Positions 1 to 64,000 of a stretch of DNA of 64,000 bases are shown here, in pieces. The DNA comes from an uncultured archaeon (GTDB lineage: Archaea > Thermoplasmatota > Penumbrarchaeia > JASLWR01). The notes beneath the pieces were generated by a model. It was not told the origin of the DNA. It was given only the letters and a program-made list of their open reading frames with translations, and searched no databases. Location of the stretch: contig CAYFHS010000017.1 in assembly GCA_964342815.1 (NCBI GenBank), forward strand, positions 13,302 to 77,301, in the 5' to 3' direction. A program made the position numbers and the translations under genes. The stretch's first letter is position 1. The number at the start of each line of letters is the position of its first letter.

Positions 1-1548
1 ACCGATGATCATTGCTAGAATGATCAGAGCAATGAACATGAAAAACATTTTCCTATTCTTCTTCAATGTTCCAAACATTGATCCATTCTCGGATCCATTC
101 GCCTTCTGCTTACCTCTGGAAACAAAAAGGAAAATCGCAATTATTAAAACAAGCAGAATACCCAGTATCAAAAATACGGTTCCCATGGAGAATTGCCCGT
201 CTGCTTCACTGCTCGAAACACCCTTCGAGATGGTGAAATCGTATATTGAAGAGCGCCCTTCCGCACCCAGACCTCCCGATTCGATCCCACTGCCATCGTA
301 CGCAAGGATCATCAAATATATATTACCCGAATCGCTGACTTCGATGGTGGTGCTTGCGGTGCTGTCTCCATATGCATAGCATACTCCGGCGTCATCGCAA
401 ACCTCCTCCCCGGTAAGATTCATCTCCGCATACGACCATCGCGTGGAATTGGGTGCTTCGAAATTGTAAAGCACTACTGCTTTTGAGATTCCGTCAATGT
501 CATCGATCTTTGCATTTACAGTTATTTTTCGGTCAACGACAGTATTGACCTTGGATATCACCGGCAGATCGTTCTCCCGGTCAAAGGCGCTGGACGCTGG
601 GTTTGCCGACTGAATACACCGCGGCACCTGGGCATTGTTACCCTGGTTGCCTTCCTGGGAACTGGTATCGTCGAGATCGTAAATTGCAGCGACGGCCGTA
701 AGGTTCCCTGGTCTGATAGGGACCTTTGCCTCAGGTATTTTCCATTCCACCGTGGTTATGAATGTGTCATCATTAGATAGGGTGAACTCCTGACCTTTTA
801 TCGCATAATCTCTAAAGACGTTTCGATTTATGACCATACGGCCCTCAACGGTACTGAAGGCCTCGACATTCTCTTCCACCATGAAAACATACAAACTTGC
901 TCGAAGCTGCTCATATGGCAGTATGGCATTGCTTCCGAGATAATGGACCTGAACATTGATTGCATAACTGTCTCCGTTATAAATTTGATCCACGAACAGA
1001 TCAACGTATTTGAAATTATTACCCAGCGATTGGAGAGGATGTCTCGGGTTGATATTTCGCTTGTATCGCTCCTTGGAATCCTCAACAGCCTGGACTGCAG
1101 TATTATAGTTCAGCGTTCCACCGGTCATTCCTCCCAGTTCGATATAACCACCGTCGAATTCCGTATCCGGCGTGCCGGACACACCCGGTTGATAATGCCG
1201 CATTCGTTCTTTCGAATCAGCAGTGGCAAGATCGTCCTCACCACCACCGTTCAACTCGTGAAAAACCACAAAATTGAATGGTTGTTCGGGATCTTCATAG
1301 TTCTCATCCCAAAGTTTATCAAGGTCATAGTGGGGCCCGTTCATGCATGACGGGCAGCTCAATCCAGTGAAGAACTCTATAAGCGGCCGGTGGCGGTATC
1401 CGGAAGGTGCGGGTATGTTTATCGTTGAATCCAAATCCGGGATATCATCGTATTCCTGTACAGACCCAGCTTGTATGGTGTTTATGAATATTGACAATAC
1501 CAGAATTAATAGAACAATAATTACGATTTTTGTAGCTTTTCTTTTCAT
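1..1548 (-). CDS. Secreted, membrane-anchored Omp28-like thioredoxin-fold (CxxC) protein; 3'-partial, runs off the window edge
   Basis: Absent from the ORF track because there is no stop in the window. Hand translation from ATG at 1548: MKRKATKIVIIVLLILVLSIF (signal) ...RPLIEFFTGLSCPSCMNGPH...FVVFHE...GTPDTEFDGG (Omp28-like), then a beta-rich region and hydrophobic helices (VFLILGILLVLIIAIFLFV; MFFMFIALIILAMIIG) at the edge. Frame spot-checked, not read end to end. Confidence 0.8.
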   Translation of the reverse strand, partial: MKRKATKIVIIVLLILVLSIFINTIQAGSVQEYDDIPDLDSTINIPAPSGYRHRPLIEFFTGLSCPSCMNGPHYDLDKLWDENYEDPEQPFNFVVFHELNGGGEDDLATADSKERMRHYQPGVSGTPDTEFDGGYIELGGMTGGTLNYNTAVQAVEDSKERYKRNINPRHPLQSLGNNFKYVDLFVDQIYNGDSYAINVQVHYLGSNAILPYEQLRASLYVFMVEENVEAFSTVEGRMVINRNVFRDYAIKGQEFTLSNDDTFITTVEWKIPEAKVPIRPGNLTAVAAIYDLDDTSSQEGNQGNNAQVPRCIQSANPASSAFDRENDLPVISKVNTVVDRKITVNAKIDDIDGISKAVVLYNFEAPNSTRWSYAEMNLTGEEVCDDAGVCYAYGDSTASTTIEVSDSGNIYLMILAYDGSGIESGGLGAEGRSSIYDFTISKGVSSSEADGQFSMGTVFLILGILLVLIIAIFLFVSRGKQKANGSENGSMFGTLKKNRKMFFMFIALIILAMIIG

Positions 1549-1638
1549 GTATAACCCGGCACATGGCATATTGTCAATGGTGAAAATCTCGATGACCCCT
1601 GCGGGCTCATCTGACTTTCCCGCAGGTATGCTGTAAAG

Positions 1639-1963
1639 TCTCGAAAGAAAGTCGAGATTTTCAGCTTAGCAATGTTAGCGGAATCTCGGCCCGTAGGAAA
1701 CAAAATGTTTCCGAGGGCTCAGCAATGCCGAAGGTATTGCGGAATATAGTGGGAGCCTGTAGGTTTCCGAAGGAAATCGAAGGCTCAGGTGCATTTTTAA
1801 TGCACCGGAATCTGACCGGACACTTGCGGGCACCTGTAGGAACCTGAAGGGTTCTGAAGGTGCAGTTGCATCTCGATGCAACGGAGTAAAACGGGCAGGT
1901 CAGATGTGCCGTCAGGTACATCGAGATGTAATGGGAGCCCGTAGGGTCGATTCCGCCGAATAT
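1639..1963 (+). repeat. Modular multi-hairpin element E1 (3 core units inside a closing stem); candidate structured ncRNA or REP/MITE-like element
   Basis: Closing stem GCGGAATC (1678-1685)/GATTCCGC (1949-1956). Core units start at 1689, 1755 and 1830: GCCC/GGGC, GCCT/AGGC and GCACCT/AGGTGC stems around GTAG...YGA, each followed by a second hairpin and CGGA(A/G)T. Upstream hairpin TCTCGA/TCGAGA. Confidence 0.75.
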
Positions 1964-2206
1964 AACACTGTTAAAGTTCGATAACAATTCTTTGATACAT
2001 TAATCTTTTTGCCCCAATGGATTCCATAGAATCGGTGCATTTTGGTCGTATTTCCATCTGGTTATCTCAATCTAGATTCGATCCGACTTTGGGTTATTAA
2101 TAAACTCCATCAACCAAAATAGTTATGTGTGAATCATGGCGAGAATATCATATTAAAATCAACATAAGAAGATGCAGTATACGATAAATATATTCGGCTC
2201 GTACTT

Positions 2207-2214
2207 TTTATATA
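2207..2214 (+). promoter_or_regulatory. Putative archaeal TATA box for the gene at 2291
   Basis: TTTATATA about 76 nt upstream of the ATG; AGGTGA Shine-Dalgarno-like motif at 2279-2284. Confidence 0.45.
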
Positions 2215-2290
2215 TCATGAACATTATTAATTTAGCCACAAATAATTCCCAACGAAAATAACAAAAAATAACATTAACAGGTGAATAAAT

Positions 2291-5200
2291 ATGAAGAACA
2301 GGAAAATCACAACTGGTTTCATAATAATCGGATTGTTTATAAGCGCTCTTACACTACTTGCCCCAACCGCAGTGGCAAAGGAGGAAACAAGGGCGGGTTC
2401 AGTAAATAACGTTGGTTTCAAAATTATCGAATGTACTCTTATACAAGGCAAATACGGACTTGGTTACTGGGAAATAAACGTTACGTTCACTGTTGCGGGC
2501 GACTCTGTAAACAATGCCAAAATAAAGGTCGAAGTTACAAGCCCCAACACCAATAATCAGGCCAATGAAACACCTGGGGGAACCTATTTACCGGGAAATC
2601 ATGATGTTCTCAACAGTATCTTTAATTTTTCAAAAGCAGATACGTACACTGTTAAAGCTACGGTTTCATATGACGGTGGAGGTCCAGCCACCCATCAGGA
2701 CGATCTTATCTTTCAGGAAGTGGTCGATTTTACTATCGATAATATCACTCTATATGAAGCACCGTATAACGCTGCAGGGGAATTCGGAATTCTAATGGCG
2801 AAGCCTCATATCATCAGTGCGGATATTACCAATATAGGCAATCACAAGTGCAGTGATATCAGCTCGAGATCAGGTACAAGACAAGAGGATGAGGGGTTGA
2901 CCTTCAACGTTACCGTCAAGACCGGTGGAAATCAAGAGAATGTTCAGCCCGGGGAATCCATGCTTGAGGGTTTCAAGTGTCCCGAACCGGGTGCAACCGT
3001 AAATCTGGTAGATGTCGACCTGAGATTCGAATGGCGTCCGTCGAAAGAGGCGACTTTCACCATCGAAATAAAGGTCACAGACGCGTGTACAGACACGACA
3101 AAGACGGGCTCGGACAATGTTGTGATTAAAAATTCCACCCAACTGGCAATGGATGGCGTGAAAACAGAGCCAATGGACTCTGTGCTCCAAGGTGAAGTCT
3201 TTGACATCATTGTCGACCTGAACACCTCCGGCAGCAATTGTGATCCGATGATCGAGGTAGGATTTGAGATCAAGGACGATGGAAATAACGTGGTATTCAA
3301 AAATAATATTACCCAAGCCATAGAACCAATGGCGGCAGGGGGAGGTGGGGGCGGTACCAGCGGCGCTTCCGCCATAATGCCGATATATTTCACCGATGTC
3401 ACCATAAATGATGCCGGTACCTATACCATATTCGCCTCGGTAACTGACCCCGTACTATCAGGTAGTACAAATATTGAAGTAACCCAGATCGCAAATGATC
3501 CACCCGTTATCCTAGATATGACAAACCAGGATAGCCTGCTATCACTCAGAAAAGACGATCCCGTGTATTTCAAGTTGAAGTTCACAGATACTTTGTATGC
3601 AGAGAACGTCCACTGCTGGGTAGGAATCGACGAGGGAGACCTGGAAATGACCTGTCAAACGGATGAGTATTTGAGGAATTATACCGCAGGTGAAATCTTC
3701 GAATATGAGTGGAGTGCAACAGGAGGGGAGAACAATTACACCATGAAGGTAACGGATGGCATTCTGAACGTCTCTACGAATGTTTTCAATTTCCATGTTC
3801 TGGATGTACCGCCCGGTTATGGAATGATAAAAGGCGTTGTACGAAACGAGACCTCTAGCGACCCCATATCGGGAGCTACTGTAAAAATCGAGAACAAGGC
3901 CAATGGGAACACCACGGAAGTCCTCACGAATGAGACGGGCCATTATCAAGCGAAACTGGTATACGGCGTATACAAGATACAGGTGTCCAAAGCTGGCTAC
4001 AATACTACTTCAACGGAATTCTCCATCGCGGACGGAAAAGACGTTGAGGAAAAGAACTTTCTGATGTCAGCTGAAGGAGTTGGACCCACCGAATACGGTT
4101 ATCTTGAAGGATATGTGAAAACCGTTGACGTTAACGGCTCGGAACATTTCATAGGCGGAGCCAGTATTAAACTCTCGGGCGCCGATGTCCACTGGGGTGA
4201 ATCCGAGAACGGTACTGGCGAATATCTTATCAAACCCATGTCAATTGGCATTCCCGTTGGTACATACCAGGTTTTGGTAAAGAAGACGGGTTATAAGGAC
4301 ATCGCGGATACCATAGTGATCAAGGCGGGCCAGAACCGGAAGGACTTTGACCTTGTACTAAAGGGAGACGACGATCCAGACCTCGATGATTCATTCGTAT
4401 TGACCATAATTGTCCTGTCCCCATACGATGCGCAAGTTCATATAGACGGAAATGCAATCGAAGTCGATATATCGGGCATGTATTATTTGACTCTCGCACG
4501 AGGTCCCCACTATGTCGAGGTTATCAAGTCAGGTTACGAAACATATAAAAATGACGAGATCGACCTTCTTTCGAATTCCCGCATAGAGGTTACCTTGAAG
4601 AAATTGGGCGGTGACGACGACGAAGACGACGATGAACCCCCGGTATCCGAGGATTCCATTAAGATAAAGGACAGCAACGGGAATCCCGTGGTGGGTGCCG
4701 TGATTGAATTCAAAATAGGTAATGATACTTATACAGCTACTACCGACAGTGATGGAATCGCCAAATTCAACAGGACCATCCCAAAGGGAACCCAAATAAC
4801 TATTACGACAAAGGATGGTGAAGAAAGACCCGGAACTGTTGGTGATGACAATATCTACACTTGGATGGTGGAAAGCAAGGATCCTGAAGCAAGCGATGAG
4901 GGGATATCCCCGACACTTATCTACATCATCATAGGAATAGTGGTGTTGGTTGTGATATTCATATTGGTTTTCATCATAATCAAGAAAAAGGGGAGCGGCG
5001 ACGATGATGACGATGATTATGAGGAAGACGATGAAGAGGAGTACGAGGAGGAGACAAGGAGTAGTGGGCCGGGTCCCTCCATTCCTGCTGTTACAACGGT
5101 CAGTATGGGTTCATGTACCAAATGCGGTACTGTAGTACCACAGGGAACAACATTCTGTCCCCAGTGCGGTAACAACATGAAAGCAGCTCCGCCTGCAACA

Positions 5201-5509
5201 CTACAGTGCAGAGGGTGCGGGACCCAGGTTAAGAAAGGGGTTGGTTTCTGTCCAAATTGCGGAATGAATATGACCCAAGGTCAATTACCAGTTGCAGGCA
5301 TGCAGCCCGGGGTACCGCAACTGCCTCAGCAAACCACCGTTCCCGGAGGATTCGGCCCGCAGGCAGCAGGAGCTCCACCGGTCCAACAGCAACAGCAGCA
5401 GGCGCTTCCACCTGGTCCGGCACAATCCAGCGGTCCATCTCTCGATGATCTCATGGCATCTGCAACCGTGGGTTCCAGCGAACCGCCATTACCACCGCCA
5501 CCCGAATAA
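2291..5509 (+). CDS. Large surface protein: signal peptide, Ig-like and carboxypeptidase-regulatory-like/PEGA domains, TM helix, cytoplasmic double zinc ribbon and Pro/Gln-rich tail
   Basis: 1072 aa; motifs GMIKGVVRNETSSDPISGATV and GYLEGYVKT; TM LIYIIIGIVVLVVIFILVFIII; CTKC..CPQC and CRGC..CPNC; poly-Q/P C-terminus. Confidence 0.9.
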   Translation: MKNRKITTGFIIIGLFISALTLLAPTAVAKEETRAGSVNNVGFKIIECTLIQGKYGLGYWEINVTFTVAGDSVNNAKIKVEVTSPNTNNQANETPGGTYLPGNHDVLNSIFNFSKADTYTVKATVSYDGGGPATHQDDLIFQEVVDFTIDNITLYEAPYNAAGEFGILMAKPHIISADITNIGNHKCSDISSRSGTRQEDEGLTFNVTVKTGGNQENVQPGESMLEGFKCPEPGATVNLVDVDLRFEWRPSKEATFTIEIKVTDACTDTTKTGSDNVVIKNSTQLAMDGVKTEPMDSVLQGEVFDIIVDLNTSGSNCDPMIEVGFEIKDDGNNVVFKNNITQAIEPMAAGGGGGGTSGASAIMPIYFTDVTINDAGTYTIFASVTDPVLSGSTNIEVTQIANDPPVILDMTNQDSLLSLRKDDPVYFKLKFTDTLYAENVHCWVGIDEGDLEMTCQTDEYLRNYTAGEIFEYEWSATGGENNYTMKVTDGILNVSTNVFNFHVLDVPPGYGMIKGVVRNETSSDPISGATVKIENKANGNTTEVLTNETGHYQAKLVYGVYKIQVSKAGYNTTSTEFSIADGKDVEEKNFLMSAEGVGPTEYGYLEGYVKTVDVNGSEHFIGGASIKLSGADVHWGESENGTGEYLIKPMSIGIPVGTYQVLVKKTGYKDIADTIVIKAGQNRKDFDLVLKGDDDPDLDDSFVLTIIVLSPYDAQVHIDGNAIEVDISGMYYLTLARGPHYVEVIKSGYETYKNDEIDLLSNSRIEVTLKKLGGDDDEDDDEPPVSEDSIKIKDSNGNPVVGAVIEFKIGNDTYTATTDSDGIAKFNRTIPKGTQITITTKDGEERPGTVGDDNIYTWMVESKDPEASDEGISPTLIYIIIGIVVLVVIFILVFIIIKKKGSGDDDDDDYEEDDEEEYEEETRSSGPGPSIPAVTTVSMGSCTKCGTVVPQGTTFCPQCGNNMKAAPPATLQCRGCGTQVKKGVGFCPNCGMNMTQGQLPVAGMQPGVPQLPQQTTVPGGFGPQAAGAPPVQQQQQQALPPGPAQSSGPSLDDLMASATVGSSEPPLPPPPE

Positions 5510-5575
5510 ATAATCCGCGGTCTTAATGGAATGACCAAACGGGAAAAATCCATAATCGAGGTTCTGGGAAAAATT

Positions 5576-8500
5576 TTATTCCGGTACCAATTCGGGCAAT
5601 TCATCCTCCTTTTCGCCCCCTGAGTCCCCGTGCCTATTTTTCAGGTCATCGAACCACGATCGTACTGATCGGCTAGCATCCCCTTCGACATTTGGATCAT
5701 CAACGGACGCTGCAGCAATATCCGCGTTCAGCGAATGCTCTTTTATATGAGGTTTATCTTTCTTTTCAGATACTTTATTTGAGGCAGCATTCTGAAACTT
5801 ATTTATCAGGAAGTCCAGTCGTTCCTTCGTCTTCCCGTTTAAAACCATCTGTTTATCCCCGCGTCCAGCTTCATTTACCATATCCTCTTTTTCGAATATC
5901 TTCTCCTTGGATTCTGGAACTGCGGCAGGCTCTTTAATATTTTGAGAGCTCACAACAATCCTCGGGAGCTTCGCTCCCCCAATATCCTCCGATTTAAGTT
6001 CTCGAATGATCCGGGGAGCCTTACTCTTTTTTGGCTTGCCGGACTCGGCTTTGACCTCTCGGATGATCTTCGGTAACTTTTTTTCCTTTTTCCCACCAGG
6101 CAATTCATCGTCCAAATAGTCAGGCTTCTTTCCCTCGAACTTCAAGAATGGTTTCTCCTGAAGCTCATAGGCTTGAAGAGATATTTCCTCCGGGAATTTC
6201 CCCTTTATCTCTTCGGATGGAAAAGCAGGCACGGAACCTGTTTCCACGGCGGTTAACTCCGGCAATAAAAGTTCGGGCTGAGGACTTTTTACAGCCGATC
6301 CCTGCCCAAAGGAATCAGGGAACTTTGGAACTATCATCGCACTTTCATCGATGATCTTGCCCGATTTCGAATATTTGAATCCCTTTTGAAATGATGGATC
6401 CGACGGAACAACCCTTCCGGTCTCATCCTTTGATGATTTTTTCTTCTGCCGCGAATAATCTATCTTTACTTCCCGGGGTTCCATATCCTCAATGATCGAC
6501 CTTTTCCTGCTCTTCCTCCTCGATATAACAATAAACAGCACAATTATGAACAACAATACGATCCCAATACCTCCCAACAAGTAGTAATACCAGCCTGAAA
6601 GTTGGCTCGAAACACTCCCGTCAACGCTCTCGCCCATCTGCTTTTCCTTTACTTTGATCTCCAGTAGTATGAAATCTCCGGGCTTCTCTTCTGAATCCCT
6701 CAACTGGAGCCGAGCGATGTATGTACCTGCCTGTGAATATGAATATGTGGTTTCCTCATTCTTTATCCATTCGGTTGTGTCACCATCGCCAAACACGAAA
6801 AGGAATTCTTCAGCTTCTTCACGGTGATTTATCGACCGAAACGTTACAATCTCTCCTACAACGGGCGTCTCCGGTATCACTATGAGATAAGCGTCGAGCC
6901 GGTTCTTTGTTGAAAGAACTGTCAGATTGTAGCTAATTTCAGAGGACCACAATCCATGGCTATCCTTTAATTTGAAATAAATGATATGTTCTCCTGCACT
7001 CAACGTTTTTTCGAATTCGGGATCATCTGATAGAAAACCATCCAACGAGGAACGCCATGAATACTCTTCAAACTGACCGCTGCCACCTGAACCACGGCCT
7101 CTAAAGGTTATTTCATCCTCTTCCTTTGGAAGGGCGGGCTCCATCAGCTCGATCCTCGCAACGGGAGCGCCTTCTTTCCCCTCTACCACCAGCAAGCTCT
7201 GGAAAGGAGGGGACAACCTAGCACCCGAATCCCTGACGCGGAGGCTGATGATATGGTGTCCAACGGAGAGTGATTTTATCTTGAACGAAGCGGTTCTTGC
7301 CAGCTCCCCGTCAATGTCTGAGAACCAGATATATTCCACGATCTCCCCGGTTTTTGCCTCACCGCGACCTATTAGCGCGACTTCCCCATCCTGGACGGAT
7401 GGATTTGGATGGATATTTTCGATAGATGCAGTTGGGGCTGCATCGGTATCCATGACCAAAAGCTCCTTCTTTACCTCGGCGGACCATAGGCTGGCCGAGT
7501 CCCTGACCGAAAAAAATATGACATGTCTTCCGGCGGTTAACGAGGAACTTGTGAAGGTGTCGCTACTCGAAAGCAAACCATCTCGATCGGAACGCCAGCG
7601 GAATTCAATGTGGATACCGGTTCCGCCATTTCCTTTTCCCATGAAAGAAACAGCTTCTCCCGTATACAATGGCGAAGGTGCGATGGAAATTATCTCTGCA
7701 ATGGGTGCATCGTCGTCCATCCTGATCGTTACAGAACCGGTAACTTCTGAGGACCAGCGTGCTTTACTGTCCTGAACCTTGAAATATATGATATGATCAC
7801 CGACAGAGAGGTTGTTGGCCATGAAGGCAGCTTTACCGGATATGGTTCCATCGATGTCGGAACGCCACATATACTTAATATAAGTGCCGCTGCCCCCTTT
7901 GGCTGAACCTTCGAAGGACACTTTTTCTCCGTAACTGCATTCTGCAGGTGAAATCGATTCTATTTGAGCAGTGGCGGCACCCGGATCGGCTTTTACAGTA
8001 AAGACCTGTGTGGCCGATTCACTCCAGACGCCGTGTGAATCCCCGCACTGGAAATAAATAGTATGAATTCCAACGGAAAGAGTCCCGGTAGAAAATTCCG
8101 CCATGTCTGATATATATCCGTCGATGGACGACTGCCATTTATATTCAGTTATCCCGCCGGTCCCACCAGTCCCGGCACCCGATAAGCTTACCTCACCGCC
8201 GTATGTAGTTGTCGATGGTGAGATACTTTTTATTATCGCTGTGGGTAGGGGATTAATGTCGATATCCACTGTGGTCGGCAAGGACCACACTCCAAGTCCG
8301 TCCCTGACCTTGAAAGAGACATGATATGTCCCTGCCTCCTCGTACCCATGTGAAGGGGAAGAACTTTGATCTGCGATGTCATCCCCGAAATCCCATTGAT
8401 ATTCTTTGATCCCGGCGGTACCTCTAGTACCAGAACCGGAGAACTGGATCTCCTCTGAGACCGTGGCGGGATTGAGGCTTACGGATTCCAAAACCGCAAG

Positions 8501-11056
8501 CGGTAGTGGATTGATCTCGACGGTACGCGTAATGAGCTGAGACCATATATCATGGGAATCCTTTACTTTAAAAGTTACCGTGTACGTGCCTTCTTTCACG
8601 TATGCATGATCCACGTTAGCGGCATCGTCTGCATCCGAGTCGCCGAAGTCCCACATAAATCCGACAACACCGCCAGTTCCCCCGGAACCCGAGCCTGAAA
8701 ATGAAACGGGAATTCCCACCGTGGCCGGATTCGGAGCCATAGATAAAATTTCCCCCAAGGGTAGGGGATTTATCAGTACCGTACCCGACACCGGCACCGA
8801 CCAGATGTTGTGGGAATCCTTTACCTTGAGAGTGATAGTGTAAGTACCCGGCTTTGCGTAAATATGTGTGGGTTCCTGGATATTCGATGTAGAAGTGTCA
8901 CCCAGGTCCCAGTAGTACTCACCTATGCCTCCGGTTCCCCCGGAGGCGGCTGCAATTAGCTTTACCGGTTCCGTGAGGGTGGCAGCGGCCGGGGCAATCG
9001 AGCTTATCTCGGCAGTGGGTCTTTCATTCACTGTAACAGCCACCGAGGCCACGGGAGACCAAACGTCTTGGCTGTCCTGGACCTTCAATTTAACGGAGTA
9101 GCTTCCCTCCCGATTGTATGCATGGGTGGGATTCTGTGCCGATGAGGAAGAACCGTCGTCGAAATCCCAGAGGTAGCTCAATGAGCCGGTCCCCCGTGAG
9201 CCGCTTCCCGAAAATGAGATTATCTCAGTTGCCGTTGCGGGATTGGACCTCACCGATATTATGGTCGCCTGAGGGATTTGATTTACCACCACGGTGGAGG
9301 TCGCAGCTGCTGACCAGATATTATGGTTGTCTTTTACTCTGAAAGATACCGTATATGTACCAGCAGTCGAATAGCTGTGTGTGGGCGTGCGTGAGGACGA
9401 TGTCTTGGTATCGCCGAAATCCCATTCGTATGAGAGTGAGCCCGTGCCGTGGGCTCCGGTCCCGGTGAAACTGATACTAACGCCGACAGTAGCCGGATTG
9501 GGAGAGAGCCCGCTTATGGTTGCCGTGGGTTTGCGGTTTATGGTTATCTGGTAATTCACCCATGGAGTGTAGGTATCGTGACTGTCCTTTGCCCTGAATT
9601 TGACCGTAAAGGTACCATGACCCGTGTAAACGTGATTTGGCGCCTCGCCGGTGGTGGTGCTGCCATCACCGAAATTCCAGTCTGCCATGCTCATGGGCCC
9701 CCACCCTCCTGACATGCTGCCCTTGAACGACACTCTCTCGGAGACAGTGGCTGGGTCCGGCGAAACCGTATCTATGGATGCTGCGGGCTTGGCGTGTACT
9801 ACAATGGTTTTAATATCGGAATCGGTCCGAGCCTGGTCATCGGTTACTGTTAGCTGTACGTTAAATGTGCCTGGATTGTTGAATCTGTGCGACGGGTTGA
9901 CCGACTGTGAGGTTCCCCCGTCCCCAAAATTCCAGCGGTAGGAATATGGTGACAAACCGCCCTTGGTACTCGAAGAAAAGCTTACGTCGAATGGAGCATA
10001 TCCCTCCGCCGTATTTGCAGAAACTGTGGTTGCCAGGTCGGTGGCGGTGTAATCAAGGCTGATCCAGACGTCATCTAGCCAGAATTTGAAATATTCGAAA
10101 TTGTAAGGCCATGAGCCATATAAACGGGTTTGGAGACCAAAGATAAGAACGAATTCCCTGCTGTTCACGGCATGTGTGTTAAAAAAATTAGGCAGGTTCC
10201 CGCCTCCGCTGAGAGAGTCCAGTAACTTATTGTTAACGCTCACGGAAGGATTGGTAACACCTGAGGCCTGATCGTTTGGATCCCAGAAATCCAGGCACTT
10301 CCCGTTGCTGTCGGCCAATGGATCGGATGACGTCTTGAAATGTTCCAACATGGGATAGGTATTGCCATCCCCAATGAACGACGTCAGTATCACAAAATTG
10401 TTATTGTGATCGAAATCACCGCTGGATATCTTGTAATCGGCCCATACCCTGGCACCGGTTATGGTGTAATCGTCCCAGTATATGTAGTCGTCAAGGTCGA
10501 ACCATCGGTAACACCGGGCATATCCCCTGCTGTCCTCGCTTACGGCAATACCCCCGTTCTCACCGGCTTGTACGCACCAGGCGCCGGCGGCACCCGTGCC
10601 ATCCGCAAGATCTTCATCGGGCCTGACACGACTGTATATTCCCTCGCCGTTGGTCCAGGTCTGGGGTACGTCCTCGGTATCGTCAAAATCATCATTGGTT
10701 ATGGCTTCCTGAGTGATCCAGCCATTCTTGTGGGCCAGAGACCAGTCACCTGGATGATTGTGATTACCATCCTCGAAATTCATACCCTGGCCTCCCTGAC
10801 CAGGTGTGAAATCCATTCCAACATTGGCGTTCACGGCCCTAGACAGAGGGATTTTTACGGTCCCCTGCATATCATGGTTCGCGGGCTCATCATGGTCCTC
10901 CTCAAGAGACAAATCAACGATCGTGGATACCGGTGAGTTTTTCTCTTTTCCCGCAGTAGATCCAAAATTGGTTGCGAGGAGAGCTAATGATGCAATGATG
11001 ATTACGGTAAAGACTATAATAGTCGTTCTTGACCCGACCTGGTCTGTTTTTCCCAT
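5576..11056 (-). CDS. PKD-domain repeat surface protein (about 13 PKD-like domains) with C-terminal TM and a long charged cytoplasmic tail
   Basis: 1826 aa; repeated W(N/D)FGDG...H.Y..PGTY.V.L.V.D units (7), a WxSxxDG variant (5) and a final FVFGDG unit; TM YYYLLGGIGIVLLFIIVLFIVI. Confidence 0.92.
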   Translation of the reverse strand: MGKTDQVGSRTTIIVFTVIIIASLALLATNFGSTAGKEKNSPVSTIVDLSLEEDHDEPANHDMQGTVKIPLSRAVNANVGMDFTPGQGGQGMNFEDGNHNHPGDWSLAHKNGWITQEAITNDDFDDTEDVPQTWTNGEGIYSRVRPDEDLADGTGAAGAWCVQAGENGGIAVSEDSRGYARCYRWFDLDDYIYWDDYTITGARVWADYKISSGDFDHNNNFVILTSFIGDGNTYPMLEHFKTSSDPLADSNGKCLDFWDPNDQASGVTNPSVSVNNKLLDSLSGGGNLPNFFNTHAVNSREFVLIFGLQTRLYGSWPYNFEYFKFWLDDVWISLDYTATDLATTVSANTAEGYAPFDVSFSSSTKGGLSPYSYRWNFGDGGTSQSVNPSHRFNNPGTFNVQLTVTDDQARTDSDIKTIVVHAKPAASIDTVSPDPATVSERVSFKGSMSGGWGPMSMADWNFGDGSTTTGEAPNHVYTGHGTFTVKFRAKDSHDTYTPWVNYQITINRKPTATISGLSPNPATVGVSISFTGTGAHGTGSLSYEWDFGDTKTSSSRTPTHSYSTAGTYTVSFRVKDNHNIWSAAATSTVVVNQIPQATIISVRSNPATATEIISFSGSGSRGTGSLSYLWDFDDGSSSSAQNPTHAYNREGSYSVKLKVQDSQDVWSPVASVAVTVNERPTAEISSIAPAAATLTEPVKLIAAASGGTGGIGEYYWDLGDTSTSNIQEPTHIYAKPGTYTITLKVKDSHNIWSVPVSGTVLINPLPLGEILSMAPNPATVGIPVSFSGSGSGGTGGVVGFMWDFGDSDADDAANVDHAYVKEGTYTVTFKVKDSHDIWSQLITRTVEINPLPLAVLESVSLNPATVSEEIQFSGSGTRGTAGIKEYQWDFGDDIADQSSSPSHGYEEAGTYHVSFKVRDGLGVWSLPTTVDIDINPLPTAIIKSISPSTTTYGGEVSLSGAGTGGTGGITEYKWQSSIDGYISDMAEFSTGTLSVGIHTIYFQCGDSHGVWSESATQVFTVKADPGAATAQIESISPAECSYGEKVSFEGSAKGGSGTYIKYMWRSDIDGTISGKAAFMANNLSVGDHIIYFKVQDSKARWSSEVTGSVTIRMDDDAPIAEIISIAPSPLYTGEAVSFMGKGNGGTGIHIEFRWRSDRDGLLSSSDTFTSSSLTAGRHVIFFSVRDSASLWSAEVKKELLVMDTDAAPTASIENIHPNPSVQDGEVALIGRGEAKTGEIVEYIWFSDIDGELARTASFKIKSLSVGHHIISLRVRDSGARLSPPFQSLLVVEGKEGAPVARIELMEPALPKEEDEITFRGRGSGGSGQFEEYSWRSSLDGFLSDDPEFEKTLSAGEHIIYFKLKDSHGLWSSEISYNLTVLSTKNRLDAYLIVIPETPVVGEIVTFRSINHREEAEEFLFVFGDGDTTEWIKNEETTYSYSQAGTYIARLQLRDSEEKPGDFILLEIKVKEKQMGESVDGSVSSQLSGWYYYLLGGIGIVLLFIIVLFIVISRRKSRKRSIIEDMEPREVKIDYSRQKKKSSKDETGRVVPSDPSFQKGFKYSKSGKIIDESAMIVPKFPDSFGQGSAVKSPQPELLLPELTAVETGSVPAFPSEEIKGKFPEEISLQAYELQEKPFLKFEGKKPDYLDDELPGGKKEKKLPKIIREVKAESGKPKKSKAPRIIRELKSEDIGGAKLPRIVVSSQNIKEPAAVPESKEKIFEKEDMVNEAGRGDKQMVLNGKTKERLDFLINKFQNAASNKVSEKKDKPHIKEHSLNADIAAASVDDPNVEGDASRSVRSWFDDLKNRHGDSGGEKEDELPELVPE

Positions 11057-11316
11057 TTAAATCCCTCGACAATCGGTAAAATTATAAGTCGAACAAAGCC
11101 AATACATAGAAATCGGTCATTATAAAGGTTTCTTTTCAATTGACTGCATACCTAAAGGCTGTTTCATATGGATTTTCATATCACCGAAATATTAATCTAT
11201 CTAATATCCATATACACTTTACGCCCCCCAGAAGGCTGTTTTGAAAGGTATGAACACCGTTTTCGGCGCTTTATTCCTGGTAGGTAAATGCTTATCATAT
11301 GATATCCAGTGCAAGG

Positions 11317-11412
11317 CGGGGGCAATAACCGGTCCAGTATGGGTCCCCGGTCGACCGTGGTTTTAAACCTGGAATGAGACAAGGGCCAACCCCTGGACCG
11401 CACAAGCCCCCG
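11317..11412. other. GC-rich extended intergenic hairpin (candidate small structured RNA)
   Basis: CGGGGGC (11317-23)/GCCCCCG (11406-12); CGGTCCAG (11330-37)/CTGGACCG (11393-400); GGGT/ACCC; apical palindromes CGGTCGACCG and GGTTTTAAACC. Confidence 0.45.
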
Positions 11413-11584
11413 TCGGGTCAGTGCATGGAGAATTGTCTATGAAGATGCATGTTAAGATGGGGGTATACTTTTTTTGGGGACCAATATAATTCTCGTTGGT
11501 GATTTCTCCACTACACGCAGTCGGGGTTAAATCTAAATATCAACTATGCGATTAGCGAGATATAGTAATTTCAGAGGTTATCTC

Positions 11585-12493
11585 ATGGCTGCCAAAGACA
11601 CAGACTCTCTTATTGAAGAAGGTTTTAACAGTATAGAGAATGGAAAGTATAAAAAGGCGATCAAGACCTTCGACAAAGTGATAAAACAATCCCCCAACGA
11701 CCCTCTGGGTTATTTCGGGAAAGCCGAGGCTTCCGTGGGAGATACACGCCTTTCGTTGATGGACCTCTCGAAGCTTTACCGGAAGGCAACTGAGCTGGAG
11801 CCACTCAATGACCAGTATCTCTCGGCCTATGCGGATTTTTGTCTCTCGAACGGGCTTCTAGACAAGGGTGCTCAATTGTACGAGAAGGTCGCCGAACTGG
11901 TACCCGAGAACGCACCGGCGGTGTATATCGATCTCGCGTACGGTTACTGTAATTATGGTATGCTGTTTCTGGAGAGGCAGCCTGGAAAGGAGAAAGAAGA
12001 CATTTACCGGGAATCATTCGGATATCTTAAAAAAGGACTTGGCCTTGGAGAAGAAGAAGTTACTACATATCTAGATAAACTGGTGAAATACGAGGAGAGC
12101 GGCACAGACGGTTTGCTGGAACTGTCTTTTGGAGAAAAGCTAGCCGAAAGCGAAAGGAAAGCTATAAAGGAGGATTCTCAATTGGAAGAACTTGACGTGA
12201 TGTGCTCGAATTCACAAGACCCTCTCACGTTATTGGAATTTGGCCAGGAGTTCTTCTTTGCCGGACTACCCCTGACCGGAGAAAAATATTATCTGGAGGC
12301 CGCAGGAATGGATGAGGAAATGGGTTTCGAGATATACAACGATCTTGCGTCTCTTCTATACATGGCAGGTGGAGAAATGTCGGAAAGAGGAGTCATTGCA
12401 GGAGATGAGTCTGACGAAATTAAAGCGAAATCCCTCTATTATTCCATTAGAGCGATGAAACTCAGTGTCGGTAAAATAAGGGGCATTTTGTAA
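11585..12493 (+). CDS. Tetratricopeptide repeat protein
   Basis: TPR motifs (KYKKAIKTFDKVIKQSPNDPLGYFGKA; LYRKATELEPLN; LYEKVAELVPEN). Start placed at MAAKDTD (11585) rather than 11546. Confidence 0.85.
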   Translation: MAAKDTDSLIEEGFNSIENGKYKKAIKTFDKVIKQSPNDPLGYFGKAEASVGDTRLSLMDLSKLYRKATELEPLNDQYLSAYADFCLSNGLLDKGAQLYEKVAELVPENAPAVYIDLAYGYCNYGMLFLERQPGKEKEDIYRESFGYLKKGLGLGEEEVTTYLDKLVKYEESGTDGLLELSFGEKLAESERKAIKEDSQLEELDVMCSNSQDPLTLLEFGQEFFFAGLPLTGEKYYLEAAGMDEEMGFEIYNDLASLLYMAGGEMSERGVIAGDESDEIKAKSLYYSIRAMKLSVGKIRGIL

Positions 12494-12569
12494 GGCAAGG
12501 CAACGGGTAATTAAAAAATTTCAATAAATACAAGTCCATTTAACGCTGCTAACAGTATCGGGTGATATT

Positions 12570-13073
12570 ATGATCTGCGAATTATGCGGTAATGACGCTC
12601 CGAGATTGAGCGCGACACTTATTGAAGAGAGCATTCTGCAAGTTTGTTCAAGGTGCTCAAGGTACGGTGTGCGCCAGGGGAGACCGGCGGAAGATAAGAC
12701 TTCCGAGGACGGAGATTCCGTGGAGGAACGTTTGGAAAAGAGGGAAAGGAGACAAAAAGGCCGGGACATATATACCAATATCACAAACGAGCTGGTAACT
12801 GATTATGATCTCAAGATACGCCAGGGACGGCAGAAAATGGGACTTAACCAGAAAAAACTGGCCAGGCTGATACAGGAAAAACAATCGATAATCGCCAAGC
12901 TGGAAACGAAATCCATAAGACCTGATGATCGGCTAGTAAAAAAGTTAGAATCAGCTCTTGGTATCAAACTCACCGAGAATGTGGAGGTCTCCACTGAGAA
13001 AAGGAGAACTTCATCGGCGGGACTCACCATCGGCGAAATGATAATGATGCAGATGAAGGGTAATAAAAAGTGA
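12570..13073 (+). CDS. mbf1: Archaeal multiprotein bridging factor 1 (aMBF1): Zn ribbon plus Cro/C1-type HTH
   Basis: MICELCG...VCSRC N-terminal zinc ribbon; ELVTDY...IRQGRQKMGLNQKKLA...IAKLE..SIRPDDRLVKKLESALGIKL; C-terminal LTIGEM. Confidence 0.93.
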   Translation: MICELCGNDAPRLSATLIEESILQVCSRCSRYGVRQGRPAEDKTSEDGDSVEERLEKRERRQKGRDIYTNITNELVTDYDLKIRQGRQKMGLNQKKLARLIQEKQSIIAKLETKSIRPDDRLVKKLESALGIKLTENVEVSTEKRRTSSAGLTIGEMIMMQMKGNKK

Positions 13074-13079
13074 TTTTCC

Positions 13080-13901
13080 ATGTCTGCGGATATCTTCATT
13101 AGCGTGGTGGTGACGGTTTTCAACGAAGAGAATAACATGCCTGATTTTCTGGATTCATTCATCAATCAGGAAAGCCCTTTCGAGGTCCTCATTGTGGATG
13201 CAGGGTCTGCAGATGATACTCAGAGGATAGTTCGCTCCTATGAAAGAAAATACGATTTTATTAAACTGGAGATATTCCCCGGTACCAGAGGCGAGAGCAG
13301 GAATAGAGGTATTGAGATCGCCCAAGGAGATGTTATTGCATTCATTGACGGGGACACAATGGCGCACCCGTTCTGGTTGAAAGAATTGAGAAAAAGTTTC
13401 TTGCGGTCTGATGTGGTTGGAGGCCGGCTGGTCAATTTTGGGTACCAGCCCTTTGTGGAACTTGGGAGGGTGGAGGTTTTCTATAAAGGGTATGATCTGT
13501 CGCTTCCCTCATGCAATCTTGCCTTTAAAAAGAAAGTACTGGATCAGGTTGGCGGTTTCGATCCGGTTTTCATAACAGCTGAAGATATGGACCTTAACCT
13601 GAGATCGGTGATGGCGGGATATTCCATTGAATACAATGAAAACGCTATCGTATATCACCACGCGCGGTCCACCATTGTTGCATTTTTCAAGCAAGCCTTC
13701 TGGAACGGCGTTGGGAGAAAGCAGCTTGAGATGAAACACGGAAGTCTCTGGGGGAGTTATGATATAGGAGAGCTTCTCACAAGAAAGACCAATGTCTGGT
13801 ATTTTATCAGGATGGGGGTGGGGATCGGGGGATACGTAGCATGTACTCTTACCCGGGAAAAAAAATATTTTCCGAAACCGTCAAAAGCTAAGGAGAATTA
13901 G
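13080..13901 (+). CDS. Glycosyltransferase family 2 (GT-A)
   Basis: ISVVVTVFNEE, VLIVDAGSADDT, RNRGI..AQGDVIAFIDGD (DxD), GGFDPVF..AED.DL..R. Confidence 0.93.
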   Translation: MSADIFISVVVTVFNEENNMPDFLDSFINQESPFEVLIVDAGSADDTQRIVRSYERKYDFIKLEIFPGTRGESRNRGIEIAQGDVIAFIDGDTMAHPFWLKELRKSFLRSDVVGGRLVNFGYQPFVELGRVEVFYKGYDLSLPSCNLAFKKKVLDQVGGFDPVFITAEDMDLNLRSVMAGYSIEYNENAIVYHHARSTIVAFFKQAFWNGVGRKQLEMKHGSLWGSYDIGELLTRKTNVWYFIRMGVGIGGYVACTLTREKKYFPKPSKAKEN

Positions 13902-13968
13902 CTAAACATCATAGCTGAGATATGCATCGCAAGGTACATATGTATCATATTCCTTCACCCGTAAGAGA

Positions 13969-13976
13969 TTTATATA
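13969..13976 (+). promoter_or_regulatory. Putative BRE/TATA promoter of the coiled-coil/RING gene
   Basis: AAGAGA immediately followed by TTTATATA, about 30 nt upstream of ATG 14005 (short-leader geometry). Confidence 0.5.
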
Positions 13977-14004
13977 TTAACCTGCTAATCAAGGGTTGAT
14001 TTTG

Positions 14005-17000
14005 ATGAATGAAAATGAACAAGCTAAGCAACCTTCAGCCGTAAAGAAGAGAGCTGTTAAGAAGGCTGTAAAAAAGGCCGTAAAAAAGAAGGTTAGGACT
14101 CCAAAGGGAACTCCAGCCAAAGCTCAGCCAACAAAGCTCGACAAACTTATCGCCAAGAGTCGGAAAATTTACCGGGACTACGTTCGAAAGATCGAGCTTC
14201 TGGAAGGATCCGGAGCGGATATGAGCAGTATCGCCATTAACAGGGAAAGTGCCGCTCAGATGGTGGATTCCATCGTGTCCACTGCCGAATTGAAACAGTT
14301 CTTCGCTATATGCAAGGAACTGAACAGCGGTCTTGGAGACATTCAGAAGACATTTACCACCGATCTCATCAATGCTTTAAAGGGCGGTGTGGAAACGCTG
14401 GAATCCCTGGGAAAGGACGTTTCACTTGTAAATGAATCCATTGCGGCTGAGGAGGCAGCAGTTCAGAATGTTAAAATGAGCAATAAAGAACTTGAAGCCG
14501 CATTAAATCAGATCAACGAGATACGCCTCTGGATAAAAACAGAGACACAGAGGGAACCCGAAACCGATGACAAGACCGTAACAGAGGAGGAAACGGTGGT
14601 TGAGGCAGCTCCAATAGAGGCCGAAATGGACACTGCTGTGGAGACGCGGGAAGAACCTGTTTCTGAAGATGAGACCGCAACCGAGACAGAAACAACATCA
14701 GCTGAAGCAGAAACAGCTGTTGACGATACAGCTGCAGAGGAACATGAGAAAGAGAAAGTAGAGGAAACCGCGGAAGCCGAATCACCATCTCCCGAGGAAA
14801 TAGAACGAGAACAACTGAGGCGGAAGATGGCAGAGCTTGTCAATAATGCATATTTGAGCATCCAGAGCGCACAAGAAGAGAACTCGCTTCAATTCGGTGA
14901 AGCCTTGGAGATGGTTGAGAGGGCCGGGAACCTTATCTCGTCCGGTAATTATGACGACGTCGAAAGTCTGCTTCAGATGGTCCCACTTTCGATAGACACC
15001 GAGATCGAGCTTTGGAAGAGCGTCGGAAATAAGTTGGAAAAATGCCGAAAAGATCTGATCCAGGCAACGCAGCAGGGAATCAACTGCGACGAGATCAAGC
15101 TCAAGTTCACTGCTACAAGGGAATTATTCGATTCCGGAAAATTTTCCGAAGCAAATGAATCAGCGACTACTTTGGACACCGAGATTGCTCAAATCGTGGA
15201 GGATTTCAACCATACTGTAAAGAAGATCGAAGAGGTCAAATCCAACGTCACACTTGCAAGACAGGAAGAAATTGATGTATCTGAAGAGATCGGTAAATTC
15301 CAGTTCCTCAAATCATTTATGGCGGCAGGAGAATACAAACGGGCACAGGACACTCTCTTGGTTGTAAATGAAGCCGTAATGAAAAAGAGAAAGTATCGGG
15401 TAAGTGAAGAGATCAATCAGACAAAGATAATCCTGGGGAAGGCCCCTGAGTATATCGATGTGACGGAGCCTTTGTCCATACTTGATCGAGCCGGGGAAGA
15501 GCTTGAAAATGACGAGATCGATAAGGCCCTGGAAAGCGTCAAGGAGAGCAAAGAGCTGTCCATGAATATCAGGGAAAAGTACCTGGAACTCGTGGAAAAA
15601 TCAAATTCCATATCAAGCAGGATTCAGGAATTGAGTGAATTCGGCATCGATACCGGGGGGATACTGGAGGAATATTCCATTGGAAAGGAAGAACTGAAAA
15701 AGGGAGATTTTGGTCTATGTTCAGAGCACTTTGAGCTAGCCTTAAATGAAATAGAATCCCTGGAAAGTGGGGCAAGAGACAAGAACAAGGGGACAATCAT
15801 AGAGGATCTGAACACGTTAGGGTCCGAGATTGCGGAGTTGGAGGAAGAATATCCGGATGATGACACCTCCGGATTGAAAGAAGAACACACCCAATATCAG
15901 GAAGAATTTGAAGAGGCGCAAAGCCTGGATGATATCAGGAATTTGAAAAACAGCGTTGATGAGCTTGGGAAGAAAATCGGGGAAAAGAAGCAAGAATTGG
16001 CACGGTTGGCCCTGGAAAAGAGAGAACGGGCAATTCAGGGTGAATACAATGAAAAGGTTCAGCGATGCAGAATGCTCATGGAGGATATCGGTCTGCAGAC
16101 GGATATAGAAAATGAGAAAAAAAAGGTACAAGACAGTATTATAAAAGCACAAGGTGGGGATATCACCGAGGCGCTAACGTCCATCAACCAGATATACAAC
16201 GAGCTAATAGAGAAGAAAAAAGAACTGGATATCCGGGTGGAGATAGGTCTTGGAGGAAAAGGGTTCGAAGTGGGCATGTGGGGAGAAGCTCTCGTAAAGG
16301 CCGGTAACGTTGGCAGCTTCCCTATCTCGGGACTCTCGGTTCGACTTGAAGGTCCTTTCGAGATGAGGAGAGGGATCAGTTTCGACCGTATCGATCCCCA
16401 AGATATAAAGACCACCTCTGTTGCCATCAAGTTCACCGGCGTCGGCCGTATCCCGGTTGACATAACTCTGGATTTCACCTCGGAGCCCGACGGTGTCACA
16501 CGTCATAAAACGTTGATGCGATGGGCTGAAGTGAACAAGAAAGCGCCCTATGAAGTAAACATGGACTTTCAAGAGCCTGAAAAGAAAAAAGCAATACAAA
16601 AAAGTTCTTCTGCCCTGAAGGAAAAGACGTCAATGAGAATGATACCAAAGGAAAGCCGAAAACCGATAAAGGCATCACCCCTCGATACCTGCCCCGTGTG
16701 CCGGATGGCCGTGGAAAAGGGAGCGCTGAAATACCTCTGCGGTTGTACCCAGATGTATCACAAGAAATGCGCAGAAAAGGTGAACAATAACAGCTGTCTT
16801 TCCTGCGGTGTAGCGCTCTTCGAAAACGATAAAATGATCTTGACGTCGTGTTCGATATGTCAAATGGACGTTTGGCACGATGACGAGATGATTGCTCACG
16901 ACTGTGGAGAGTACTATCACAGGAACTGCATCCTCTCTGCCGGAAGCTGCAAGAACTGCTTTGCCCCCGTGGATTCCAGTACCGGTTTTATTCTGTCCAC

Positions 17001-17484
17001 ATGCATGGTATGCCACGAAATAGTAAGGGATGACGACGACCACCGAAGATGCAAATGCGGTGAAGCATATCACACTCCCTGTTACGCTAGGGTGAACTTC
17101 TGCGTCAGGTGCGGTATTAATATAAATCCTTCCGCAATGGCAAAATACCCACCAATCACAGAGGCCGAGGAGACAAGAGACCAAAAACCAGCGGAGAAAA
17201 AGTCAGCCATCATGGCACCCGTTGCCGTGGAAAGTAAAAAACCCGTGCAAATAAAGCCGGAAATGAAACCGGTTGTAAGAGAAGGTGTCACTACAGACAC
17301 CACCCCGGATCAAAGCACTTCGACCTCAGCTGATGACAGTGCTAAAGTGGAGACAGAAAGCCCAAAGGCTGAAAAAGAGGAAAAGGAAGCAGAAAGCTCG
17401 GAAGAGGTTTCGGCCGAGTCCGGAGACACTGAATTAGGGGATGACCTTGATTCACTTCTAGACGACCTCGAGGAAACGTTATAG
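14005..17484 (+). CDS. Large coiled-coil protein with Lys/Ala-rich N-terminus, a beta-sandwich domain and three tandem RING/PHD-like zinc fingers
   Basis: AVKKRAVKKAVKKAVKKK N-terminus; long Glu/Lys-rich helical body; three C-x2-C-x12-(C/H)-x-C-x4-H-x2-C-x6-8-C-x2-C units; acidic tail. ORF track starts at TTG 13996; ATG at 14005. Confidence 0.85.
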   Translation: MNENEQAKQPSAVKKRAVKKAVKKAVKKKVRTPKGTPAKAQPTKLDKLIAKSRKIYRDYVRKIELLEGSGADMSSIAINRESAAQMVDSIVSTAELKQFFAICKELNSGLGDIQKTFTTDLINALKGGVETLESLGKDVSLVNESIAAEEAAVQNVKMSNKELEAALNQINEIRLWIKTETQREPETDDKTVTEEETVVEAAPIEAEMDTAVETREEPVSEDETATETETTSAEAETAVDDTAAEEHEKEKVEETAEAESPSPEEIEREQLRRKMAELVNNAYLSIQSAQEENSLQFGEALEMVERAGNLISSGNYDDVESLLQMVPLSIDTEIELWKSVGNKLEKCRKDLIQATQQGINCDEIKLKFTATRELFDSGKFSEANESATTLDTEIAQIVEDFNHTVKKIEEVKSNVTLARQEEIDVSEEIGKFQFLKSFMAAGEYKRAQDTLLVVNEAVMKKRKYRVSEEINQTKIILGKAPEYIDVTEPLSILDRAGEELENDEIDKALESVKESKELSMNIREKYLELVEKSNSISSRIQELSEFGIDTGGILEEYSIGKEELKKGDFGLCSEHFELALNEIESLESGARDKNKGTIIEDLNTLGSEIAELEEEYPDDDTSGLKEEHTQYQEEFEEAQSLDDIRNLKNSVDELGKKIGEKKQELARLALEKRERAIQGEYNEKVQRCRMLMEDIGLQTDIENEKKKVQDSIIKAQGGDITEALTSINQIYNELIEKKKELDIRVEIGLGGKGFEVGMWGEALVKAGNVGSFPISGLSVRLEGPFEMRRGISFDRIDPQDIKTTSVAIKFTGVGRIPVDITLDFTSEPDGVTRHKTLMRWAEVNKKAPYEVNMDFQEPEKKKAIQKSSSALKEKTSMRMIPKESRKPIKASPLDTCPVCRMAVEKGALKYLCGCTQMYHKKCAEKVNNNSCLSCGVALFENDKMILTSCSICQMDVWHDDEMIAHDCGEYYHRNCILSAGSCKNCFAPVDSSTGFILSTCMVCHEIVRDDDDHRRCKCGEAYHTPCYARVNFCVRCGININPSAMAKYPPITEAEETRDQKPAEKKSAIMAPVAVESKKPVQIKPEMKPVVREGVTTDTTPDQSTSTSADDSAKVETESPKAEKEEKEAESSEEVSAESGDTELGDDLDSLLDDLEETL

Positions 17485-17543
17485 GAGCCGCTGGGGAATC
17501 ATAAAATAATTTTTTTCTATAATCGATAGTAGTGTGAATTAAA

Positions 17544-19079
17544 ATGACCGAGGATAAAGGAGCACAGGATCGAACGCTTGGAAACTGGCGTCGAACCCAT
17601 TACTGCGGCGACATATGGAAATATTCCTACGGGAGAACGGTTGTGGTAGGCGGGTGGATACAAGAGCTGAGGAACCTAGGAGGAGTGGCGTTTTTAAAGC
17701 TGCGGGACCGGACAGGAACCCTGCAGATCACTCTTGAAAAGAGCACGATACCGGAAATTTTCGACTCTCTCTCGGACCTCTCGAGAGAAAGCGTGATAAT
17801 GGTAAAGGGAAAGGTTATGGAAAATCCACGTGCTCCAAGGGGTTTCGAGATCATACCTGAGGAGGTGAAGGTTCTGGCCGAGTCCGCAGTACCCCTGCCG
17901 CTGGGTGTGTCAGACAAGGTGTTTGCAGAGCTGGACACGCGGCTGGATAAGCGATTTCTGGATCTCAGAAAGAGAGAAATTTATTCTATCTTCAAGATAA
18001 AGGGCGAGATACTGGATGCCATGGTCAGGGGACTTCAGGGGCTGGGTTTCGTTCAAGTGCAGACACCCAAGATCGTCGCCACGGCTACCGAAGGAGGTAC
18101 CGAGCTTTTCGAGGTAGATTATTTCAAGAACAAATGTTATCTGAACCAGTCGCCACAGCTGTACAAGCAAATGCTCATGGGTGCCGGTTTCGACCGGGTG
18201 TTCGAAATAGGCCCGGCCTTCAGGGCGGAAGAGCATGATACGGTCAGACATTTAAACGAGTTCATTTCCATAGATATCGAAATGTCCTTTGCGGACGAGT
18301 GGGATGCAATGGACGTTCTCGAGAAGGTGGTCCGTTCCGCCGTTGAGAGAGCTTCCGAATGCAAAAAGGAGATCGAGTCCATAAACGACGGCCGGAAAAC
18401 GCTTAATAAACTCATAAACAAGGTAAATCAAAACGTGGCTGTCACTAATAAAAGAATCAAAAAGGAGAACCAGAGGGCGAAGGCGGTAGGTGAAGAGCCA
18501 AAACAGCTGTTGAAACCAAAAGAAAAGTTTGATACACTCGACATCAAGCCAATCGAAAAGACGATTCTAAGCTACATGGACAACTACGATGCGGAAAAGG
18601 CAAAGAAAGCCGGAATGCCGAGAGTGAAATACGAGGAATGCATCGAAATTGCGCAGGCCAAGAGAATAGACGTCGATTTCGGCGAGGACCTTTCAATGGA
18701 GGCCATGAAGGTAATAGCGGAAGTTTACCCGTCGTATTATTTCATTACGCACTGGCCTACGGAGATAAAACCATTTTACGTACAGCCTTACGAGAACACG
18801 CCTGAGGTCTGCCGGTCCTTCGACCTGAACTTCGGGCCAAAAGAGATCACTTCGGGGGCACAGCGCGTTCACGACATAGAGTTACTGGAATCGAATTTGA
18901 AGGCAAAAAACCTTGATCCAAAGAATTTCGATTTTTATCTTGACCCGTTCAGGTTCGGAATGCCGCCGCATGCAGGGTGGGGGCTTGGTCTCGAGCGCTT
19001 GATGATGGTTCTGACGGGGGTTCGAAATGTGCGGGAGGTCGTGCTGTTCCCGAGGGATAGATATAGGCTTGTACCGTGA
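17544..19079 (+). CDS. aspS: Archaeal-type aspartyl-tRNA synthetase (specificity for tRNA-Asp only or tRNA-Asp/Asn unresolved)
   Basis: RRTHY, GWIQELRNLGG.AF..LRDRTG, LDTRLD.RFLDLR, ATEGG.ELF, LNQSPQLYKQ, FRAEEHDT.RHLNEF.SIDIE, EITSGAQRVH, GMPPHAGWGLGLERL, LFPRD. Confidence 0.97.
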   Translation: MTEDKGAQDRTLGNWRRTHYCGDIWKYSYGRTVVVGGWIQELRNLGGVAFLKLRDRTGTLQITLEKSTIPEIFDSLSDLSRESVIMVKGKVMENPRAPRGFEIIPEEVKVLAESAVPLPLGVSDKVFAELDTRLDKRFLDLRKREIYSIFKIKGEILDAMVRGLQGLGFVQVQTPKIVATATEGGTELFEVDYFKNKCYLNQSPQLYKQMLMGAGFDRVFEIGPAFRAEEHDTVRHLNEFISIDIEMSFADEWDAMDVLEKVVRSAVERASECKKEIESINDGRKTLNKLINKVNQNVAVTNKRIKKENQRAKAVGEEPKQLLKPKEKFDTLDIKPIEKTILSYMDNYDAEKAKKAGMPRVKYEECIEIAQAKRIDVDFGEDLSMEAMKVIAEVYPSYYFITHWPTEIKPFYVQPYENTPEVCRSFDLNFGPKEITSGAQRVHDIELLESNLKAKNLDPKNFDFYLDPFRFGMPPHAGWGLGLERLMMVLTGVRNVREVVLFPRDRYRLVP

Positions 19080-19127
19080 TTAATGTATAGCGGATTCGCG
19101 AAGTTGCGGGGGCGGCAGGTTTCTTTC

Positions 19128-19547
19128 TCATAACCCGATTATCGGTATTTCTTTGACATTTCTGAATTCAGAATCAGTAGTAATGATATAATCTGCCTCA
19201 TGCTCCATAGCAGTAGCAAGGCAAAATGCGTCGCCCCATGCAAAAGGCTCCTTCGAGGAGGCGTATTTCTGCTTCTTTATAGATGCCAAACAGGCAGTTT
19301 CAACACTCGGTGTAACAATATACAATCGGGATTCTCTCAGCCAGGTGACATACTTATCGGCTTTCTCTTCGGAAATGATCCTTGTCATAGCTCTATGGAA
19401 TTCAGCCAGGTTCACAACCGACAATATCCCTTCATATTTACCCTTTTCAATGTTAACCATAATCCTTTCGATGTCCTTGCTAACCGTATCATCGGTTATA
19501 TAAACAACCAGGGCAGTAGCATCAAAGCAGTATTTCATATGATTCAC
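19128..19547 (-). CDS. vapC: PIN-domain (VapC-like) toxin
   Basis: YCFDATALV, LSVVNLAEF, WGDAFCLATA, IITTDSEF: acidic PIN motif residues. Overlaps the upstream antitoxin stop by 4 nt. Confidence 0.9.
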   Translation of the reverse strand: MNHMKYCFDATALVVYITDDTVSKDIERIMVNIEKGKYEGILSVVNLAEFHRAMTRIISEEKADKYVTWLRESRLYIVTPSVETACLASIKKQKYASSKEPFAWGDAFCLATAMEHEADYIITTDSEFRNVKEIPIIGL

Positions 19548-19786
19548 TTCCCTTGTTCAGCGTTTATCTCCTCATTTCTCAAATCCTCGAGAATCTTCCT
19601 GACATTCTTATTTGTCTTTATAGAGCCCCGCATCTTCTGAAGTGGATTGCTGGGTACTTTGAACATCACTATTTCATCACCCTTCTTAAGAAATGAAATG
19701 TTGTCTCCTACCTTCAAATCAGTTGTTTTCCGAATTTCCTTTGGGATCGTGATTCGAAATCTAGGTGATACGCATACGACAGTCAT
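19544..19786 (-). CDS. vapB: AbrB/MazE/SpoVT-family antitoxin
   Basis: VSPRFRITIPKEIRK..DLKVGD.I.F swapped-hairpin motif; GAGG upstream of the ATG at 19786. Confidence 0.88.
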   Translation of the reverse strand: MTVVCVSPRFRITIPKEIRKTTDLKVGDNISFLKKGDEIVMFKVPSNPLQKMRGSIKTNKNVRKILEDLRNEEINAEQGK

Positions 19787-19971
19787 TATATCCCTCAATT
19801 TCATTTTTTACTGATATAATTAATAAATGTCCAACAACATATATGTTTTACGGGTAAATTATTATTAATGTGGGTTTTGAGTGAATCCCTAGCAATGGAC
19901 ACATGGAATAGCTCTGAATGATTTTATACATAAAGATATAAGATAGCATGATGATAGTAAAAATGATATAT

Positions 19972-20217
19972 ATGCATGATACACAAGTAATCTTCAGGAT
20001 CGATTAGGGTTTGCCGACGCAACTGGACAGTAGAATACATATTTCCGGATACAAAACGAGAAACGAATGGTTCAAAGCGGAAGTAAGAGAATTTGTTAAA
20101 GAAGTCGATAAAAGGAAAATGCTCAAGAAGTTGGAAAAATTAACAATCGAGGATATTACCGCGGATGAATTTGTCCAGATGGTCAAGGATTGGCGCAAGG
20201 GTAAGGGGAGTAATTGA
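19972..20217 (+). pseudogene. Ribbon-helix-helix (CopG-like) antitoxin with an in-frame TAG at 20005
   Basis: ATG 19972 reads MHDTQVIFRID*GLPTQLDSRIHISGYKTRNEWFKAEVREF...; the RHH beta-strand (TQVIFRID) lies before the stop. Confidence 0.7.
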
Positions 20218-20315
20218 GGATAATAACTGATACAAACGTCCTTATAGCGATGCTGATCAAAACGGGTTTAGTAAGAAAAACGATTATAAACAATCTTGTG
20301 GTACATGGGCTGTAG
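20214..20315 (+). pseudogene. Truncated PIN-domain toxin (N-terminal 33 codons only)
   Basis: TTG overlaps the antitoxin TGA (TTGA). Reads MRIITDTNVLIAMLIKTGLVRKTII..., a typical PIN start (xxxxDTNVL), then stops just before the convergent gene. Confidence 0.72.
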
Positions 20316-20336
20316 CGTGCGCTTCCTCTGTATGTA

Positions 20337-21290
20337 TTAGTGAAATTTAGTCACAAACTTATGTAAAAAAAGAACAGCTATAAATAAGCCTATGACCAAA
20401 TAGGATAACTCAAATCCCGGTATGATTTCATCATCCGCCATCTCACCCCCCGACTTCATCTTTCCATCTCCATTCGTACCATTTTCCTCCCCGGTTATAT
20501 TCAGGAAAAGCTCATAGACCTGTTCATCCATCTCATCTCCAGTGCGCAGGACCGTATAAACGTCGAATGAGTTCAAATTTATAAGGGCGTTTGTAGGAAC
20601 AGACACGGTAATACCGACTAATTCTTCACGACTCTTATCTATAATAAAATTAGATTTATCATTTTCAAAAGTCCAGCTCTGCTCGACCATATCATCTATT
20701 TCATTTATTTCCATGCTAATGCTTGCTTCTGCATTTCCATCATTTTTTACTTTCAACTGGAACAAAACACTTTCTCCGGGTAACGCTTCAATATATGGAT
20801 CCCAACATGAAACAGTTAACATGGCGTACTCGGCTATTCGAATTATTCCCTTTGCAGACGGAAGGTTCGATAATAATGCACCAGGATATGTCTTTATCGT
20901 ACCATTGATAATGATCTCTTCTACCCGAGTGGCTGAAGTAAAGTTCGGAACCCTAACTACCGCTTCAAATTCTTTAGGAACATCTGTCTCCTGTGGATCC
21001 CAGCTCATGGTTGTGGGTGAAATGGAGGCAGGCCAAGGAGCTTCTATTGTTAATGATACCACTACCATCTGCACATTTTTCCCAATTCCGGTCAAGTTCA
21101 CCTTAACTTCACCAGTGAAGTTTACTATGCCATCCTCACCGGGCCCGACCTCGGCGACCTGTTCAGATTGATGTAGAATTATCTCCCCTGAAGGTTGAGA
21201 TGCAATCGACATCTCGGGAATAATTATTATTGTCAATGTAATTAAGAAGATAACGAATAGGAAAACAGTGAAGAACCGGCTTATGTTCAT
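20337..21290 (-). CDS. Choice-of-anchor T-like surface protein with PGF-CTERM-like tail
   Basis: Signal peptide; AEVGPGEDGIVNFTGEV N-terminal domain; Ig-like VKNDGN domain; C-terminal IIPGFELSYLVIGLFIAVLFLHK. GGAGG before ATG 21290. Confidence 0.75.
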   Translation of the reverse strand: MNISRFFTVFLFVIFLITLTIIIIPEMSIASQPSGEIILHQSEQVAEVGPGEDGIVNFTGEVKVNLTGIGKNVQMVVVSLTIEAPWPASISPTTMSWDPQETDVPKEFEAVVRVPNFTSATRVEEIIINGTIKTYPGALLSNLPSAKGIIRIAEYAMLTVSCWDPYIEALPGESVLFQLKVKNDGNAEASISMEINEIDDMVEQSWTFENDKSNFIIDKSREELVGITVSVPTNALINLNSFDVYTVLRTGDEMDEQVYELFLNITGEENGTNGDGKMKSGGEMADDEIIPGFELSYLVIGLFIAVLFLHKFVTKFH

Positions 21291-21472
21291 TCGGATTCCT
21301 CCAATAATAAAATACAATTTCTTTCATATAAATATCCTTTGTCAAGTTTAGAAAAATAAAGTTTTGTTCGACAACTATTGATTCTTACTTGTTGATTCGC
21401 TTGTACTCTATTATTTATATAATGAAAACCTTATTTTACAATGTATCTCGACAAAATCCTAAAGGAATTGCC

Positions 21473-24127
21473 ATGTATTTGAAAAAAACGGTTACTCTGG
21501 CGTTGACTCTGCTCCTCCTCTCATCATATTGTATCATCGGTTTTGATCTAACTCAACCAGAGAAAAGGGAAGCGCACCTATCAACTAGCGTGATACAGAG
21601 TAAAGATGATCCATACATAAGAACCAGGTTCGCAGGCGGGGATGGTACTAAAGAAAATCCGTATCAGATATCTAATGTTACGCAGCTGCAGGATATGAAT
21701 TTGGATTTGTCTGCGAATTATACTTTAACTAATAACATTGATGCTTCAGAGACGACGACTTGGGATTCTGGTAAAGGATTCGAATCCATTGGGGACGATT
21801 ACAAAGCTAGATTCATCGGAAAAATAGATGGCCAAGGGTATCAAATCTCAGACCTTTATATTGAAAGACCGACCGAGAATCCTGTTGGACTTTTCGAATG
21901 TATAGGTAATGGAGGACATATCAGCAATATTTCAATAGTTGATAGTCAAGTTGTTGGCGATTGGAATGTTGGAGTGATGGTGGGATTGAATTATGGTATA
22001 GTTCAGAATTGCCTGGGAACAGGATATATGAGCGGAGAATGGAGCGTAGGTGGGTTAGTAGGTGAGAATAGAGGTATGGTTAACAATTGCTTGGCAATAG
22101 GAAATGTGTGGGGCGGATTTATGATTGGTGGATTAGTGGGTGAGAATACAGAGACTGTTCAGAACAGCTCAGCAACAGGAAATGTGAATGGAGAATCGGA
22201 TGTTGGGGGTTTAGTGGGTTGGAATACTGGAGTGGTTCAGAACAGTTCTTCAGCGGGGAATGTGAGTGGAGAGTATGGCATTGGCGGATTAGTGGGATAT
22301 AATTCAGACACGATACAGAATTGCTTTTCAAACACTAATATATCTGGATATGCGGAAATCGGAGGACTGGTGGGATTAAACTATGAGAGAATCGAAAATT
22401 CGTTCTATTGTATTAATACAACCACTATAAATCGAAGAAACGTAATTTCTCGCTATGGAATCCTTAAAAAACAATTTGATCAGTGGATAGTTAATGGAAA
22501 AACACTCAACATAGATGATTATCTTTCCAAGATCATTGGTTCGGATTACTACAATATTTCAAATACATCAGATATAAAAGAAATGCTTCCTTTCGCGGCA
22601 TATGGTGAGTATAATTTTAAACAGACCGCCGATATCGATATGTTATCCGAACCTAACCTATACATTCCCATATTAAATTCAGGAAAATATGATGGATCCG
22701 GTTATTTGATATCGAACATGAAAGTCACTATTCGTGAGTTTTCAAAAATTGGATTTTTTGGGATTCTTGGTAAAAAAGCAACTATTACTAATGTTACACT
22801 AATTAAGAATAACATACATGGTTTTGATTATATTGGCGGTCTTGTGGGTCATAATTATGGTGAAATCAAGAACTGTACGATTAGTGGAAACATTGCGGGT
22901 CGCAGAGATGTCGGAGGGCTTGTAGGAGTGAATACTGGCATTATTGAGAACTCATCCTCACGTGCAAATACATCAGGCGATAGGAATATTGGTGGATTGG
23001 TAGGCTCTAACTATATAAACATAATAAATTCGTTCTCAATGGGTAATATATATGGAATTATTGGATGGAACTTTAGTAATGTTGGAGGATTTGTTGGGTA
23101 TAATCATGGAACAATAAAACGATGTATTACAAAAACTAATGTATTTGGAAATTATGGTGTTGGTGGTTTTGTTGGAGAGAACTCAGGTGGATTTGAAGGT
23201 GGTATTATTAAAAAATCATCAACGACTGCGAATGTATCCGGTATTGGATATGTTGGTGGATTCGTTGGGGAAAATAGTGGAGCCATAAAAGAAAGTTATT
23301 CAGATACAAATGTATCTGGTGAATATTATGTTGGAGGATTTGTTGGATTGTATTCCGGTGGATCGTCATTGTTTTGTATTATTGAAAACTGCTATTCAAA
23401 AAGCATAGTTTTTGGGAATTTTAGTGTCGGTGGTTTTGTTGGAAACCATACAAATCGCTCAATACGCCCGGGTGTTTTCAAAAATTGTTATTCAATAGGT
23501 AAACTGTATGGTAACTATTCTATTGGAGGTTTTTTAGGGGGGGAAACTAGCCCGATAATCAATAATAGTTACTGGGATATAGAAGCATCCGGTATAAGTT
23601 CAAGTGGAGCTGGCAAGGGGATAATGACCTTTGAAATGATGACCAAAAGCACTTTCACAGAGGCGGGTTGGGATTTTGGTGAAATATGGGCAATTAACGA
23701 ATATGTCGAACCCCCTCATTTTCAATGGGAAAAACGACCATCTATTGTAGCTGATGATTCCGATAATGACAGTATTCCAGATATCATAGACGATTTTCCT
23801 CTTGATCCTTCTGCATCCTTAGATCTGGACAACGACAAGAAACCGGACCGGTGGAATCCCGGTATGAACCAAAGTGACTCAACGTCGACCCCTCCATTAG
23901 AACTGGATATATACCCAAACGATCCTGAAAACAAAGCACCGGATGAAGATGGTCCTGAAATCCCAACAGATAGTAGTTCAAAGACCTGGATTTGGATCTC
24001 GGTGACCGTTGTGGTTATATTATTTAACGCCATTATTATTGTTGTATCAGTCAAGGGTAAAAGAAAGCCACCGGAAAATGAAGAAAAAGATAATCTTGGT
24101 AGGGTTAACGCCAATAAAGACCGTTAG
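21473..24127 (+). CDS. GLUG-motif repeat surface protein with Ca-binding DxDxD motifs and C-terminal TM
   Basis: FAGGDGTKENPYQISNVTQLQDM lead-in; many VGGLVG.N.G..N repeats in two blocks; DSDNDSIPD..DDFPLDP; TM WIWISVTVVVILFNAIIIVV. Start MYLKKTV at 21473. Confidence 0.9.
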   Translation: MYLKKTVTLALTLLLLSSYCIIGFDLTQPEKREAHLSTSVIQSKDDPYIRTRFAGGDGTKENPYQISNVTQLQDMNLDLSANYTLTNNIDASETTTWDSGKGFESIGDDYKARFIGKIDGQGYQISDLYIERPTENPVGLFECIGNGGHISNISIVDSQVVGDWNVGVMVGLNYGIVQNCLGTGYMSGEWSVGGLVGENRGMVNNCLAIGNVWGGFMIGGLVGENTETVQNSSATGNVNGESDVGGLVGWNTGVVQNSSSAGNVSGEYGIGGLVGYNSDTIQNCFSNTNISGYAEIGGLVGLNYERIENSFYCINTTTINRRNVISRYGILKKQFDQWIVNGKTLNIDDYLSKIIGSDYYNISNTSDIKEMLPFAAYGEYNFKQTADIDMLSEPNLYIPILNSGKYDGSGYLISNMKVTIREFSKIGFFGILGKKATITNVTLIKNNIHGFDYIGGLVGHNYGEIKNCTISGNIAGRRDVGGLVGVNTGIIENSSSRANTSGDRNIGGLVGSNYINIINSFSMGNIYGIIGWNFSNVGGFVGYNHGTIKRCITKTNVFGNYGVGGFVGENSGGFEGGIIKKSSTTANVSGIGYVGGFVGENSGAIKESYSDTNVSGEYYVGGFVGLYSGGSSLFCIIENCYSKSIVFGNFSVGGFVGNHTNRSIRPGVFKNCYSIGKLYGNYSIGGFLGGETSPIINNSYWDIEASGISSSGAGKGIMTFEMMTKSTFTEAGWDFGEIWAINEYVEPPHFQWEKRPSIVADDSDNDSIPDIIDDFPLDPSASLDLDNDKKPDRWNPGMNQSDSTSTPPLELDIYPNDPENKAPDEDGPEIPTDSSSKTWIWISVTVVVILFNAIIIVVSVKGKRKPPENEEKDNLGRVNANKDR

Positions 24128-24345
24128 AATTCCAATCCCTTACGTACTTCTTTATGTGTTTTAAAATTCCCAGATTCAATTTCTTTAAGAGAATTTGCGA
24201 TCTCTCGTTTTGTTTTATCATTCAATTTCTGCATATCTTCCATTAATCTCTCGAGAACATCGTTGTACGATTCACGCTCATACAATTTAAGATTGTTAAG
24301 TTGGTCCCGCATTTCGTTTGATATTTGTATCATAGATGACATCAT
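24124..24345 (-). CDS. Small archaeal antitoxin-like DNA-binding protein with no adjacent toxin
   Basis: IQISNEMRDQLNNLKLYERESYNDVLERL...EIESGNFKTHKEVRKGL resembles archaeal RHH-type antitoxins that often precede RelE. Its stop overlaps the convergent GLUG gene stop. Confidence 0.7.
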   Translation of the reverse strand: MMSSMIQISNEMRDQLNNLKLYERESYNDVLERLMEDMQKLNDKTKREIANSLKEIESGNFKTHKEVRKGLEF

Positions 24346-24448
24346 TGATATATATGGTCAAACAAGCATTTATAGTCTACTGTTGCCCGGTCTAACTGAT
24401 TTTAAAGAAGGAATTTCAGGACGGTAAATCCCCTAACCATGAAGTTCT

Positions 24449-26824
24449 TCAAGTTATAATCCTCTGCCTTATTGTATCGGCAAGATTTGCCTTGATTATA
24501 TGCCGTCCCGAGATCATGGAGGCCGCAACGGTGGCAATTGCCGCAATTACCGCAGTCAGCACGTAGACGGATAAACCTATCTCCATCTCAAAATACATCA
24601 GGTCCTGCACAAGATATGACATGGTCCACTTGGTGGTAAGCAGGCCCAGGGGAAGACCGATCACCACCCCGCCCACCAGCACTATCAAACTTTCTCCCAC
24701 CACCATGTTCCTCACCCTGCCGGGAGTGGCCCCGATGGCCCTCAATGAAAGAAACTCCATTTCCCGGTCAAGGACATTGAGAACAACCGTGGTGGAAACG
24801 AAAAGAACTTCCGCCATCATTCCGAACCCGATAAATACGAAAAACATAGAGGTAAGACTGGCCATCATGGTTTCCATACCGTCCACAGCATCCTGCGTAT
24901 AGGAAAATGATGCGATGGGAAGCTCATCCCGTAGCTTTTCCTCAAGATCGTCCCGGCTCAGCTCACCCTGGTCTATTAAGACCGCATTCACGTTCCCTTC
25001 GTTATATAATAATTTTTCAGCCTGGTAAAGCGTCATGAATATGCTTTCATCCAAAAGTTCTCCGGTAATTCCGGTCACTGTGGCCGTTGAAGTGTCGTTT
25101 CCTATGACGAACCAGAGCTGTGATCCCGGTTTCAGATCCAGCTTGTTGGCCAGTATCGAGCCCACAAGTACACCTTTATCGAAGTCTTTTTCTCCTTCAA
25201 TGACGTGAAAGTTACGGAGTTTCGATCCGTTGACGAACGCCTGAACGTGGGCAAAGTTCATCTTGTCCTTCAAGCTCACCGGAACGTAATCATTCAAATA
25301 AGGCTCACCAAGGATTCCCTGAAAACCTGGTGAACTTAGAATATCCTTCACTTCATTCTGATCCATATATCCCGTCAATCCCGCTTCCAGGTCCCAGGTT
25401 TCGTACTCGTCATAATTCTTCTCGATGGGCTGCAGAAAGTTCAGGGCCAGGGCCAGCGTGGAAAACACCAGTATCATGGAAAAACCAAGAGCGACAACCG
25501 TGAGAAGCGTCCTGGCCCTGTTCCTGAAAAGGTTGCGGACCGTTATCCTCGGCATTATCTTTCGGTTACGAGCCAATGCATCGAACAGCTTTTCCACTAC
25601 CGGCTTTTTTGAGAATACCTGAGCATGGTAGTTTGAGCTCAGCGCTTCCCGGGGACCTATCTTTACAGCCTTCAAAGCTCCAAAGAATCCGGCTCCGGTA
25701 CAAATAAAAACTCCCGCAAGCACGAAAATGACCGGATAGATCCAGAATATCGTGTAAACCGGATTATGAAGACCAAGTATGCTCGAGTAACCGTATACGA
25801 TGAGATAGGACATGCCGATACCTGCAAATAGCCCCAGGAACGAGCCGAGAATTCCCATGAACAGGCCGAACATGGTATAATGAAGCAGAATGGCGCTCCG
25901 TTTGCCTCCCAAGGCCCCCATGACCCCAATGTACGAGCGCTGTGATGAAATAAGGCGGGTCATTGTATTGTAGATGACCACTCCGGTAACTATCAAAATG
26001 ATGATGCCGAAAGCCCAGCCCATCTTACCCATCCCGTCGGCGTCGGCCTGCGAGAACTGGTAATCCATCTCCTCCGTTCCCAGGATCGACCTGGTAATCC
26101 GCACATCTTTTTGTGCCAATTTCTCCTCGATCCGCTCTTTTATCTCTTTCACATCACGGCCCTTCTCGACGCGGATCAACAACTCGTTGTATGTCCCTTC
26201 CTCCAATCCAAGCTCCTCTACGGCCATTTCGTAGCTTGTAAAAAGTGGAAGCAGAAGAGAAGGTTGGGGCCACCCGGCGTCCGACACTACATAGATGTAT
26301 TCGGGAGAGCCGACGATTCCGGAGACATTCAGCTCAAATGACACGTTCCCATGCAATATTGTCAGTGCCGTACTGGTCTCGATACCGTTCTCCTTGGCGA
26401 ATAAATTTCCAATCAATCCTTCCGGTGAATTTTTATTATTAAAATAATTACCATCCACGAGGGTGTACCCGTTGATCTGTGAGTACGGCTCCTGCGGATA
26501 GAACGGAGCGGATATCCAGTGTGCCTCATATTTATTCCCGGCAATCCGGACCTGGGTGGGAATGAACAGGCGTCCCATGGCCGTTTCAACACCCTCGATT
26601 TCATTGATCTCGGATATGTTGACGTTGCCAATCTCAAAATGTATGTCGATATCCTCGTAATTCGTGTCGTCGAACCTGCCGTTGAAGGTCTCGAAGGCGT
26701 CCTGGGTGGCATTCACGAGACCTATACCCATCCCCACGGACAGGATTATCGCTAGGATGATGGAAATTGTGCGCAGTTTCGCATGCCAAAGGTCCCGCAA
26801 TGCCTTTTTTACCAGTATTATCAT
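24449..26824 (-). CDS. ABC transporter permease, FtsX/MacB-like (two repeats of periplasmic domain plus TMs)
   Basis: KKALRDLWHAKLRTISIIL; RSYIGVMGALGGKRSAI; RNLFRNRARTLLT; DREMEFLSLRAIGATPGRVR. Confidence 0.93.
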   Translation of the reverse strand: MIILVKKALRDLWHAKLRTISIILAIILSVGMGIGLVNATQDAFETFNGRFDDTNYEDIDIHFEIGNVNISEINEIEGVETAMGRLFIPTQVRIAGNKYEAHWISAPFYPQEPYSQINGYTLVDGNYFNNKNSPEGLIGNLFAKENGIETSTALTILHGNVSFELNVSGIVGSPEYIYVVSDAGWPQPSLLLPLFTSYEMAVEELGLEEGTYNELLIRVEKGRDVKEIKERIEEKLAQKDVRITRSILGTEEMDYQFSQADADGMGKMGWAFGIIILIVTGVVIYNTMTRLISSQRSYIGVMGALGGKRSAILLHYTMFGLFMGILGSFLGLFAGIGMSYLIVYGYSSILGLHNPVYTIFWIYPVIFVLAGVFICTGAGFFGALKAVKIGPREALSSNYHAQVFSKKPVVEKLFDALARNRKIMPRITVRNLFRNRARTLLTVVALGFSMILVFSTLALALNFLQPIEKNYDEYETWDLEAGLTGYMDQNEVKDILSSPGFQGILGEPYLNDYVPVSLKDKMNFAHVQAFVNGSKLRNFHVIEGEKDFDKGVLVGSILANKLDLKPGSQLWFVIGNDTSTATVTGITGELLDESIFMTLYQAEKLLYNEGNVNAVLIDQGELSRDDLEEKLRDELPIASFSYTQDAVDGMETMMASLTSMFFVFIGFGMMAEVLFVSTTVVLNVLDREMEFLSLRAIGATPGRVRNMVVGESLIVLVGGVVIGLPLGLLTTKWTMSYLVQDLMYFEMEIGLSVYVLTAVIAAIATVAASMISGRHIIKANLADTIRQRIIT

Positions 26825-27546
26825 TACTCCATCACCTTTTTGGTCAAAGGCTCCACTGATTTCTTAGAGGATATCTCACCGTCCATGAGATGTATCACAC
26901 GGTCTGCGATCTCGGTAATGCTCAGCTCATGTGATACTACAACGAATGTGATTTTTTCCTTCAGGTTCAACTCCTTCATGAGCTTAGCAATCTTCATACC
27001 CGTTGCCCAGTCCAGATTACCGGTTGGTTCGTCTGCGAGAACTATCTTCGGTTTTTTTACTAAAGCTCTCGCAATGGCAACCCTCTGCTGCTCCCCGCCG
27101 GAAAGCTGCGACGGAAACATATTGGCCTTATCCGGGATCCCCACCTCCCTGAGTGCTTCCAGGCTTCTCTCCATTATATTTTTTCGATCATTTGCCATCT
27201 CGAGTGCCAGGGCCACGTTCTCCACAGCCGTTAACGACGGGATCAGATTGAAGAACTGAAATATCCATCCGACGGTTTTTCTTCGGTACCCGGATAATTG
27301 TTTTTCGTCATAAGTGCCAATATCATGACCGTCCACAATGACCGTGCCGGTGGTGGGAGTATCTATACCTCCGAGAATATTGAGTAGCGTCGTCTTTCCC
27401 GAACCGCTGGGGCCCAATATCACGAGGAAATCCCCCTGCTCCACGGTGAGTGTCAATCCGCGAAGAGCCTTTACCTCAACCTCTCCAAGATTGTACGTTC
27501 TTCCTATATCCTTTGCCGAGATCAGATATTTTCGGTCGCCATCCAT
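26824..27546 (-). CDS. ABC transporter ATP-binding protein (LolD/MacB family)
   Basis: GPSGSGKTT, LSGGEQQRVAIARAL, LADEPTGNLD, VVSHE. Confidence 0.96.
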   Translation of the reverse strand: MDGDRKYLISAKDIGRTYNLGEVEVKALRGLTLTVEQGDFLVILGPSGSGKTTLLNILGGIDTPTTGTVIVDGHDIGTYDEKQLSGYRRKTVGWIFQFFNLIPSLTAVENVALALEMANDRKNIMERSLEALREVGIPDKANMFPSQLSGGEQQRVAIARALVKKPKIVLADEPTGNLDWATGMKIAKLMKELNLKEKITFVVVSHELSITEIADRVIHLMDGEISSKKSVEPLTKKVME

Positions 27547-27585
27547 TTAATTCACCCAATTATTGAATCTTCGATAAATTCAAGA

Positions 27586-28296
27586 CTACAGTTTAACGTT
27601 CCGATGGCCAAGTATCGCAGTACCTACCCTCACCATTGTCGCCCCTTCCTCAATGGCGATGCCGTAATCACTGCTCATGCCCATGGACAGCTCCGGGAGA
27701 TTCCAATTCGTCATCTCCTCAAGGGTATCGCGGGTTTCCCTCAGTACGCGGAAACAGTCTCCCACAACAATTTCGTCATCTGTAAAGGGGGCCATTGTCA
27801 TAAGACCTTTTATCGCTACATTCTCCAGGCCGGTAAGTTCCTCCAGAGTATCGGTTTCCATTAGCGACCGCGGTGTAAATCCCTGCTTAGTCCCCTCACC
27901 CGACGTGTTCACCTGCAGCAATATTTTCTGTCGAATCCCGAGCTGTTCCGCGGTAAAATCAATCTTCTTCGCTAGACGCAGCGAATCAACCGAATGAATA
28001 AAATCCGCCTTACCCACAACCTTTGGAGTGTGCTTGCGGTACAGGTGCCCGATAAAATGCCATCGAACGGTATCATTTTCGTACCGAGGAAATTTCGCTT
28101 TGAACTCGTCCACGTAGGATTCTCCCACGTCCTTAATCCCAAGTTTACGCAAATTTGTGATTACCTCGTGCGGATGGGTCTTTGTCACCACGATCAGGGA
28201 AACTGACGAAGTCGGTCGATCTGAAATTTCACAATATCGGGCAATCTTTGCCCTGACAACGTCCAATGAGCTTTTAATACCGCTGTAATCTGCCAC
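27586..28296 (-). CDS. yggS: PLP homeostasis protein (YggS/PROSC family)
   Basis: LIVVTKT, GESYVDE, WHFIGHL, IHSVDS, QVNTSGE.TK.G, GLMTM, LSMGMSSDY.IAIEEGATMVRVGTAILG. Confidence 0.95.
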   Translation of the reverse strand: MADYSGIKSSLDVVRAKIARYCEISDRPTSSVSLIVVTKTHPHEVITNLRKLGIKDVGESYVDEFKAKFPRYENDTVRWHFIGHLYRKHTPKVVGKADFIHSVDSLRLAKKIDFTAEQLGIRQKILLQVNTSGEGTKQGFTPRSLMETDTLEELTGLENVAIKGLMTMAPFTDDEIVVGDCFRVLRETRDTLEEMTNWNLPELSMGMSSDYGIAIEEGATMVRVGTAILGHRNVKL

Positions 28297-28334
28297 TTAA
28301 TTCTCCCCCTCTGTCCTTATATAGATGTTAAAGA

Positions 28335-29369
28335 TCATACTAGATAGACCTCCTCATCCTTTACTATGACATCAACCTCGGTCCCCTCACGGGGAATTTC
28401 AATTTTTTCTGGTACTATCACTTCCAACGACTTGAAAGTATGCGGATGGAGAAGCATTATTTCTCTGGAGCCGGTCACATGCGAGGTCACTACGGCCTTT
28501 TCTACGATCTCCTCGTTTCCCAGTATATCCACACCCCGCAGCTTACGCCGGTCCACAGACAGCTTTTTCGCCTCCAATAGATCCAACATCACTACCTTTT
28601 TCGTGTTTACACGCTCCACACGGCAGCCTCGGCCTCCAAAAATTATGAAATCCCCTGCCCGGTAGGGCGGAATCCGAACTAGATACGTGACCCTGTACAC
28701 ATCCTTGCCTTCCCGCCGCCCTATAAGAGAAGAAGATTCCGTGATCCTGCTGCCAAACCTTTGGCCGAGCAGCTTAGCAATGTTCCGACCGTCCGCAATA
28801 CGTCCTAGGTAGAAATCCATCCCGGAATGCATATCTTTCTCATCCGATATGAAAGAACCCCGATCCTTCTTTGCCGTCCTTTCTATCTCGTCCCACACCA
28901 TCCTTCTGACCGTTTCCAAAGTACTGTTGTCCAGCGAAAATCCTTCGCCGCGAACCTGCAATATGCTCTCGTAATATTTCCCGGCGATCCTGGAGCACTT
29001 TTCACACACGCCTCTTTTCAAGTGAACTAGAACGGAAAGGTTCTCTACGAGACTCATGCCTCCCACGTTCCCCTTTAGAATGACATGCATTTCCCTGCTG
29101 TTTTCGTCACGTGGATTGTGAGCAATCTCCATGTTTTCAAGGGACAGGTTGGAATCAATGCGGATTTTTGATACTATCTTGCTCTCGATCAATTCGTCAA
29201 GGTCTGTGTAATTATCCCATCTTTTTTTATCGAGGAATGAATTGCATCTTGTACAAATCGTGATGGGAAATGATGGTACGATCTTTGCGAGATTCCCTCT
29301 TCGGGAGTAACATGCGGCACAGAGACTATCGAATAAGATTCCCTCGGCCCCACAGTTAACACAGAACAT
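28335..29369 (-). CDS. nmd3: NMD3-family ribosome biogenesis protein
   Basis: MFCVNCG...LCAAC; CTRC; CEKCSRIAGKYYESILQVRG; G.DFY.G; YRVTYLVRIP; C-terminal OB/SH3-like region. Start at ATG 29369. Confidence 0.92.
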   Translation of the reverse strand: MFCVNCGAEGILFDSLCAACYSRRGNLAKIVPSFPITICTRCNSFLDKKRWDNYTDLDELIESKIVSKIRIDSNLSLENMEIAHNPRDENSREMHVILKGNVGGMSLVENLSVLVHLKRGVCEKCSRIAGKYYESILQVRGEGFSLDNSTLETVRRMVWDEIERTAKKDRGSFISDEKDMHSGMDFYLGRIADGRNIAKLLGQRFGSRITESSSLIGRREGKDVYRVTYLVRIPPYRAGDFIIFGGRGCRVERVNTKKVVMLDLLEAKKLSVDRRKLRGVDILGNEEIVEKAVVTSHVTGSREIMLLHPHTFKSLEVIVPEKIEIPREGTEVDVIVKDEEVYLV

Positions 29370-29416
29370 ATCTATCACCCGACCGGCGAGGGCAGCCCGA
29401 TATTGAGGAGAAAAAA

Positions 29417-29632
29417 TCACAAGGGGGCGATGCTTACGACGTTGTTACCCCTGAGCACCACCATCCCGAGCCGTTTCTTGACTTCGTTCAGATCCTCCTC
29501 GGTTTCGGAAAGCACCATGTTCATGTAATCATCGTAACCCGTAAGAGTTCCAGTAAGTTTTCTACCATCTTTCAAAAGCAGGACGATCTTTTTATTGAGC
29601 GTCTTTTCAAGTATCTCCAAAGGCATCGGCAT
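29417..29632 (-). CDS. Sm-like archaeal protein (SmAP/LSm)
   Basis: PLEIL...LNKKIVLLLKDGRKLTGTLTGYDDYMNMVL (Sm1); LGMVVLRGNNVVSIAP (Sm2). Confidence 0.95.
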   Translation of the reverse strand: MPMPLEILEKTLNKKIVLLLKDGRKLTGTLTGYDDYMNMVLSETEEDLNEVKKRLGMVVLRGNNVVSIAPL

Positions 29633-30127
29633 GATAATTACCTGGCCCTGGGAACACAAAAGGCCGATATAAATCTTTCCTCCGAGATGGTCAGTGAAAA
29701 ATCCTGAAATGACCTTTGGAGCTGATACGGTCGAATAATAATATTCGTTTCAAGTCAAAACTGGGTTCCTAGAGTATATCCGAGGTGAATTGACCAGGGA
29801 AAAGAGAGATATTTCGGGATACATCGGGGATTGTTGGGCTTCTCCAACCATATTATGTCTATTTGTGGGGTCAATCGCCTTCATTTCAACCCAATTTCAA
29901 CGATAATCCTTCATCGAATAAGAGTATTAAGGCAGGTGTGACTTTTTGATAGGTCTCGTGGTTCATGTGAGTAATGTTAAATATAACATTAATAATGTGG
30001 TAGGAAAATCTAATAGGGCAATTCATGGGCACTAATAATATTATCTGGCAAGTAAGAGAGAACATATAAGACTCTTAAAATTGAAAAAAACAGATATTCT
30101 ATCGATGCCCGTATATTGTCAAATGGA

Positions 30128-30331
30128 CAAACATCGACTTTTATCGATGTTTGCATATGATAATGTTCGCAGAATCGCAGCCCGTAGGTGCCTGAAGAAC
30201 GAAGTTCTTCTACACCCTAATAGAATCTCAGATTCTATGTCGGGAAACAGAATGTTTCTGAGGGCACAGCAACGCCCGAAAGGTGTTGCGAAGTGGAACG
30301 GGTGCCCGAAGGGACCGATTCTGCTGAATAT
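30128..30331 (+). repeat. Modular multi-hairpin element E2 in the putative 5' leader of aglB (candidate cis-regulatory RNA)
   Basis: Closing stem GCAGAATCG (30169-77)/CGATTCTGC (30316-24); core GCCC-GTAG ... TGA-GGGC-ACAG-CAACGCC/GGTGTTG; inserted hairpins GAAGAAC/GTTCTTC and ATAGAATC/GATTCTAT; upstream 10-bp hairpin CAAACATCGA/TCGATGTTTG. Confidence 0.75.
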
Positions 30332-30347
30332 TCAACAGGTGGATCTG

Positions 30348-33300
30348 ATGGTGAAAGAGATACCAAGAACGAAGAAATGGGAAAAAACGTTATCATCAGC
30401 GTCGGGGAAAAAGGCAGAAAAAGAAAGCCTGGTCACCAAATTCAAAACCTATTTCGGTATTGGAGCTTACGAGGGAAAGGATACTTGGTTCTCTCGTAAT
30501 TGGTGGTTACTATTGGCGCTGGCGGGAATATTTCTGGTGGGTATGTTCCTGAGATCTTACTTCTATTTTCCCATGGCACAGGACGTGGGCTTTTCAGGGA
30601 ACGACCCCTATTATCACAAAAGAGTAGTAGATTACATCCAGCAATCTCATTCACATCTGATAGAGGACAACATGCTGAATTATCCGGTTGGTGGCGCTAA
30701 TCCGCGACCTCCGTTCTACAACTGGTTCGTTGCGGTTTTCGGCATCATTCTTTCACCGTTATTCGGATTCAATGTAAAACTCGCCACGGAATCTATCATG
30801 TATCTAGCACCTTCCTTCTGGGGAGCATTGACAGTATTTCCGGTCTATTTCCTCGCCAAGGATATGTTTGGTAAAAAGGCGGGCGTAATAAGCGCATTTC
30901 TCATGGCATTCATGCCTTCCCATATCGAAAGGTCTCCTTCGGGATTCTCGGATCACGATTCTATAGTCGTCTTCTTCGTGGTGTTGTCGATATTCCTGCT
31001 GTTCAGGGCATATCGCACACTTAAGCACGAGGACTGGGTAAAGGACTGGCGAAGCACGAATTCGATCTATAAGGGATTTTCAACCTTCTTCAGAAAAAAT
31101 AAGGTATCACTGTATTACTCGCTTCTTTCGGGCGTTTCGCTGGCAACCATCGCACTTACCTGGAAAGGTTTTCCGTACGCTCTTGTGATCATAATCATAT
31201 ATTACATGCTTCAGCTTCTTTTCGATCGCTTCAGACACGTTGATTCAACCGGCGTTTTTATTTGTACTTTTCTGGCTCTTTTCTCTGCTTTGGCCATCTC
31301 GTTTCCGTACTATTACGTTCTCAGTTTCGGAACCTGGGCCACACCGGTCTATTTCCTTGCGGCTGTGGTTGTGATCGGAGTTTTGCTTATACCCACTCGT
31401 GATTATCCATGGATCATAGTGCTGCCTCTGGGAGTGATAGTGTCCCTTGTTGGCTATCTCTTCCTGAGCATCATTGCACCTGCAGCTGCCGAAGCTCTGA
31501 TAACGGGACAGGGTTATTTCGTGAAGACGAAACTGTACTCCACAATTGCTGAGGCTCAGCCTCCCGCATTTTCCAAGCTTATCGTGTCGTACGCAATGAT
31601 CGTGTTCTTCCTCGCAGTGATAGGGATCGTGAAAGCGGCTTTTCAGGTGCCGAAACACTGGAAGAGGGAATTTGTCTTCATCGTTGTTTGGGCCATCGTT
31701 GCCGTGTACATGGCCATGTCGGCCGCTCGTTTCATGTTCAACGCGACACCTGTGATAGCCATTGTTGCCGGATGGGTGCTGTACGACCTGATCCAAAAGA
31801 TAAACCTGAAGAGCAAGATATTGATATTCTATACTCTGATGCTTGGCCTGTCCCTGCTATTGCTGGGATGGTGGGGGATAAATCATGGATTCGGATACAA
31901 GTACACATTGTTTGTCTTTATGGCAGCGATCGCAATGGCAGCCATTCCAATTATCGTGGCCGTCTATGATAATTACGATAAAAGACCCGCCATAATGATA
32001 ATGGTTGCCATGTGTGCAATTTGGACCGTTGCGGTCATAGTTATGATTATTTTGGATGAAAACCTAAAATGGGACAACTTCGGAACTGTCATGCTGGATA
32101 ATATTAACATTTGGTATTTCGGCCTTGCTGCCCTGGGGATAATGGTCCTCCCGATACTCATATTTATAACCAAAAGGACTTTTGCGATTCTTCATATAAT
32201 ATTGATCACATCGGCCACATTTCTAATAATCGGACTCAAAGATACAGGTTCCTTCGACAGCTTGTTCACTTGGAAACCAATGGTTGTGGCGGTGGGATAT
32301 TCCATAATTCCCTGTGGAATATTGTTATTCAATATCTATTTCCTGTTCTCGGATAAATCTTACAGGAAGGAAACGGGCCGAAAGGTGCTTTTCGTAGGAC
32401 TGGAACTCTGGGTGCTTTCCTTTTTCTTCGATCCGCAAATATACACGGGACTCGCGGCCTTTGCTCTTTTCGTGATTAATCTTTACCTGCTAACTCCCTA
32501 CAGGAAAACTTTCAAGCACAAGACCAAACCAATGCATGTGATTATCACTCTATTCATCGTATTTATCGTAATATTCCCCACCTGCTGGTTTGCGATAGAT
32601 GCTTCCCTGCCTTATGAAAAGAAATTTGAGATGAATAACAGAGTTGCAAGGTCAATTCCCGATTTCATTAAAAGTGATACGGCTTCGAACAACAAATATT
32701 TCGGGGCCTTCGGTCACGGATTCACATCGGAATACTGGAGAAATGCATTTGATTGGCTTAGTAAACAGGACGTGGACAGGCCACCGGAGGAAAGACCCGG
32801 TTTCGTTAGCTGGTGGGATTACGGTTTCTGGTGCGCCTATCTCGGACAACATCCCACGGCTGCAGATAATTTCCAGTACGGTTACCAGTTTGCTGGAAGT
32901 TTCATCGCCTCCCAGAATGAATCGGAGGCAGTTGGATTGATGGTTGCCAGAACTATAGAAGGCGGTATCAAGGATCCTAAAATGAAAGAGGAGATCTCTG
33001 ACATCCTCGATAGCGATAAATATTTCGGGCCCGAGAAAAAATTCAAGAGCAACATCGATTCGTCCGATCTCAGCGCAAGTGAAAAGATATTCGAGATGTT
33101 GTTATATCCCGAGGAATACATAGAAGAGATAAAGAATAACCCGGAAAAATACGGCAAATACCTGCAGCTGCTCTATGGGAATGCCAGGTATGCATCGGTA
33201 AGAGGAATGCTGATGCCGCTAGGAGAGGATAAGATAATCGATCTAATGGCTGATATCGAGGGGATCACAGACAAGTGCATAAGATATTTCGCAGTGGATT

Positions 33301-36300
33301 ATCGCCTTTTCCCGTTCACGGCACAGAACACTGGTATCTTTTATGCTCCAATTAAACTGGCGGACAAGGATGTGGAGGATTTTCTGGAATATATTGCTGT
33401 TACCACAGAAGGCGATATGACCATGACGGAACTGGAAGAAAGGATATTACAAGAACCCGAATTCCGAGATCAGGTGACAGACTACAAATTGAAATACACC
33501 GATCAATTCTACGATTCCATGTTCTACAGGTGTTATATAGGCTACAGCGGTAAAGACCTCGGTGCAGGTGATCTCGGGGTACCCCTGCTTTCCCCCACGG
33601 GTGAATTCGCCTCGAACCAGTATTTTCAACCGATGCAGGGATGGAACATGAGCCATTTCAGGCTCGTGTACCGGACTACCTACTACACCCCCATGGATCC
33701 CCAAAACGCATCGTTCCCGGAAGATTTCACCGCCATGAACTCCGATGAAGCATACGAACTGTACGCCGAGCAAGGCGGATATCAGATATCCGGTCTCAGA
33801 CAGGGCGCCTTCTTTCTCAAATACTACCACGGTGCGCAGCTGGTGGGAAAATTGAGAGCGGAAGGGGAGGACGGAACACCCATGCCAGGGGTCCGAATAA
33901 CCGCAGTGGATGAATACGGTATTCTCCACGATGTATCAATCACGGATGAGAACGGTAATTACAATCTGACCCTTCCATTCGGAGAGGTTACGGTTGTGGC
34001 ATCCAAGGACGGATACGACGAAGAAAACGAGCTCTTCTCAAAATTAATGGGAAATGAGAAAACTGTACTGAACCGAACGGTTTTGCAGATCACTGATGAC
34101 CAGGCAATGAGGCGCGGCAACTGGATCATTAAAAAAGACCTCACCATAAAAAGATCCTCCATTGATGGTAAAGTGTACTACGATGACAATGACGACGGTG
34201 AATATGATATTTTCGATACATTGGCTACAGAAGCGGTTGTGGAGATCGTATCTAAGGACGGTCGTGAAATAACCTACAATGACAGTCTGGAAAACGGTGA
34301 ATTCAACATCACGAACGTGCTGCCCGCCGAATACGATATAAGGGTGATGACGGACGGTCATACGGTGAAGATCAAAGATCCGTTCTCGGTGGTACCAAAC
34401 GAAAATCAGCGGTTCAATGCTTTCACATTGCACCTTTTACTGCCAATGGGGAACATTTCCGGGAACATAACGTTCGATAACGGGACCCGGGCGCCTTCGA
34501 TACACGTGGAACTGAGAGATAATGAAAACGGTACCTTATATCATACCGACACGAACAAAACAGGCTTTTTTAATTTTGGTTCCCTTCTCCCGGGAAACTA
34601 CTCCCTGGTGGTAGACCATACCCTGTACAAGAGGCTCATGAAGGATATCGACCTCGAAGAGGGAGCTCTTTTCCAGCACAACTTTACCTTGACCGAGGTG
34701 GTTCCCGTATCCGGCGAAGTCTATTATGAAGGGATTGATGATAATAAGCAGCCGCTTCCGAACGCCAGAATACAGTTCATTGACGAGCTGTACCCGGAAA
34801 ACATAATAGTGGTCACATCCGATAAAAACGGCCAATACCTTGCTAATCTATCTCTCGGGAACTACACTATATATGCTGATTATACGAAAGGTAATGAGCA
34901 CTACACTTGCTTGGAAGAAGCCGAGTTCCGTGCTGGTGTGGAATATTCTAAGGATATTGAGTTAAGCAGCTCAATAAAGATAATGGGTACTCTTGGCATT
35001 CATGATGAGATCGATGTGGAGGAGGATAATTCAACAAAGGGGGTACTTGTCCGTTTCAGAGGAGAGTCCGGCAATTACTTCGCTCCCACCAACGACAGCA
35101 GCTATTTTTCGGTCTATCTGCCAGAAGGTGAATATCAGATATCCGCCGATCTTTTCCTAAAAGGGGATTATGGCGTAGCCGCAAAACACGTATCGGGAAC
35201 CGGAGGTGAAGAAATCACCATTGACCTCATCGCTAAGTGGGCTTATCCCGTTTACGGTTTCGTTTTCTGGGATAGAAACGGCGACATGAACTTGACCATT
35301 GGGAACAGTACTATCGATATAATGCGGCTATCGGAACAGTTTAGGGAGACTGAACCGGAATTGGAAGAGAACGATGAGATCCCCGAGGAATTTGAAGATT
35401 CCACAAGTTCCATCGCCGAAACTGACGACAGCGGTACAAGAGCGGACGAAAATGTGACCGAGGGTGAAGAAGAAACCCCATTCAGCGTGGATAACGTCAC
35501 CCTCCCCAATGCAACCAATGATACCGTGGAAGCACCGCCGTTATATGAGAACCTAACCCCTGCACACGTGGAATTCCGGCAAGGAGAGAATGTCTTTACT
35601 GCCGATACTAACCAAAGCGGGTTTTTCACACGCTTACTCCCTCTGGGAGATTATGTAATGCGGATTGAAACAGATGAAATTTCTCTGTATGAAACCACCG
35701 TAACCGTGTTTGACGGGAAAGATGACGTAATACAGCCTCCGATACGACCAAAAAATGTCACCTTCGACATATTCCTGGGAGTTGATCGGGACCTTGACGG
35801 GCAGCTTAAGGAAGACGAGCTCCTGAAGAGCTACGAACTGGAGTTTTCAGGCACAACTCCGGCTGCCGTGAATGCCACGTACAACTTCAGGCAGGGAAAT
35901 CCCAAGAAAGGGGCACTGGTACCAGGCGAATATAAAGTAAAATATCTGAAAGAATTCATACTGTCCGGGACTGATGTCCGCCAGGAGATGGAAACCAACA
36001 TAACCCTGCATCTGGGTGAGAGTGATCGGCAGCTTATCTTCCTCGTGGATGAAACGGTACGCTTCTCTGGGAAGGCTAAGACTGAAACTGACAGCCCTGC
36101 AGACAACGCGACCCTGACCCTGAGATCCATACACTTCAACACCACCACCGAGGTAAATTGTGACAAGCAGGGGAATTTCGATGAAAATGTTCCCTTCGGA
36201 ATGTATTTCGTAAGAACCAGTATCATTGAGGGCTCTTCGAACTTCCTCTTCAGGAAGATCATGGACATCTCCCCTGGAAACAGCCCATTCTCCATCATTC

Positions 36301-38579
36301 TGAAAAAAGCTCGTCCCTTCAACATAACGGTCTATTTCGACATTAATCAGGACGGCGGATTCCAGGGTGCTGAAAAACTGCTCAGCGTTCCCGTTAGCAT
36401 ATCCGCTGATATCACATCCACTCACACAACGGATTACAACGGCTTCATCAGCACATCGCTTTTACCCGGTAAGACCTACAACATATCCATAGATCACCTG
36501 ACATCCGACTCTTCTTTTAAGTATACCGCGAAACTGGTAATTGTAATGCCTGACGAACCTTACGAGATCTATCTTCCGGTAACGAAATACATCAAGGTGA
36601 AAGGGAAGACATTCTGGGACAAAGATGCGGATAATACCTTCGATACGGGAGAGGAGATTGCTGATGCAGATATCAGCGTAAGCCCCGTGGGAAGTCCTGG
36701 AGACTACACCGCCCGTTCGAATGCAGACGGCCAGTGGAACGTTTTCCTGCCCATTTACCTTGACAATAAACGGGAATATCAGTTCTCGACAAGCTCGGAA
36801 AGTTTCATACCGGATATTTTCTCAAGGGAAGTATCCTTGGACAATAAAACATTCGACATTGCTTTGGGGCCCCGTAAACTCGAATATCACGGTACCGTCT
36901 TCATGGATATATATCGAAATGACACAATGGATCCCGACGAGCTACCAGCACCTCTTAATACCATTATCAAATTTACCACGAATTCCAAGACAGGTCGAAA
37001 TACAAACGCCACCACTGATGTTAATGGTTATTATTCCACGGAATTATACCCGGGAGAATATTTCGTTGAGATACTCTCCATCGATGATGACGTTATATAT
37101 ATCTATGAAGCCGAGGAAACGGTCGCCCTTGGTGAGGACAAACTCTATTCCATTCCCATGGACCCGGGAGCGAACGTCTACGGGGCTGTGAAATATACGG
37201 ACACCGATCTGGTCGAACACAGGGAAATCGATTCTCAGGATAACAACATTACAATAAAGGGTGTAGGAAACGATATCGAAAGGGAACTCACATTCCAGGA
37301 TGGTTTTTACGAGACCTATCTGCCCTTTGGAGAGTATAAAATCGAAATGAAGGGTTATACCAGCAATGAATATGGAATGGAAATGGTATACGAGTATCCC
37401 GAAACCGATCATTATGTGGATTTCAATCCCTTTATCCTGGATTTCACCCTGTCAAAGGTGTACGATCGAACGCTGGAGCTGTCTATCCGGGAAGTGGTTG
37501 GAGAGGAGAATTTCGAAAAAACCGTCAATCAGGGAGAGACCGTTGAGCTTCATTTGAATGTTGAGAACAAGGGAAACGTAAAGCAGGAAGTTACACTCAA
37601 CGGGAAGGATCTACCCGAGGGGTGGTCCACCGATATCACGCCAAGAGAACAAGAACTGGATATTGGCGAATCTTTCGAAGCGAAGATTGTCGTACGAACC
37701 TCATTCGATTCATTCCGGCTCAATGAATTCAAAATCGAAGCAAAGAATGAGGCAGGGGATACCGAAGAAATAACTTTGAACATAAACACCCACCCGAAAT
37801 ACGACGTCGAAATATTTTCCCAGGACTTGCTCGCCAGGGGTTTTCGATCCAACGAGACAAAAAGATTCAACATAACCGTGATGAACAAGGGAAATGCTGC
37901 GGACGAGATAAAATTCTATCTCAAGCAGGATGCATCCCCGCTCTGGAATATAACGATGCAGGATGAGCCGCTCAATACCACTGGGATCCTTCACAGTTAT
38001 GAGCAGGACGACGTTTACAAGAACGTATCGTTCAAGATAACCGCTCCAAACCTTACCAAAAGCAGCGCAACCTTCAATATAGGAGTGGCCGGATTGGGTA
38101 TCAAGGAGAAAATAATAACCGTAAATGCTGTTATTGCAACTCCTGACATCAGCATTGCCGACATAAGCTTTGCAAACCTTGATATGGCTGACGAGGATAA
38201 GAACGTCACCATGTATGTCACAATTCACTGCGACCAGGCCGATGTTGGTAAATTCGATTTTAATGTATATCTCGACGATGAGAAGGTAGATGAGCTTTCA
38301 GATAACATAGAAGGAATTCTACAGGACGACGATCACAAACTGGTGTTCGACTGGAACCTCTCGGACAAGTTGGGGAAACACAAACTTGAGATTAAGGTTG
38401 ACGAGGATGACCAGATCCGTGAGAGGGATGACATCACTAACAACAACAGAGAGATAACAATTCATGTGGGCCCGGACGAATCAGAGGGATTCAACTGGCG
38501 TATAGTAATAGCCATATTCGTGGTCGTTATCTTGATCATCGTTGCCATGGTGGTTTGGAAGAAAAAGCAGATAGTGTAA
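30348..38579 (+). CDS. aglB: Giant oligosaccharyltransferase AglB/STT3 with an extra TM block and long C-terminal stalk (carboxypeptidase-regulatory/SdrD-B-like, Ig-like, CARDB) plus a terminal TM
   Basis: GNDPYYH, FSDHD, STIAE (TIXE-like) and SWWDYG motifs; repeated G.V(F/Y).D.N.DG..D units; NKGN Ig motifs. Start MVKEIP at 30348 with CAGGTGG upstream; about 2743 aa. Confidence 0.93.
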   Translation: MVKEIPRTKKWEKTLSSASGKKAEKESLVTKFKTYFGIGAYEGKDTWFSRNWWLLLALAGIFLVGMFLRSYFYFPMAQDVGFSGNDPYYHKRVVDYIQQSHSHLIEDNMLNYPVGGANPRPPFYNWFVAVFGIILSPLFGFNVKLATESIMYLAPSFWGALTVFPVYFLAKDMFGKKAGVISAFLMAFMPSHIERSPSGFSDHDSIVVFFVVLSIFLLFRAYRTLKHEDWVKDWRSTNSIYKGFSTFFRKNKVSLYYSLLSGVSLATIALTWKGFPYALVIIIIYYMLQLLFDRFRHVDSTGVFICTFLALFSALAISFPYYYVLSFGTWATPVYFLAAVVVIGVLLIPTRDYPWIIVLPLGVIVSLVGYLFLSIIAPAAAEALITGQGYFVKTKLYSTIAEAQPPAFSKLIVSYAMIVFFLAVIGIVKAAFQVPKHWKREFVFIVVWAIVAVYMAMSAARFMFNATPVIAIVAGWVLYDLIQKINLKSKILIFYTLMLGLSLLLLGWWGINHGFGYKYTLFVFMAAIAMAAIPIIVAVYDNYDKRPAIMIMVAMCAIWTVAVIVMIILDENLKWDNFGTVMLDNINIWYFGLAALGIMVLPILIFITKRTFAILHIILITSATFLIIGLKDTGSFDSLFTWKPMVVAVGYSIIPCGILLFNIYFLFSDKSYRKETGRKVLFVGLELWVLSFFFDPQIYTGLAAFALFVINLYLLTPYRKTFKHKTKPMHVIITLFIVFIVIFPTCWFAIDASLPYEKKFEMNNRVARSIPDFIKSDTASNNKYFGAFGHGFTSEYWRNAFDWLSKQDVDRPPEERPGFVSWWDYGFWCAYLGQHPTAADNFQYGYQFAGSFIASQNESEAVGLMVARTIEGGIKDPKMKEEISDILDSDKYFGPEKKFKSNIDSSDLSASEKIFEMLLYPEEYIEEIKNNPEKYGKYLQLLYGNARYASVRGMLMPLGEDKIIDLMADIEGITDKCIRYFAVDYRLFPFTAQNTGIFYAPIKLADKDVEDFLEYIAVTTEGDMTMTELEERILQEPEFRDQVTDYKLKYTDQFYDSMFYRCYIGYSGKDLGAGDLGVPLLSPTGEFASNQYFQPMQGWNMSHFRLVYRTTYYTPMDPQNASFPEDFTAMNSDEAYELYAEQGGYQISGLRQGAFFLKYYHGAQLVGKLRAEGEDGTPMPGVRITAVDEYGILHDVSITDENGNYNLTLPFGEVTVVASKDGYDEENELFSKLMGNEKTVLNRTVLQITDDQAMRRGNWIIKKDLTIKRSSIDGKVYYDDNDDGEYDIFDTLATEAVVEIVSKDGREITYNDSLENGEFNITNVLPAEYDIRVMTDGHTVKIKDPFSVVPNENQRFNAFTLHLLLPMGNISGNITFDNGTRAPSIHVELRDNENGTLYHTDTNKTGFFNFGSLLPGNYSLVVDHTLYKRLMKDIDLEEGALFQHNFTLTEVVPVSGEVYYEGIDDNKQPLPNARIQFIDELYPENIIVVTSDKNGQYLANLSLGNYTIYADYTKGNEHYTCLEEAEFRAGVEYSKDIELSSSIKIMGTLGIHDEIDVEEDNSTKGVLVRFRGESGNYFAPTNDSSYFSVYLPEGEYQISADLFLKGDYGVAAKHVSGTGGEEITIDLIAKWAYPVYGFVFWDRNGDMNLTIGNSTIDIMRLSEQFRETEPELEENDEIPEEFEDSTSSIAETDDSGTRADENVTEGEEETPFSVDNVTLPNATNDTVEAPPLYENLTPAHVEFRQGENVFTADTNQSGFFTRLLPLGDYVMRIETDEISLYETTVTVFDGKDDVIQPPIRPKNVTFDIFLGVDRDLDGQLKEDELLKSYELEFSGTTPAAVNATYNFRQGNPKKGALVPGEYKVKYLKEFILSGTDVRQEMETNITLHLGESDRQLIFLVDETVRFSGKAKTETDSPADNATLTLRSIHFNTTTEVNCDKQGNFDENVPFGMYFVRTSIIEGSSNFLFRKIMDISPGNSPFSIILKKARPFNITVYFDINQDGGFQGAEKLLSVPVSISADITSTHTTDYNGFISTSLLPGKTYNISIDHLTSDSSFKYTAKLVIVMPDEPYEIYLPVTKYIKVKGKTFWDKDADNTFDTGEEIADADISVSPVGSPGDYTARSNADGQWNVFLPIYLDNKREYQFSTSSESFIPDIFSREVSLDNKTFDIALGPRKLEYHGTVFMDIYRNDTMDPDELPAPLNTIIKFTTNSKTGRNTNATTDVNGYYSTELYPGEYFVEILSIDDDVIYIYEAEETVALGEDKLYSIPMDPGANVYGAVKYTDTDLVEHREIDSQDNNITIKGVGNDIERELTFQDGFYETYLPFGEYKIEMKGYTSNEYGMEMVYEYPETDHYVDFNPFILDFTLSKVYDRTLELSIREVVGEENFEKTVNQGETVELHLNVENKGNVKQEVTLNGKDLPEGWSTDITPREQELDIGESFEAKIVVRTSFDSFRLNEFKIEAKNEAGDTEEITLNINTHPKYDVEIFSQDLLARGFRSNETKRFNITVMNKGNAADEIKFYLKQDASPLWNITMQDEPLNTTGILHSYEQDDVYKNVSFKITAPNLTKSSATFNIGVAGLGIKEKIITVNAVIATPDISIADISFANLDMADEDKNVTMYVTIHCDQADVGKFDFNVYLDDEKVDELSDNIEGILQDDDHKLVFDWNLSDKLGKHKLEIKVDEDDQIRERDDITNNNREITIHVGPDESEGFNWRIVIAIFVVVILIIVAMVVWKKKQIV

Positions 38580-38593
38580 AAAAAGGTGGACCC

Positions 38594-38869
38594 ATGAAAG
38601 TTTATCTGAGATCCTACAAGATACCCACGGTGCTTATAATCATGGGAGCTCTAATGTGTATCGCTGCAAGCCTTACGATTGCGGAGCATTATATTGGCGA
38701 ACTGTTCTGGTTCGGTTCCATATGTCTCGCACTGGGTATACTTGGATGGTTATCGGTGCAGCTGGGGAACTTCTTGTCCAGGCGAAGACTGAGGGTAAAA
38801 GCCATGGAGAAAGCCAAAGCGAAACCTGCCGTCAAGACTGCATCGAGAACCCGGAAATATCCTTTTTAG
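38594..38869 (+). CDS. Small two-TM membrane protein with basic tail
   Basis: AGGTGG before ATG 38594; two hydrophobic helices; 14-nt gap after aglB. Confidence 0.75.
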   Translation: MKVYLRSYKIPTVLIIMGALMCIAASLTIAEHYIGELFWFGSICLALGILGWLSVQLGNFLSRRRLRVKAMEKAKAKPAVKTASRTRKYPF

Positions 38870-38870
38870 C

Positions 38871-41396
38871 CTAAAGGTCCTTCCACTGGCTCCTGATTAT
38901 CTCGACCCGTTTCCTGGCACCAACCTTTTCGAAACATTCCAGGGCTTTCTTCATGCAGGGTTTGGCACTTTTCCGATCACCCTTGTCCATGTACATCATG
39001 CCGTACTCGTAATTTGCATAACCCATCTCGAAGGGGGTGTCCAATTCCGATAGTATGGAAATGCTCTTTTCGAAATATTCAACTGCTCGGTCCCAGTCCG
39101 ATTTTAACCGATATATGGTCCCATAGTTCCGGTAGATGGCAGATATACCCACCTTGTCTTTCAGTGGTTCGAGTAATTCCAGTGCGGAGTCATTCTTCTC
39201 CAATGCCTTGTTGAAGTCCCCCGTGTTGGCATAGCATTCCGCCTGGTTGAAAGATGACCATCCCATCATGTACTTGCTTCCGATCTTTCTCGAGGTGTCC
39301 TCCGACCTTTTACAGTACATTATGGCCTTTTCCCAATCCTCTCTCTGGATGTATATGTCACCGAGATTATTGTAAGCCCGCCCCATTTCTCTCAGATCCC
39401 CTTGCTCACCAAGCGTCTCGATGCTCTTTTCATAGTATTCCACAGCCCTCAGCCAATCTCCCTGGCTGTTATACACGTTCCCCAGTTCTATAAACAGAAC
39501 CCCTCCAACTGCCGGGTCGTTGATCTTTTCAATATTATCGATACTTTCCTTGTAATGGGATATGGCATCGTCATACTCGCCTTTCCTCCAGTGAATATAA
39601 CCCAGACCGCGGTTCGCCTCAGCTATACCGCCAAGATCCCCGGTCCCGGACGCAATATCCAGGGCCTCGTCATAATACTTGACAGCCTCATCCCAGTCTG
39701 CCTGATATCTCTTGATATAGCCAAGTTCACGATACGCTTCGGCTCTTCGTTCATCCCACCAACTTTCCTTGAGCATCTCACTTGGGAAGAATCCCAGTTC
39801 ACGCGGTTCGGAGGCACTGGCGCTTATCTCGTGTTTCGCTTCCTCTAGCTGCACCAGGGTCTTTTTGTGATATTCTTCTGCCATCTGCCATTTCCCAATT
39901 ATCTGACAAATCCTGCCGAGTCGGCCGAATACGGTAATCATCCGCTGCCGGTTATCCAAACTTCCATCCAACTCAGAAAGAGCCTTGAAAGCCAGATCAT
40001 AATATTTTTCAGCCTCCGCGAGAGCATATAACGATTCCGCGGTCTTTCCGGCACTTATCAAATAGGGGGCAGCCTTTGCGTAATCCTTTCCCCGGTAGAA
40101 ATGTCGGGCCAGATCATAGATGTCCAGAGCAGTCTTGTCTTCGTAGAGATTTTCAATAATTTCGGCGATCTTCCTGTGAACTACGCGTCTTCTGCTCCTG
40201 CTGAGGTCCGCACAGGCTACATCGTTTATGATTGTATTATCGAATTTGTAAGTCTCCTCTTCAGATTCCATATCCTCGTGAATCAACCGGGCTCCCACCA
40301 GATCGTCCAGACAATCCAACAACCTCTCCTCGTCAATTCCCATAAGTCTGAATAATACCCGATAGTCGAAGACACGACCGATAAGCGCAGCATAACGAAG
40401 TACCTTTATGGCATCCTTTTCCAGCCGATTGATCCTCCTTATTATCACATCCTTTATGGTCTCGGGTACCCGAACCTGGGACGTATCTATCGTCCGATAC
40501 CAATCCTTATCAGCAAGGTCCACAATTTTTTCTTCCATAAACGAGCGAAGAACCTCTTCCACGAAATACGGATTACCTTCGGTGGTTTCGTATATGTGGT
40601 TGATAAAACCCTGGGGCAGACCTCTTCGTCCGAATATTAGTGAGATCATTTTTTCAACATCATGCCGCTCCAGTCTTCTCAGGGAGATCTTGCTCATCAA
40701 TTTTTCCCGTTTCATCCTGTGCAGAATCTCAATCAGAGGATGTGCTTTGCCCCCGACCTTTTGCAGCTCCTCGGGACGATAAGCCCCGATGATCAGTACC
40801 CCTGCATTCTTCGTATGCCGAGCAAGATACTGGATCAGGTGCAATGAGGGATTGTCGGCCCAGTGGATGTCATCCAGAAAAAGGATCAAAGGTTTCTCTG
40901 AGGCAATATTGATAAGTAACTGGGTGGTATTTTCGAACATTTGGTCTCTTTCCTGGCGAAGATGATCAAGGTCTATTATCTTGGTACTGCCAACTGCAGG
41001 GGTGGGAAGGTAGGGTTGATTCAAATCGTCAAGATCCTCAACCCGCATTAGAAGAGTAGGGGTGACATCGTACCAACCGGAAGACTGTTCATAGTAGCCT
41101 TTCAGAGCGTCCATGAACGGCAGGTAGGGATCCCCGCTGCCGTGATGCATGCATCGGCTGGTTAGATACCTTATCTCTGCATTTGATTCTTCGATCCATC
41201 TGTGGATCTCCTCCACCAATCGGGATTTGCCGATACCAATCTCCCCTTCTATCAATAACAAGTTACCCTTACGTTTCATTGCTCCCTTGACCAAACCCTG
41301 TAATATCGCCACATCATTTTCACGATTGACGAAAGGTGTTTTGAACTCACCATCACCGATGATCGTTTTATTCCCTCCTTTGATTTTTTTTCTCAA
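38871..41396 (-). CDS. STAND-class (AAA_16-like) NTPase with C-terminal TPR array
   Basis: FVNRE, Walker A GEIGIGKS, Walker B LFLDDIHWAD, GAYR, GNPYFVEE, then about 8-9 TPRs (RAYNNLG, AYRELG...YYDEAL). Confidence 0.9.
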   Translation of the reverse strand: MRKKIKGGNKTIIGDGEFKTPFVNRENDVAILQGLVKGAMKRKGNLLLIEGEIGIGKSRLVEEIHRWIEESNAEIRYLTSRCMHHGSGDPYLPFMDALKGYYEQSSGWYDVTPTLLMRVEDLDDLNQPYLPTPAVGSTKIIDLDHLRQERDQMFENTTQLLINIASEKPLILFLDDIHWADNPSLHLIQYLARHTKNAGVLIIGAYRPEELQKVGGKAHPLIEILHRMKREKLMSKISLRRLERHDVEKMISLIFGRRGLPQGFINHIYETTEGNPYFVEEVLRSFMEEKIVDLADKDWYRTIDTSQVRVPETIKDVIIRRINRLEKDAIKVLRYAALIGRVFDYRVLFRLMGIDEERLLDCLDDLVGARLIHEDMESEEETYKFDNTIINDVACADLSRSRRRVVHRKIAEIIENLYEDKTALDIYDLARHFYRGKDYAKAAPYLISAGKTAESLYALAEAEKYYDLAFKALSELDGSLDNRQRMITVFGRLGRICQIIGKWQMAEEYHKKTLVQLEEAKHEISASASEPRELGFFPSEMLKESWWDERRAEAYRELGYIKRYQADWDEAVKYYDEALDIASGTGDLGGIAEANRGLGYIHWRKGEYDDAISHYKESIDNIEKINDPAVGGVLFIELGNVYNSQGDWLRAVEYYEKSIETLGEQGDLREMGRAYNNLGDIYIQREDWEKAIMYCKRSEDTSRKIGSKYMMGWSSFNQAECYANTGDFNKALEKNDSALELLEPLKDKVGISAIYRNYGTIYRLKSDWDRAVEYFEKSISILSELDTPFEMGYANYEYGMMYMDKGDRKSAKPCMKKALECFEKVGARKRVEIIRSQWKDL

Positions 41397-41557
41397 TGAT
41401 ATTAATTCTATTTAATAATATAATTCTTTGTATTCATTTTCGCCCGAACAGTTTTCCTAGAACAAAGAGCGATAGAGTAGAAAGAGTATAGTAATTGGTA
41501 TCGTAAGAATACGATGAACCAATGTGTCCGTACCGAGATTCAGGAAATCCATTATAA

Positions 41558-41599
41558 GGACGGAAAGGAGCGCACCCTGGAGAGTGCGCTCCACCGTCC
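41558..41599. other. Strong intergenic hairpin downstream of dnaG (possible terminator or stability element)
   Basis: GGACGG-aaa-GGAGCGCAC-cctggaga-GTGCGCTCC-a-CCGTCC. Confidence 0.5.
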
Positions 41600-41679
41600 G
41601 AACTAAATTCCCTTCCCAATTCATTGAGCTGGTCACAATACTGGTCCTAGTCAGTACCGCTTCAGGGTATACCTTGATC

Positions 41680-42951
41680 TTATAGCAGATCTTTCTTGGT
41701 AAGTACGGTCACGTCGGTAGGTTTTTTATCGATATTCCCCCCCAGTTTGACCCCTATTAGGTTTGCTATCTTATTGGTGGTAGCAATTTCAAGAAGTCTG
41801 GGAGTGATTACACCGTCGAATATCACGGTGTGAACACCCTTCACCTTCGATTTCAGAGTGGCGGCCAATTCCTTGACCTGAACCTCAGAAATCTCTTTGG
41901 CATTCTTATCGAGAAGCTTTGCCTTTAATTTTCCAGAAAGGTCGTTCAGTATCGTCTTAAATGTTTGGTGGTCATTAGAAAGGCTTTTGGAAACACTTCT
42001 ACTCCTCTCAGTCCTAGCGGACTCGCGTTTCGTCTTCTTGGACGATTTATATCGTGGCGAAGGGCTTTGAGCCGATTCCTTGGTGCTTCTCTTTGATTTA
42101 TTTCCATTCTTATGTGAAACCACTGGATACATCTCTATGAACTGCTCTGCGGGAACTTTGTTGCGAAGCGCCTTGATTATCTGTTTTTGGGTAAGCTCCT
42201 CAACTTCCTTCGCCCTGGGAGCTCTTGCGATAAAATCCACTTCTGCGACCTGAAGCAGCTCCTTGAGTATCAATTCACCGCCCCGGTCACCGTCTGTGAA
42301 AGCGGTCACGATTCTTTCTTTGGTCAGATCCCTCACCGTGGTGGGAATATTTGTTCCACCCACAGCGATTGAGTTCTTAATACCATACTTTAAAAGATTC
42401 AGAACGTCACTGCGCCCTTCGACGACTATGACGGCATCGGAAGTCTCGATATTGGGTCCACCGGGACACTTGTCCGGACCGTACAGTGAGATCTCCTCCA
42501 CCTGAACAGCCTGCCTCACAGTCTCTGTGAGATTTGCTCCAGATGTTTTCGATTCCTTCATCATCTTGCGAAGCAGTTCCTTGGCCCTGTCGATAATTTT
42601 CAATTTCTTCTCTGATCTCACATCGTTCACGGATGAAACGGTAATTGTGGCCTTGCAGGGACCGACTCGATCGATACTTTCCAGTGCTGAAGCCAGTATG
42701 GCCGTCTCCACCTGATCGAGACTTGATGGTAAGCTAATTATTCCATCGCTCTTTCCCTTGGTTGAATGCATCTCCACTTCGATTCTCCCCATCCGTCCAG
42801 TTTTTTGCAGTTCTCTAAGATCGAGCTCATCTCCTATCAGCCCGTCGGTTTGACCAAATATCGCACCCACCACATCAGGTTTTTCTACAACACCCTCCGC
42901 TTTTATCTTTGCGACTATCAAATATTTTGTTGTGCTTGGATCAATTGTCAT
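41680..42951 (-). CDS. dnaG: Archaeal DnaG (TOPRIM; exosome-associated)
   Basis: TKYLI.A.I.AEGVVEKPDVVGAIFGQTDGL.G.ELDLRELQKTGRMGRIEV; IVVEGRSDV.NL; FTDGDRGGELI. Start MTID at 42951. Confidence 0.97.
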   Translation of the reverse strand: MTIDPSTTKYLIVAKIKAEGVVEKPDVVGAIFGQTDGLIGDELDLRELQKTGRMGRIEVEMHSTKGKSDGIISLPSSLDQVETAILASALESIDRVGPCKATITVSSVNDVRSEKKLKIIDRAKELLRKMMKESKTSGANLTETVRQAVQVEEISLYGPDKCPGGPNIETSDAVIVVEGRSDVLNLLKYGIKNSIAVGGTNIPTTVRDLTKERIVTAFTDGDRGGELILKELLQVAEVDFIARAPRAKEVEELTQKQIIKALRNKVPAEQFIEMYPVVSHKNGNKSKRSTKESAQSPSPRYKSSKKTKRESARTERSRSVSKSLSNDHQTFKTILNDLSGKLKAKLLDKNAKEISEVQVKELAATLKSKVKGVHTVIFDGVITPRLLEIATTNKIANLIGVKLGGNIDKKPTDVTVLTKKDLL

Positions 42952-43778
42952 GTTATTTCTCCTCTTTATTCTTTGCAAATCATATTTGTCCTGTTAATTG
43001 AGATTGATGAGTACACTACTTTTCCAGCATTTTCTGTCGTTGGTGGACTTTACTTTCAATGGTCCTTGCTATTCCTATCCATCAGTCTACATCCAATTTA
43101 TCAGGACGTTCTTTTCCATTTGTTTTTTCCGGTCATACTCCTGGTGAGGTGGTACGACCTACAAGTCTATGGAAACTTTTCTCTGGTGATATACCCATGG
43201 GAAACCCATGAACACATCGTTTTCATTCCGGAGTGACATGCAATTTGGGTTAGCTAGAAATGTTTCCATCAACCTTCGCTGATCTTGCATTTTACACCGG
43301 ATATGACTTCATGTGAGAGATAAGACATCCTTGCTTTATTTGGCAGGTCACTACATGTCAATGGTGACTCACCGTCAAGTGTGTCTTTATTATAAAATCA
43401 AAAACCAGTTCATACCACCTTACTTCAAATTACTGCTGTAACCTTCTCCGCCGCCAGAGTTATATTATCTCTCGAAGCCCGAAATGGGAAATTCCCATGT
43501 ATTGAGAGAGGAGGATGTTGAAGTGTTATCTTGGAATTACCATCACCGGTAATGCCTTAACCGGTAGCAATATTAATTTATTATCGCAAGGTGATCAAAC
43601 TAGTTGTATGATTTTATTATATTAGATCATTTCCAAATTACTTGTGTTCCCTCTTATATCGTCCAAATCCTATAAATACATTATGAGATAAATTAGTTAT
43701 AGATTAAATTAAATTAGGGGGGTATATTCGCAGTGGTACGACAACGAGAACGGATATAAATTTATCGAGGGAATTCCA

Positions 43779-44786
43779 ATGACTTTGGCCACCCAGACGT
43801 GGAAGAACATCAACTTCTTTTCGGAATACGGCTTCTATGATAAGATAATCGGTACTCTAAAACTCATCGAAAGAGGCCAGGACATGCGGCAGATATTTGC
43901 ATATTTCAATATAGAGGAATCTTCAGCATTCAAATCCCAAAAGGAAATGGAAAAAAAATTGATCGATAAACTGTTTGTCGAGACACTGCACTTTATCGAG
44001 AAAAAGGAAGACTCTTTAGCGTTGACCGAAGACGGTGTTATCATATTGGAAAACCACAAGTCAGGAGAAGTAAGTTACAATAAGCAACTTGTATTTCTGT
44101 ACCTAGCCAGGAACTCCGGTGGTTTTCTCAATATCTTTTACAGCCTACGGGAAGGGGGCCGCATCGGACGGGAAGAAATAATAACCAAGGTCAACTCAGA
44201 AAGAGAAAAGGAGGAATTCTCATCCAGAAAAAGATGGCGGGATTTTCAGGAAAGATTGAGGTGGTTCCAGGAACTTGGTATAGTGAAGGAGTTCGATGAC
44301 GGTAGTTTCATGCTGACCTATTCGGGTAAACAATTATTCGCTCGTATGCAGAAAAAGAAAAGCGGATCTGATAATATTAAGAATGAACCGTTGAAAACGG
44401 AAAAAGAGCCGGAAATGAGCAGTAAAACCCTACCCGTAAATACCCTCAACCAGCTACCTGTGGAAAACAGGGATCGGATCACGGGCAAGATAAACAATAG
44501 GCGGTTTGGGATACGAATCGACGACGATGTTATCGTATATATCGTGGGAGGGGATACCCTGAGGGTAATAGAGGGCAGAGTCCTTCATCACAAGAGCGGG
44601 CTTCATCTGGTGGATTCTGACGGTTATTATCACCGGATATCCTACGATTGGGTAACCGACATAGTTATCAAGAAACACAACAGGCCCCATCCAAAGGACG
44701 ACAAGGAGCGGGTCACGCGGAAAAAAAGAAAGACCAAACCGGCGAAACCCAAAGAACCGGATAATCTCAACACTGCCTATCTTTGA
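43779..44786 (+). CDS. Hypothetical protein: tandem winged-helix-like N-terminus plus C-terminal small beta-barrel (Sm/KOW-like)
   Basis: RLRWFQELGIVKEFDDGSFMLTYSGK is a typical wHTH wing; C-terminal VIVYIVGGDTLRVIEGRV...LHLVDSDG..HRISYDWVTDIVI; 7-nt gap to recJ. Confidence 0.7.
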   Translation: MTLATQTWKNINFFSEYGFYDKIIGTLKLIERGQDMRQIFAYFNIEESSAFKSQKEMEKKLIDKLFVETLHFIEKKEDSLALTEDGVIILENHKSGEVSYNKQLVFLYLARNSGGFLNIFYSLREGGRIGREEIITKVNSEREKEEFSSRKRWRDFQERLRWFQELGIVKEFDDGSFMLTYSGKQLFARMQKKKSGSDNIKNEPLKTEKEPEMSSKTLPVNTLNQLPVENRDRITGKINNRRFGIRIDDDVIVYIVGGDTLRVIEGRVLHHKSGLHLVDSDGYYHRISYDWVTDIVIKKHNRPHPKDDKERVTRKKRKTKPAKPKEPDNLNTAYL

Positions 44787-44793
44787 GCTGCCA

Positions 44794-46323
44794 TTGTCGA
44801 ACATATTCTTTTTTTACGACTTGGGGGATTTTCGGTTGGAGAAGAGAGCGGCTGAACTTGCAAGAATTATAGATAAAAAGGATTTCGTAAAGATCGTGAC
44901 GCATATAGATGCTGACGGTATAACAGCGGGATCCATAGCGTCAGTGGTGCTGGAAAGGAGGGGAATTCCCCACAAAGTAGAATTCCTGAAACAACTGGAC
45001 ATTGCTGCAATAGACCGTTTAAAGAACGAAAAAAATCCTCTGGTGTGGTTCACGGACCTGGGTGCCGGAATGCTTGAGCACCTGGAGGGACTCCAGTGCA
45101 TTATTTGCGACCATCATGTTCCCTCCGCGGCTAAGCCCAGTAAACCACCGAAGCTGGAGCGTGATCAGATCACCGATATACTGGCCTTCAGCGAAGCTAT
45201 TGCGAGTAACAGCGGAGATGATGATACAGTCCAACCACTTCAGCTTAATCCACACCTTTTCGGGTGGGATGGCTCCAATGACTTGTCCGGTGCAGGTGCA
45301 GCCTACCTCGTGGGTAAGGCCTTATCGATGAAAAACCGTGACCTCGCCGCACTTGCCATAGTGGGGGCTGTTGGGGATATACAAGCGGAAAAGGAACGAA
45401 AGCTAACCGGTACAAATAGAGATATCCTTCGGGACGGGATCGAATCAGGAGTGGTGAACGCGTTGACCGACATTTACCTTTTTGGAAGGGAAACAAGGCC
45501 GGTTTACAAGTTATTACAGTATTCATCCGACATTATTCTGCCTGGTCTTAGCAACCACGAGCGGAATTGCGTAGCATTTCTCGAGAACCTCGATATAGAA
45601 CAGAAGGACGGGGAGAGATGGTTATCATGGACCGAGCTTTCACCGGAAAACAGGAGAAAGATCATTTCAGAGCTGGTAAGATTGTTGATCGAAAAGGGAT
45701 TCGGTCACAGCAGCGCGATGAAGCTTATCGGAGAGGTGTACGAACTGCCGCGGGAAAAGGAAAACACCGAACTTCGTGACGCAAAGGAATTTTCAACCCT
45801 GCTGAATTCATGCGGCAGGTACAAGAACGCATACGTGGGATACAAGGTCTGTGTCGGAGACAGGGGAGAATATCTCCAGAAGGCCCTGGGTCTCCTTAGG
45901 GGTCACAGACAGACCCTGGTAGACTGCTTGAAGACTTTAAAGGAGAACGGGCTTGTTGTAATGGAGAAACTGCAGTATTTCGACGGTGGGGATCGGATAC
46001 CCGAAAGCGTTGTTGGAATCGTGGCCAACATGGTGCTGTCACAGGATGAAGTGGATTCATCACTACCCGTCTTCGGGTTTGCAAACAGCGAGGATGACGG
46101 GATGATCAAAGTGTCCGCAAGGGGAAGCCAGACTCTGGTCTCAAATGGATTGAAACTGAACGAAGTTATGAATGCCGCTGCCAAGCAACTTGGTGGTATC
46201 GGTGGAGGACATAATATTGCTGCAGGAGCCACCATTCCGGAGAACAGAAAAGAAGAATTTTTAAGGGTGGCAGAGACGATGATTGTTAAGCAACTCCATA
46301 AAGGTGGAAAGCTGATAAAATAG
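44794..46323 (+). CDS. recJ: Archaeal RecJ-like DHH-family exonuclease (GAN/Cdc45-related)
   Basis: HIDADG, FTDLG, CDHH, VGAVGD, LLNSCGR, VSAR, GGGHNIAAGA; TTG start. Confidence 0.93.
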   Translation: MSNIFFFYDLGDFRLEKRAAELARIIDKKDFVKIVTHIDADGITAGSIASVVLERRGIPHKVEFLKQLDIAAIDRLKNEKNPLVWFTDLGAGMLEHLEGLQCIICDHHVPSAAKPSKPPKLERDQITDILAFSEAIASNSGDDDTVQPLQLNPHLFGWDGSNDLSGAGAAYLVGKALSMKNRDLAALAIVGAVGDIQAEKERKLTGTNRDILRDGIESGVVNALTDIYLFGRETRPVYKLLQYSSDIILPGLSNHERNCVAFLENLDIEQKDGERWLSWTELSPENRRKIISELVRLLIEKGFGHSSAMKLIGEVYELPREKENTELRDAKEFSTLLNSCGRYKNAYVGYKVCVGDRGEYLQKALGLLRGHRQTLVDCLKTLKENGLVVMEKLQYFDGGDRIPESVVGIVANMVLSQDEVDSSLPVFGFANSEDDGMIKVSARGSQTLVSNGLKLNEVMNAAAKQLGGIGGGHNIAAGATIPENRKEEFLRVAETMIVKQLHKGGKLIK

Positions 46324-46341
46324 TCCAAGCGGAGCGATATA

Positions 46342-47310
46342 TCATAATCTGTCATGGACGTCCAAAACGATCCTGAGCATTTTTCGATCCAGGTTGCTTC
46401 CAGAAAGTATCACAGCAGTAGGTCCCGCAGGTTTATAACTTTCCGACAGCAGTGCTGCAACGCCCGCAGCCCCCGAGGGCTCCACCACCAGTTTAAGTTC
46501 TTCATGACAGAAGCGGGTGGCGGCAAAGATCGCTTTTTCCGTTACTTTCACCGGAGCCGGCCCATCTTTTAGTATCTGAAATGCTATTGCACCGATCTTT
46601 CTGGTGTGAAGCCCCTCGGCGCAGGTGGGTTTGGGCTCGATCTCAACCAATTCTCCAGCACTATGAGCAGCCGAGAAGGAGGCGCAGTTCTCCGGCTCAA
46701 CCCCAATTACATCTACATTCGGCCTGGTATGAGCCAAACCCAGGTTTACACCCGAGATCAGACCTCCGCCGCCCACGGGAACCAGTACTGCGTGAAGGTC
46801 GGAAGGTGCGTCCTCGTTCAACTCGAGTCCCACGGTTCCTTGTCCTGCCAGAACCTGCGGGATGTTGAACGGGTGCAGAAAATAGTAACCTTCTCCAGCC
46901 AATTCCTCGGCTTTCCCCTCGCAATCATCGTAATTTTCACCGAAACGCAAAACCCTGGCGCCCGCATTCTTTATTATTTCTACTTTATTCGAAGGAGCAT
47001 CTTCGGGTACGATAATAAACGCTTTCACACCGGCCCTCTCGGCTGCCAGTGCCACCGCTATCCCGTGGTTTCCCGAGGAAGCCGTTATCACTCCCTTTAG
47101 TCTAGCCTCCTTGCTCAATAGAGAAATTGCATTGGTAGCGCCGCGGTACTTGAAAGCCCCTCCCGGCTGGAGACACTCGGGTTTGAGATAGATATCCCAA
47201 CCGGTGATCTCCGACAATATCCCCGAGTAAATAAGAGGCGTACGGAGGGCTTTTCCACGAATCCTTTTTGCCGCAGTCTGTATATCTTCCAGGGTGGGAA
47301 TTGAATTCAC
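46342..47310 (-). CDS. PLP-dependent threonine/serine dehydratase without regulatory ACT domain
   Basis: RTPL, KPECLQPGGAFKYRG (PLP lysine), ASSGNHG, PVGGGGLISG, VEPSGAAGVAAL, SGSN. Confidence 0.93.
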   Translation of the reverse strand: MNSIPTLEDIQTAAKRIRGKALRTPLIYSGILSEITGWDIYLKPECLQPGGAFKYRGATNAISLLSKEARLKGVITASSGNHGIAVALAAERAGVKAFIIVPEDAPSNKVEIIKNAGARVLRFGENYDDCEGKAEELAGEGYYFLHPFNIPQVLAGQGTVGLELNEDAPSDLHAVLVPVGGGGLISGVNLGLAHTRPNVDVIGVEPENCASFSAAHSAGELVEIEPKPTCAEGLHTRKIGAIAFQILKDGPAPVKVTEKAIFAATRFCHEELKLVVEPSGAAGVAALLSESYKPAGPTAVILSGSNLDRKMLRIVLDVHDRL

Positions 47311-47416
47311 GCACCTGCTGAATGTCGGATTTGTTAAAATAGATATTCATATATTACGTGGAAAGATTAAAAAGAGTTTCCGTTATTACCTCCTTGAATT
47401 TTAATGGTGGTTTCAG

Positions 47417-48388
47417 ATGGGATTGTTCGGAAAAGGAAAGGAGAAACGGGTCAATCTCGATTTCAGGGCAGTCAATCGGATGGAAAGAGAAAAATTTTTT
47501 CATCTTTTACGGCAGCAGGGTTGGTCCGAAATGGAAAACTCATTCGAATTCGACAAGAACTGGGAAGTGGAAAGGATAAGAAGAGCTGCAAAGGCCTATG
47601 CACAAAAACTGGGAGCAGAGCTGTTGGTGGAGATCGAAGATCCGGCATTTTCCTCGAATCCCTACAACGATCTCGTCTATTATGTTTTCAAAAAAGGGGC
47701 ACAAGCGAATACAACCACTCCTGCAAATCAACGCCAGCAGCTAAACCAGTCTTGGTACAGACATCAGCAGCCACCACAGCAAGCCCAGGCCCAGAATCCA
47801 AGCTACCCGACTTACCCTCAGAGAAATCCAGCCAACAACTGGAACTCGCAGAATTATCCCCAGACATCCAGCTATGATCCACGCTCCCAGATGTCAAGCC
47901 CCCGGAACACAGGGCCGCAGATAGATCCTTCCGCCGCATCCTTTCTTCCACCTGCGAACGCAAAACCCACGGAATTGTATCTGAGATCCACCTATCCCAG
48001 TTACTCCGAAATCTTTGTGGACTGCATGTCCAACATATCTAAGATGCTTTGTATGAAGCCCTGCCCCCTGCCCTTTGTCGACAACAAGGAATACATAGGT
48101 AAGAACGTGGTGCTGGCCAGAGGCGGATACAACCACATTGGGTCCCGAATGATGGACATCGTTCTTGTCAACCCCGAGACCGACGTGTATAATATGTACG
48201 GCGATGAAGGGCACGACCCCAGTTTAAGAAGAGTACAATACATGAGGGACCACCTGGCGATAATCAAGACCGAAGGCCTGCCCAGGTTCGATACCCTACC
48301 GGATTACGATAAGTTGGAAGAGACCCAGAAAAGTGATATCGCAAAATCCCTCTATACATACCTGGAACGATATCTTCCAAAAATATAA
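47417..48388 (+). CDS. Hypothetical two-domain protein with a Pro/Gln/Asn-rich linker
   Basis: 323-aa ORF; N-terminal AKAYAQKLGAELLVEI recalls YbjQ-like heavy-metal-binding folds (weak). Confidence 0.7.
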   Translation: MGLFGKGKEKRVNLDFRAVNRMEREKFFHLLRQQGWSEMENSFEFDKNWEVERIRRAAKAYAQKLGAELLVEIEDPAFSSNPYNDLVYYVFKKGAQANTTTPANQRQQLNQSWYRHQQPPQQAQAQNPSYPTYPQRNPANNWNSQNYPQTSSYDPRSQMSSPRNTGPQIDPSAASFLPPANAKPTELYLRSTYPSYSEIFVDCMSNISKMLCMKPCPLPFVDNKEYIGKNVVLARGGYNHIGSRMMDIVLVNPETDVYNMYGDEGHDPSLRRVQYMRDHLAIIKTEGLPRFDTLPDYDKLEETQKSDIAKSLYTYLERYLPKI

Positions 48389-48401
48389 TTATTCTAATAA
48401 T

Positions 48402-51389
48402 CTAAATCTTTCTCTTGAGCAAAGAGGCCTCATTTATGACATCTATGAGGTCCTTTATTAGTACGTTCTGTTCGTCCAACTTGTTCTCGATTCGGTTTTC
48501 CAGCTCAGCCATTTCTTTCTGGCTTGCCGTACCATCGCTGATTATGCTTCTTTTCCGCCATCTTCTTTCCAAGAGAAACAGTATTACCGAGAATACAAGG
48601 AAAACTCCGGTTATTATCATTATTAAAAATAGGTTGTCCCATAACCTTACCAGCTCTCCTTCGGTAACCGTGGTTTCCATGACAGAGTTGTCCATGGTAT
48701 CTTTCAGGGCCCCACCGACAATCCTCGGATTCGTCCCATTGTAATATTCATGAAGATTGGTAACACCGTCTCGATTGGCATCTTTCTGTGCGTCGTTGGA
48801 ATTGTATGGATCCAGGGAATAGCGGTTTTCCCACCAATCAGGCATTCCGTCGTAATCCGAATCTACGAAGACAAGGTCATAAGTGGAAGTTATGGGATTT
48901 GAATTTCTTAAATACTCTTCAAGGTTCGTTCTACCGTTATTGTTCCAGTCCTCGTTGGCATCCCCCGGTGCGGCGGGGTCCAATCCGTATCTCTTTTCCC
49001 ACCAATCGGGAATCCCATCGCTGTCCGTATCGACGTTTTCCCCAAATTCCCTTGGTTCAACCACCATGAGACTAACTTGAATGCTCGCGGTTTTCCAATC
49101 AAGGTCCATTGCGGTTATGGTGAGATTATAGGAGCCGGGCATTATCTCCGGGCCAACCGTCAGATCGATGGCAGCCTGACCTTTATGTAATAACATTCCT
49201 TTTGGTACTGCAATACCCAGATCCGTAAGGTCGATCTTAATCCAGTTAATATTATCCTCCTTATCATAATAATCCACGGTTATCCTGACCAGATCAAATC
49301 CATCATTCATTACGCTGGAGGAAACCGCAGCATCGGTTAACTCAGGCGGGGAGCCAACGCTTACCACATCCAAATACACGCTTACGATACTGGAAGCACC
49401 GGCACTGTCCACCGCCGTAATGTCCAATATTAACGTGGTATATGAATAGTTTTTCCAGACTGTAATCTCCAATGAATAAACGTAATCACCCGCCAATTCG
49501 TCTCCATGACTTCCATCATCATAGAGCGGTTCCGCACTCTCGCCACCGATTTGGCTTAGGTCTACAAGAACATTGTCAAGATTATCCTCCCGATCTATCA
49601 CCTCTACTGAGATGAGTGTCATATCTTCCCCGTCGTTTTTTACACTTTCAACCGCCAGGGGAGTAATCTCGGGAGCCTTGTTCCAGTCAAGAATCATAAG
49701 TGAGATAAATGCGCTGATTTCGTTGTTCCCGTTGTCTCTGATCCTGATCTCAAGGAGTTTTGCTCCTCCGGTACTGTTCAACGAAGCAGTTACCTCAAGT
49801 GAGAAAGTTCCATCGTCGGGATGAGTATCGCCGTGGGTTCCATCATCGTACATCAGGGCCTCTGGGATTCCCCCTAAAGGCGTTAGATCCACTGTTACTT
49901 CTCCCAGGCCGTTGTCATCTTCCACCTTCACGGAAAGAAGTGAAAACTCCGTTCCATCATTCTTTATAACCACGGGAGAAGAGGACATCTCCGTTGCCAT
50001 GGGAGGGAGATCCCTGAAATCACTTACTCTCATCTCCACTATACCCCCTACCTCATTACCGGACCAGTCTCGAACCGTCACAGGGAGATAATAGCTCAGA
50101 GGAGTGGTTGTTGTGGATATACCTGTCAATGTAAAGATACCGTCGTGCTTGAGGACATCACCATTGGCACCATCGTCATACATCTCTATATGATCGCCCA
50201 TACCAAGGGATGAGAGGTCGATGAAAACGTCCTTTATATCCAACAATCCATCTTTGTCAGATACCTCCACAGTGGCGTTCCCTTGGTGGACTCCATCATT
50301 TATTAACTGATCGGAATGGACAGCTTCGATCACCGGCAGCTCTGAGCTATAACTGTAATCGGTCAGTACCTCGGTGGACTGGATCGTGTATTCATTAGTA
50401 CCCGACCATCCTGACCACAGATTATTTATTACCTGTTTCGTATAGAAACCGGTTTCAGCTGAAAAATATGTTACCACGGTTCCTCCCGACGGGGGACTGA
50501 TCGAATCTCCATCGGAATGGTATCCCCCAATATCAGTCCCACTGACCTTCCAACAATCGAAAGAACTCCCTGCTAAATGATAAGAAGCACCAGATTCATA
50601 AGTCCCGGAGGGTATCGTCACAGACTGGGTCGAATCACTTATCCTACGCTGCATATCTATGTGATGTGACTCGTCCACGGCCTCATCGCCGTTGGTCTGC
50701 CCTTCAATATTTTTTACACCGGTTACACGAACATCGTTCAAGTAGGTATTCATAACACCGGGAATCATTGGAAAACCGAAGGTGAGTTCGGGTTCATCGT
50801 ATTCCATGTACAGGTCCTGATACTGATGGATCGTACCCAGAACGGTATTTGTCTCAGCATCGCCATCTGCTGTATAATGTATCTTTACGAAGGCCATATC
50901 CGAGGTTCTTACCCATATCTCTCCGGTGATCTCTGCTGTCAGTTCGAAATGGTAATTTACCTTTATACCCCCAAGTGACTGGACTCCGTCACCGGAAGCT
51001 TTTACTAATCCAGTGAGAACGAGTTTGTAGCATTGAAAGGTCCCGGCTGAAGTGGTTACCGGTTCGATCCCGACCATCCTAAAGGTCTTTTCATCATGGA
51101 TGGTAACTGTGGATCTCTGATCATCTGATTCGTCCATCATGATATCCGAGCCATCCCGTACGAGTACCCAGTAATCACCGGATTCCCACGTGGGTGCATG
51201 AAAAGAAAGTGGTTCCGAACGTGTGATCGTATCTATTAGAGGTTTATCTTTGACATCAGCCCCTTTGACCTTGACCGGTTTTTCAATTTGCTGTTCGGCA
51301 GGTTCATTAACTGACCTTACAATAAACATCGAAAAGAAAAGGACGCATATGATAAGAACTCCCGCAAGGGCTCTTTTAGATGAAAACAT
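48402..51389 (-). CDS. Surface protein with choice-of-anchor X-like repeats, Ca-binding DxDxDG repeats, C-terminal TM and coiled-coil tail
   Basis: Three (M/L)YDDG..GD....D..(F/Y) units; DTDSDGIPDWWEKRYGLDP and DSDYDGMPDWWENRYSLDP; TM LFLIMIITGVFLVFSVILFLL. Confidence 0.88.
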   Translation of the reverse strand: MFSSKRALAGVLIICVLFFSMFIVRSVNEPAEQQIEKPVKVKGADVKDKPLIDTITRSEPLSFHAPTWESGDYWVLVRDGSDIMMDESDDQRSTVTIHDEKTFRMVGIEPVTTSAGTFQCYKLVLTGLVKASGDGVQSLGGIKVNYHFELTAEITGEIWVRTSDMAFVKIHYTADGDAETNTVLGTIHQYQDLYMEYDEPELTFGFPMIPGVMNTYLNDVRVTGVKNIEGQTNGDEAVDESHHIDMQRRISDSTQSVTIPSGTYESGASYHLAGSSFDCWKVSGTDIGGYHSDGDSISPPSGGTVVTYFSAETGFYTKQVINNLWSGWSGTNEYTIQSTEVLTDYSYSSELPVIEAVHSDQLINDGVHQGNATVEVSDKDGLLDIKDVFIDLSSLGMGDHIEMYDDGANGDVLKHDGIFTLTGISTTTTPLSYYLPVTVRDWSGNEVGGIVEMRVSDFRDLPPMATEMSSSPVVIKNDGTEFSLLSVKVEDDNGLGEVTVDLTPLGGIPEALMYDDGTHGDTHPDDGTFSLEVTASLNSTGGAKLLEIRIRDNGNNEISAFISLMILDWNKAPEITPLAVESVKNDGEDMTLISVEVIDREDNLDNVLVDLSQIGGESAEPLYDDGSHGDELAGDYVYSLEITVWKNYSYTTLILDITAVDSAGASSIVSVYLDVVSVGSPPELTDAAVSSSVMNDGFDLVRITVDYYDKEDNINWIKIDLTDLGIAVPKGMLLHKGQAAIDLTVGPEIMPGSYNLTITAMDLDWKTASIQVSLMVVEPREFGENVDTDSDGIPDWWEKRYGLDPAAPGDANEDWNNNGRTNLEEYLRNSNPITSTYDLVFVDSDYDGMPDWWENRYSLDPYNSNDAQKDANRDGVTNLHEYYNGTNPRIVGGALKDTMDNSVMETTVTEGELVRLWDNLFLIMIITGVFLVFSVILFLLERRWRKRSIISDGTASQKEMAELENRIENKLDEQNVLIKDLIDVINEASLLKRKI

Positions 51390-51709
51390 ATTAAAACCTG
51401 AAGAATTAACTTTATTGTGAGCTATAATATTATAATACCATTATCCACCATATTATCATCACTAACTTATATAACAATTTAGTTATTTTTCATACGATGG
51501 TATTTATTTTTCTTGATAAGTTTATTATGGCTTGACCGCTTATTCAGTTCGCCTATACGACACCTTTGAAATATTATTACCCAATACATTCGATCCAACG
51601 TTATTTAACGATTCAAAATCTTCACTAATTTAATATAATTTAAAAGCATAACGAATAAAAACTTATCATATATACATAAAATCAACGTAATATTTGGAGG
51701 ATTGTAAAA

Positions 51710-52078
51710 ATGAAGATGCTCGTACCGACAGCAGGGCCCAAACCAGCCAAAGAGAACGCCGCATATATACTTGATATGGCTAACAAACTGGGAGCTGAAG
51801 TGGCCGTGCTCCACATTCTGGATGTGGGCGAATTCGATGAGGGGAGGACCGCTCTGGATATATTCGAAGAAAGCTCAAAGGATTACGCAGTCAAGGTTGA
51901 AACTTACTTGAAGGAAGGAAAGATCGTACCTACCATCTGCGAATTCGCAAAGGATATCAACGCCGACCTCATCGTCATGGGAGCCAGTAAAGGCCAGATC
52001 GTGGCAGATTGGATTGTCACCGGTGTCCTCAAGGACACGCAGAAACCTGTTGTGATCATCCCCTGGGCCTACGTGTAA
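51710..52078 (+). CDS. Universal stress protein (UspA family)
   Basis: KMLVPT, VLHI, G.I..TICEFA....ADLIVMGA, VLKDTQKPVVII. Confidence 0.9.
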   Translation: MKMLVPTAGPKPAKENAAYILDMANKLGAEVAVLHILDVGEFDEGRTALDIFEESSKDYAVKVETYLKEGKIVPTICEFAKDINADLIVMGASKGQIVADWIVTGVLKDTQKPVVIIPWAYV

Positions 52079-52272
52079 AGCCGTCCCATTCTGGTTCAAC
52101 TTTACCAAGAAGTCAGTCCAAATGTTCCTGACTTTACGTGTAAAGCCGTCCCATTCTGGTTCAACTTTACCAAGAAGTCAGTCCAAATGTTCCTGACTTT
52201 ACGTGTAAAGCCGACCCATTCTGGCTCAATTTTACCAAGAAGACGGTCACTTTGTTCCCGTCTTTACGTGTA
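52070..52272 (+). repeat. Three tandem 65-bp units (four TACGTGTA boundaries) with conserved hairpins
   Basis: TACGTGTA at 52070, 52135, 52200 and 52265. Units 1 and 2 are identical; unit 3 is diverged with compensatory stem changes. Confidence 0.92.
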
Positions 52273-52489
52273 GAATATCCCATCCCGTCACACCGATAAA
52301 TTTGATCGGTTAGTTTTATTACCCGTCTCATATTAAGTACGATTTAGGTAATTTCGTTTTTCCCCTAATTAGCGTTAGCTTTATTAGCCGAGACAAGTTT
52401 TCTCCCAAGTATACCTTTATTCTATAATATGAGCTCTAAATGAGAAAAAGGGTCCCGACCTTCGCCCTTACGCATTCCCTTACCCGGAA

Positions 52490-54865
52490 TTATTTCTCTT
52501 CAACGGTGGCATCCTTTTTTACTGAGGAACGCTTTTTTATAATTCTTCTTCGTATTAACAGGGCGAAAACTATAAAAAGCGCTGCTGCCGCCACCACAAC
52601 AATAGGCCACCAGTCCCATTCTTTTTCAATAAGATGAGGTTCGTAAACCGGAAAATCCGCTCGATCCATATCATACACGAACATCCTCGTCCTGGATGCG
52701 GTAGCGTCAGGAGTATTCGGACGGGCCATTTCATCCGCGGGATAGAAGTTTACCATAAATGGTTCGTAAGAGCTGTTAATGAGAGGGAATGGTGCAGTGT
52801 CGTTGTCGTCAGCATCCCCTGAAATGGTAAGAGAAGCATCGTATTCCACCCTTATCTCCACGTAACTCCGATCAAGGTTGAAAGCAGTAAGGGGAACTTT
52901 CAAACCACGTCCGATTATATCGATCCTCCAGAGCTTCCCAACCTTGTCCGCATCAACGTCCACGCTCAGTTCCTTCTTACCCTGCATTCCAACTCCGAAA
53001 GTCCCCACGTAATTGTTACGTCCATCGGGGCCAATGTCGATGGCATAGCTCAGATCTCCAGTCTGAAGGTCATCCAATGAAGTGACCTGATATGTCATTA
53101 CGAACCTTACGTGGGTAGTGGTCTCTGGCACGAATACATATTTACTTTGATTCTGGGTGTCGAGAAGTCCCGACTGCTGCATATCGTTCCACCGTGAATA
53201 TTCCCCTTCCCAAGAAGCGGTGAAATCAGGAGAATATTCGTCCAGATCCGAGATGAATAATACCTCATTTTCAGTGAAAACCCCATATGCATCCCTCACG
53301 GATATATGCCGGAGGGGATACCTCTCCCTCATCTTCTGTAAAGTAAGGCAGATTCCCACCGCAGTATCGCACTTTATCAGTCCATAGCCCTGAGCAAAAT
53401 CCATGGGTCTACCGTTGGTTCCGCTGACAGGCTGTTCCAGCTCGGGAACACCCTCGCCTTTGCCAAGAAATACAGTTGACAGCTCCATAATCTCCTCAAT
53501 TTCGTGTATCCTCGTTTCGGGAGCGGAAGACCAATCGATATCGGCGTATTCCTCCGTCTCGGACCAGTCCTCATGAACCTCGCTCATACCCAGCGATGGA
53601 CATGCCTGGACCATTAGTGCCGCCAGACCCGATACGTGAGGGGTTGCCATGCTCGTCCCGCTGATGGCAAGGTAATACGGATTGGGATTATCTCCTCTCA
53701 TTTTATCAAGAGCCGATATCACAGTCTTCCTTGCGTGTGACGACCATATTTTCACTCCCGGAGCACCCACATCGGGCCAGGTCTCTATGAGATCGCTCTT
53801 TCCCCGTGATGAAAACGAAGCCATTCCGCTGCCGTCGCGCTCAAGGGCTGCCACTGCAATGTTTATAGGTGTGTTCGCATAGGGTGATGTTGTTATCTCT
53901 TGGCCATCGTGGTTATTACCACCGTCGTTTCCGGCGGCAAAAACACAGACCACGTTATTTTCATCCGCCAATTTGTAGCAAACCTGGCTGATGGTGTCCT
54001 GTGGATTCCATTTTCTTCCGGAAGTACCCCAGCTGTTAGATACCACGCGGATGTTATATTGATTGTTATAGGGCCGGGAATTATCATAAACCCACTCGAG
54101 TCCTCCCAGCACATTTGTCAGGGTTATCCCTATGTCACCCACGCTCAATCCTATCAAATTTGCTCCGGGTGCCACACCCCGCCGAGCCCCTGCAGAAGCG
54201 TCACCGTTACCTGCCACGGTCCCTGCACAGTGGGTTCCGTGGCCGTAGGATGTGTCTGAATTGATCCTTTCGTACCACGGGCCGCCAGGAATATCTGATT
54301 TCAGGTTCACTATTGTCTTTTCACCATAATCGAGATCAGGATGGTCAGCATCGATACCCGTATCCAGTACAACAACGGTCACCCCGGAACCGTCAATCTG
54401 TTCATCACGGTAATAGATCCCTTCTTCCATGACCCGGGTCTCCCACACATTCGTGGCGTTAATCGTCTGAAGACTCGCTTCCATCATCAACTCCACCTGC
54501 GTGTCGTTCTCGATCCATTCCACTGATTTGAGTGATGCAAGGTTCCTTACGGCTGAGGCGGGTCCTCTGAGGGAAAGGGCAGGTACCACGTGAAAGGTTC
54601 CAGTCACCTGAAAACCAATTTTCTCGAAAAGCTTCTCATTATAAATATCGGAACCACCCTTCAGGCGGGCTAAGAGATTTACCTCGGTATCCTCATCCCA
54701 ACGGTCCAACAAGCTCTGCAAATCATTATTTATTACGGAAACCTTCAACTGAGAGCTAATTGAGTATGCAGTATCGTCCCACAATGTCTGTGATATGGCC
54801 GGGCCGCTCACGGATACGGTGAGCATTAATATCAGAATTATAAATGGTGATTTGTTTATCCGCAA
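52490..54865 (-). CDS. Membrane-anchored subtilisin-like serine protease (family S8)
   Basis: Catalytic triad VVVLDTGID, GHGTHCAGT, ISGTSMATPHV; oxyanion FAAGN; prodomain; C-terminal TM WWPIVVVAAAALFIVFALLI. Confidence 0.95.
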   Translation of the reverse strand: MRINKSPFIILILMLTVSVSGPAISQTLWDDTAYSISSQLKVSVINNDLQSLLDRWDEDTEVNLLARLKGGSDIYNEKLFEKIGFQVTGTFHVVPALSLRGPASAVRNLASLKSVEWIENDTQVELMMEASLQTINATNVWETRVMEEGIYYRDEQIDGSGVTVVVLDTGIDADHPDLDYGEKTIVNLKSDIPGGPWYERINSDTSYGHGTHCAGTVAGNGDASAGARRGVAPGANLIGLSVGDIGITLTNVLGGLEWVYDNSRPYNNQYNIRVVSNSWGTSGRKWNPQDTISQVCYKLADENNVVCVFAAGNDGGNNHDGQEITTSPYANTPINIAVAALERDGSGMASFSSRGKSDLIETWPDVGAPGVKIWSSHARKTVISALDKMRGDNPNPYYLAISGTSMATPHVSGLAALMVQACPSLGMSEVHEDWSETEEYADIDWSSAPETRIHEIEEIMELSTVFLGKGEGVPELEQPVSGTNGRPMDFAQGYGLIKCDTAVGICLTLQKMRERYPLRHISVRDAYGVFTENEVLFISDLDEYSPDFTASWEGEYSRWNDMQQSGLLDTQNQSKYVFVPETTTHVRFVMTYQVTSLDDLQTGDLSYAIDIGPDGRNNYVGTFGVGMQGKKELSVDVDADKVGKLWRIDIIGRGLKVPLTAFNLDRSYVEIRVEYDASLTISGDADDNDTAPFPLINSSYEPFMVNFYPADEMARPNTPDATASRTRMFVYDMDRADFPVYEPHLIEKEWDWWPIVVVAAAALFIVFALLIRRRIIKKRSSVKKDATVEEK

Positions 54866-54998
54866 TCTGCTACCCCCCTGATATTTGAGAGAATATCATT
54901 CTCCCTTAATTCATTTTAGGGATGATAATTCAATTTTGTACCTTGATATATTCATCTAAATGGCACTATTTCCCTTTCGCAGCTTTTCTAAATCCCGT

Positions 54999-55487
54999 TT
55001 AATTCATTTTTTTACGTATCGGACTCCAGAAACCCTCGTTGCACCCAGGACAGAATTTAGATGTCGGAGAGAGTATGTCCTCACAATAAGGACATACGAA
55101 AGGATCCGCTTCAAGCTCTTCACCGCATTTGTTGCATTTCACTTGTGATGGAAAAACTCTGTTGGAGCACGCCGGGCACCGGAACTTTCTATCCTCGAAT
55201 ACCGTGCTGCACCCCGGACAGACATTGTCGTAGATACTGACCTCGGCTCCGCATTCCGGGCAAAGATATCTTTTGGTACCGTAATCGGCATTCAACTCGA
55301 TCTCTTCCGAATAAGTTCGGGATACTCTTGCCGGTGTTCTTTTTTCAAGTATTCTCTTATTATGCCATCTATAAAAGATCAGTAATACCACTATCAAAAC
55401 GAATAAAATAATTATGATGGTTATATACCGCGTCTCCGTATCCATTTCAACAACCAAAGCATTCGGTAGTGCTAATGTAATCGCCAT
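54999..55487 (-). CDS. Single-TM protein with multiple cytoplasmic zinc ribbons (double-zinc-ribbon type)
   Basis: TM then CPEC..CPGC, CPAC..CNKC, CPYC..CPGC. Alternative start at 55445. Confidence 0.85.
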   Translation of the reverse strand: MAITLALPNALVVEMDTETRYITIIIILFVLIVVLLIFYRWHNKRILEKRTPARVSRTYSEEIELNADYGTKRYLCPECGAEVSIYDNVCPGCSTVFEDRKFRCPACSNRVFPSQVKCNKCGEELEADPFVCPYCEDILSPTSKFCPGCNEGFWSPIRKKMN

Positions 55488-55612
55488 TATTCTAAAAGAG
55501 GTGGTATTCCTAAGGTCTGAGATCCGGCAAGGACCGGCGCAATGGATGTCCTTAATTCACAGACACTCCGTGACTACCACCACAGTATCTGTTTCTGAAT
55601 ATCCCAGATCGG

Positions 55613-58600
55613 TCAGGTTCTCAATTTCGCCAATATATCTTCGAGTTTCTTCGTAGTATCGGCGACATTCTCCACCTTCCCAGGTGAAGAGGCCGCAGGT
55701 GCTGGTGAGCTTAGCACCGGACTTGTCTTCGCAACAACGGGTGTGGATACGGCGTGGACCGGTGCGGTCTTTGCCACAACCGGTGTTGTGCCTGTCGCTA
55801 CTGGTGCGGTCTTTGCTACTACGGGTGTTGTGACTGCCGGAACTGGTGCGGTCTTTGCTACTACGGGTGTCATGACAGCCGGGAACGGTGCGGTCTTCGC
55901 TACAACCGGCGTTGTAACAGCGGGAACAGGGGAAGTTTTCGCTGCTGCGGGGGCTACCCCGGTGGTAAGAACCGGTGATGTTTTTACCGCTCCGGCGATG
56001 GGTGCCGTGCGCTTGATGGATGACAAGAGTCCTTGAATGTCAACTCCTTCATCCATTTTTCCCTCTTGGGTAATGGAAGCAGGGGGGAGTGCCATTTGAA
56101 CTTCTCCACCAGGAACACTGGTAGTCTTTGGTAACGAAACGTCAACCACTGCAGGTCCCTGGGGCAAGACCGGCGATGTAGATACGATCCTTGGGGCTCC
56201 CTCGCCGACCCCTCCAGGCTGTAGAGAGCCCTGCATCATAGGCTGGGATCCGGGCGGAATGAAATAATCAGCTTGCTGCTGCTGGGGGTAAAAGGGCTGA
56301 GGGGGATATCCATCATATCCGGGAGCTCCGTATCCTTCCATTCCACCATACATGGCCTGCATCTGGGCTTCGAACCTGGACCGGTTCAGCTGATTCAGAT
56401 ATTCCATGTTCTTTCCCTCTTCGATATCCCGATCCTCGCTGGCATCTTCTATGTCCATCTCGTCGCTTATAAAGGAATCGTCCTCTGCGTCGTAATCTAC
56501 CGTGGCATCATAGACAAGGCCCTCAACGTTGTATTTTCTTCTGATGAAGATCATGGTGAACACGGTGATCATGAGGGCGAAGAAAATGATAAGAAAAAGA
56601 AATACATAATCGAGAGAGGAGATCCCGGCTTTTTCGGTAACAGTTACGTTTGTTCTCTCCTCATCTGGTATCATAACACTGAAATGGCCTTTTCCCTTAT
56701 CATCCATTGGAGTTGAATCCTGAATACCCTCGATCTGGGTCGTTATCTGGAAATCACCCTCTTTGGAAAACGTATGGTTGAATTTGACCCGTACGTAGGA
56801 GTTGCTTTCCATAAAGGTTATGTTTTCACGATGGATAAGTTCTCCACCAGAATAGAATTTCACCCACAATTCGCTGCCGAACTTCTCAGAATCAAAGAAC
56901 TGGACTCCCCTGTTAAGAACGTCGACGTAAAGACCCAGGGGCACGTTCTTCTCTACCATATAAACATCCTTGCCAACGACATCCTCAAGATACAGATCGG
57001 TCAACGCAAATTCAAAATCGACAACTCTGATATTGATCGTTGTCTGTTTAACCACATCCGCTCCAACTGTGATCCTTCCCTTTACCTCGAAGGAATAACC
57101 CTTCAGGTCAACGTCTGCAGGTGGTTTGAAAGATAACGCCATTTCTTTGGATTCCCGGTACATGAGAAATAGATTTTTCTGGCCCAGCAATCCCCACTTT
57201 TCTCCAAAGATATCGAAGGACAGGGTAACGTCGCCGTTGCCGGTATTATGTACTTTTAGCTTAACCAACGTCTCACCATGTGGAATTGCATCATAGGTCC
57301 GGTTCGTCTCTTCGAATGAAAAATCGAGGGTTTCTTCCACATTAAGAATGAAGGTCTGCTGGAAGGATATGTTTTTATCACCCATTGAACCCAGTTTCAA
57401 AATGAATTCATATGATTTGGCAGCCTGATCCATGGGGATCTTTACATAGAACGTAGGCTCGGTGGTATAACCAAAATCAACTGTGAACTGCGGCTCAGGG
57501 ATGTATATCCACTGCGGGTAATCACTCTCCACTTCCCAGGTATAGGTATCTTCAATATTACCGATATTCCGCAGCATTATGCCAAAGGATACGTTATCGC
57601 CGATGAACCCGCTTTCCGTGGAAAGGTTACACGTTATTTCAGCATTGTATATTGGAATCACATTTACCGTAAATTCCACAGTGTCCTGGATCTTCAAGGG
57701 CACATCCGTAAGCACGTCAATGGTGAATTTATATTTACCTACCGGAGTGCTCGGCGGAACCTTGACCTTGTACTCTATATCAGCTTCCAGATCCTGTGGC
57801 AGTCCGCCCTCCCGGATATCGGAAGAATCCACCCATTCTTCCCATTCAGTGGGTTGGTTTGGACTGTCCGAAACGACAAAAGTGCCAGGGTTGCCGATGA
57901 CATCGTCCAGATCGTTACCTTTGTTGATTATGGTAAAGGTAAAGGTCGAATAGCCTCCGGGCTGCCCATTTCTTTCCAAAATGAGCGTCTCGTCCTCAAC
58001 AATATCTATCTCATAGATGTGTTTCACAATGGTCTGAACAAAACCCCGCTCGATCTCCGCATATTCCGAATCGATGGGTTTCGCACATAGAGTGGTAATT
58101 TGGCTGAATCCCGCATCGGCATCCTCGGGCAGATACACTATTACCGGCACCACCACCGTTCGCCCCATCTGTATATTCAACCTACCCTGCGTATCATCCA
58201 CCAGCAGTGCAACCCATTCACTATGAGAGCTGTCGACCCAAAGGTCATAAATATCGTTTCCATTACCGAGATTCTGGATCTGGAATTCATATAGCACGTC
58301 CTCCCCGGGAAGTTTGTACTGCATATCCGGTGTCTTAATATCGATCCTATGAAGAAGAAGAACGTCAATATTAAATGTCAATGTGGACCTGTTGGAAGAA
58401 AGTTTGGATCTCAGAGTGACATCAAGGGAATATTTCCCAACCATTGCACTGTAAAGGTCGCCTACCACGATACGAACTGTCATCTTTCTTATTTTCTTTG
58501 CATCATCCTCGGGGCTTGAAAGCGGCGGTATCCGAGGGAACTTATCAGGATAGAGGATTATATTCCATCCCTTGATCTTTGTGCTGTCCACAACATAATC

Positions 58601-58897
58601 GTCATAGAAATTACCTTCATTGGTAACGGTACAATTGAAGGAGACAAGGTCCATGGGATAGGCTTTTTTGGTCTGTGGATCAGGACCCTCTTCGTTACAT
58701 TTAAGCACGGGCGTGAACTGAGGTCCACGTGTCGAATCGGTTGAATCATCATCGACCTCCTCCGGTTCCGACACTTTTGTTTCGGGTATTCTTGCATTAT
58801 CCGTAAAAGCGGAAAAAGGAGTCAACATGACTATAGTTATCACAAACATTATTACGATGGCTTTAAAATGACCTTTCACGTACGAAATCAAAATCAT
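55613..58897 (-). CDS. Multi-Ig-like surface protein (paralogue A) with TM, acidic segment and Pro/Thr-rich repetitive cytoplasmic tail
   Basis: Repeated F.I.N.GN..D Ig-like units (COG1470/NEW3-like); TM YVFLFLIIFFALMITVFTMIFI; the N-terminal ~600 aa are collinear with the gene at 60355-63291. Confidence 0.9.
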   Translation of the reverse strand: MILISYVKGHFKAIVIMFVITIVMLTPFSAFTDNARIPETKVSEPEEVDDDSTDSTRGPQFTPVLKCNEEGPDPQTKKAYPMDLVSFNCTVTNEGNFYDDYVVDSTKIKGWNIILYPDKFPRIPPLSSPEDDAKKIRKMTVRIVVGDLYSAMVGKYSLDVTLRSKLSSNRSTLTFNIDVLLLHRIDIKTPDMQYKLPGEDVLYEFQIQNLGNGNDIYDLWVDSSHSEWVALLVDDTQGRLNIQMGRTVVVPVIVYLPEDADAGFSQITTLCAKPIDSEYAEIERGFVQTIVKHIYEIDIVEDETLILERNGQPGGYSTFTFTIINKGNDLDDVIGNPGTFVVSDSPNQPTEWEEWVDSSDIREGGLPQDLEADIEYKVKVPPSTPVGKYKFTIDVLTDVPLKIQDTVEFTVNVIPIYNAEITCNLSTESGFIGDNVSFGIMLRNIGNIEDTYTWEVESDYPQWIYIPEPQFTVDFGYTTEPTFYVKIPMDQAAKSYEFILKLGSMGDKNISFQQTFILNVEETLDFSFEETNRTYDAIPHGETLVKLKVHNTGNGDVTLSFDIFGEKWGLLGQKNLFLMYRESKEMALSFKPPADVDLKGYSFEVKGRITVGADVVKQTTINIRVVDFEFALTDLYLEDVVGKDVYMVEKNVPLGLYVDVLNRGVQFFDSEKFGSELWVKFYSGGELIHRENITFMESNSYVRVKFNHTFSKEGDFQITTQIEGIQDSTPMDDKGKGHFSVMIPDEERTNVTVTEKAGISSLDYVFLFLIIFFALMITVFTMIFIRRKYNVEGLVYDATVDYDAEDDSFISDEMDIEDASEDRDIEEGKNMEYLNQLNRSRFEAQMQAMYGGMEGYGAPGYDGYPPQPFYPQQQQADYFIPPGSQPMMQGSLQPGGVGEGAPRIVSTSPVLPQGPAVVDVSLPKTTSVPGGEVQMALPPASITQEGKMDEGVDIQGLLSSIKRTAPIAGAVKTSPVLTTGVAPAAAKTSPVPAVTTPVVAKTAPFPAVMTPVVAKTAPVPAVTTPVVAKTAPVATGTTPVVAKTAPVHAVSTPVVAKTSPVLSSPAPAASSPGKVENVADTTKKLEDILAKLRT
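55716..55988 (-). repeat. Intragenic 42-bp (14-aa) tandem repeat, about 6-7 copies
   Basis: GGTGCGGTCTT at 55761, 55803, 55845 and 55887 (42-bp period); encodes AKTAPVxxxTTPVV. Confidence 0.9.
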
Positions 58898-59173
58898 CCC
58901 TCCATTGAATTAATTCTAATATATTTATCCGTTCCCACCTCTATCTGGTATATTAAATGAGATATGGGAATATAAATATTTAAAGTGATTGTTGAGAATC
59001 GTCCAGGAATATAAGTGAGCAGGTCTCCGTTGGTCTTTCGTTTTCTTAGCATACTTATCTGCCTCCGTAAATCACTTGGATCGGAAACCGGGCAGAAATC
59101 ATACCGCACGTCGGTCCGAAAATTAAGCTGATATAACATCCATGATCATTTAGAGATATATAAATGTTGAAAG

Positions 59174-59193
59174 TCTTATGACATTTTTAGACA
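59174..59193. promoter_or_regulatory. Shared 20-bp upstream motif, copy 1 (candidate operator)
   Basis: TCTTATGACATTTTTAGACA; 18/20 identical to 63377-63396. Confidence 0.55.
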
Positions 59194-59243
59194 GGAGGGA
59201 TAGATATCATAAAACAGTTAAGATCATCCACAAAAAACCTACT

Positions 59244-60200
59244 TTATAATCCTTTGTGATATCTCCGATACATGACGCGATCGACCTCACTTTCAATGAT
59301 ATCCGGTATGAACATTCTCTTTTTCGTGGTGCTATAGACGTTCTGGTTTGACGAGGTCTTCGATTTTACGACATATCCTCTCTTCTCGAGTGTTTTCAAG
59401 CGACTGTCAAGATACTTTCTAGGATAGAATTCCTTGATCTCTTTGTTGAGCCGATCATGGTAATAACCATCCGATATTCCAAAAACGTCCGCAATATCAT
59501 CCCTATTTACGTGATTATTGCCGTAGTACTTTTCGTATTTCGATACGATCAGGAATATCTGCTGGAGAATATCCTTGTTCCTTTCCCTCATCTCCAACAC
59601 CAGTGAGTGGAACTCCCGAAGGAAATAACGAGGGAACCTCGGTAGATATCCTCTTTTTACCAGTTTATGACCATCATTTGAAATTGGATAACTGCAATTA
59701 TCAAAAATGATCCCCAATTCTTCCAGTCCGACTTTTTCCTTTTCAAGAAATCTCCGAACCGTCTCATATCCATCCTTCCGGATTATTTCTGCAGTGGTGA
59801 ATCCGGTCCTTCCGAGATAGATAGACGCGCACTTGATCTGATCTAATAAACCCTGAATAAGTCCCCCGTCGCCACTCCCCTCAACCATGGCTTTTGACAC
59901 AGTCCTCCCTTCCTCCACCTTTATCGAAGCGTCGCCCAGACTGACATATGTCTTACCGTTATTGCAGTATTTCCTGATGAATTTTCGAGAAAAAGTGTTT
60001 TTGAGAAAAGCCTTCATCTGGTCCTCGGTCAAACCGTAGGCCTTCCTGAGGAGCCTTTCGCGTCTGTTAAATTTTTTCAATTCCACAGGTCCCTCAAGAA
60101 GTAAAAATCCGACCAGGGTGCAAAGTATTTCCTCTTCATTTCCCTCAGCCGGTTTTCCCCTGAGATTCGCTTTGCTCTTTGAGCGCCAACTCTTTTTCAT
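59244..60200 (-). CDS. Basic hypothetical protein with multiple winged-helix-like repeats
   Basis: 318 aa; wHTH-like endings FLKNTFSRKFIRKYCNNGKTYVSL, LVKRGYL and LDSRLKTLEKRGYVVKSKTSSNQNVYSTT. Confidence 0.7.
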   Translation of the reverse strand: MKKSWRSKSKANLRGKPAEGNEEEILCTLVGFLLLEGPVELKKFNRRERLLRKAYGLTEDQMKAFLKNTFSRKFIRKYCNNGKTYVSLGDASIKVEEGRTVSKAMVEGSGDGGLIQGLLDQIKCASIYLGRTGFTTAEIIRKDGYETVRRFLEKEKVGLEELGIIFDNCSYPISNDGHKLVKRGYLPRFPRYFLREFHSLVLEMRERNKDILQQIFLIVSKYEKYYGNNHVNRDDIADVFGISDGYYHDRLNKEIKEFYPRKYLDSRLKTLEKRGYVVKSKTSSNQNVYSTTKKRMFIPDIIESEVDRVMYRRYHKGL

Positions 60201-60354
60201 GTTGGGTCTCCCGGGCCCCTGTGTAGCAAGCCGTCATCGATCATCCCCAGGATCCGTACCTTTGTAAAATCCGGAGGACTATTAGATATTCGTCCATTGT
60301 TTGCCATAGCGCCATCCAGTTCAACAGCTACCAATCTTCATTTTTCAATGCTAC

Positions 60355-63291
60355 TCAATTCATTCCGAATCGAATTTCATCTTCAATATCTTTAGAGTAA
60401 TAATGGGGAATGCCGGCAATGGATTTCGTGTAAACATGATCATTTGTGATTAAAATTTTCAGATTTCTCTTTATAATTTTATCATCCAATTTCATTTTAT
60501 TTTTTATATGTCCCATCCTCTCAGAAAGGTCATCGAAATTGATCCCGTTCTCATTCATTGATATGACACCCATTACAGAATACCTCGTTAGCATGTTCCT
60601 GTTGCGCCTCTTCTTCCCCTTTATCACCACACCCGTACCCAGAAGAATCACTGAAATAAGAATACCTATAATAAGACGGAGGTTCTGCATGGACAAAAAG
60701 CTGTTATCTTCCTCTCCCTCAAACAGGTCTTTACCGGTGGACACCGGCGACAAAGTGAAGGTACTCAGGACGGAGCCTCCTTCATCTCGGTATGAAAGCA
60801 GCACTGCATTACCCTCATTAGTTACGACTTTTGACCAATCTATTTCATACTCGATACGATCCGAATCCTCAATTGGCATATCTTTTAAAACCACCGCCAA
60901 TGAATTCCCATCTGCTTCCACTTTGATGACTGTGAAGTCATATTCATAATTGTGGAATTTTATGTTATATATGTTTCTCTCTATCCGGTCCATGACCATA
61001 TCCTTTATACTTATTTGGTACCCCTTATCCCTAAAAAGGCGTGTGAATAGAATGCTGTAAGGGTTATTGAATTGGGGCCATTTGATCTCGAACGCGTGCT
61101 CTTCCGAATTACCCTCGAAACACATATCCGTAAAAACTATTGAAGCCCGATCCTCTCCACGGGCTTTAATGATGACAAGAGAGTATTTTTCGTTCGAAAT
61201 ATCATGGAATATGTTCTCCCCGTCCAGACGTACTGTAATATCCAATCGAGAGGTATCTGATACTACATATCGTTCCTGAAAGACGTCATCCGGGATCGAA
61301 GGCCATAAATTAGTAAAACCATCCGGATTTTCAGATGATACTACGGTGGAATTGTCGATTTCGCCTTCGATCTGCAGTTCATACGCTCCGCCGGAAAACA
61401 GAACCTCGAAATATTCATCGGTCGGCCCGGGTTCCAGCAAGTTTATTTTCAGTGTAATATTCTCCCTTGAGCCGGTCTCCTTGAATATTTCGCCGATGAT
61501 GAGAAAGGCATAATCGGTCAGCTCGATCCCATGCGGGGGCCTGAAGGACAATTTTAATTCTTTTACCTCACCAAATCCGAGGAATAGATTATTATACGCC
61601 AGTATTCCCCAGGGTTCTCCAAAAATATCCAGCGAGATCGGCAGATCGGCATTTCCATTATTCTCTATCATCAAATGTACGAGAATTTCACTTCCTATCA
61701 CGACATCTAAGGTTTCATTCAGAACAGAAAACGAAAAATCCAGGGTTTCTGCCACCTTTACTTCAAACCTCTGCTCAAAGGTGATGTTCTCATCACCTTC
61801 CGAAAACAAGGTGTACAGGAATTCATATATACCGGCCGGGGCGCTCATCGGCACACGTACATTGAAAAATGTCTGATATGAATCTCCGAAATCAACAGTG
61901 AATTTTGGTCTACCAATCCATATCCAATGTGAATCGTGGCCTTCGATCCTTAGCGAGTAGGTGTCTCGTAAGTTTCCCGTATTGTTTAGCCGAGCGAAAA
62001 AGGAAATGTTGTCCCCAATATCAGCATCCATCGATGTAACATTGAATTCCATCTCCGCATTATGAAACGTCAATACGGTTACTGAAAACGAAACCGTCTC
62101 CTGATGTGTCAGGGGAATATCGCTGTATATGTCCACGACGAAGTCGTAGGTTCCTGCAGGGGTTAATGGCGGGATCCGTACCCCAAAGGAGATGTCCGCT
62201 GCCAGGCCCTTGGGTAGACCGCCTTCATTTATCGAGGAACTATCAATATCGGTTACCCAGTTCACAGGTATAACAGGGGATCGGGATAACACGAAGGTAC
62301 CGGGTGAACCGATGATCGTATCCGGGCCGTTACCCTTATTTATGATCTCAAAGGTGAATGAAAGTTCATCTCCAGGGATGCCTTCCATTGTATTTCCCAG
62401 CCCGTCTCGATCCACCTCAATTCTCGTTATGTTACCGATTATCGTCTTTACGTAACTCCGCTCCACAGGAGCCGCGGACTCTCCCTTCAGCTTTGCGGCA
62501 AAAGTGGTCACATGGACGTAACCTGCATCCGCATCAAATGGAATGAACACGATAACCGGGGCGACCACTCCTTTACCAATATGGAGATTTAGTGTTTCCA
62601 TGGAGTCGTCAACAAGTTTGACTGACCAGTCGGGATCGGAAGATTCAATCCATATTTCGTATGTATCGTTGACATTTCCCGTGTTCCATATCTGGAACTC
62701 GTAGATTACCTCTTCACCAGGCAGTCGGGTTTTCTGTGAAGGGGCAGTTATATCGACTCTGTGGAGAGGCAGCACCTCAACAGTAAAATTTATTTTGGAC
62801 GTGTTGACGGATAGTGAGGAACGCAGAGTTACTTCGAAGGAATAATTGCCCACGTTGGCATTGGATAAATCCCCTACAACGATACGAACCGTCAAACTTT
62901 TTATTTTTTCTGAATCATTCAAAGGGCTCGAAAGCGGCGGTATTCGGGGGAACTTATCAGGATGGAAGACAATATCCCACCCTTGAATCGGGATACAATC
63001 CACACTATAGTCATCATACATGTCACCCTCATTGGTAACGGTACAGTTAAAAATAACCACATCACCCGGGTAGGCTGACTTCGTTGTGTTTTCGGTGCAT
63101 TCAAGAACGGGTGTGAACTGCGGCGCCCTGGTGGGCCGGGGTGAATCGCGGTCGGAACTGGTATTATTGAGGTCTCCAACCGTTGTGAGAACTTCATCGC
63201 TGTTCACAAATATCATTGAGCCCGGTAGAAGGAAAAGTACGCTTAACAAAAATACCATCAGCATTCTAGGAGTTCTTGTTCCATTGGACAA
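60355..63291 (-). CDS. Multi-Ig-like surface protein (paralogue B) with TM and cytoplasmic winged-helix-like domain
   Basis: Shares FNCTVTNEG, PDKFPRIPPLSSP and TVRIVVGDL with paralogue A; TM LIIGILISVILLGTGVVI; tail RYSVMGVISMNENGINFDDLSERM...IIKRNLKILITNDHVYTKSIAGIPHYY. Confidence 0.88.
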   Translation of the reverse strand: MSNGTRTPRMLMVFLLSVLFLLPGSMIFVNSDEVLTTVGDLNNTSSDRDSPRPTRAPQFTPVLECTENTTKSAYPGDVVIFNCTVTNEGDMYDDYSVDCIPIQGWDIVFHPDKFPRIPPLSSPLNDSEKIKSLTVRIVVGDLSNANVGNYSFEVTLRSSLSVNTSKINFTVEVLPLHRVDITAPSQKTRLPGEEVIYEFQIWNTGNVNDTYEIWIESSDPDWSVKLVDDSMETLNLHIGKGVVAPVIVFIPFDADAGYVHVTTFAAKLKGESAAPVERSYVKTIIGNITRIEVDRDGLGNTMEGIPGDELSFTFEIINKGNGPDTIIGSPGTFVLSRSPVIPVNWVTDIDSSSINEGGLPKGLAADISFGVRIPPLTPAGTYDFVVDIYSDIPLTHQETVSFSVTVLTFHNAEMEFNVTSMDADIGDNISFFARLNNTGNLRDTYSLRIEGHDSHWIWIGRPKFTVDFGDSYQTFFNVRVPMSAPAGIYEFLYTLFSEGDENITFEQRFEVKVAETLDFSFSVLNETLDVVIGSEILVHLMIENNGNADLPISLDIFGEPWGILAYNNLFLGFGEVKELKLSFRPPHGIELTDYAFLIIGEIFKETGSRENITLKINLLEPGPTDEYFEVLFSGGAYELQIEGEIDNSTVVSSENPDGFTNLWPSIPDDVFQERYVVSDTSRLDITVRLDGENIFHDISNEKYSLVIIKARGEDRASIVFTDMCFEGNSEEHAFEIKWPQFNNPYSILFTRLFRDKGYQISIKDMVMDRIERNIYNIKFHNYEYDFTVIKVEADGNSLAVVLKDMPIEDSDRIEYEIDWSKVVTNEGNAVLLSYRDEGGSVLSTFTLSPVSTGKDLFEGEEDNSFLSMQNLRLIIGILISVILLGTGVVIKGKKRRNRNMLTRYSVMGVISMNENGINFDDLSERMGHIKNKMKLDDKIIKRNLKILITNDHVYTKSIAGIPHYYSKDIEDEIRFGMN

Positions 63292-63376
63292 TTTTTTGCC
63301 TCCCTATAATATATTTATTTCATTAGTTATAAAATGATATTGGAACAGTTATTTGAGAATATAAAAGTAATGAGTA

Positions 63377-63396
63377 TCTTATGACATTTCTTGACA
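63377..63396. promoter_or_regulatory. Shared 20-bp upstream motif, copy 2 (candidate operator; TGACA-N5-TGACA direct repeat)
   Basis: TCTTATGACATTTCTTGACA; ATTTCTTGACAAT recurs at 63784-63796. Confidence 0.55.
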
Positions 63397-63439
63397 ATGT
63401 GTTATTCTTAGATTCCATAACCCTCTAGGTGTTCTTATT

Positions 63440-63477
63440 CGAGGCCTGCGATATTAAAGTACGCAGGCCTCGCCTAC
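63440..63477 (-). repeat. REP-like palindrome (GTAG plus 11-bp stem)
   Basis: Minus strand reads GTAGG-CGAGGCCTGCG-tactttaatat-CGCAGGCCTCG. Confidence 0.6.
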
Positions 63478-63508
63478 GATTACAAAAGGAGAAAGTCAAA
63501 ATCACCTA

Positions 63509-63587
63509 AGGTCGGCCCTGGTCCGTAGGCACACCTGCCGAGGACGCAGGTGCGTGAAATGCACCGTAACGCAGTGGGCGCCGACCT
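63509..63587 (+). repeat. Multi-hairpin element, single core unit (B)
   Basis: AGGTCGGC/GCCGACCT closing stem; GTCC-GTAG-GCAcaccTGC-CGA-GGAC-GCAG-GTGC/GCAC-CGTAAC. Confidence 0.72.
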
Positions 63588-63630
63588 AGAGGGCAGCCCT
63601 CCTCCATTTTCTCAATATTATTTTTGGGTC

Positions 63631-63719
63631 GGACCTGCGTTTCTTACGTCGCCCGTAGGCTTAAAAGGCGAGGGCTCAGGTGTGACGTAGTTACACCGGA
63701 GTGAAACGGGAGCAGGTCC
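63631..63719 (+). repeat. Multi-hairpin element, single core unit (C)
   Basis: GGACCTGC/GCAGGTCC closing stem; GCCC-GTAG...CGA-GGGC-TCAG-GTGTGAC/GTTACAC-CGGAGTGAAACGGG. Confidence 0.72.
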
Positions 63720-63837
63720 TCTATGGAAAGAAAAGAAGAAATCATAGCCCCAAAGGCTTGATTGTAATCCAGGATAGCACAATATTTCTTGACAATATGT
63801 TCAAAGGTGTGACTGCCTCCTTCGTAGGTTTTATGAA

Positions 63838-63996
63838 GCGGAATTGATCCTCCGGGCGCACACTTCATTACGCAACACCTTTCAGGCGTTGCTGCGCCCT
63901 CGGCAAGTGTGCCTACGGGCCACGATTCCGCGAACTATGACAGGTAACGGCTTGCCAAGTCACGTCTTGGCAAGTTAGCTGAATCTCTGATTCAGC
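63838..63996 (-). repeat. Multi-hairpin element E3 (inverted copy) with upstream hairpins
   Basis: Minus strand: GTTCGCGGAATC-gtg-GCCC-GTAG-GCAcactTGC-CGA-GGGC-GCAG-CAACGCCT/AGGTGTTG-CGTAAT...AATTCCGC; flanking hairpins CTTGCCAAG/CTTGGCAAG and GCTGAATC/GATTCAGC. Confidence 0.72.
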
Positions 63997-64000
63997 GAAA

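Follow-up and report, generated by a model that had tools for sequence, protein, structure and literature searches.

The question

Small hairpin repeats of the REP/BIME type are well studied in bacteria and hardly described in archaea. The window analyzed here, a stretch of 64,000 nucleotides from a contig of an uncultured archaeon of the Thermoplasmatota, carries multi-hairpin elements built from one recurring unit at three loci, which a first-pass annotation ascribed either to an undescribed family of structured RNAs or to an archaeal REP/MITE-like mobile system. The locus thus raises the question of whether these elements are functional RNAs of the genes that they precede or mobile DNA and, if mobile, by what kind of enzyme they are moved. 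No paper on REP/BIME-type hairpin repeats in Thermoplasmatota was found in the literature, and the family is apparently undescribed in archaea. The analysis described below favors the second answer: the elements are probably small, non-autonomous, mutually nesting mobile DNA repeats, similar to REPs, BIMEs, and PATEs, which are active through hairpins of single-stranded DNA (ssDNA).

Genomes, models, and distribution of the repeat

The contig belongs to G000, a metagenome-assembled genome (MAG) of 4.35 Mb, which is 89% complete and has a GC content of 45%. Two relatives, the congener G001 and G003, a member of another genus of the same family, are also rich in the repeat; all three are MAGs of 89–93% completeness, and the genomes of this repeat-rich marine clade are unusually large (3.6–4.4 Mb). 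A loose structural regular expression (a 4-bp outer and a 4-bp inner stem around GTA...GA) returned counts that were not above those of permuted-motif controls; being too unspecific, it was replaced by nhmmer and a covariance model, R1, which was built from five clean units (alignment A1) and comprises 66 positions and 19 pairs. At a threshold of E≤0.01, R1 matched at least 134 units in G000, where the count is a lower bound since 150 of 545 candidates were scored; the minimum counts for G001 and G003 are 118 and 124, respectively. The genomes G002 and G030 yielded one unit each, and the search of 36 other relatives yielded none. Chance is ruled far out by 134 matches at E≤0.01 in 4.35 Mb, as compared with none in 36 related genomes. 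The two solitary units are canonical (L111 of G030, 1501–1568; L112 of G002, 1501–1571) and lie in genomes otherwise devoid of the family, where they may represent relics, transfers, or errors of binning.

Searches of Rfam 15 with the window and two loci of relatives, at both gathering and permissive thresholds, gave no match, and the sole sub-threshold hit was a chance miRNA (E = 4.8).

Units and composite elements of the window

Reading of the sequence confirmed all seven core units of the first-pass annotation at the places where it had located them. Six were recovered by R1 (all E≤1e-11); the seventh, U2, whose third hairpin (H3) is interrupted by another module, was the top nhmmer match (E = 4e-10). 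The reported variants of the outer stem P1 and the fixed GTAG/YGA junction are both found in the units, as are the right end, GATTC(C/T)GC followed by YGAAT, and the terminal GCCC-GNA-GGG hairpin (1937–1948 and 30304–30315). However, the unit is larger than was described, at about 66 nt, continuing 3' into CG(G/T)A, RY-GNA-RY, GKG, and NNC. Similarly, the ends shared by the elements do exist, but they form the stem of an inner hairpin, HpB, rather than the termini, so that the first two elements, E1 and E2, when delimited by the termini of the enclosing two-hairpin shell, span 1568–1961 and 30113–30329, respectively. The third locus resolves into three distinct elements, each of which has one unit and an outer stem unlike those of the other two.

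E1 (1568–1961, + strand) is a complete composite element, in which a shell running from ATATTGTCAATGG to GATTCCGCCGAAT encloses three units and other nested modules; its termini fit the consensus of the shell, of which the genome has 18 occurrences, and its DNA fold has a z-score of −8.7. All its parts lie on the + strand. Shell hairpin A (ATATTGTCAA...TTAGCAATGT, 1568–1675) has extra hairpins inserted in its loop and is followed by the 5' strand of hairpin B (GCGGAATC, 1678–1685), which pairs with 1949–1956. Then come unit U1 (1686–1756; R1, 74.2 bits), unit U2 (1752–1833), with its H3 split by a CTGACC...TCGAG module, and the TCTGACC/GGTCAGA stem module (1811–1904), in which 1811–1817 pairs with 1898–1904, as had been noted, and into which unit U3 (1829–1898; R1, 63.7 bits) is inserted. 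At the right end (1937–1961), the mini-hairpin GCCC-GTA-GGGT forms the apex, after which come the second strand of hairpin B and, as the 3' terminus, CGAAT. The module inside the H3 mini-hairpin of U2 reads CTGAC...GTCAG, then TGTGCC...GGTACA, then CGAG (1811–1935 in the window, and at locus L147 of G001), and is bordered on both sides by AT, the same dinucleotide as at the shell junctions considered below.

E2 (30113–30329, + strand) is a complete shell element, defined by its shell termini, with a single unit and an RNA fold z-score of −7.2. Its unit, U4 (30177–30305, + strand; R1, 52.6 bits), bears a 55-nt two-hairpin insertion at 30189–30243, between GTAG and the first hairpin (H1), and the TAGAATC-loop-GATTCTA module of this unit recurs at many loci. 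A mechanically called open reading frame (ORF), 30081–38579 with a TTG start, reads through E2; the conserved alignment with G001 begins at 30326, and the start of aglB is likely the ATG at 30348, which places E2 18 nt upstream of the likely start codon, in sense orientation.

At the third locus, E3a (63510–63586, + strand) is a single unit (63518–63581; R1, 74.7 bits) closed by GGTCGGC/GCCGACC, and E3b (63631–63719, + strand) is a single unit (63648–63713; R1, 80.9 bits) closed by GGACCTGC/GCAGGTCC, which belongs to a subfamily with near-identical copies on other contigs. E3c (63838–64000, − strand) is a shell-type element with a unit at 63856–63923 (R1, 79.4 bits), and it reaches the contig end. 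The stretch 63940–64000 contains further hairpins that belong to different module types, namely CTTGCCAAG-loop-CTTGGCAAG and GCTGAATC-loop-GATTCAGC. Since the contig ends inside a repeat cluster and many other copies also lie at contig ends, the repeat family breaks the assemblies.

Unit architecture, covariation, and strand

The layout of the unit was drawn from 41 distinct G000 copies, and base conservation was counted over 44. From 5' to 3', the unit comprises P1 (4 bp), a GUA/GA internal loop, H1, P1b (2 bp), H2, and the mini-hairpin H3 (RY-GNA-RY). P1b lies directly 3' of P1 and encloses the remainder of the unit, which contains an invariant AG, an H2 of 7 bp with one position kept as G-U or A-U, then C-G-(G/T)-A, H3 with its 2-bp stem and GNA triloop, and finally G-(G/T)-G. 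The junction is conserved at G8 (43/44), U9 (36/44), A10 (43/44), and G11 (37/44), as is the strand opposite GUA (G in 41/44 and A in 44/44); the U of GUA is replaced by C in about 16–24% of copies, and H1 begins at the final G of GTAG. A k-turn reading of the GTAG/GA junction was ruled out, as position 2b is G and not A, and G11 covaries as a Watson–Crick pair.

The covariation signal is unambiguous. In the alignment of 41 distinct G000 copies, 95.4% of cells are paired and 18 of the 19 pairs show double changes (210 cells), and an independent alignment of 46 distinct copies from G001, G003, and the two single-copy genomes gave 97.0%, 18 of 19 pairs, and 248 double-change cells, although these double-change counts overstate the number of independent events because the copies are paralogues and relatives. 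In slid-alignment controls, by comparison, 28–47% of cells are paired (33–45% for G000).

The sense strand was assigned by the asymmetric junction motifs and not by wobbles. On this strand, G-U exceeds A-C in the helices by 42:10 in G000 and 56:8 in the relatives, which indicates that the fold is selected on one strand; the structure therefore matters as a single strand, either of RNA or of ssDNA. Furthermore, the sense strand is the more stable in 105 of 117 units (mean of −24.8 kcal/mol, against −20.8 kcal/mol for the antisense strand). In 134 units, the sense strand has 246 C-GNA-G pentamers and the antisense strand 31, with 14 literal occurrences of GCGAAGC and 17 of CCGAAGG. Such mini-hairpins are extraordinarily stable as DNA, with a Tm of 76.5 °C for GCGAAGC, and their RNA versions are much less so (PMC13037366, PMC3201870). 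Judged by this published thermodynamics, the loop type points to DNA rather than RNA.

A reading of the family as functional structured RNAs, i.e., small RNAs or cis-acting leader or trailer modules whose bulged-G-like GUA/GA loop and three-way junction would engage in protein binding or mRNA stability and whose copies would have spread secondarily in the manner of SINEs, draws on much of the same evidence. The compensatory change is strong, the unpaired GUA, GA, AG, CGKA, and GG are invariant, and the G-U/A-U position is conserved; strand-specific folding with a more stable sense strand suits RNA as well as it does ssDNA, E2 is sense-oriented in the aglB leader, and for many REPs both transcription and a role at the RNA level have been described (PMC3733652). 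Against it stand the triloops, which are of the DNA-stable GNA type and not GNRA, the lack of any Rfam match, and a shell in which no conserved internal promoter or terminator is seen. Metatranscriptome contigs from three RNA runs contain the flanking genes of E1 at 100% identity and leave E1 itself uncovered; as such contigs drop repeats, this weighs neither for nor against an RNA. Two further lines of evidence, genomic orientation and insertion polymorphism, bear on this reading.

Genomic location and orientation

The family is essentially intergenic: although naive ORFs with a minimum length of 120 aa cover 88% of the genome, 114 of the 134 G000 units fall outside them, and for most of the other 20 the overlap seems due to ORF calls that are spurious or extended upstream. 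The 134 units form 96 clusters, many at contig ends, and the arrays are mostly co-oriented tandems, with mixed orientation in 13 of the 96. Relative to the neighboring genes, 23 clusters are opposite to both, 20 have the same orientation as both, and the two mixed classes hold 14 each, so that unit orientation looks random with respect to genes; the 23 clusters antisense to both neighbors speak against the structured-RNA reading. The clusters fall into tandem (30 + 19), divergent (16), and convergent (16) intergenic regions, as compared with background numbers of 365, 340, 354, and 151, respectively, which shows that promoter-side regions are not preferred. The association with cell-envelope genes reported by the first-pass annotation holds for the three loci of the window, but these orientation and intergenic-type counts show that it is not a genome-wide property of the family, and they lend no support to a functional tie with surface or glycosylation genes.

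Outside the window, on G000 contig C4 (131269–132241), two inverted units bracket 830 nt with a pair of small-protein genes, which were assigned by eye from their translations as HicB-like and HicA-like, and the direct repeat ATCGCT(A/G)AACGTCTCCGATC is found at both ends of the stretch. From its sequence, this stretch may be a toxin–antitoxin cassette carried between repeats.

Shells and insertion polymorphism

The shell is a structure of about 90 nt composed of two adjacent hairpins, HpA and HpB, one at each end. It reads, from the 5' end, ATATTGTCAATGG (HpA), GTTCGCGGAATCG, a GCCC-GAA-GGGC mini-hairpin, GATTCCGC, and the 3' terminus GCTGAAT (HpB), and its 3' end has the consensus GATTC(C/T)GC(T/C)GAAT. 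Among about 185,000 species genomes, recurrence of an 18-mer of the shell end is confined to this clade; outside it, there are single scattered matches in unrelated bacteria. The 18 full shells of 77–474 nt have identical termini, the shortest being bare two-hairpin shells. Cargo is present in 11 of 25 HpB hairpins, the other 14 being empty and about 40 nt long, and the loop of HpA hosts other modules. The units inside shells are co-oriented with the shell without exception (13:0). Whether the host is a shell, another unit, or another module, a unit starts at GTAG, just 5' of the loop of a C-GNA-G mini-hairpin, and in a constant orientation.

Comparison with the congener revealed that these elements come and go at orthologous sites. 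E1 and E2 are both absent from the corresponding G001 sites: the flanks of E1, about 410 nt apart in G000, are separated by about 20 nt, and those of E2 abut. The reverse is also seen, as five G001 elements of 244–518 nt face gaps of 8–31 nt in G000. For one shell of G000, on contig C29, the sequence of the filled site is GACGTTAC-AT-[ATTGTCAATGG...CGCTGA]-AT-TTTAAG, and G001 has a clean empty site, GACGTTAC-AT-TTTAAG; the 2-nt AT at the shell junctions is ambiguous between a duplication, a core dinucleotide, and an element end. Units also differ in number within elements. One orthologous site has one unit in G000 and several in G001, and at another a single extra G000 unit sits exactly between AGCCC and GA(A/C)GGGCC (GAAGGGCC) of the shell mini-hairpin. 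In addition, the host module of U3 exists in G001 without a unit at the same point, and the U3 insertion is flanked by GGGCA on both sides. Most element boundaries are approximate because the sister genomes differ by about 15–25% in intergenic DNA. As an alternative to transposition, units could be gained and lost between short direct repeats through recombination or replication slippage.

Such presence and absence at orthologous sites of sister species, together with one or zero copies in most relatives, tells against functional structured RNAs, and we consider the structured-RNA reading unlikely. In practice, annotation of the copies as riboswitches or as RNAs dedicated to regulation should be avoided. 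An element that has landed in a leader, as E2 has before aglB, is probably part of the transcript of the gene and may alter its expression as a side effect. Under the preferred reading of mobile DNA repeats, the active form would be single-stranded DNA, e.g., the lagging-strand template; an enzyme supplied in trans would recognize the shape along with the invariant junction bases, and would cut and rejoin beside the GNA loop, much as HUH (Y1) enzymes do for IS200/IS605, PATEs, and REP/RAYT.

A guide-like internal strand

The unit contains a short strand that is complementary to two different pieces of DNA. In 95 parsed units, the six bases following GA (positions 94–99) were examined for pairing with the 5' flank, which occurs at frequencies of 0.97, 0.97, 0.98, 0.89, 0.71, and 0.46, and for pairing with the 3' end of the unit, at frequencies of 0.45, 0.69, 0.76, 0.95, 0.96, and 0.94. 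One continuous strand (GGGNNC) is thus the complement of the 5' flank via P1 and of the unit 3' end via P1b, the two separate pieces overlapping by 1–2 nt. In shells and tandem arrays, the 3' piece grows to a full 6-nt complement. After insertion of a unit, CC|GNA-GG is present at both junctions; its recreation on each side with every insertion would explain how tandem and nested arrays arise.

A guide function of this strand is possible. The pairing pattern is equally compatible with base-paired target choice of the IS608 type and with a structural three-way junction combined with gain and loss between direct repeats. On a further-reaching reading, the unit could be a self-addressed ssDNA transposon of a new type, in which the six-base strand would read the flank of the insertion as well as the 3' end of the unit itself, and insertion would take place at the 5' edge of C-GNA-G, regenerating the target on both sides. 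The enzyme would then be neither RAYT nor IS200 TnpA nor any known transposase; possible candidates are host proteins of replication or repair and archaeal nucleases yet to be described. In a variant of this model, the same fold would possibly double as a bulged-G RNA module once transcribed. We regard this scheme as speculative and rather doubtful as a whole.

Search for a mobilizing enzyme

A profile search for Y1 transposases (PF01797) found none in G000, which is 89% complete, four in G001 (two full-length and two partial), one in G003, and others in four repeat-free relatives. The association of Y1 genes with repeat-rich genomes (2/3 vs 4/38) was rejected as too weak, the genomes being related and the genes of IS200 type. 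Two full-length proteins, one from G001 and one from G003, score 115 and 99 bits, respectively, with the IS200 model and 25.8 and 24.2 bits with the RAYT model (NF047646), the cut-off of which is 80, and no units were found within 1.5 kb of the examined Y1 genes of these two genomes. The RAYT or TnpB gene that the first-pass annotation had suggested as a possible neighbor of the copies did not emerge: the proteins of the three repeat-rich genomes (89–93% complete) all fall short of the RAYT cut-off, and there is no TnpB in any of the five genomes searched. G003 does contain an intact IS200-type element (L135 on G003:C1, 1270–2010), with a tnpA of 163 aa, AACGCCAG...CTGG hairpins on both sides, and no tnpB; the GCCAG...CTGG end hairpins of this element are unlike any module of the hairpin-repeat family.

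Other enzyme classes gave no better candidate. None of IS110, RT, DDE_Tnp_1, DDE_3, Y2, and rve is common to the three repeat-rich genomes, and the IS110 match in G000 lies on a contig (C110, 1,579 bp) with 63% GC, as opposed to 45% for the genome; this contig is probably a binning contaminant and carries no repeat motifs. Self-BLAST of about 2,600 ORFs returned no multi-copy transposase-like gene. The genes between neighboring repeat clusters are mutually unrelated and mostly ordinary-looking cellular genes, with no REPtron-like arrangement, and long-distance pairing of unpaired shell 5' and 3' ends disclosed no long, possibly autonomous element.

These results bear on whether the family consists of true REPs or REPINs mobilized by a RAYT (TnpA-REP) whose gene was lost in assembly gaps. 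The GTAG directly 5' of a hairpin, the high copy number, and the extragenic position are those expected of REPs, G000 is only 89% complete, and some REP-bearing species are known to be without REPtrons (PMC3733652). However, the Y1 proteins that were found score as IS200 and not as RAYT, no units flank the examined Y1 genes, and the unit, at about 66 nt with three hairpins, occurs mostly in co-oriented tandems and not in inverted doublets, which renders this explanation quite improbable. Hence, the proposal of an archaeal REP/MITE-like mobile system stands insofar as the family is high-copy, intergenic, lineage-restricted, and insertion-polymorphic between sister species, but strict REP/RAYT membership fails since no RAYT was found. 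A classical MITE, moved by cut-and-paste through a DDE transposase that recognizes terminal inverted repeats (TIRs), would suit the A/T-rich junctions and the inverted-repeat pair GCGGAATC/GATTCCGC but is highly improbable. The pair forms a stem inside the element, the actual ends of which (ATATTG... and ...GCTGAAT) are not mutual inverted repeats; duplication is limited to 2 nt at most, the three genomes share no DDE family, and the search for a long partner element found none.

Comparison with known systems

The non-autonomous mobile repeats proposed here resemble most closely the GTAG-tagged superfamily of REP, BIME, and REPIN elements with their RAYTs, with which they share the position of GTAG directly 5' of a hairpin, an extragenic copy number in the hundreds, and mosaic clusters (PMC3733652, PMC3479197, PMC8266576), as well as compensatory stems, a patchy distribution among relatives, and a single-stranded, strand-specific structure. 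They differ in their archaeal host, in a unit that measures about 66 nt and combines three hairpins with a three-way junction, as opposed to the single 20–40-nt palindrome of a REP, in the GTA opposite a conserved GA, in the mostly co-oriented tandems nested in a shell, and in that no RAYT was detected. This distinctive architecture of three-way junction, GNA mini-hairpins, and flank-complementary strand, taken together with the missing RAYT, points to a mobilization mechanism that is not yet known. The family fills the intergenic space of the genomes of one marine clade and occupies gene leaders such as that of aglB.

With IS200/IS605 elements and the PATEs of haloarchaea and cyanobacteria, the repeat has in common end hairpins in place of TIRs, little or no target duplication, and strand polarity (PMC3119063, PMC6006769), and its short strand complementary to the flank and to its own end recalls the guide and cleavage-site logic of IS608. 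PATE ends, however, match those of resident IS200/IS605 elements whose TnpA can act in trans, whereas the end hairpins of the resident IS200 elements of G001 and G003 are unrelated to the repeat and no TnpA was found in G000; moreover, there is no TnpB, and the target is apparently a mini-hairpin loop and not a fixed tetranucleotide. The Correia elements of Neisseria, pneumococcal BOX and RUP, and the RPEs of Rickettsia are likewise modular small non-coding repeats, often co-transcribed and affecting neighboring genes, but they are bounded by TIRs or built of boxA/B/C modules, have other sequences, and in no case show the GUA/GA and GNA mini-hairpin architecture. Finally, the 5'-GUA-3'/5'-GA-3' loop flanked by Watson–Crick pairs shares the core signature of the bulged-G (sarcin-ricin/loop E) RNA module, a resemblance at the level of sequence; in the repeat, CC-GTA-GG is equally able to form a GNA mini-hairpin of DNA.
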